From: a virus
Taxonomy: Duplodnaviria > Heunggongvirae > Uroviricota > Caudoviricetes
IMG/VR virus record: IMGVR_UViG_2681813269_000011
DNA length: 8,969 nucleotides
Strand: one strand, 5' to 3'
In this document: positions 1 to 8,969 of the stretch, in pieces
How positions within the stretch are numbered: position 1 is the first letter of the stretch
Layout of the letters: every line of letters begins with the position of its first letter
Notes under the pieces: generated by a model
Told to the model about the DNA's origin: nothing
Seen by the model: only the letters and a program-made list of their open reading frames with translations
Database searches by the model: none
Translations under genes and position numbers: made by a program

Positions 1-1630
1 CCTTCACGCCGTCGGTGACGGACTGGACCTCCACGCTGACCGGATTCCCCTGCCCGTCAACCAGGCTTATCAGCGTGGTGCCGGAGGATGGCAGCGTGAT
101 TTCACGGTCGAGCGTCAGCGTCCGGGTCTGGCTGTTTACCGCCAGCACGCGCCCGCCGATGCGGATACCGGCATAGTCATCATCGCAGATTTCAATGACA
201 TCGCCCGGTACATGACGAAGCCCTTCAGCACCCACGCTGAAATCCACGGTCTGCGTCTCCAGCAGTTCCGTTTTAATCAGCCACAGCCCGGCGCGGTGTG
301 CCTGCCCCCGGCTGGTACAGCCAAAGGCATCCATCTTCGTGACGTTACGACCGTAACGGGCAATGGCCTGCGTGTCCTCCACAAGCTCTGTTGCCGTCTC
401 CCAGCCGTTGTTCGGGTCAATCCAGTTCACCTCAACGGCATTATGGCGGTCTTTCAGGGCGCTGAAACTGTAGCGGAACGGCGCGCCATCATCCGGCATC
501 ACCACATTACTGCGGTTATAGGTCCACACCTTATCCGATGGTCGGTCCTGCACGAACGTCAGCGTCTGCCCGTTCCATACCGGCATACAGCGCATCGCCG
601 AGCAGAAATCACTGAGCACATCCCACGCCTTACGCTGTGTGGTCAGGTACGCATTACAGGTGATGCGCGGCTCCGTGCCGCCAAAACCGTCCGGCACCGA
701 CTGGTCACAGTACTGGCCGATGACATACAGCGCCCATTTATCCACATCTGCCGCACCAAGACGTTTCCCCATGCCGTAGCGCGGATGGGTCAGCATATCC
801 CACAGACACCAGGCCATGTTGTTGCTGTATGCCGGTTTAAACGTCCCGTCCCAGATACCGCTGTATTGCCGCGTCTGCGGGTTATAGTTCGACGGCACCT
901 GCAGAATGCGCCCGCGAAGATGATAATTACGGCTCACCTGCTGGCTGCCGAACTGCTCCGAATCCACCTGCACGCCGACCAGTGCCGTGTTCGGGTAGCA
1001 CTGTTTCACATCGATGATTTCGGTGTATGACGACCAGAGCGTTTTGTTCTGCAGCTGGTCTGTGGTGCTGTCCGGTGTCATCCTGCGCATCCGGATATTA
1101 AACGGGCGCGGCGGCAGGTTATCCACCACCACCGAGGCCAGATACTGCGACGTGGTTTTGCCCTTAATGGTGATGTCTTTTTCTGTCACCCAGCCACCGT
1201 TACGTTGTATCTGAACCAGCAGGCGGACTTCCGACGGATTCCGGTCACCCTTTGAGGTGGTTTCCACCAGTGCCTGCACACCGAAGGTAAAGCGCAGACG
1301 GTCGATGTTTGCAGACGTGATGGTCCGGGTGATCGGCGTGTCGTATTTCACTTCCGTACCCAGCACCGTCTCGGAGCCGGAGGATTCAAATCCCTCCGGC
1401 GGTGACTGCTCCTGCTCACCGGCCCGGAACACCACCGTGACGCCGGATATATTGGTATTCCCCTCACTGTCCAGCACCGGCGTACTGTTCAGCAGCACGC
1501 TTTTTAATCCATCCACCGGACCTTCAACCGGCCCTTCGCTGATGGCATCGATCACACTCAGCAGCTGCGTGGACTTCAGGTTGTCCTTCGCTTCGCGCGG
1601 GGTATGCCCCTTACTGCTGCCTTTACCCAT
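1..1630 (-). CDS. J: Tail-tip host-specificity protein J, copy A, N-terminal 543 codons; 3' end continues beyond the left window edge
   Basis: ATG at 1628-1630 (minus strand) with GGAG 8 nt upstream (ctcc at 1639-1642 on plus). Collinear with copy B at offset 2764. I hand-checked this frame from 1031 to position 2 and found no stop. Absent from the ORF track because no stop lies inside the window. Carries allele [11 protein letters not shown] like copy C, not ISTGG like copy B. Confidence 0.85.
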   Translation of the reverse strand, partial: MGKGSSKGHTPREAKDNLKSTQLLSVIDAISEGPVEGPVDGLKSVLLNSTPVLDSEGNTNISGVTVVFRAGEQEQSPPEGFESSGSETVLGTEVKYDTPITRTITSANIDRLRFTFGVQALVETTSKGDRNPSEVRLLVQIQRNGGWVTEKDITIKGKTTSQYLASVVVDNLPPRPFNIRMRRMTPDSTTDQLQNKTLWSSYTEIIDVKQCYPNTALVGVQVDSEQFGSQQVSRNYHLRGRILQVPSNYNPQTRQYSGIWDGTFKPAYSNNMAWCLWDMLTHPRYGMGKRLGAADVDKWALYVIGQYCDQSVPDGFGGTEPRITCNAYLTTQRKAWDVLSDFCSAMRCMPVWNGQTLTFVQDRPSDKVWTYNRSNVVMPDDGAPFRYSFSALKDRHNAVEVNWIDPNNGWETATELVEDTQAIARYGRNVTKMDAFGCTSRGQAHRAGLWLIKTELLETQTVDFSVGAEGLRHVPGDVIEICDDDYAGIRIGGRVLAVNSQTRTLTLDREITLPSSGTTLISLVDGQGNPVSVEVQSVTDGVK

Positions 1631-1640
1631 TCGTCATGCT

Positions 1641-1672
1641 CCATAAACGACAAAACCGCCCGGAGGCGGTTT
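1641..1672 (-). terminator. Terminator-like hairpin in I-J intergenic region (copy A): stem aaaccgcc/ggcggttt, 4-nt loop, then TTTTGTCGTTT on minus strand
   Basis: Stem 1653-1660 pairs with 1665-1672; the minus-strand transcript would read AAACCGCC-UCCG-GGCGGUUU-UGUCGUUUAUGG, running into the J Shine-Dalgarno. Short GC core (5 bp), so terminator function is uncertain. Confidence 0.3.
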
Positions 1673-1690
1673 CACATAAAACATTTTGCA

Positions 1691-1705
1691 TCAGCGACCA
1701 ATCAC
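1691..1705 (-). pseudogene. I: Orphan remnant of I: last 4 codons plus stop (VIGR*), cut off at breakpoint 1705/1706
   Basis: Minus strand reads gtg att ggt cgc tga, identical to the end of intact I (4455-4469); upstream sequence (1706 onward) is unrelated in this orientation. Confidence 0.6.
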
Positions 1706-1914
1706 TGGCACCGAAAGCCAGAACTCCCCGTACACAGACAACGGATAACGGCAAACAGAACACCTATTTCTCCTCACTGGATAACATGGTTGCCCAGGGC
1801 AATGTTCTGCCGGTTCTGTACGGTGAAATGCGCGTGGGGTCACGCGTGGTTTCTCAGGAGATCAGCACGGCAGACGAAGGGGACGGTGGTCAGGTTGTGG
1901 TGATTGGTCGCTGA
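1706..1914 (+). pseudogene. I: I 3' fragment (about the last 69 codons) in inverted, plus-strand orientation
   Basis: Plus-strand translation ends ...APKARTPRTQTTDNGKQNTYFSSLDNMVAQGNVLPVLYGEMRVGSRVVSQEISTADEGDGGQVVVIGR*, the C-terminus of the intact I at 4455-4663 on the opposite strand. Lacks the I start; ORF-track ORF 1636-1914 begins at an ATG in antisense intergenic DNA. Confidence 0.85.
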
Positions 1915-1932
1915 TGCAAAATGTTTTATGTG

Positions 1933-1964
1933 AAACCGCCTCCGGGCGGTTTTGTCGTTTATGG
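1933..1964 (+). terminator. Inverted copy of the I-J intergenic hairpin, now on the plus strand upstream of the plus-strand J fragment
   Basis: aaaccgcc (1933-1940), loop tccg, ggcggttt (1945-1952), then tgtcgtttatgg; mirror image of 1641-1672. Confidence 0.3.
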
Positions 1965-1974
1965 AGCATGACGA

Positions 1975-2574
1975 ATGGGTAAAGGCAGCAGTAAGGGGCA
2001 TACCCCGCGCGAAGCGAAGGACAACCTGAAGTCCACGCAGCTGCTGAGTGTGATCGATGCCATCAGCGAAGGGCCGGTTGAAGGTCCGGTGGATGGATTA
2101 AAAAGCGTGCTGCTGAACAGTACGCCGGTGCTGGACAGTGAGGGGAATACCAATATATCCGGCGTCACGGTGGTGTTCCGGGCCGGTGAGCAGGAGCAGT
2201 CACCGCCGGAGGGATTTGAATCCTCCGGCTCCGAGACGGTGCTGGGTACGGAAGTGAAATACGACACGCCGATCACCCGGACCATCACGTCTGCAAACAT
2301 CGACCGTCTGCGCTTTACCTTCGGTGTGCAGGCACTGGTGGAAACCACCTCAAAGGGTGACCGGAATCCGTCGGAAGTCCGCCTGCTGGTTCAGATACAA
2401 CGTAACGGTGGCTGGGTGACAGAAAAAGACATCACCATTAAGGGCAAAACCACGTCGCAGTATCTGGCCTCGGTGGTGGTGGATAACCTGCCGCCGCGAC
2501 CGTTCAATATCCGGATGCGCAGGATGACACCGGACAGCACCACAGACCAGCTGCAGAACAAAACGCTCTGGTCG
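1975..2574 (+). pseudogene. J: J 5' fragment, codons 1-200, on the plus strand (inverted duplicate); ORF runs on into antisense J sequence to 2940
   Basis: ATG at 1975 with GGAG at 1963-1966; translation MGKGSSKGHTPREAKDNLKSTQLL...[11 protein letters not shown] is identical to the copy B N-terminus for 200 residues, then becomes antisense-derived sequence ([10 protein letters not shown]...). Confidence 0.85.
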
Positions 2575-4394
2575 CCGTCAAAGTGCGCCCCGTTATCCAC
2601 GATGGCTTCTTTTCCCGGTACATGCTGCACGGCAGTGATGGCATACGTGCCGTCATCGTTCTCACGGATACTCACGCAGCGGAACAGGCGCTGGCGCAGC
2701 GTCGGCAGCTTCAGCCCCCACACGCTGTATTCTGCAACGCCGTCAGGAACCCGGCTCACTTTCACCTTCACGCCGTCGGTGACGGACTGGACCTCCACGC
2801 TGACCGGATTGCCACTTCCGTCAACCAGGCTTATCAGCGTGGTACCGGAGGATGGCAGCGTGATTTCACGGTCGAGCGTCAGCGTCCGGGTCTGGCTGTT
2901 CACCGCCAGTACGCGACCACCGGTGCTGATACCGGCATAATCATCATCGCAGATTTCAATGACATCACCCGGTACATGGCGAAGCCCTTCTGCGCCCACG
3001 CTGAAGTCCACGGTCTGCGTTTCCAGCAGTTCTGTTTTAATCAGCCACAGCCCGGCGCGGTGTGCCTGCCCCCGGCTGGTACAGCCAAAGGCATCCATCT
3101 TCGTGACATTACGACCGTAACGGGCAATGGCCTGCGTATCCTCCACAAGCTCTGTCGCCGTCTCCCAGCCGTTATCTGGGTCAATCCAGTTCACCTCAAC
3201 GGCATTATGGCGGTCCTTCAGGGCGCTGAAGCTGTAGCGGAATGGTGCGCCATCATCCGGCATCACCACATTACTGCGGTTATAGGTCCACACCTTATCC
3301 GATGGTCGGTCCTGCACGAACGTCAGCGTCTGCCCGTTCCATACCGGCATACAGCGCATCGCCGAGCAGAAATCACTGAGCACATCCCACGCCTTGCGCT
3401 GTGTGGTCAGCCAGGCATTACAGGTGATGCGCGGCTCCGTGCTGCCAAAGCCGTCCGGCACCGACTGGTCACAGTACTGGCCGATGACATACAGCGCCCA
3501 TTTATCCACATCTGCCGCACCAAGACGTTTCCCCATGCCGTAGCGCGGATGAGTGAGCATGTCCCACAGACACCAGGCCATGTTGTTGCTGTATGCCGGT
3601 TTTAACGTTCCGTCCCAGATACCGCTGTATTGCCGCGTCTGCGGGTTATAGTTCGACGGCACCTGCAGAATGCGCCCGCGAAGATGATAATTACGGCTCA
3701 CCTGCTGGCTGCCGAACTGCTCCGAATCCACCTGCACGCCGACCAGTGCCGTGTTCGGGTAGCACTGTTTCACATCGATGATTTCGGTGTATGACGACCA
3801 GAGCGTTTTGTTCTGCAGCTGGTCTGTGGTGCTGTCCGGTGTCATCCTGCGCATCCGGATATTGAACGGTCGCGGCGGCAGGTTATCCACCACCACCGAG
3901 GCCAGATACTGCGACGTGGTTTTGCCCTTAATGGTGATGTCTTTTTCTGTCACCCAGCCACCGTTACGTTGTATCTGAACCAGCAGGCGGACTTCCGACG
4001 GATTCCGGTCACCCTTTGAGGTGGTTTCCACCAGTGCCTGCACACCGAAGGTAAAGCGCAGACGGTCGATGTTTGCAGACGTGATGGTCCGGGTGATCGG
4101 CGTGTCGTATTTCACTTCCGTACCCAGCACCGTCTCGGAGCCGGAGGATTCAAATCCCTCCGGCGGTGACTGCTCCTGCTCACCGGCCCGGAACACCACC
4201 GTGACGCCGGATATATTGGTATTCCCCTCACTGTCCAGCACCGGCGTACTGTTCAGCAGCACGCTTTTTAATCCATCCACCGGACCTTCAACCGGCCCTT
4301 CGCTGATGGCATCGATCACACTCAGCAGCTGCGTGGACTTCAGGTTGTCCTTCGCTTCGCGCGGGGTATGCCCCTTACTGCTGCCTTTACCCAT
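2391..4394 (-). CDS. J: Tail-tip host-specificity protein J, copy B, disrupted: authentic J residues 1-610 followed by 57 antisense-derived residues
   Basis: 667-aa ORF starting MGKGSSKGHTPREAKDNLKSTQLLSVIDAISEGP, which is the lambda gpJ N-terminus as I recall it. Matches J through ...GAHFDGDQS, then reads VLFCSWSVV..., which equals antisense ORF 1014-1214. Breakpoint within 2564-2574. Native RBS GGAG 8 nt upstream (ctcc at 4403-4406). Confidence 0.9.
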   Translation of the reverse strand: MGKGSSKGHTPREAKDNLKSTQLLSVIDAISEGPVEGPVDGLKSVLLNSTPVLDSEGNTNISGVTVVFRAGEQEQSPPEGFESSGSETVLGTEVKYDTPITRTITSANIDRLRFTFGVQALVETTSKGDRNPSEVRLLVQIQRNGGWVTEKDITIKGKTTSQYLASVVVDNLPPRPFNIRMRRMTPDSTTDQLQNKTLWSSYTEIIDVKQCYPNTALVGVQVDSEQFGSQQVSRNYHLRGRILQVPSNYNPQTRQYSGIWDGTLKPAYSNNMAWCLWDMLTHPRYGMGKRLGAADVDKWALYVIGQYCDQSVPDGFGSTEPRITCNAWLTTQRKAWDVLSDFCSAMRCMPVWNGQTLTFVQDRPSDKVWTYNRSNVVMPDDGAPFRYSFSALKDRHNAVEVNWIDPDNGWETATELVEDTQAIARYGRNVTKMDAFGCTSRGQAHRAGLWLIKTELLETQTVDFSVGAEGLRHVPGDVIEICDDDYAGISTGGRVLAVNSQTRTLTLDREITLPSSGTTLISLVDGSGNPVSVEVQSVTDGVKVKVSRVPDGVAEYSVWGLKLPTLRQRLFRCVSIRENDDGTYAITAVQHVPGKEAIVDNGAHFDGDQSVLFCSWSVVLSGVILRIRILNGRGGRLSTTTEARYCDVVLPLMVMSFSVTQPPLRCI

Positions 4395-4404
4395 TCGTCA
4401 TGCT

Positions 4405-4436
4405 CCATAAACGACAAAACCGCCCGGAGGCGGTTT
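4405..4436 (-). terminator. Terminator-like hairpin in the native I-J intergenic region, followed by U-rich tract overlapping the J RBS
   Basis: Stem 4417-4424 pairs with 4429-4436, loop cgga; on the minus strand this is followed by TTTTGTCGTTTATGG. Same element as 1641-1672. Confidence 0.3.
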
Positions 4437-4454
4437 CACATAAAACATTTTGCA

Positions 4455-5126
4455 TCAGCGACCAATCACCACAACCTGACCACCGTCCCCTTCGTCTGCC
4501 GTGCTGATCTCCTGAGAAACCACGCGTGACCCCACGCGCATTTCACCGTACAGAACCGGCAGAACATTGCCCTGGGCAACCATGTTATCCAGTGAGGAGA
4601 AATAGGTGTTCTGTTTGCCGTTATCCGTTGTCTGTGTACGGGGAGTTCTGGCTTTCGGTGCCAGCATCTGCGCCACACCACCGAGCACCATACTGGCACC
4701 GAGAGAAAACAGGATGCCGGTCATACCACCGGTCCCAATGGCTGCCCCCCATGCTGCAAGGGTGGCTCCGGCGGTAAAGAATGATCCGGCAATGGCGGCA
4801 GCCCCCAGGACAATCTGGAATACGCCACCTGACTTGGCCCCGGCGACTCTGGGAACAATATGAATCACAGCGCCATCAGGCAGAGTCTCATGTAACTGCG
4901 CCGTTAACCCGGACGTGCTGACGTCCCGCCCGGCAATCCGTACCTGATACCAGCCGTCGCTCAGTTTCTGACGAAACGCCGGGAGCTGTGTGGCCAGTGC
5001 CCGGATGGCTTCAGCCCCCGTTTTCACACGAAGGTCGATGCGGCGACCAAATCGTTGTAAATCCCCGTAAAGGCAGATGCGCGCCATGCCCGGTGACGCC
5101 AGAGGGAGTGTGTGCGTCGCTGCCAT
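4455..5126 (-). CDS. I: Tail assembly protein I (gpI-like, 223 aa)
   Basis: Intact 223-aa ORF MAATHTLPLASPGMARICLYGDLQRFGRRIDLRV...GGQVVVIGR matching lambda gpI as recalled, with Gly/Ala-rich hydrophobic central segment. Overlaps the K 3' end by 103 nt and lies 60 nt upstream of J. Confidence 0.95.
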   Translation of the reverse strand: MAATHTLPLASPGMARICLYGDLQRFGRRIDLRVKTGAEAIRALATQLPAFRQKLSDGWYQVRIAGRDVSTSGLTAQLHETLPDGAVIHIVPRVAGAKSGGVFQIVLGAAAIAGSFFTAGATLAAWGAAIGTGGMTGILFSLGASMVLGGVAQMLAPKARTPRTQTTDNGKQNTYFSSLDNMVAQGNVLPVLYGEMRVGSRVVSQEISTADEGDGGQVVVIGR

Positions 5127-5767
5127 TTGTCGGTGTACCTCTCTCGTTTGCTCAGTTGTTCAGGAATATGGTGCAGCAGCTCGCCGTCGCCGCAGTAAAT
5201 TGCGGCGTGATTCGGCACTGATGAACCAAAACAGCACAGCAGCACATCGCCCGGCTGTGCCGCTGACAACGGCACCTGATACAGCCCCGTCGCCTCCAGA
5301 TTATCCAGATAGAGATTCTGGCCGTTACGCCACCAGTCATCCTCACGATAAAAGTCCGGCATCTCAATCCCCGCCAGATGATAAGCATCCCGGAACAGTG
5401 TGTAACAGTCCGTCACACCGTGCTCAAAGCGCCGCCCGGTGAGATGCGGCACACAGCGGAACTTATGAATCGTCCCCCGGCAGACCAGCCACCACGGCAA
5501 ATCACTCTGCACCTGCAGCCGCCGGTCGGCCTCACTCAGCCAGGGCAGACCACCGGGGTGGCTGTGGACCAGCGCCACAATCTCACCCTGCATTTCTGCC
5601 TGCAGCCAGTCTTCCGGCGACATACGGAAATACGCCTCCGGCTCACCGGAGATATTCACGCAGGGAAAATATCTTTCCCCCTCCGGCGTGCTTACCACGA
5701 AGCCGCACGACTCCGCTGGCGCACATCGCCGGGCGTGCGCCAGAATCGCTGATTCTGTCTGTGTCAT
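5024..5767 (-). CDS. K: Tail assembly protein K (gpK-like) with JAMM/MPN and NlpC/P60 signatures
   Basis: 247-aa ORF MTQTESAILAHARRCAPAESCGFVV... with an exact JAMM motif H68-x-H70-x7-S78-x2-D81 (HSHPGGLPWLSEAD) and NlpC/P60-type Cys121 (GVTDCYTLF) and His187 (NHAAIY). Start is 5 nt after the L stop. Confidence 0.93.
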   Translation of the reverse strand: MTQTESAILAHARRCAPAESCGFVVSTPEGERYFPCVNISGEPEAYFRMSPEDWLQAEMQGEIVALVHSHPGGLPWLSEADRRLQVQSDLPWWLVCRGTIHKFRCVPHLTGRRFEHGVTDCYTLFRDAYHLAGIEMPDFYREDDWWRNGQNLYLDNLEATGLYQVPLSAAQPGDVLLCCFGSSVPNHAAIYCGDGELLHHIPEQLSKRERYTDKWQRRTHSLWRHRAWRASAFTGIYNDLVAASTFV

Positions 5768-5772
5768 GGGAT

Positions 5773-6471
5773 TTACTGCGAAAGTTTGTTAATGGAAAGG
5801 AAGCCGCCAAAGTTGCCGACGTTATTGCGGAACTTACAACCGCTCAGGCATTTGCTGCATTTATCCTTCGTGATATCGGACGTTGGCTGGTCATATTCAT
5901 CCGCGACAGCCGGACCGCTATAACCGCACTCGTCACCGCGATAGGTCCAGGTGCAGGTATTGGCCAGCATGATACGTCCCGGAAAAACAGCGCCATCCGT
6001 TTCCGTCGGCGTGGACAGTACAAAGGAGGCACTCACCGCGCTCAGTTCGCTGCACTGCTCAATGCGCCAGCGGCTGATCACCTCCTGCTCCGGATCGGCG
6101 TAACTGTTTCCGTTGACGAAGTTCACCGCATCCAGAAAACGGGCGTAAACCTTACGCCGGACCACCGTTCCGCCGACCAGACTCTGCAGATCTTCCGCCA
6201 TCCCGGTGACCATACCGTACAGGTTAGAAACCGTCAGCGTGGGGCGCGTACTGGTGCCTTTGCCATTCAGTTCAAAACCGCTCCCCTGAATGGGATACGG
6301 CTGATACTGTCGCCCCTGCCAGGTGACCGGCTCACCTTTTTCGTTCTGCTCATTACAGAAAAAATAACGTTCTCCACCGACCTCTGTCAGGTCGATTTCC
6401 CAGAGCACCACGCTGGCCGACTGCTCCGCACGGGTGCATTCATTCAGTGTTTCCTGCCGGATATCCTGCAT
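5773..6471 (-). CDS. L: Tail tip protein L (gpL-like, 232 aa)
   Basis: 232-aa ORF MQDIRQETLNECTRAEQSASVVLWEIDLTEVGGERYFFCNEQNEKGEP... ending in the Cys-rich motif DKCSKCLSGCKF, matching lambda gpL as recalled. ATG overlaps the upstream stop by 1 nt (TGATG); AGGTGG lies 7 nt upstream. Confidence 0.95.
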   Translation of the reverse strand: MQDIRQETLNECTRAEQSASVVLWEIDLTEVGGERYFFCNEQNEKGEPVTWQGRQYQPYPIQGSGFELNGKGTSTRPTLTVSNLYGMVTGMAEDLQSLVGGTVVRRKVYARFLDAVNFVNGNSYADPEQEVISRWRIEQCSELSAVSASFVLSTPTETDGAVFPGRIMLANTCTWTYRGDECGYSGPAVADEYDQPTSDITKDKCSKCLSGCKFRNNVGNFGGFLSINKLSQ

Positions 6472-6516
6472 CAGTTCACCACCTGTTCAAACTCTGCGCT
6501 GAACTCAACACGCAGC
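6471..6516 (-). pseudogene. M: M 3' remnant, last ~15 codons only ([14 protein letters not shown])
   Basis: Minus-strand frame ending at TGA (6471-6473) reads ...[14 protein letters not shown], which I recall as the C-terminus of lambda gpM (109 aa). Homology stops abruptly at about 6516/6517, where J-derived sequence begins in another frame. Boundary is +/-3 nt because it is inferred from the protein. Confidence 0.6.
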
Positions 6517-8969
6517 AATGGTGGGGGCCGTCAGGCGTTTCAGGAACACGTCGTTCATGAATATCTGATCGCCCTGACCAACAAACATCGGTTTTGTGTT
6601 GCCATTCGCAGGATTAACCATCGCAATCCTGTCCGCCGCCAGCAGCACCTGACTCTGCATGCCGTCAGGGGTGTTCTCAATACCGGCACCAATACCCGCG
6701 ATATAAAGGCGTCCGTCCTGCATCTGCTGCAGCTTCACAGCCCACATGCTGTTCAGGTTATTATTTGTATCAACCTGAACCTTCTGTATCTGCTGAATTG
6801 CCGCACTCTGGTCTTCCAGTTTCTTATTGACGGTCTGCGTGATTTCATTGCTGACATCCGTAATGGACGTCCTGATTTCAGCCAGGTCAGGCGCAAGCTG
6901 ACCGTTATCAATCTGCGTCCACAGCTCCTGAGCCAGATGGGTTTTCCCTATCTCGCCTTTGAAAAAATCCAGATAGCCGGATGCATCATCACTCGGCTGA
7001 CCAACAGCCTCCACGAATGCCGATTTGCCAACGGTGTTCACACTGCGAACGTAAAAATAATAATCATGGCCCGGTTTGATATTGATACTGGCGGCTATCC
7101 AGTACAGCGCCGTGCCAAGATAGCGGGCTGTGGTTTCAACCTGCCTGATATCGGTAATCCGCTTTTCCGAGAACCAGAACTCAAACTGTACCGTCGGGTC
7201 ATAAACGGCAAGATGCGGCGTGGCGGTTATCTGAAAATAGCCCGGCGTCAGCTCAATCCGCGACGGCACTGCAGGTGCGGCAATCCGGAACGATACCGAT
7301 GCCGGATCGCCCTGCTGCCCCCACGCATTTACCGCCCGGACTGTCAGCCTGTAGTTCCCCAGCGCCAGCTGCCTGAAGCGGTATGCGGTTTCCGCCGTCC
7401 GGGCCGTGCTGACCAGCCGCTCACTGCCGTCATCCGCTGCCACGGTCAGGCGAAGCAGGAAACTCACGCCCTTCACCACCTTCGGCGTGTCCCAGCGGGC
7501 CAGTACCTGATACTCCCCGCTGTCTGCGGTGACTTCGGCAGTCAGGTGCTGTACCGCTGGCGGCGTGACACCATTCACCGTGCCGCTCTGGTCGCCGTCA
7601 AAGTGCGCCCCGTTATCCACGATGGCTTCTTTTCCCGGTACATGCTGCACGGCAGTGATGGCATACGTGCCGTCATCGTTCTCACGGATACTCACGCAGC
7701 GGAACAGGCGCTGGCGCAACGTCGGCAACTTCAGCCCCCACACGCTGTATTCTGCAACGCCGTCAGGAACACGGCTCACTTTTACCTTCACGCCGTCGGT
7801 GACGGACTGGACCTCCACGCTGACCGGATTGCCACTTCCGTCAACCAGGCTTATCAGCGTGGTACCGGAGGATGGCAGCGTGATTTCACGGTCGAGCGTC
7901 AGCGTCCGGGTCTGGCTGTTTACCGCCAGCACGCGCCCGCCGATGCGGATACCGGCATAGTCATCATCGCAGATTTCAATGACATCGCCCGGTACATGGC
8001 GAAGCCCTTCAGCACCCACGCTGAAGTCCACGGTCTGCGTTTCCAGCAGTTCTGTTTTAATCAGCCACAGCCCGGCGCGGTGTGCCTGCCCCCGGCTGGT
8101 ACAGCCAAAGGCATCCATCTTCGTGACGTTACGACCGTAACGGGCAATGGCCTGCGTGTCCTCCACAAGCTCTGTTGCCGTCTCCCAGCCGTTGTTCGGG
8201 TCAATCCAGTTCACCTCAACGGCATTATGGCGGTCCTTCAGGGCGCTGAAGCTGTAGCGGAATGGTGCGCCATCATCCGGCATCACCACATTACTGCGGT
8301 TATAGGTCCACACCTTATCCGACGGTCGGTCCTGCACGAACGTCAGCGTCTGCCCGTTCCATACCGGCATACAGCGCATCGCCGAGCAGAAATCACTGAG
8401 CACATCCCACGCCTTACGCTGTGTGGTCAGGTACGCATTACAGGTGATGCGCGGCTCCGTGCCGCCAAATCCGTCCGTCACTGACTGGTCGCAGTACTGG
8501 CCGATGACATACAGCGCCCATTTGTCCACATCTGCCGCACCAAGACGTTTCCCCATGCCGTAGCGCGGATGGGTCAGCATATCCCACAGACACCAGGCCA
8601 TGTTGTTGCTGTATGCCGGTTTAAACGTCCCGTCCCAGATACCGCTGTATTGCCGCGTCTGCGGGTTATAGTTCGACGGCACCTGCAGAATGCGCCCGCG
8701 AAGATGATAATTGCGACTCACCTGCTGGTTACCGAACTGCTCTGAATCCACCTGCACGCCGACCAGCGCCGTGTTCGGGTAGCACTGTTTCACATCGATG
8801 ATTTCGGTGTATGACGACCAGAGCGTTTTGTTCTGCAGCTGGTCTGTGGTGCTGTCCGGTGTCATCCTGCGCATCCGGATATTGAACGGTCGCGGCGGCA
8901 GGTTACCCACCACCACCGAGGCCAGATACTGCGAAGTGGTTTTGCCCTTAATGGTGATGTCTTTTTCCG
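6505..8969 (-). CDS. J: Tail-tip host-specificity protein J, copy C; 5' end beyond the right window edge, 3' end cut at the junction with the M remnant; about codons 150-969
   Basis: Open minus-strand frame from the window edge to the stop at 6505-6507; collinear with copy B at offset 5020 and intact through the region where B is broken (...[27 protein letters not shown]...). Ends ...[15 protein letters not shown] then AAC*, where lambda gpJ as recalled continues TSGGNPPAF. Confidence 0.9.

Follow-up and report, generated by a model that had tools for sequence, protein, structure and literature searches.

Direct repeats with an inverted copy between them are described as inverted triplications, known as tandem inversion duplication in Salmonella, as ODIRA in yeast and as DUP-TRP/INV-DUP rearrangements in humans (PMC4689423). 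Joins between repeated sequences are also produced during the assembly of short reads. The Sanger pipeline, from which 299 S. sonnei drafts with a mean of 405 contigs are reported, applies SSPACE and 120 iterations of GapFiller to reads not mapped in proper pairs, and its authors state that false joins are possible and found 4–10 misassemblies per test genome (PMC5320598). The default of GapFiller for closing a gap is an overlap of at least 10 nt between the extensions (PMC3446322). The locus described here lies in the tail-tip module of lambda-like prophages, an interval that is present a median of 3–4 times per E. coli genome.

The window, which is the whole stretch of 8,969 bp that we analysed, is the entire contig CXNR01000286.1 from the draft assembly GCA_001256515.1 of Shigella sonnei. 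The assembly is fragmented; the contig has an accession number of 286 or higher in the set, and both of its ends fall within J. Mapping to a canonical prophage reference (locus L001) places the whole window on one 5,020-bp lambda-like tail-tip interval (M'-L-K-I-J), which is used four times: three direct J copies (A, B and C) and one inverted 870-bp block (1705–2574). The resulting gene order is J'-inverted I'J'-J'-I-K-L-M'-J', so that the collinear order M-L-K-I-J-lom of the reference is broken at three places, the joins J1, J2 and J3 (Table 1). Pfam finds the domain content of a tail tip, with Phage_tail_L, Prok-JAB+NLPC_P60, Lambda_tail_I and FNIII-A_GpJ/Phage-tail_3/Ig_J/Phage_Tail_Tip, and no J, I, K or L fragment of the window contains internal stops or indels. 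Pfam gives no match for the long ORFs on the antisense strand, of 272, 340 and 907 aa.

Table 1. Blocks, joins, inverted-repeat elements and join-spanning reading frames of the window
Feature	Position	Strand	Reference L001	Content
Copy A (block S1)	1..1705	-	7269-8973, 97.3% identity	J codons 1 to ~544 (ATG at 1630), I-J intergenic region, last 15 nt of I; cut by contig start; Pfam FNIII-A_GpJ and Phage-tail_3
Block S2 (inverted)	1705..2574	+	9168->8299	Last 210 nt of I, intergenic region, J codons 1-200
Copy B (block S3)	2564..6517	-	7068-11021, 97.9% identity	J codons 1 to ~607 (ATG 4394), I 4455-5027/5126, K 5024-5767, L 5773-6471, last 46 nt of M; Pfam Lambda_tail_I, Prok-JAB/NLPC_P60, Phage_tail_L
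Copy C (block S4)	6517..8969	-	6001-8453, 96.8% identity	J codons ~149 to 966; cut by contig end; artificial stop 6505-6507 just beyond J3; Pfam Phage-tail_3, Ig_J, Ig_J_second, Phage_Tail_Tip (truncated at profile position 97/139)
Join J1	1705		8973 (forward) to 9168 (reverse)	Fold-back, 1 nt overlap
Join J2	2564..2574		8299-8309 (reverse complement) = 7068-7078	11-nt overlap CGCTCTGGTCG between S2 end and copy-B start
Join J3	6517		11021 (inside M) to 6001 (J codon ~966)	Direct 5,020-bp back-jump, 1 nt overlap
Left arm of inverted repeat	1031..1705			Portion of copy A overlapping the inverted block
Right arm of inverted repeat	1900..2574			Bears copy-B alleles
'194-bp spacer'	1706..1899	+		Portion of block S2 (I 3' coding) past the end of copy A
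Chimeric 92-aa ORF over J1	1636..1914	+		Annotated 'Tail assembly protein I', CTD34248.1
Chimeric 667-aa ORF over J2	2391..4394	-		CTD34257.1; J codons 1 to ~607 and ~60 antisense-derived residues past J2

The initial annotation described a long inverted duplication at the I/J junction, and its account of the arms is accurate. They are reverse complements in which x pairs with 3605-x, with identity at 673/675 positions, and as it stated they are near-identical without being perfect: mismatches occur at 1100/2505 and 1106/2499, and at both the right arm has the copy-B base. Chance cannot account for a match of 675 nt at 99.7%, and pairing ends abruptly outside the arms, where 12 of the 59 adjoining positions match. 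The spacer is indeed plus-oriented sequence from the 3' part of gene I (stop TGA 1912–1914), and the second J start on the plus strand is also correct (ATG 1975, GGAG 1963–1966, 200 open J codons). The description is nevertheless incomplete. The true inverted unit is 870 nt long and is an exact reverse complement of copy-B positions 3795–4664 (870/870), its right end meets copy B through an 11-nt overlap at 2564–2574, and the window has in addition a third copy of J and a third join, at 6517. The overlap at J2 is one of about seven distinct exact inverted matches of at least 11 nt in the 5-kb interval. J1 has no flanking complementarity beyond its single overlapping nucleotide. All six breakpoint ends lie within one paralogous 5-kb module, not in IS or chromosomal DNA.

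The three direct copies differ by 2.5–3.2% in the comparisons A/B, A/C and B/C, mostly at third codon positions and with no indels, and therefore none is a recent duplicate of another. Between copies A and B there are 43/1705 differences, again with no indels; 36 affect third codon positions, and 41 lie in 1–1030. Copies B and C differ at 44/1384 sites. These differences have the character of natural alleles. Beside such true paralogues the window contains an exact inverted re-use of copy-B sequence (block S2), a combination expected of a misassembly.

We searched for the three joins in a set of 5,426 complete E. coli genomes, which hold ~15,000–25,000 copies of the tail-tip locus and belong to collections from which Shigella is excluded. 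The window sequence is 96–98% identical to thousands of lambdoid prophages. Megablast of each junction gave no match spanning J1, J2 or J3 in the 5,426 genomes, and a query covering both J1 and J2 found neither join spanned in 50,697 phage and 72,556 plasmid records. The initial annotation had proposed searching 1650–1960 for the same configuration in other genomes; in effect this was done here, and matches end exactly at 1705 in complete E. coli, phages and plasmids, with the configuration absent. Exact junction words are absent for J1 from GTDB representatives, JGI metagenomes and IMG/VR, for J2 from GTDB representatives and IMG/VR, and for J3 from JGI metagenomes and IMG/VR. None of the 64 loci examined spans the joins; the order is the canonical H-M-L-K-I-J-lom in all ten loci that encode an identical K protein, the reference is likewise canonical, and the gene order of the window occurs in none of the ~15,000–25,000 tail-tip copies. 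In the collections searched, no independent assembly or complete genome thus reproduces the joins, which is the behaviour expected of a misassembly.

The proteins encoded across the joins are equally private to this contig. The 92-aa product over J1 (CTD34248.1) forms a singleton cluster among ~15 billion proteins and is found on CXNR01000286.1 only, and the same contig is the only source of the exact 667-aa product over J2 (CTD34257.1). The uniqueness of these two products stands although S. sonnei is heavily sequenced. Exact look-ups of the 321-aa plus-strand ORF and the 786-aa ORF spanning J3 returned no protein record at all, so these two are uninformative either way. A 600-aa partial S. 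sonnei J protein ending near J2 (P0010) was considered as a relative of that join and rejected, as it is a different allele and ends ~25–30 nt away.

Other S. sonnei drafts contain nine different versions of the same 209-aa stretch of J, and 9/13 polymorphic sites in this stretch merely toggle between the variants of copies A, B and C. Most of the S. sonnei draft contigs that bear the stretch are 1.3–5 kb long, and the region is mostly broken into contigs of 1–5 kb. Two further draft-derived contigs (L025 and L051) carry similar scrambles, the joins of which are likewise non-contiguous in complete genomes. Among the loci compared, the true alleles of the isolate, that is, those of copies A, B and C in a natural context, were not recovered. 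The ten loci with identical K and 50 IMG/VR loci found with allele-specific words have ~98% identity at most, with perfect J runs of ~200–460 nt, and the best of ~15,000 J copies from E. coli is 97.7% identical. When the copies are modelled as a phase-scrambling of three natural haplotypes, the best triple still fails at 50/1,185 positions, a result that weighs neither for nor against such scrambling.

Taken as a whole, the evidence makes it probable that genome assembly created the inverted duplication through repeat-induced false joins, and that it would not be found in the chromosome. An assembly or chimeric-read artefact was one of two readings offered by the initial annotation, and it is the one favoured by a short all-repeat contig in which all three joins are unique, one block is re-used exactly and the direct copies have diverged. 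The other, a fold-back in a decaying prophage, finds no support: there are no internal stops or indels, the copies are 2.5–3.2% apart, and no other assembly examined has the configuration. The contig is a short-read draft contig that consists wholly of multi-copy sequence and ends inside the repeat, as would be expected of a misassembly. The isolate would have three or more lambda-like prophages or prophage remnants, with tail-tip modules (M-L-K-I-J) that are ~97% identical and have stretches of several hundred bases in common. A short-read assembler would be unable to phase such near-identical copies, and greedy scaffolding with gap closure may then have strung pieces of them into one 8,969-bp contig. 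Copy A would have been joined to an inverted re-use of the 870-bp copy-B stretch at J1, this stretch to copy B at J2, and copy B to copy C at J3.

The joins were presumably made by a pipeline of the Velvet/SSPACE/GapFiller type working on reads that were not properly paired, and J2 may represent a gap closed on a chance 11-nt overlap. The GapFiller rule of at least 10 nt fits J2 (11 nt) but not J1 or J3 (1 nt each). A pure de Bruijn contig requires read support for every k-mer. Because of their 1-nt overlaps, J1 and J3 therefore need chimeric reads or some concatenation step. The accession style, the Prokka-like product names and the species suggest that the assembly comes from the Sanger pipeline; the assembly accession was found in no paper, nor in the supplement text of PMC5320598.

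The direct-inverted-direct order and the 11-nt microhomology would also be expected from in vivo template switching. A real inverted triplication private to the isolate, of the TID/ODIRA or DUP-TRP/INV-DUP type, would have arisen by replication template switching between the tail modules of several resident prophages, together with the tandem-type join J3; judged from the sequence, we consider this improbable. It would explain why copy A (direct), S2 (inverted) and copy B (direct) have the topology of an inverted triplication, in which the central copy is inverted (PMC4689423), why J2 falls on an inverted repeat of 11 nt that already existed, when the interval has only ~7 of these, and, through a recent copying event, why S2 is identical to copy B. 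Moreover, given a spacer of 194 nt, enterobacteria would be able to tolerate an inverted repeat of 675 bp. However, the divergence between A and B (43/1705) and between B and C (44/1384) means that the three direct copies do not come from one recent event and lack the near-identity expected of one. Microhomology of the kind described for such junctions (PMC4689423) is present at J2 and not at J1, and J1 and J3 have only 1 nt each. A triplication would further need three illegitimate joins among three different alleles within 9 kb. No join is present in any other assembly, the products spanning J1 and J2 are unique despite the clonality and heavy sequencing of the species, and the sole carrier is a short all-repeat contig of a fragmented draft.

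Slightly less probable again is an origin of the joins in vitro, as fold-back or ligation chimeras formed during library preparation and then incorporated by the assembler. The 11-nt inverted microhomology at J2 suits fold-back priming and fill-in of a strand, and chimeras could also account for J1 and J3, which have no usable overlap. In addition, the improvement step of the probable pipeline uses only non-proper pairs, with thresholds down to 5 read pairs, and so enriches chimeric fragments (PMC5320598). Chimeras at one given position are, however, normally far too rare to be assembled, and three of them in one contig are unlikely unless a multi-copy region and low thresholds combine. This possibility overlaps with an assembly artefact rather than excluding it. 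A programmed invertible segment, acting as a host-range switch of the Gin/Cin/Pin type, has a negligible probability; its only support is that an inverted segment in a phage tail-gene region superficially resembles such a system. The anatomy of the window refutes it: all bases of the window are homologous to M'-L-K-I-J, leaving no room for an invertase gene, and Pfam scans gave tail-protein domains only, with no recombinase domain in the window. Instead of short crossover sites flanking alternative C-terminal exons, the window has a repeat that consists of 675 bp of coding sequence from I 3'/J 5', and inversion would yield no alternative intact J.

If the structure is an assembly artefact, as we favour, then no biological meaning should be drawn from CXNR01000286.1 or from its annotations, among them a 92-aa 'Tail assembly protein I' and a 667-aa 'host specificity protein'. 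Scrambled contigs and chimeric alleles would then arise repeatedly from the multi-copy tail genes of lambdoid prophages in short-read drafts of Shigella and E. coli, and these can distort studies of pangenomes, prophages and recombination. A real structure would be of modest interest: a complex rearrangement private to this isolate, lying in a defective prophage and serving no obvious function. The prophage remnant would carry a fold-back I/J junction (arms of 675 bp, spacer of 194 bp), to which a tandem-type join from J to M would be linked. This would be a natural bacterial complex inverted triplication built from diverged paralogues via template switching between prophage tail modules.

All of the window sequence belongs to the tail-tip module M-L-K-I-J of E. 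coli and Shigella lambdoid prophages, from which it differs in gene order. Compared with the inverted triplications of Salmonella (tandem inversion duplication), yeast (ODIRA) and humans (DUP-TRP/INV-DUP), it shares the direct-inverted-direct arrangement and one junction at an 11-nt inverted repeat (PMC4689423). In those systems the direct copies are identical, whereas here they are 2.5–3.2% apart; moreover, homology at the other inversion junction amounts to 1 nt, an extra tandem-type junction leads to a third allele, and the structure is known from assembly sequence alone. Compared with the false joins made by SSPACE and GapFiller (PMC5320598, PMC3446322), two of the three joins in the window are without usable overlap, and use of that pipeline here is probable rather than documented. 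The window resembles them in being a short multi-copy contig in a fragmented draft, in which paralogues are concatenated and a segment is re-used exactly, with one join just above the 10-nt default and joins that are unique to one assembly.

The inverted repeat in the window belongs to a larger pattern than the initial annotation described. The 675-bp arms that it reported (1031-1705 and 1900-2574) are indeed reverse complements, with position x pairing with 3605-x and 673 of 675 nt identical. The mismatches lie at 1100/2505 and 1106/2499, where the right arm carries the copy-B base, as the annotation had it, and complementarity drops off sharply outside the arms. The second J start on the plus strand is also borne out (ATG at 1975, GGAG at 1963-1966, 200 open J codons). 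Self-comparison of the window gives an inverted unit of 870 nt (1705-2574), the exact reverse complement of 3795-4664 (870/870), and the supposed 194-bp spacer is the portion of this inverted block, S2, that runs past the end of copy A. The same comparison reveals three direct copies of one J region, A, B and C, which differ from each other by 2.5-3.2%. Copy A (1-1705) is matched by the copy B stretch 2765-4469, and copy B in turn is matched by copy C, at 2564-3947 and 7584-8967 respectively. According to Pfam, the minus strand carries tail-tip genes of lambda type, namely I, K, L and fragments of J.

Collinearity with the canonical prophage L001, used as reference (order lom-J-I-K-L-M-H), is broken at three points, the joins J1, J2 and J3. 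The window consists of four L001 blocks, and therefore all of its bases come from one 5,020-bp interval, which extends from about J codon 966 to 46 nt within M. The overlap at J2 is one of only about seven distinct exact inverted matches of at least 11 nt in this interval. At J3 a J fragment, cut within the Phage_Tail_Tip domain, abuts the terminal 46 nt of M, with L next in line, so that the tail-tip module looks tandemly repeated in the contig.

Blocks and joins of the window, with two comparison contigs in their own coordinates
Feature	Position	L001 position	Type	Overlap at join
S1 (copy A)	1-1705	7269-8973	direct	
S2	1705-2574	9168→8299	inverted	
S3 (copy B)	2564-6517	7068-11021	direct	
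S4 (copy C)	6517-8969	6001-8453	direct	
J1	1705		fold-back join	1 nt
J2	2564-2574		inverted-to-direct join	11 nt, CGCTCTGGTCG
J3	6517		direct back-jump, 5,020 bp	1 nt
L025	1-13840		three partial lom-J3' copies in succession, different alleles	
L051	1-13276		truncated J joined to H/M/L/K; further J 5' fragment at contig end	

Between 80 and 85% of the differences among the copies fall at third codon positions, there are no indels, and no J fragment of the window contains a stop codon. The copies are thus natural alleles from different prophages rather than sequencing errors or decayed pseudogenes. Compared with the roughly 15,000 J copies of complete E. coli genomes, none of the J alleles (1-1704, 2575-4469, 6518-8969) finds a match above 97.7%, whereas pieces of about 160-360 nt match at 99.4-100%. 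Natural J genes are fine mosaics, and the window blocks may additionally be chimeric.

A chimeric 667-aa ORF across J2 led to the source of the window, which is the entire contig CXNR01000286.1 (8,969 bp) of the draft assembly GCA_001256515.1. The deposited proteins CTD34257.1 and CTD34248.1 are labelled Shigella sonnei, and both termini of the contig lie within J. For gene I (4455-5126, minus strand), an upstream in-frame ATG gives 223 aa; the record has 190 aa, starting at 5027 with a 4-nt overlap with the K stop, and annotations of this gene in other genomes have 190, 210 or 223 aa. The plus-strand ORFs antisense to J and L at 212-1030 (272 aa), 2583-3605 (340 aa) and 5761-8484 (907 aa) have no match in Pfam and probably reflect spurious gene calling in antisense frames rich in GC. 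The 272-aa ORF is deposited as 'Uncharacterised protein' CTD34242.1, and 34 entries of S. sonnei and E. coli resemble it.

Complete E. coli genomes (5,426 examined) contain a median of 3-4 copies of the tail-tip locus each, and none of their records spans J1, J2 or J3; matches end exactly at the joins. Phage records (50,697) and plasmid records (72,556) likewise leave J1 and J2 unspanned, their matches covering exactly 1705-2574, and none of 64 fetched loci spans the joins. Exact junction words are missing from GTDB representatives (J1, J2), JGI metagenomes (J1, J3) and IMG/VR (all three). Canonical gene order was found in 10/10 independent loci with an identical K protein. In a set of about 15 billion proteins, a 92-aa ORF across J1 forms a cluster with no other member, and a single contig carries the 667-aa ORF. 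S. sonnei is a clonal pathogen that has been very heavily sequenced, and any real structure would thus need to be private to this isolate.

The initial annotation had left two origins open, a real fold-back in a decaying prophage and an assembly or chimeric-read artefact. The uniqueness of the joins, the exact re-use of a block and the divergence of the copies favour an assembly artefact over the fold-back, and we consider it likely that the inverted duplication is not a real feature and arose by false joining while a multi-copy region was being assembled. This interpretation is preferred because the window is a short contig of a fragmented draft made solely of repeat sequence, because it holds three unique joins within 9 kb, and because all six breakpoint ends share one paralogous module, with none in IS or chromosomal DNA. 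Moreover, one block is re-used exactly whereas genuine paralogues differ by about 3%, and the direct copies are too diverged for recent duplicates. A real inverted triplication of the TID/ODIRA/DUP-TRP/INV-DUP class would agree with the direct-inverted-direct block order and with the inverted microhomology of 11 nt on which J2 lies (PMC4689423), but the copy identity that defines this class fails (A and B differ at 43 of 1705 positions), the pre-existing inverted repeat that also defines it is missing at J1, and, besides J1 and J2, a further illegitimate join would be required to reach a third allele; we regard this origin as improbable. Fold-back chimeras made in the library, a sub-variant of the artefact, appear very improbable. 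An invertase-type switch is ruled out by the anatomy of the window.

Other drafts point to similar behaviour of this region. The ORF annotated in antisense at 212-1030 falls into one cluster with versions of 209 aa (window 212-838; P0049-P0061 set) from other S. sonnei assemblies, nine proteins with nine different sequences, in which 9 of 13 polymorphic sites merely toggle between copy A, B and C variants. In a clonal species such toggling is the expected outcome of paralogue phase-switching during assembly, and it suggests that phase-switching (or gene conversion) in J is widespread across S. sonnei drafts. Contigs carrying the 209-aa versions are mostly only 1.3-5 kb, so the J region normally shatters in these drafts. 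Two IMG/VR contigs that derive from drafts of isolate genomes are scrambled in a comparable way, L025 in lom/J and L051 in J/H-M-L-K, and complete E. coli genomes do not show their joins as contiguous sequence either. In contrast to the scrambles of the window, the locus L012, on a 4.46-Mb contig (GCA_964040355.1), carries a single clean 2.4-kb deletion (reference 7026→9444, at about 10827-10828) that is genuine prophage decay and has fused I, at reference 9444, with J, at reference 7026; the two overlap by about 2 nt. On the J side this deletion ends no more than about 50 nt from the J2 position, and the partial S. sonnei J sequence P0010 stops in the same vicinity, at codon 600; no evidence of a connection between these breakpoints was found.

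The accession series, Prokka-style names and species suggest that GCA_001256515.1 was made by the Sanger high-throughput pipeline, the source of 299 S. sonnei assemblies that average 405 contigs (PMC5320598); a search of the pipeline paper's supplement text did not turn up this accession. The pipeline uses SSPACE scaffolding and 120 rounds of GapFiller, applied to reads without a proper-pair mapping and with thresholds reduced to five read pairs, and its authors describe such greedy tools as capable of false joins and report 4-10 misassemblies per test genome (PMC5320598), which fits false joining as the origin of the window. By default, GapFiller closes a gap once extensions overlap by at least 10 nt (PMC3446322). 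J1 and J3 have no usable overlap for this rule and could derive from chimeric fragments enriched among the non-proper pairs, whereas J2, with its 11-nt overlap, fits it.

Follow-up and report, generated by a model that had tools for sequence, protein, structure and literature searches.

A Shigella sonnei contig in which overlapping segments of one lambdoid tail-tip block, carrying three divergent J alleles, are probably falsely joined

Introduction

In lambda-like phages J acts as the central fibre and determines host specificity, and the proteins I, K and L serve in assembly of the tip. Each of the ten natural loci considered here contains a single M-L-K-I-J-lom block, and together with two annotated references they display one H-M-L-K-I-J-lom block, in which one complete J (1132-1165 aa) is followed by lom and stf. 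Several J paralogues are present in many E. coli and Shigella genomes, with a median of 3 and up to 14 places per genome.

Repetition of a segment in alternating orientation has been described as inverted triplication (DUP-TRP/INV-DUP) or tandem inversion duplication, in which the copies stand in direct-inverted-direct order and for which ODIRA and template-switch models have been proposed (PMC4689423). Repeated sequence can also be falsely joined in draft assemblies. The Sanger pipeline paper covers at least 299 S. sonnei assemblies with the neighbouring WGS prefixes CXFG to CXOG; in it SSPACE and GapFiller are described as greedy tools that may create false joins, properly paired reads are taken out ahead of the improvement step, the target fragment size is 300-500 bases, and 4-10 misassemblies are given per benchmark genome (PMC5320598). 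The prefix of the contig described below, CXNR01, is not among the supplement entries of that paper covered here. In GapFiller, extension proceeds one base at a time with 30-mers, and a gap is closed at an overlap of at least 10 nt (PMC3446322).

The window analysed in this study (8,969 bp) is the entire contig CXNR01000286.1 of the S. sonnei draft assembly GCA_001256515.1.

Results

All bases of the window map to one 5,020-bp interval (positions 6001-11021 of the reference locus L001), a canonical lambdoid M-L-K-I-J block, and are laid out as four overlapping segments of this single tail-tip block, one of them inverted (Table 1). The segments are joined at three non-homologous junctions, comprising two fold-backs and one head-to-tail jump that gives a period of 5,020 bp, and mapping of the whole window found no mobile element, IS or foreign or inserted DNA at the joins. 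The coding capacity is fully assigned to L, K, I, J and antisense ORFs. The whole contig is repeat material, and each of its ends falls within the repeat. The two ends overlap over about 1183 nt with 97.6% identity and, as the initial annotation had recognized, are not identical. Internal repeats are of two kinds, an inverted one of 870 nt that is perfect and one of 675 nt that occurs three times with no more than 2 mismatches; short reads alone would probably be unable to order them.

Table 1. Segments, junctions and genes of contig CXNR01000286.1 (reference coordinates are those of L001)
Feature	Position	Strand or orientation	Description
Segment 1	1-1705	direct	reference 7269 to 8973
Segment 2	1705-2574	inverted	reference 9168 to 8299
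Segment 3	2564-6517	direct	reference 7068 to 11021
Segment 4	6517-8969	direct	from reference 6001
J1, fold-back	1705-1706		reference 8973 (direct) joined to 9168 (inverted); 1-nt overlap
J2, fold-back	2564-2574		J codon 200 (sense on +) to about codon 606 (antisense on +)
J3, head-to-tail jump	6517-6518		M 3' end (reference 11021) to J codon 966 (reference 6001)
J copy A	1-1630	-	codons 1-543; open frame exits contig start; L001 7269-8898 at about 97%
I-J spacer and gene I end	1631-1705	-	stop and last 4 codons of I at 1691-1705
Inverted partial copy	1706-2574	+	last 69 codons of I and stop, spacer, J codons 1-200
J copy B	2575-4394	-	codons 1 to about 606
Gene I	4455-5126	-	tail-tip assembly protein, 223 aa from ATG at 5126; PF06805 Lambda_tail_I
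Gene K	5024-5767	-	247 aa, JAB/NlpC-P60 tail-tip protein; PF14464 Prok-JAB, PF00877 NLPC_P60
Gene L	5773-6471	-	232 aa, minor tail protein L; PF05100 Phage_tail_L
Gene M 3' end	6472-6517	-	last ~46 nt; L001 10976-11021, within M CDS 10975-11304
J copy C	6518-8969	-	codons 149-966; contig end removes N-terminus

Every segment is 96-98% identical in nucleotide sequence to the lambdoid tail-tip block of Escherichia phage 21 (OL657228) and E. coli prophages, and nucleotide matches comprise 271 phage records and 4,697 E. coli records. Segment 3 is collinear with L001 and phage 21 (96.6-98%) and keeps the M-L-K-I-J order, and the contig encodes the gpL, gpK, gpI and gpJ/TipJ Pfam domains of a lambda-like tail tip. 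The L-K-I-J order within segment 3 and these domains are shared with the lambdoid block, as is the I-J terminator hairpin, a terminator-like structure at 1653-1672 in the I-J spacer whose phage 21 equivalent is annotated as a terminator. Gene I has been called as 190 aa from position 5027, and natural prophages commonly encode exactly this 190-aa protein; the exact K and L proteins each occur on at least 1000 contigs. The contig departs from the natural loci, with their one complete J followed by lom and stf: it contains three incomplete J copies together with an inverted I'-J' piece, lacks lom and has non-homologous joins at three places.

The initial annotation proposed three overlapping, non-identical copies of J, and these are present on the minus strand with a common region of 1185 nt (J nt 446-1630). 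The limits assigned to B and C (2391-4394 and 6505-8969, minus strand) are those of the ORFs and not of J: 2391-2574 is antisense to the 5' end of the inverted J, and 6505-6517 is the 3' end of gene M. Past J2 the copy B ORF reads through 61 further codons (2391-2574) derived from that antisense sequence and then stops, and the copy C ORF terminates 4 codons beyond J3 with a stop at 6505. Frames are thereby cut at about codon 606 in B and at codon 966 in C, leaving an orphan I' fragment besides. The called J gene of copy A contains Pfam FNIII-A_GpJ and Phage-tail_3. None of A, B or C amounts to a full-length J (about 1132-1165 aa with the receptor-binding domains at the C-terminus), as the Ig_J, Phage_Tail_Tip and Ig_GpJ_C domains of natural J are located beyond the points at which they stop, and the receptor-binding C-terminus is missing from all copies, including the most C-terminally extended, C. 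As assembled, no copy would be expected to yield a working protein.

The real anomalies of the contig are features that the initial annotation overlooked, namely the inverted fourth partial copy and the three junctions. In the inverted copy the I fragment with its stop occupies 1706-1914, and J codons 1-200 occupy 1975-2574. Its identity to the reverse complement of 3795-4664 is 100% over 870 nt, and that to the reverse complement of 1031-1705 is 99.7%. The allele is that of B, with the B-type base at both J nt 525 and J nt 531. In the triplicated core (reference 8299-8973) copy A differs by only 2 nt; outside the core, in the duplicated flank, segments 1 and 3 differ at 38 of 1030 nt (3.7%). 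The inverted repeat spans the I-J junction and truncates J. At J2 the overlap is an 11-nt microhomology (CGCTCTGGTCG), corresponding to an 11-bp inverted repeat that occurs naturally within J and whose arms are separated by 1.2 kb. At J1 inverted microhomology is lacking (1 nt only), and the overlap at J3 is also 1 nt. The joins lie within multi-copy sequence and interrupt reading frames, as would be expected of misassembly.

Over the shared 1185 nt the pairwise identities are 96.4% for A/B (43 differences), 97.4% for A/C (31) and 96.5% for B/C (41), and 100-nt windows span 89-100%, so that an earlier by-eye range of 92-99% was about right. The residue differences quoted with that estimate are likewise found in the copies: GIRIGG (A, C) versus GISTGG (B), VDGQGNP (A) versus VDGSGNP (B, C), D at residue 170 in A and B versus G in C, and the F/L (codon 278), Y/W (328), P/T (313) and S/N (229) differences. 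The mosaic pattern reported for the copies also holds, with 56 of the 57 variable sites biallelic and the odd copy rotating blockwise (C,A,C,B,C,B,C,A,B,A,B,A,B,A). About 80% of the differing codons are synonymous, about 75% of the differences are transitions, and the variation is situated in the N-terminal and middle parts of J. Judged by sequence, the differences between A, B and C look like natural polymorphism, and this substitution pattern at a divergence of 2.6-3.6% suggests old paralogues, not one recent duplication. Natural J alleles used as controls are equally mosaic, so blockwise mosaicism alone cannot diagnose chimerism, and scrambling tests against these natural controls did not demonstrate chimerism inside alleles A, B or C. 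No J copy of the roughly 15,000 in complete E. coli genomes matches A, B or C at 99% or better; one of three natural control alleles is equally orphan.

The junctions were searched for elsewhere at the protein and nucleotide levels. The 92-aa ORF spanning J1 (1636-1914, plus strand) is confined to this contig among 153 billion gene positions, and the chimeric 667-aa ORF spanning J2 is found on CXNR01000286.1 alone in a search of the same size; no protein spanning both halves of J2 is present among 5.8 billion clusters. The J1 37-mer has no exact match in viral or GTDB-representative contigs, the J2 36-mer none in viral or JGI metagenome contigs, and the J3 37-mer none in viral, GTDB-representative or JGI metagenome contigs, while a 240-nt query across J3 reaches at least 80% coverage in 0 of 5,426 complete E. 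coli genomes. All three junctions thus appear unique to CXNR01000286.1 within the collections searched for each. The searched collection includes thousands of assemblies of the clonal species S. sonnei.

Discussion

The contig is probably best explained as real segments of paralogous prophages between which a greedy pipeline of short-read assembly, scaffolding and gap filling made false joins. The strain would carry several lambda-like prophages or remnants whose M-L-K-I-J blocks are 96-100% identical, and blocks of this similarity are inseparable by short reads yet too divergent for clean collapse. An assembler followed by greedy scaffolding and gap-filling would traverse such a tangle of paralogues repeatedly and join non-adjacent pieces, yielding in order allele A (segment 1), a back-to-front piece of B, B with I, K, L and the M end, and then C. 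The artefact would accordingly reside in the three junctions and not in the alleles, and the genes themselves would be ordinary lambdoid tail-tip genes. The initial annotation had suggested that assembly chimerism brought paralogous lambda-like J alleles together, and this suggestion is supported as the probable reading by the natural character of the polymorphisms, the single-block organization of natural loci and the unique, frame-cutting junctions.

From the accession neighbourhood, species and date we infer that the Sanger Velvet, SSPACE and GapFiller pipeline made the assembly, and the junctions presumably lack read support. The contig resembles greedy false joins in consisting purely of multi-copy prophage sequence, and the 11-nt overlap at J2 fits the GapFiller rule of at least 10 nt. 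J1 and J3 differ from joins of this type in overlapping by just 1 nt, so that the overlap-merge rule is insufficient for them and either chimeric junction-spanning reads or a real junction is needed.

A real junction is what the next explanation supplies, that of a strain-specific rearrangement in which an inverted triplication of I-J (DUP-TRP/INV-DUP type) is combined with a deletion fusion of J (codon 966) to M between tandem prophages. Template switching during replication, or fold-back where short inverted repeats occur, would have produced the triplication. We consider it unlikely, despite several features in its favour. The direct-inverted-direct order, the triplicated core and the duplicated flanks reproduce the classic architecture (PMC4689423); the central copy, inverted between direct copies, is identical to one flank copy (B) and differs from A by 2 nt in the core; J2 falls at a short, natural inverted repeat within J; and joins as blunt as J1 and J3 typify illegitimate recombination. 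The prophages of S. sonnei are known to be degraded. A single recent event, however, predicts identical flanks, and the 3.7% difference between segments 1 and 3 departs from the near identity expected of one template, with C constituting a third allele. The contig also differs from inverted triplications in the 1.2-kb separation of the J2 arms, in the absence of inverted microhomology at J1 and in the entry of the third allele via a separate head-to-tail junction. Within 9 kb, rearrangement would call for no fewer than three paralogues and three illegitimate events, and its junction ORFs and peptides occur on one contig only, although this clonal species is represented by thousands of assemblies in the searched collection. 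In addition the contig is wholly repeat with both ends in repeat, and an inverted repeat of 870 nt would probably have been beyond the resolution of the source short reads. A layout that is real because replication template switching among three paralogous lambdoid prophages produced a multi-template rearrangement, combining an inverted triplication with a tandem-prophage fusion, is, in our estimate, rather improbable. If true, it would be a modestly interesting template-switch rearrangement between prophages that changes no open question, a bacterial analogue of DUP-TRP/INV-DUP recording the scrambling of prophage 'graveyards'.

A mixed DNA source, in which a mixed culture, contaminating E. 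coli or induced phage DNA gave rise to a cross-sample chimera, is more doubtful again. It would account for the orphan status of A, B and C, for the presence of yet another allele in another partial J of S. sonnei (P0010), and it has a precedent in the contaminant-labelled J fragments that occur in draft assemblies (P0071). The number of J places per E. coli or Shigella genome nevertheless means that one genome is enough, a natural control allele is equally orphan, and the window holds lambdoid tail genes only, with nothing to gauge contamination by.

Programmed tail-fibre diversification by a diversity-generating retroelement or an invertase cassette switch, which the several non-identical J segments and the 870-bp inverted repeat might bring to mind, is contradicted and has next to no likelihood, since the window has no reverse transcriptase or invertase ORF, the variation is largely synonymous, transition-rich and not adenine-targeted, it lies away from the receptor-binding C-terminus, and the inverted repeat runs across the I-J junction into a truncated J.

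With false joining of real paralogues as the preferred reading, the value of the case is mainly one of data hygiene, as proteins deposited from the contig are join products. These join-derived proteins are the 667-aa CTD34257.1 ('host specificity protein [Shigella sonnei]'), a 786-aa J fragment, the 92-aa ORF and a 272-aa antisense ORF, and CTD34257.1 and the other join products should therefore be taken neither for natural variants of J nor for evidence that J is truncated. Blockwise mosaicism is, as the case further illustrates, the normal state of J.

Organization of the contig

All 8,969 bases trace, by self-comparison and by mapping to an annotated E. coli prophage (L001) and to phage 21 (L002, OL657228), to one 5,020-bp lambdoid tail-tip interval (L001 6001-11021), which contains L, K and I flanked by the 3' end of M and by J codons 1-966; the window genes lie on the minus strand. 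Four segments of this interval account for every position, and the window contains no IS, att site, foreign DNA or N (table below). The genes themselves are of the ordinary lambdoid tail-tip kind. On translation, J copy A comprises codons 1-543. Copy B runs from codon 1 to ~606, after which its frame reads 61 antisense codons of segment 2; copy C spans codons 149-966, and its frame goes on through 4 codons of terminal M sequence. Segment 2 is a fourth partial copy and carries, inverted, the last 69 codons of I, the I-J spacer and J codons 1-200; its identity to the reverse complement is 100% for 3795-4664 and 99.7% for 1031-1705. Translation and alignment thus bear out the three J copies and the peptide differences described in the initial annotation, while the limits it gave for B (2391) and C (6505) are those of ORFs with junction-made, non-J tails rather than of J itself.

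Coordinates of segments, junctions and other features
Feature	Window position	Orientation or strand	L001 position	Description
Segment 1	1-1705	direct	7269-8973	
Segment 2	1705-2574	inverted	9168-8299	
Segment 3	2564-6517	direct	7068-11021	
Segment 4	6517-8969	direct	6001-8453	
Junction J1	1705/1706			I end (stop + last 4 codons, minus) to I codon ~155, other strand; 1-nt overlap
Junction J2	2564-2574			J codon 200 (plus) to ~J codon 606 (minus); 11-nt microhomology CGCTCTGGTCG
Junction J3	6517/6518			last 46 nt of M to J codon 966, same strand; 1-nt overlap
Spacer hairpin	1653-1672			
Spacer hairpin	1933-1952	inverted		
Spacer hairpin	4417-4436			
Antisense open frame, 272 aa	212-1030	+		opposite J/L; called as gene in deposited record
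Antisense open frame, 340 aa	2583-3605	+		opposite J/L
Antisense open frame, 907 aa	5761-8484	+		opposite J/L; crosses J3

A G+C-rich hairpin in the I-J spacer (AAACCGCC-CGGA-GGCGGTTT) is present three times, once per spacer copy, and the equivalent site in phage 21 is annotated as a terminator (L002 8918-8942). The three antisense open frames have no Pfam matches and look like by-products of sense-strand codon bias. Within copy C, G+C falls to ~0.50 at 6750-7250 (~codons 720-890) against 0.57-0.64 around it, and 6518-7152 is a 635-nt exact match to an allele of our natural panel; together these features suggest a module of different origin within J.

Variation among the J copies

Of the 1185 nt common to all three copies, 57 vary, 56 of these being biallelic; pairwise identities are 96.4% (A/B), 97.4% (A/C) and 96.5% (B/C), ranging from 89 to 100% in 100-nt windows. 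The odd copy out changes from block to block (successively C, A, C, B, C, B, C, A, B, A, B, A, B, A), so that the mosaic pattern noted earlier is real. Synonymous changes make up 76-86% of the differing codons and transitions ~75% of the substitutions, as for natural polymorphisms under purifying selection; the differences are neither sequencing errors nor the product of targeted mutagenesis.

Several signs of chimerism within the alleles were considered and set aside. Each segment was covered greedily with exact matches drawn from a panel of 85 natural alleles. The window segments took 17, 34 and 35 pieces, whereas leave-one-out covers of the natural alleles took 13, 23 and 18 at the median, with maxima of 36, 61 and 45; since natural alleles also require many pieces, the count does not discriminate. 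Identity to the nearest neighbour was likewise dropped because natural panel alleles also stand at ~98% from theirs. Unscrambling the copies into majority and minority haplotypes brought neither closer to natural alleles than A, B or C, and natural alleles written as a path through the three copies still left 8-11 mismatches at best. In 5,426 complete E. coli genomes, with ~15,000 J copies, no copy matched A, B or C at 99% or above (best 98.1%, 97.5% and 97.9%, respectively). Two natural control alleles had 190 and 64 records at that level, but a third had none (best 98.6%) and is as orphan as the window copies, so that orphan status is no proof of chimeric alleles. Chimerism inside A, B and C was therefore not demonstrated by piece cover, haplotype unscrambling or the orphan test. 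Because natural alleles behave alike in these tests, the mosaicism corresponds to the normal population structure of J and is compatible with true paralogous alleles.

The two contig ends (1-1183 and 7785-8967) overlap by ~1183 nt at 97.6% identity, so that the contig traces a nearly closed 7,784-bp loop, the behaviour expected of a walk round a cycle in a tangled assembly graph. The J3 join creates a 5,020-bp period; a circular or rolling-circle unit of that length was rejected, as the copies are not identical.

The junctions in other sequence collections

In a set of 153 billion gene positions, the 92-aa ORF spanning J1 and the 667-aa ORF spanning J2 were confined to this contig. Exact look-up of the 667-aa chimera returned one record, CXNR01000286.1 (the whole window; assembly GCA_001256515.1), where it bears the accession CTD34257.1 and the title 'host specificity protein [Shigella sonnei]'. 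With a 99-aa query across J2, no protein among 5.8 billion clusters contained both halves, the top matches covering at most 51% as either the J or the antisense part. Exact junction-spanning patterns of 36-37 nt were absent from IMG/VR, GTDB species representatives and JGI metagenomes for J3, from IMG/VR and GTDB representatives for J1, and from IMG/VR and JGI metagenomes for J2. A 240-nt query across J3 reached at least 80% coverage in 0 of the 5,426 complete E. coli genomes, thousands of which match either half alone. Natural loci retrieved by the I protein included none with the window's arrangement, and all ten with an identical I protein had the canonical single H-M-L-K-I-J-lom-stf layout.

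Origin of the arrangement

The packing of three J alleles into 9 kb most likely does not exist in the genome. In the reading best supported by the data, which we consider probable, paralogous stretches of real prophage DNA were linked by mistake when short reads were assembled, scaffolded and gap-filled. The contig consists of repeat material only, with both ends inside the repeat; its exact repeats of 675-870 nt are beyond ordering by short reads; and its junctions interrupt reading frames and occur in no other record searched. A, B and C are old paralogues, not fresh duplicates. The initial annotation, which had proposed paralogous lambda-like J alleles with assembly chimerism, gains support from the repeat-only composition and the unique, frame-breaking joins.

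The accession neighbourhood, species and date suggest that GCA_001256515.1 was made by the Sanger high-throughput pipeline, whose description covers 299 S. sonnei assemblies, averaging 405 contigs each (PMC5320598). The supplement rows covered by the analysis have WGS prefixes CWW*, CXFG and following, and CXOG, and CXNR is not among these rows; no literature was found on CXNR01, GCA_001256515 or ERP000568. In that pipeline Velvet is followed by SSPACE and then by 120 GapFiller iterations at decreasing evidence thresholds, properly paired reads are taken out ahead of the 'improvement' step, and benchmark misassemblies number 4-10 per genome; SSPACE and GapFiller are acknowledged there to be greedy and capable of false joins (PMC5320598). 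GapFiller lengthens each gap edge by single bases, chosen by majority voting on 30-mers, and treats a gap as closed once the two sides share an overlap of 10 nt or more (PMC3446322). The J2 microhomology, a natural inverted repeat inside J, lies just above this threshold, whereas J1 and J3 are essentially blunt and are not explained by the overlap rule. These two joins would need a few chimeric library fragments, whose share would rise once proper pairs are removed ahead of gap filling; failing that, both joins would have to be real.

A real strain-specific rearrangement, the main alternative, is unlikely. The order of segments 1-3 (direct, inverted, direct) is exactly that of inverted triplications (PMC4689423), and segment 2 shows no difference from segment 3; however, 38 of 1030 nt distinguish segment 1 from segment 3 where a fresh duplicate would be expected, the third allele (C) requires one more illegitimate join, and in the collections searched nothing similar was seen in another assembly of the clonal Shigella sonnei. 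Mixed-template DNA is more doubtful still. A programmed diversification system is hardly credible, because the window contains neither a reverse transcriptase nor an invertase, the variation is synonymous-rich and the receptor-binding end of J is absent; a DGR or invertase reading was rejected from the gene content and substitution pattern.

The J2 peptide search also returned many tiny proteins from other draft assemblies (P0047, P0049, P0057, P0071, P0100, P0102 and P0104) that combine a J fragment, or a stretch translated from the J antisense strand, with unrelated domains (among them holin, small terminase and resolvase); one carries the label Streptococcus uberis. Chimeric or contaminant mini-contigs with J seem frequent in public drafts. 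Among the matches listed in the IMG/VR scan none was at 100% to P0010 (WP_162772903.1), a 600-aa partial J from Shigella sonnei of a different allele (GISIGG, VDGEGNP). It ends at J codon 599, ~7 codons before the cut in copy B, and there may be a tendency for Shigella sonnei contigs or genes to break close to J codon 600.

Follow-up and report, generated by a model that had tools for sequence, protein, structure and literature searches.

The abrupt inversion at positions 1705/1706 of the DNA studied here, together with the orphan stub of the tail gene I, the palindrome and the 92-aa open reading frame (ORF) that accompany it, probably arose as by-products of the sequencing and assembly of prophage tail genes present in several copies. 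The stretch analysed, referred to below as the window (8,969 nucleotides), is a whole draft contig in which three non-colinear joins and three alleles of gene J lie within 9 kb, with no independent support for the joins in the collections searched. The sequence-only reading had taken the position as a breakpoint in the genome, and a real genomic rearrangement is not supported. Its opposing case, an assembly join, now looks the more probable one from the sequence comparisons described here.

Origin and layout of the window

Exact look-up of two predicted products, of 667 and 92 aa, identified the window as the entire 8,969-bp contig CXNR01000286.1 of assembly GCA_001256515.1. The source is Shigella sonnei, in the form of a fragmented short-read draft, and the contig contains lambdoid tail genes only. 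All of its fragments derive from the tail-tip genes M-L-K-I-J of phage lambda (gpI, PF06805; gpJ, PF24801/PF13550 and others). The window was aligned to a canonical Escherichia coli prophage (reference L001), in which the gene order is lom-J-I-K-L-M-H. Relative to the canonical M-L-K-I-J order it consists of four blocks and three abrupt non-colinear joins, two of them inversions (1705/1706 and 2564-2574) and one direct (6517). The first three blocks constitute a forward-inverted-forward set of three overlapping copies. Blocks and joins are as follows.

1-1705, minus strand, forward block: from J codon 543 back to codon 1, then the intergenic region and, up to reference position 6973, the last 15 nt of I
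1705/1706, inversion (join 1): reference 6973 joined to 7168 on the opposite strand, 195 nt apart
1705-2574, inverted block: 3' end of I, the intergenic region and J codons 1-200
2564-2574, inversion (join 2): reference 6299 (inverted block) to 5068 (forward), with 11 nt shared, CGCTCTGGTCG
2564-6517, forward block: J codons ~607 to 1, I, K, L and the last 47 nt of M
6517, direct, duplication-type (join 3): reference 9021 (3' end of M) to 4001 (inside J), with 1 base shared
6517-8969, minus strand: internal J fragment, ~residues 149-966

Compared with the lambda tail tip, region 2575-6517 has the canonical make-up J(N-terminal)-I-K-L and shares 98% identity with many E. coli prophages. Within it, the following genes are in their usual arrangement.

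4455-6517, minus strand: intact canonical block with I, K, L and the 3' tip of M
4455-5027, or 4455-5126 with the upstream start, minus strand: I
5024-5767, minus strand: K
5773-6471, minus strand: L
6471-6517, minus strand: last 47 nt of M

Full-length I (4455-5126) matches the Lambda_tail_I domain PF06805 with 99.9 bits over residues 14-97. The gene has two candidate starts. The 190-aa frame (4455-5027) is the choice of gene callers, and the 223-aa frame (4455-5126) overlaps K by 103 nt, as in lambda. Public records of identical or near-identical loci give I as 180, 190, 200, 210 or 223 aa. Long stop-free ORFs run antisense to J and L, all on the plus strand: 212-1030 (272 aa), 2583-3605 (340 aa) and 5761-8484 (907 aa). 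The 272-aa ORF is a called gene in the protein index and has no Pfam match; all three are probably shadow ORFs of a coding region with 58% GC. Rfam gave zero matches anywhere in the window.

The join at 1705/1706 and its products

Upstream of the first J copy, only the last four codons of I (V-I-G-R) and its stop remain on the minus strand, at 1691-1705, as first noticed from the bare sequence. On the plus strand this stub reads TCAGCGACCAATCAC and is identical to 4455-4469. The direct match to the copy at 3795-4469 stops at 1705. At 1706 the sequence switches strand, and 1706-1914 is the reverse complement of 4455-4663 with zero mismatches, again in agreement with what had been described. The whole inverted match pairs 1705-2574 with 3795-4664 (870 nt, 100% identity). 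A single base, C1705, is common to both alignments, compared to 11 nt at 2564-2574, and the bases flanking the join have no further similarity. Statistically, this 1-nt overlap has no meaning, as ~40% of blunt joins would show 1 nt or more of apparent homology.

Chance can be taken as irrelevant to the matches around join 1, since they are exact and long. The join is free of errors over 599 nt on one side and 870 nt on the other, and sits in sequence that is invariant across ~30 aligned relatives. We considered whether the block ends are branch points of a de Bruijn graph, that is, polymorphic sites; for 1705/1706 this was rejected, as no polymorphic site lies at the join. No insertion sequence or other mobile-element end is present there. 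The join generates a palindrome with arms of 675 nt (1031-1705 and 1900-2574) that differ by 2 mismatches. It is perfect over 599 nt (1107-1705 and 1900-2498), with a spacer of 194 nt (1706-1899). The inverted block contains three parts.

1706-1914, plus strand: inverted 3' end of I, with 68 full codons and the stop, plus 2 nt of a Leu codon completed by C1705
1915-1974, plus strand: inverted I-J intergenic region, part of the 870-nt inverted block
1975-2574, plus strand: inverted J codons 1-200, part of the 870-nt inverted block; PF24801 is found in ORF 1975-2940

A plus-strand ORF of 92 aa (1636-1914) crosses the join. It had been described as 24 antisense-derived residues fused to the last 68 residues of gpI. 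The ORF exists, and the split has to be corrected to 23 and 69 residues, because the junction codon C|TG still codes for the native Leu. The 23 antisense residues lie opposite the J start and the intergenic region, and the last 69 residues are identical to the C-terminus of gpI. The product is deposited as CTD34248.1, 'Tail assembly protein I', from Shigella sonnei. Signals for its expression had been reported as not evident, and this was borne out: a scan of 1300-2300 on both strands revealed no sigma-70-like promoter, and no Shine-Dalgarno motif precedes ATG1636 in the upstream sequence GCCCCTTACTGCTGCCTTTACCCATTCGTC. The same region also lacks a terminator-like site on either strand.

The ORF has no Pfam family. 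Compared to lambda gpI, which carries PF06805, it keeps only the C-terminal 69 residues and lacks the domain. It also lacks the setting of I, between K and J on the same strand: no K gene lies upstream. Among ~15 billion proteins it forms a singleton cluster at 90% identity, from one contig only. Judged by its sequence, the 92-aa ORF is not functionally a member of the gpI family, and under every explanation considered below it bears no sign of being a gene.

The second join truncates a J copy and yields two chimeric ORFs, at 1975-2940 (plus strand, 321 aa) and 2391-4394 (minus strand, 667 aa). The 667-aa chimeric J is found on one contig only by exact protein look-up. At the third join, the last 47 nt of M adjoin an internal J position that is ~5.0 kb off in canonical coordinates. 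This gives a direct repeat with a period of 5,020 nt (2564-3947 versus 7584-8967, 96.8% identity).

The J alleles and the search for the joins in related loci

Gene J is represented three times in the window, always incompletely.

1-1630, minus strand: J copy A, first 543 codons, allele A, running off the left contig end; PF24801 and PF13550
1631-1690, minus strand: native I-J intergenic region of copy A, carrying a hairpin (stem 1653-1660/1665-1672) and, 9 nt ahead of the ATG, the ribosome-binding GGAG
2575-4394, minus strand: J copy B, codons 1 to ~607, allele B, truncated by join 2
2391-4394, minus strand: chimeric J ORF of 667 aa, deposited as CTD34257.1, 'host specificity protein', with ~60 antisense residues added
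6518-8969, minus strand: J copy C, internal, ~residues 149-966, allele C, running off the right contig end

Copy A is colinear with reference L001 over 5269-6898. As had been observed, it keeps its native GGAG ribosome-binding site and hairpin ahead of the start codon at 1630, and has no I gene upstream. The intergenic GC hairpin has the form AAACCGCC-loop-GGCGGTTT and occurs at 1912-1980 (plus strand), 1631-1705 (minus strand) and 4395-4469 (minus strand). A folding energy of -21.5 kcal/mol (z = -2.2) was obtained for the copy at 1912-1980, which is identical in sequence. The motif TTTTGTCGTTT lies 3' of the hairpin, directly upstream of the ribosome-binding site of J. The hairpin looks terminator- or attenuator-like within the late operon, as far as its sequence indicates; a simple terminator scan was negative.

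Between copies A and B there are 43 differences over 1705 positions, the majority of them in third codon positions. The three copies diverge pairwise by 2.5-3.2% in a patchwork pattern, and their synonymous and non-synonymous differences number 32:7, 24:4 and 33:9. This synonymous excess indicates that they are three natural alleles of functional phage genes, from different phages. The third-position and synonymous pattern excludes recent duplicates, decay in place and sequencing noise as sources of the differences.

Intact prophages carrying each of these alleles were sought in sister genomes and not found. Blocks 1-1704, 2575-6516 and 6518-8969 and the 870-nt I-J block were searched separately. 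The best identity to ~16,000 copies in complete E. coli genomes was at most 98.7%, and at most 98.2% for the first three of these blocks. Allele-specific 30-60-mers matched IMG/VR contigs, none of them a close relative. Exact look-ups of gpK and gpL led to very common E. coli loci of canonical order, with DNA identity of at most 98.2%. Compared to 62 related loci, the window is tiled by short exact matches with a mean of ~100 nt.

The joins themselves were then sought elsewhere. In 5,426 complete E. coli genomes, no match covered at least 80% of a 301-nt query across join 1, and its two halves matched separately. The 36-mer across this join, GCATCAGCGACCAATCACTGGCACCGAAAGCCAGAA, does not occur in any of the three contig collections (viral, species-representative genome, metagenome). 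Likewise, the viral and metagenome collections lack a 45-mer across join 2, and the viral and genome collections lack a 42-mer across join 3. Among the 62 related loci fetched, not one runs across any of these joins. Complete genomes of S. sonnei were covered indirectly, through the exact-protein index. Since S. sonnei is a clonal species with many sequenced genomes, an inherited structure should have recurred.

The related loci are not always intact. The 20 loci obtained by exact gpK/gpL look-up have the canonical order, with the exception of L012, a chromosome-level genome in which a K-to-J deletion removes I. In the H-M-L-K-I-J-lom region as a whole, 13 of 61 related loci contain abrupt non-colinear joins (L012, L017, L019-L021, L025, L037, L040, L042, L044, L046, L049 and L051). 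All of these are of the direct type, at different coordinates, and none is inverted. Repeated J fragments are seen in the IMG/VR contigs L025, L049 and L051. The joins in these 13 loci may reflect real prophage decay or draft-assembly artefacts of a similar kind.

Explanations for the join and their meaning

In the case of an assembly origin, the isolate would carry several prophages of the lambda type, with tail genes L, K, I and J that hardly differ between them, and a short-read assembly would partly collapse the copies. Greedy repeat resolution, scaffolding or gap closing, or a few fold-back chimeric molecules in the library, could then link fragments of different prophages into one 9-kb contig. 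At join 1, the end of a fragment with J and the I stub would have been attached to the reversed 870-nt I-J block that the prophages share. The stub, the 675-nt palindrome and the 92-aa ORF would thus be functionless by-products of this join.

Several observations favour this explanation. A single E. coli genome has a median of 4 matching places for lambdoid tail genes (up to 17), and for the 870-nt I-J block the median is 2 (up to 7). The presence of these tail genes in several near-identical copies per genome supports collapse and misjoining. Three alleles and three illegitimate joins in 9 kb are hard to produce biologically and easy for an assembler working on collapsed repeats. That join 1 is seen nowhere else in the collections searched points in the same direction.

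The way in which such genomes were assembled is also relevant. Page et al. (2016) assembled 299 public S. sonnei isolates, with a mean of 405 contigs (PMC5320598). The Sanger pipeline used Velvet, SSPACE with as few as five linking read pairs and then 120 rounds of GapFiller, on fragments of 300-500 bp; the authors warn that such greedy tools 'can lead to false joins', and count 4-10 misassemblies in each benchmark genome (PMC5320598). In a portion of the supplement of that paper, the S. sonnei sets carry prefixes from CXFG to CXOG, the accession block to which CXNR belongs, and CXNR was not found among the entries in that portion (PMC5320598). The accession gave no matches in literature full text. 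We infer that the assembly came from the Sanger Velvet/SSPACE/GapFiller pipeline. The contig crosses three copies of an exact repeat of 599-870 nt, longer than the 300-500-bp fragments, so that no read pair of such a library could span them.

The contig thus resembles false joins in Velvet/SSPACE/GapFiller drafts (PMC5320598, PMC3446322) in being short and made of repeated lambdoid genes only, in combining several alleles with several unconfirmed non-colinear joins, and in crossing exact repeats larger than the library fragments. It differs in that the 1-nt join 1 falls outside the documented overlap rules. Gap closure by GapFiller needs an overlap of at least 10 nt (Boetzer & Pirovano 2012, PMC3446322). 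The 11-nt overlap at join 2, just over this 10-nt default, fits the rule and hints that join 2 may be a gap-closing product; for join 1 the closure rule was rejected as the cause.

Three features of join 1 count against an assembly origin. An overlap of 1 nt corresponds neither to an edge of a de Bruijn graph nor to a GapFiller closure. The join is clean and away from any polymorphic or branch site. Finally, its geometry, with the two points on opposite strands and 195 nt apart, is that of a genuine fold-back, which is also possible in vivo. Therefore either some step joined contigs bluntly or there were reads that contained the join. Such reads, if present, could be in vitro fold-back chimeras or the trace of a real fold-back event in the isolate. 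Fold-back chimeras have been documented in sonicated libraries, where they form at inverted repeats (Chen et al. 2024, PMC10908179). As in those chimeric reads (PMC10908179; Haile et al. 2019, PMC6344851), the two points of join 1 lie on opposite strands and, at 195 nt apart, within one library fragment. However, they share 1 nt here, whereas the published chimeras form at inverted-repeat or palindromic sequence, and such molecules are normally rare reads that assemblers discard.

The main alternative, which we regard as rather unlikely, is a real fold-back inverted duplication, private to the isolate, produced by snap-back or template switching in the tail module of a lambdoid prophage. Read from the other strand, a nascent strand would have been extended over the 3' end of I as far as reference position 7168, changed there to the opposite strand at a point 195 nt back, and returned across the I stop and the J start. 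A second switch at the 11-nt homology at 2564-2574 would then have restored the forward orientation, leaving the I stub and the 92-aa ORF as inert scars. The forward-inverted-forward arrangement, the 194-nt spacer and the 1-nt and 11-nt junction homologies match replication-based template switching. That the inverted block matches its parent at all 870 nt (100%) fits a recent event, and the non-colinear joins in the related loci indicate that prophage tails do rearrange; however, none of those joins is inverted.

The arrangement recalls the tandem inversion duplication (TID) that Kugelberg et al. reportedly described in Salmonella enterica in 2010. Like TID and MMBIR/FoSTeS products, the window has three overlapping copies in forward-inverted-forward order, with short or no homology at the inversion joins. 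Unlike them, its outer copies are different natural alleles, and there are an additional join and a third allele. The 43 differences between the outer forward copies are incompatible with one locus, unless the assembler changed from one allele to another as well. Identity is complete only across the inner 599-870 nt, and the copies are not near-identical throughout, as an origin from one locus would have it. Moreover, the join at 6517 is unrelated to the inversion and brings a third allele into the same 9 kb. No join was seen in the other genomes and contigs searched, and the chimeric proteins of joins 1 and 2 are on this contig only. Exact repeats of 599-870 nt are not legitimately resolvable by short reads. 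In contrast to TID, the structure is not known to come from a context of selection or amplification. Taken as a whole, a real, private template-switch rearrangement with several junctions, in which a chromosome tolerates the 675-nt palindrome and its spacer, is unlikely.

Shigella prophage remnants are often scrambled, and the public record names the ORF 'Tail assembly protein I', as would suit a stable structure inherited within a degenerate prophage remnant of an S. sonnei lineage, with the junction ORF as a conserved truncated gpI-like gene; however, the singleton status of that ORF, the confinement of the 667-aa chimeric J to one contig, the absence of the 36-mer from all three collections, the lack of PF06805, of a ribosome-binding site and of a promoter-like site, and the lack of a mobile-element end at join 1 make this highly improbable, and an inherited functional element can be all but dismissed.

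Little of biological consequence depends on the outcome. If join 1 is an assembly artefact, as we consider probable, it is a matter of database hygiene: CTD34248.1 and CTD34257.1 are chimeric, yet publicly listed under normal phage names, and scans of draft assemblies will go on flagging such contigs as rearrangements. If it is real, the window would be a modest natural case of fold-back inverted duplication in a prophage.

Follow-up and report, generated by a model that had tools for sequence, protein, structure and literature searches.

An inverted join in the tail gene J of a Shigella sonnei draft contig is probably an artefact of short-read assembly

Introduction

Rearrangements that place a copy of a sequence next to itself in the opposite orientation are represented in bacteria by the tandem inversion duplications (TIDs). 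The copies of a TID are identical at the time of formation, and these structures arise under selection for amplification. Both TIDs and short-junction duplications were reportedly described in Salmonella by Kugelberg et al. in 2010 (Genetics 185:65), and the Lovett laboratory is said to have worked on template switching at quasipalindromes in the context of Salmonella and E. coli. Inversion can also be programmed, as with the Gin, Pin and Cin invertases, whose crossover sites (gix, pix and cix) are 26 bp long. As for inverted joins of technical origin, inverted chimeras produced by MDA were reportedly the subject of work by Lasken and Stockwell in 2007.

Chimeric reads at inverted repeats are also found in libraries prepared by sonication, where the repeats are at least 8 nt long and act in cis or in trans (PMC10908179). 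A different source of false joins is the software that turns reads into contigs. The Sanger pipeline passes from Velvet to SSPACE and on to 120 iterations of GapFiller at falling evidence thresholds; its improvement step takes only reads that are not in proper pairs, its authors call SSPACE and GapFiller greedy and capable of false joins, and their test assemblies contained 4–10 misassemblies each (PMC5320598). As for GapFiller, a gap counts as closed once the extensions from its two sides share 10 nt or more (the default) and the size agrees to within 50 nt (PMC3446322).

The window analysed here is a stretch of 8,969 nt that makes up the entire contig CXNR01000286.1 of GCA_001256515.1, a short-read draft of Shigella sonnei whose numbering implies at least 286 contigs. 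How does it compare with the systems above? As in a TID, or in quasipalindrome switching, the order of its pieces is direct-inverted-direct; one junction is head-to-head and lies on a short inverted repeat, and a second one has a short microhomology. Unlike in a TID, its outer copies are 2.5–3.2% diverged, selection is not evident, a third junction of tandem type is present, and the arrangement is known from one draft contig. With the chimeric reads of sonication libraries (PDSM) and with the MDA chimeras, the window shares an inverted junction placed exactly on a natural inverted repeat and the lack of a biological consequence. However, those chimeras are low-frequency reads whose arms usually lie in one fragment, whereas the arms in the window are separated by 1231 nt and the join belongs to a 9-kb consensus contig. 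The false joins of SSPACE and GapFiller are alike in that they concern a short-read draft and multi-copy sequence, the 11 nt shared at the main join exceed the 10-nt threshold, and the duplicated piece is identical to other sequence in the same contig. They differ in that the use of this software for CXNR is presumed, and in that two further joins, which share 1 nt each, are left unexplained by it.

Composition of the window

The window was resolved into four pieces by self-comparison and by alignment to phage 21 and phiSTEC1575-Stx2k. Its genes are exclusively those of a lambdoid tail tip; the encoded domains are those of L, K, I and J only, and a recombinase gene is absent. All four pieces derive from a single 5-kb lambdoid M-L-K-I-J region, which extends from the end of M to J codon ~966:

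1–1705, minus strand: segment A, with J codons ~544 to 1 (1–1630), the I-J intergenic region (which holds a terminator hairpin) and the 3'-terminal 15 nt of I
1705–2574, plus strand: inverted segment, with the 3'-terminal 210 nt of I, the I-J spacer and J codons 1–200
2564–6517, minus strand: segment B, with J codons 610 to 1 (2564–4394), followed by I, K, L and 47 nt from the 3' end of M
4455–5126, minus strand: I in segment B
5024–5767, minus strand: K in segment B
5773–6471, minus strand: L in segment B
6471–6517, minus strand: last 47 nt of M in segment B
6517–8969, minus strand: segment C, with J codons ~966 to ~149, delimited by junction 3 and the contig end

Taken individually, each of these pieces is normal: more than 4300 complete E. 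coli genomes match each of the four collinearly over its whole length, and for segment B the identity reaches 98.2%. The alignment to phage 21 (locus L001) gives the same picture, as segment A is collinear with positions 4269–5973 and segment B with 4068–8020, while segment C matches 3001–5453. The gene called in segment A has Pfam matches to FNIII-A_GpJ and Phage-tail_3. What is abnormal is how the pieces are joined, with three such joins in 9 kb: two inverted (1705 and 2564–2574) and one direct (6517). The J gene in segment C, which the first-pass annotation had described as intact, turned out to be cut at both sides, because it runs only from codon ~149, at the contig end, to codon ~966, at the join at 6517.

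Two minor features can be added to this description. The I-J spacer holds a GC-rich hairpin, AAAACCGCCCGGAGGCGGTTT, that carries a terminator annotation in phage 21 (L001 5918–5942); because of the duplications, it is met three times in the window (1650–1675, 1935–1960 and 4413–4438). The terminal bases of the contig, 8960–8969 (..TTTTTCCG), diverge from copies A and B (..TTTTCTGTCACC), and they may reflect either a contig-end error or a further paralogue.

The join at 2564–2574

The central join, junction 2, connects two parts of J that face each other, and it involves the following elements:

2564–2574, inverted: junction 2, the 11-mer CGCTCTGGTCG common to J codons 197–200 on the plus strand and J codons 607–611 on the minus strand
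7584–7594: native 11-mer, J codons 607–611 of segment C
8815–8825 (segment C), 3795–3805 (segment B) and 1031–1041 (segment A): native inverted partner, J codons 197–200
2391–4394, minus strand: chimeric open reading frame of 667 aa, with J residues 1–610 followed by 57 residues from the antisense of J codons 200–143; annotated as CTD34257.1

The first-pass annotation had located the breakpoint exactly on an 11-bp inverted repeat that J itself contains, and the sequence bears this out. The 11-mer CGCTCTGGTCG occurs at 2564 and at 7584, and its reverse complement at 1031 and 8815, so that both partners are native to J; a further reverse-complement site, at 3795 and thus inside copy B itself, was absent from the earlier list. 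On recounting, the shared sequence is exactly 11 nt long and is flanked by mismatches on both sides. This can be followed in the side-by-side alignment, where native J on the plus strand reads ...AAAACGCTCTGGTCG/TCATAC, native J on the minus strand reads ...CGTGC/CGCTCTGGTCG/CCGTCA, and the window across the junction reads ...AAAACGCTCTGGTCGCCGTCA. The codon positions were also correct: the residues TLWS begin at J residue 197, and J 197–200 of the plus strand meets J codon 610 of the minus strand. The same is true of the consequence drawn for copy B, whose reading frame in CXNR01000286.1 consists of 610 residues of J and 57 others, 667 aa in all. The exact 667-aa protein, CTD34257.1 of Shigella sonnei, is recorded on that single contig.

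How unusual is an inverted repeat of this length? The native 5-kb unit contains seven inverted pairs of 11 nt or longer, where ~4.6 would be expected from random sequences generated with a first-order Markov model of the unit's nucleotide transitions, and 99% of these random sequences hold at least one such pair. The presence of an 11-nt inverted pair in J is unremarkable. As for the placement of the junction, the odds of landing on such a pair by chance are ~7 in 1.3 × 10^7 (roughly 1 in a million), and therefore the join was homology-guided.

The joins at 1705 and 6517

The other inverted junction of the window, at 1705, had been overlooked in the first-pass annotation. Together with the direct junction, it involves:

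1705, inverted: junction 1, where I on the minus strand, 15 nt from its stop, meets I on the plus strand, 210 nt from its stop; 1 nt (C) shared
1636–1914, plus strand: open reading frame of 92 aa over junction 1, CTD34248.1
6517, direct, tandem-type: junction 3, from the 3' end of M to J codon ~966; 1 nt (A) shared

The plus-strand segment enclosed by the two inverted junctions (1705–2574) is the exact reverse complement of copy B at 3795–4664, with 870 of 870 positions identical; compared with the corresponding part of segment A (1031–1705), its identity is 99.7%. The 92-aa frame at 1636–1914 occurs on CXNR01000286.1 only, and its product forms a singleton cluster among ~15 billion proteins.

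Divergence among the J copies

Segment A and copy B are 97.5% identical, and segment C is 96.8% identical to B and 97.6% identical to A. The three J copies differ by 2.5–3.2%; the differences are substitutions only and are clustered in blocks. Between B and C, 34 of the 44 differences fall at third codon positions, and the reading frames are open in all copies. From a divergence of this extent, located mostly at third codon positions, it follows that A, B and C are natural paralogues and not fresh duplicates.

The sequence shared by these paralogues surrounds the joins. Beside junction 2, the copies are identical for 135 nt to the right and for at least 115 nt to the left, and junction 1 sits within a stretch of 599 nt that is identical in A and B; the joins are embedded in inter-copy identical sequence that is longer than a short read. 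Given these identical flanks and the exact 870-nt inverted repeat, short reads whose inserts span a few hundred bases are unable to fix the layout of the contig, and its long-range order is therefore the outcome of the algorithm's choices.

When positions 1–1183, 2765–3947 and 7785–8967 are compared, the three copies appear as a block-wise mosaic, in which the odd-one-out copy switches every 50–150 nt. Nearly all of the mosaic sites are biallelic, and one is triallelic. Judged from the sequence, this pattern would be compatible with natural recombination among paralogues as well as with an assembler that mixed their reads. A search of the E. coli genomes and of 20 loci returned no exact natural parent of A, B or C, the best candidates having 97–98% identity, so that the segments may be natural S. 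sonnei alleles as well as assembler mosaics. One S. sonnei J paralogue, P0010 (WP_162772903.1), is an allele distinct from all three copies. It stops after codon 599 (...EAIVL), ~11 codons short of the breakpoint in the window, possibly through an insertion or a contig end.

Search for the joins in other genomes

The junction-spanning stretches were searched by megablast in 5,426 complete E. coli genomes, a set that excludes Shigella (which is no separate species in GTDB), and none of these genomes spans junction 1, 2 or 3. The GTDB representatives, IMG/VR and the JGI metagenomes contain no match to a 31-mer over junction 2 or to the exact patterns of junctions 1 and 3. As a positive control, the native sequence was found in at least 120 IMG/VR loci, and the native left flank is present in all 122 IMG/VR occurrences examined. 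At the protein level, the peptides over junction 2 in both frames were compared with 5.8 billion cluster representatives, none of which spans the junction; as the search covers representatives only, junction-bearing members of the large J clusters would stay hidden from it. Open reading frames that span joins 1 and 2 were found on CXNR01000286.1 alone. The joins are without counterpart in independent assemblies, while each of the joined pieces is normal.

It had also been suggested to search related prophage J genes for the same 11-bp pair and for rearrangements at it. The pair is common: of 22 related loci, 19 have it at a spacing of 1231 nt, and among the IMG/VR loci whose sequence extends to the partner site, 75 of 85 do. 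Rearrangement at this conserved pair, in contrast, was observed neither in ~15,000 J copies of complete E. coli genomes nor in the 122 IMG/VR copies, and the pair is therefore not a recurrent hotspot.

Origin of the joins

The explanation that we consider likely is that junction 2 is a technical artefact, born when a short-read draft was assembled over a multi-copy prophage, and not a rearrangement of the S. sonnei chromosome. This modifies the view put forward in the first-pass annotation, namely that the join bears the signature of microhomology-mediated strand switching, in vivo or during library preparation. The part of that view which stands is that homology guided the join; its restriction to physical switching does not. 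Since the 11-nt overlap satisfies the GapFiller rule, and the contig is a draft with three joins that cannot be phased, a computational join, or greedy extension via rare chimeric reads, explains the contig at least as well. That all three joins are unique is also easier to reconcile with such an origin than with physical strand switching.

Which software was involved? In the listed part of the accession data of the Sanger pipeline, S. sonnei accounts for 299 assemblies, which average 405 contigs, and the WGS prefixes include CXFG–CXFY, CXOG and prefixes beginning with CWW (PMC5320598). Among the entries listed in that accession table, the prefix CXNR does not appear. From the organism, the contig count and the prefix series, we infer that CXNR passed through this pipeline. 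No paper was found for ERP000568, the project of the listed CXF and CXO S. sonnei assemblies, which leaves the read length undocumented.

The course of events might be pictured as follows. S. sonnei carries several lambdoid J paralogues, 97% alike and with long identical stretches, and a de Bruijn assembler collapses or breaks such sequence. Paired-read scaffolding, and then greedy read-by-read gap filling, would walk through the repeat, and the 5' region of I-J would be re-synthesised a second time in the wrong orientation. The gap would be declared closed as soon as the extensions had at least 10 identical bases in common, which the native inverted 11-mer would supply. Assembling one set of reads twice would be expected to yield an inverted piece completely identical to copy B, as is observed.

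The merge threshold is reached at junction 2 (11 nt against at least 10) but not at junctions 1 and 3, where 1 nt is shared, and therefore the overlap rule accounts for junction 2 only. No documented behaviour of a scaffolder or gap filler that joins sequences bluntly was found, and junctions 1 and 3 probably need real chimeric molecules in the library, such as products of blunt ligation. In the likely pipeline, the gap filler receives only reads that are not in proper pairs, and the joins at 1705 and 6517 would therefore most plausibly have arisen when greedy extension ran along rare chimeric reads of the library. Taken together, we infer that the overlap rule or chimeric reads produced these particular joins. 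A counter-point to the artefact is that the direct-inverted-direct layout equals that of a genuine tandem inversion duplication.

An assembly artefact has to be weighed against accounts in which the chimera existed as a molecule. It could have been formed during library preparation, when single-stranded ends pair at inverted repeats in the course of end repair, when PCR switches template or when fragments are ligated bluntly, and then have been assembled faithfully. Junction 2 does lie on a natural inverted repeat longer than 8 nt, the single shared nucleotide at junctions 1 and 3 looks like blunt ligation, comparable inverted I/J chimeras exist on small contigs of unrelated short-read assemblies, and the reads admitted to the improvement step of the likely pipeline are enriched for aberrant pairs. 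Yet any specific chimera is normally very rare compared with ~100x of genuine coverage, and coverage cut-offs would remove it. Moreover, the two arms are 1231 nt apart, more than a typical fragment of 200–500 nt, which excludes pairing in cis and leaves pairing in trans only, and one contig would have to string together three chimeras. A purely library-borne origin is for these reasons unlikely, although it may overlap with the preferred explanation, to the extent that chimeric reads seeded the greedy extension. The other physical account is that the contig faithfully shows an isolate-specific rearrangement of an S. sonnei lambdoid prophage, produced in vivo by a template switch or snap-back of the TID or MMBIR kind. 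The nascent strand, having reached J codon 610, would pair with the complementary strand at codon 200 by means of the 11-nt inverted repeat, copy back J 200–1 into I and switch forward again, with the tandem-type join at 6517 made in addition. The exact placement of junction 2 on an inverted microhomology speaks for it, as does the perfect match of the inverted piece with the 5' end of copy B, which intramolecular fold-back predicts. So does the layout, which, with microhomologies of 1, 11 and 1 nt, resembles the TIDs and short-junction duplications of Salmonella; and real microhomology deletions exist in J remnants (pin/J189, in three Logan runs).

What counts against such an event in vivo is, above all, the sequence of the flanking copies. 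The window has the topology of a TID, its head-to-head junction lies on a short inverted repeat and its inverted copy is 100% identical to B, but it lacks the triplication of identical copies, as A is 2.5% and C 3.2% apart from B; the direct copies thus do not stem from one locus that was duplicated recently. Within 9 kb, three illegitimate joins would have had to arise independently and with no evident selection, the J copies of E. coli and IMG/VR surveyed above are free of rearrangement at the 11-mer pair, the junction reading frames are all confined to one draft contig, and the structure would be beyond short-read resolution even if it were real. We therefore hold a rearrangement in the bacterium to be improbable. 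Much further down the scale, with a probability close to nil, stands a programmed switch of the Gin, Pin or Cin invertase type, or a shufflon, that varies the tail-tip protein. J fragments do occur in both orientations, and related prophages encode Pin-type invertases downstream of their tail-fibre genes. However, the 11-nt repeat is unlike the 26-bp crossover sites, the event affects the N-terminal and central parts of J instead of the receptor-binding C-terminus, and neither orientation product was found in any other genome searched. This reading was excluded on three grounds: the window, with only L, K, I and J, has no recombinase; the event is non-reciprocal, with codons 1–200 duplicated and codon 611 onward lost; and the reading frame is destroyed. 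A palindrome caused by a missed adapter in long reads was ruled out as well, since the offsets of 1231 and 195 nt make the junctions asymmetric, and since the draft is in many contigs.

The choice between these explanations has practical implications. If the joins are artefacts, the mis-joined contig has put two chimeric proteins into the databases, namely CTD34257.1 (annotated as 'host specificity protein', 667 aa) and the 92-aa CTD34248.1 ('Tail assembly protein I'). More generally, microhomology where two pieces of a draft assembly meet does not count as evidence that strands switched in a cell, as short exact overlaps are also what gap-closing software uses to merge sequences. If the rearrangement did take place in vivo, the window would be a natural case of a type of event mostly known from laboratory selections. 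The gene hit would then be a defective prophage gene, and the effect would be limited to the truncation of one J paralogue, with no other effect evident.

Chimeric J genes in other assemblies

Inverted chimeras of I and J, with overlaps of 6–7 nt, are present on tiny contigs of other short-read assemblies; they are absent from the complete E. coli genomes. Three unrelated chimeric reading frames break J at one base (±3 nt), at codon ~189 and in the motif GGTGCTG/TCCGGCGTCATCC, 33 nt from the 11-mer of the window (L025, 1741–1746; L026, ~685–691; L027, ~5259–5262; in phage 21, L001 5332–5336). The partners at this site are diverse. One is codon 87 of pin, joined by a plain deletion in a Qin-like remnant that was seen in three Logan runs. 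Another is J codon 46 in sense, inverted and with a 6-nt overlap, and here the sense part is 100% identical to the prophage J of laboratory E. coli strains such as K-12 derivatives, J53 and C43(DE3). The last is I codon ~103 in sense, likewise inverted, with a 7-nt overlap. Finally, on two contigs of 528 nt (P0019) and 318 nt (P0027), J residues ~560–660 are fused to a fragment of a holin or of a small terminase, and these are further chimeric J junctions in short-read assemblies.

Follow-up and report, generated by a model that had tools for sequence, protein, structure and literature searches.

The 8,969-bp stretch of DNA analysed here (the window) raises the question of why a fragment of the tail gene J, covering lambda residues ~150–938, stands directly ahead of the final 15 M codons, at the place that belongs to H and the body of M beside the M-L-K-I-J module of phage lambda (NC_001416, 13100–18903). 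The window proved to be the entire contig CXNR01000286.1 of assembly GCA_001256515.1, a fragmented short-read draft of Shigella sonnei, and a literature search found no mention of this accession. The features that meet at the J–M join, which is designated X3, are as follows.

6517..8969, minus strand: segment D, a J fragment (allele D) corresponding to lambda residues ~150–938 (to residue 966 in the 1160-aa J type); it runs off the contig end.
6505..6517, minus strand: join X3; J ends ...ACC ATT and is followed by GCT GCG TGT TGA, so that out-of-frame M DNA adds Ala-Ala-Cys and a stop codon.
6471..6517, minus strand: end of gene M, the last 47 nt (15 codons and the stop codon), identical to lambda 13383–13429 (NC_001416).

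The minus strand at approximately 6471–6530 reads as follows.

...AAA CGC CTG ACG GCC CCC ACC ATT GCT GCG TGT TGA G TTC AGC GCA GAG TTT GAA CAG GTG GTG AAC TGA TG

The open reading frame at 6505..8916 on this strand follows the J frame to ...LKRLTAPTI, continues through the three added residues and terminates at 6505–6507; the same frame stays open as far as the contig end at 8969. With the reverse-complemented window aligned by BLAST to lambda NC_001416 and to the E. coli prophage L005, position 6517 was both the last J-homologous and the first M-homologous base, and the two sides meet bluntly, sharing one T at 6517 that could come from either. An uninterrupted J gene reads ...CCCACCATT and then ACCAGCGG, and an uninterrupted M gene reads ...GGTCAGTAT and then GCTGCGTG; in the window, ...CCCACCATT is joined to GCTGCGTG. 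The natural continuation is CCACCATTACCAGCGG for J and GGTCAGTATGCTGCG for M. Given that each flank of X3 is 99–100% identical to thousands of natural prophage copies, the assignments of the two sides to J and M are not due to chance. The 47 nt derived from M are in a different frame from J, and the M stop codon TGA overlaps the ATG of L by 1 nt at 6471. This overlap is kept; the full 109-codon M frame that would precede L is missing, its start codon and body being absent.

These alignments bear out the initial annotation in several respects. It had described a truncated J fused out of frame to the last ~15 codons of M, which the alignments to lambda and L005 and the stop codon at 6505–6507 confirm; the "AAC" that it placed before this stop stands for the residues Ala-Ala-Cys. 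It had also taken 6471–6516 for the gpM COOH-terminus with a 1-nt overlap with the L start, and the identity to lambda 13383–13429 agrees with this; the J and M assignments likewise hold, with the BLAST alignment placing the junction at 6517. Its further proposal, that the receptor-binding COOH-terminus of J is missing, is correct as to the domain but not as to its extent, as the domain content of the fragment shows.

The J sequence of segment D is 87% identical to residues 150–938 of lambda gpJ. Pfam profiles matched in the fragment at 6508–8967 were PF24801 (partial, cut by the contig end), PF13550, PF24421, PF24489, and PF09327 (positions 1–97 of 139), and segment D thus contains the series of NH2-terminal and central domains of gpJ (FNIII-A_GpJ, Phage-tail_3, Ig_J, Ig_J_second, and Phage_Tail_Tip). 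The cut at X3 follows residue 938 of lambda gpJ and falls inside PF09327, the last third of which is missing; the 194 COOH-terminal residues that are lost, rather than the ~150 proposed, are absent from every J copy in the window. The full-length 1160-aa J of L005 contains the rest of PF09327 as well as PF12421 (Ig_GpJ_C) at residues 1036–1160, and a Pfam profile search found no PF12421, the COOH-terminal receptor-binding domain, in any of the three J copies in the window. With J lacking its receptor-binding domain and the body of M absent, the earlier view that this could not be a functional tail module stands. Judged from their sequences, the J copies in the window are gene fragments of the gpJ family with no functional member among them, and the structure would encode no functional tail tip whether it is an artefact or real.

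Comparison of the window with itself revealed a patchwork of four segments, D, C, B, and A, that are connected by X3 and by two further joins. The remaining features, from X3 toward the contig start, are as follows.

2575–6517, minus strand: segment C, comprising the end of M, then L, K, I, and J residues 1–606.
5773..6471, minus strand: gene L, intact, 232 aa, matching PF05100 over profile positions 1–206 of 206 (E = 3e-101).
5024..5767, minus strand: gene K, intact, 247 aa, with Prok-JAB and NlpC/P60 domains.
4455..5126, minus strand: gene I, intact, a 223-aa open reading frame called as 190 aa, PF06805.
2575..4394, minus strand: J allele C, residues 1–606, followed by X2; the resulting 667-aa open reading frame ends in residues derived from antisense sequence.
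2564..2574: join X2, a fold-back with an 11-nt microhomology, CGCTCTGGTCG, between J codon ~606 on one strand and J codon ~200 on the opposite strand.
1705..2574, plus strand: segment B, an inverted copy, 100% identical, of 3795–4664 (I COOH-terminus and J residues 1–200).
1705: join X1, a fold-back, blunt with one common C; 194 nt of I are skipped.
1..1705, minus strand: segment A, the end of I and J allele A residues 1–543; it runs off the contig start.

All of the window is homologous to a single lambdoid prophage interval of ~5.0 kb (~5,020 bp) that extends from the end of M to J residue 966. Thousands of E. coli genomes, phages, and phage-plasmids carry this ordinary interval, which the window matches in three overlapping pieces. 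The lambda module likewise has a counterpart for each base of the window, with the four segments being 94–98% identical to it; L, K, and I are complete and follow the lambda order, and the J copies show the same Pfam series as lambda as far as they are present. The end of M, L, and the start of K are 99.8–99.9% identical at the DNA level to the prophage copy in K-12-derived strains. Apart from X3 and the missing end of J, the window differs from lambda in that the J gene after I is interrupted at residue 606 by an inverted I-end and J-start, which is followed by a third copy of J.

The self-comparison also showed inverted duplications of 870 nt at 100% identity and of 675 nt with near-exact identity. 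The J sequences in segments A, C, and D represent three distinct alleles that are 96.8–97.6% identical and free of internal stops, with differences that are mostly synonymous. Alleles C and D differ by 44 nt and 9 amino acids, and alleles A and C by 43 nt; segments A and C differ at 40 aligned positions, nearly all of them within 1–1106. The local differences at 46–57 represent a natural allelic codon, DGQGNP versus DGSGNP; errors at the contig end were considered for this site and rejected on account of the natural DG(S/Q)GNP allele. A diversity-generating retroelement was also rejected, given that there is no reverse transcriptase and that the differences, for the most part synonymous, are not specific to adenines.

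None of the three joins was encountered elsewhere. A 241-nt query centred on X3 had matches at 14,722 places, distributed over 4,333 of the 5,426 complete E. coli genomes; no match covers 80% of the query, and the top-ranked ones end at the breakpoint. X1, X2, and X3 were each spanned in none of the 5,426 genomes, with the flanking sequences being carried by 4,296–4,539 of them. A 27-mer and a 21-mer chosen to avoid SNPs, both placed over X3, had no match in 185,579 species-representative genomes, JGI metagenome contigs, or IMG/VR; in a positive control, at least 120 IMG/VR contigs were matched by the M sequence that is natural to this site. At the protein level, among about 15 billion proteins, the 92-aa open reading frame over X1 and the 667-aa open reading frame over X2 were found in this contig only. 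The joins are thus not reproduced in independent genomes or assemblies, for DNA within collections that do not include Shigella genomes and for protein with regard to the X1 and X2 reading frames. The 667-aa product has been deposited as CTD34257.1, annotated as "host specificity protein [Shigella sonnei]". A partial J of S. sonnei, P0010, was considered as a relative of the X2 product and rejected, as it is truncated at residue 599 and belongs to a different allele.

We consider it likely that X3 is a false join and the draft contig a chimera, produced when multi-copy prophage repeats were scaffolded greedily and the gaps between them filled. This reading is favoured because the window is a whole 9-kb contig of a fragmented draft, because it contains two more joins, both fold-backs, as well as an 870-nt duplicate, and because the joins are unique. 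Three non-homologous joins occur within 9 kb, each of them inside multi-copy repeats, and the same sequence is reused, in the 870-nt inverted duplicate and in three J copies at ~97% identity. Given that repeats of this length in one contig do not form a simple unambiguous path through an assembly graph, heuristics for repeat resolution must be the source. The intact L, K, and I genes and the stop-free J copies, with their mostly synonymous differences, look like functional prophage genes stitched together, not like a decaying remnant.

From the organism and the accession series, we infer that the contig came from the Sanger high-throughput pipeline, in which Velvet is followed by SSPACE and GapFiller (PMC5320598); the supplement to that paper contains S. 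sonnei assemblies whose accession prefixes are neighbours of this one, CXFG, CXFH, CXOG, and CWWN among them. The S. sonnei assemblies described there (n = 299) averaged 405 contigs. In the pipeline, the improvement step is confined to reads that fail to map as proper pairs, and its evidence thresholds are reduced stepwise, down to five read pairs; the authors caution that greedy tools such as those of the SSPACE and GapFiller steps may yield false joins, and they counted 4–10 misassemblies in each of their test genomes (PMC5320598).

From the anatomy of the contig, the uniqueness of its joins, its provenance, and the intactness of its pieces, we infer how the artefact may have arisen. Several lambda-like prophages would be present in the isolate, with M-L-K-I-J tail-tip modules ~97–100% alike that short reads would be unable to resolve. 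The assembler, together with greedy scaffolding and gap closing, would then have combined pieces from different copies, using some pieces twice and in each orientation, and a small number of chimeric fragments in the library probably gave this process its start. The truncated J protein, and a tail module of this kind, would accordingly be nonexistent in the cell, and the parent prophages would most likely have the ordinary H-M-L-K-I-J order.

The chief argument against this reading is that mis-traversal of the assembly graph alone cannot create such joins, because the overlaps amount to only 1 nt at X3 and X1 and 11 nt at X2, far below the k-mers used in assembly. With overlaps so small, the junction sequences must come either from some reads or from gap closing, which leaves room for a real molecule. 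The window shares with repeat-induced misassembly in the pipeline of PMC5320598 a small contig in a fragmented draft, multi-copy prophage sequence, reused segments at 100% identity, and unique joins; it differs in that typical misjoins lie within shared sequence, whereas the joins here are blunt or have an 11-nt microhomology and therefore require chimeric reads or a gap-closing error rather than a simple repeat collapse. Either source is plausible, since an improvement step that takes only reads not in proper pairs, at low thresholds, fits it (PMC5320598).

The significance of a false join would lie mainly in quality control of the annotation of draft contigs. The entries CTD34257.1 and CTD34248.1 ("tail assembly protein I") of CXNR01000286.1 are chimeric open reading frames, and they should not be read as support for J variants that are truncated, for new tail architectures, or for decay of S. 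sonnei prophages. The finding itself is ordinary whether it reflects a chimera or a real rearrangement.

The most serious rival is a genuine illegitimate rearrangement of prophage tail genes specific to this isolate, which we regard as possible but unlikely as an account of X3. The initial annotation had allowed for a deletion or illegitimate join in a defective prophage as well as for a chimeric contig; the latter is now favoured, and a simple deletion inside one prophage is impossible because J lies downstream of M. To arise, X3 requires either a duplication-type join, head to tail, or a deletion that reaches from one prophage into a neighbouring or tandem one. One genuine route would accordingly be a deletion that connects J of one lambdoid prophage to M of a neighbour in the same orientation, and another a head-to-tail duplication join; in a full version, the forward-inverted-forward order of C, B, and A would reflect an event of the tandem-inversion-duplication type, with template switching at short inverted microhomologies. 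The joins, which are blunt or microhomology-mediated (1, 11, and 1 nt), are of the kind that end joining or template switching leaves behind, and given their nature the junction sequence was probably present in some reads. Segments D and C also carry different alleles, as expected from the joining of two prophages.

Real deletions in this module are found in finished E. coli genomes, namely a K::J fusion in UCPROB-002 and an I::J fusion in FDAARGOS_1077. Like X3, these are illegitimate joins by which J and tail genes next to it are truncated in defective prophages. They are, however, single, simple collinear deletions that keep the COOH-terminus of J, whereas the J-to-M join of the window loses it, and the window breaks gene order and contains two fold-backs within 5 kb.

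Tandem inversion duplication, or inverted triplication, by template switching has been described in Salmonella. The window resembles such events in its forward-inverted-forward topology and in the short microhomology at one inverted join; it differs from them in that the third copy is another allele than the first, X1 has no useful microhomology, and there is no sign of selection for amplification. With the allele of copy A differing from that of copy C, C-B-A is no simple duplication product. An inverted repeat of 675 bp with a 194-bp spacer, as in the window, would be poorly tolerated in enterobacteria. All three joins are moreover singletons, there is no reason why non-homologous events should cluster where assembly is hardest, and no piece shows any other decay in the form of stops, frameshifts, or IS elements.

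That the contig is correct throughout, recording a very recent inter-prophage J-to-M join in one S. sonnei isolate together with an inverted triplication of the I–J boundary by template switching at the 11-nt inverted microhomology, appears to us improbable, and somewhat more so than a genuine origin of X3 taken by itself. If true, the contig would have caught an event of the tandem-inversion-duplication type as it occurs naturally in prophage tail genes. A real X3 would have little biological consequence, the fused J being a dead, receptor-blind fragment and one more prophage remnant.

Alternatively, the assembler may have faithfully reproduced a physical chimeric DNA molecule that was formed by fold-back or ligation during library preparation. 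This explanation overlaps with that of a false join in a chimeric contig but has the error arise in the library and not in the software; by itself we judge it very improbable. Fold-back joins resemble known library fold-back artefacts, and the window has two, one with an 11-nt inverted microhomology. The improvement step of the likely pipeline would also enrich chimeras, in that it takes up only reads outside proper pairs (PMC5320598). Such molecules are individually rare, however, and three would be needed in one contig.

That J of this subfamily ends naturally at ...TAPTI, as a short variant or through a programmed gene switch at the tail tip, can for practical purposes be dismissed: all 36 natural J genes checked that contain RLTAPTI continue with TSGG(N/S)PP, homology in 120 viral contigs is unbroken through both breakpoints, the cut at X3 sits inside PF09327 (1–97 of 139), the window contains neither an invertase nor a recombination site, and its inverted segment is a duplicate, not an inversion. 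The natural ending that the initial annotation had kept in view is thus not borne out, and in 32 of these 36 genes the protein extends for 193–199 more residues. An invertible segment of the Gin/Cin/Pin type is likewise not indicated, there being no recombinase open reading frame in the window. Among the matches listed for 120 IMG/VR lambdoid loci, homology passes straight through the M breakpoint, with 104 of 122 alignments beginning 600 nt upstream; the alignments that reach the J breakpoint extend, with a single exception, at least 125 nt past it. We therefore rejected natural mosaic boundaries of lambdoid phages as an explanation of the breakpoints, given that homology continues through both. 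One match that does end at the breakpoint, in NZ_CP019281.1, a "plasmid" from a pig isolate, proved to belong to a normal phage record, rich in errors, whose J is full length.

The J gene is represented in the window by three distinct alleles that are 96.8–97.6% identical to one another:

1–1630, minus strand, J allele A
2575–4394, minus strand, J allele C
6517–8969, minus strand, J allele D

The differences among these alleles are mostly synonymous and stops are absent, a pattern which implies that the isolate carries several lambdoid prophages, either intact or recently so. Codon 527 of J is variable: S or Q occurs in the window, and a different S. sonnei J has E. Identity to lambda is only ~94–97% for the J copies, whereas positions 5700–6517 (the end of M, L, and the start of K) show 99.8–99.9% identity with a prophage copy in the K-12–derived strains J53, NCM3722, AG100, and C3026. 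Mosaicism of this sort is usual in lambdoid tail modules.

A perfect inverted duplication of 870 nt (1705–2574 versus 3795–4664) contains the end of I and the first 200 codons of J, and its join at 2564–2574 runs through an 11-nt microhomology, CGCTCTGGTCG. The product of this join is CTD34257.1, a 667-aa "host specificity protein" whose COOH-terminal ~60 residues are a translation of J antisense. Antisense sequence also provides residues 1 to ~23 of CTD34248.1, which crosses the fold-back join at 1705; the remainder is the COOH-terminus of I, and its protein cluster has no other member. Plus-strand ORFs include the following:

1636–1914, plus strand, 92 aa, annotated "Tail assembly protein I" (CTD34248.1)
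5761–8484, plus strand, 907 aa, antisense to L/J genes
2583–3605, plus strand, 340 aa, antisense to L/J genes
212–1030, plus strand, 272 aa, antisense to L/J genes, called as a gene in the sequence collection

The 907-, 340-, and 272-aa ORFs, all very long, yielded no Pfam matches and are shadow ORFs of the GC-rich coding strand.

Genuine cases of tail-tip module decay are found in lambdoid prophages of finished E. coli genomes, each as a fusion generated by collinear deletion:

L001 6708–9155, K-to-J fusion, UCPROB-002 prophage locus
L127 4491–5842, I-to-J fusion, FDAARGOS_1077 prophage locus
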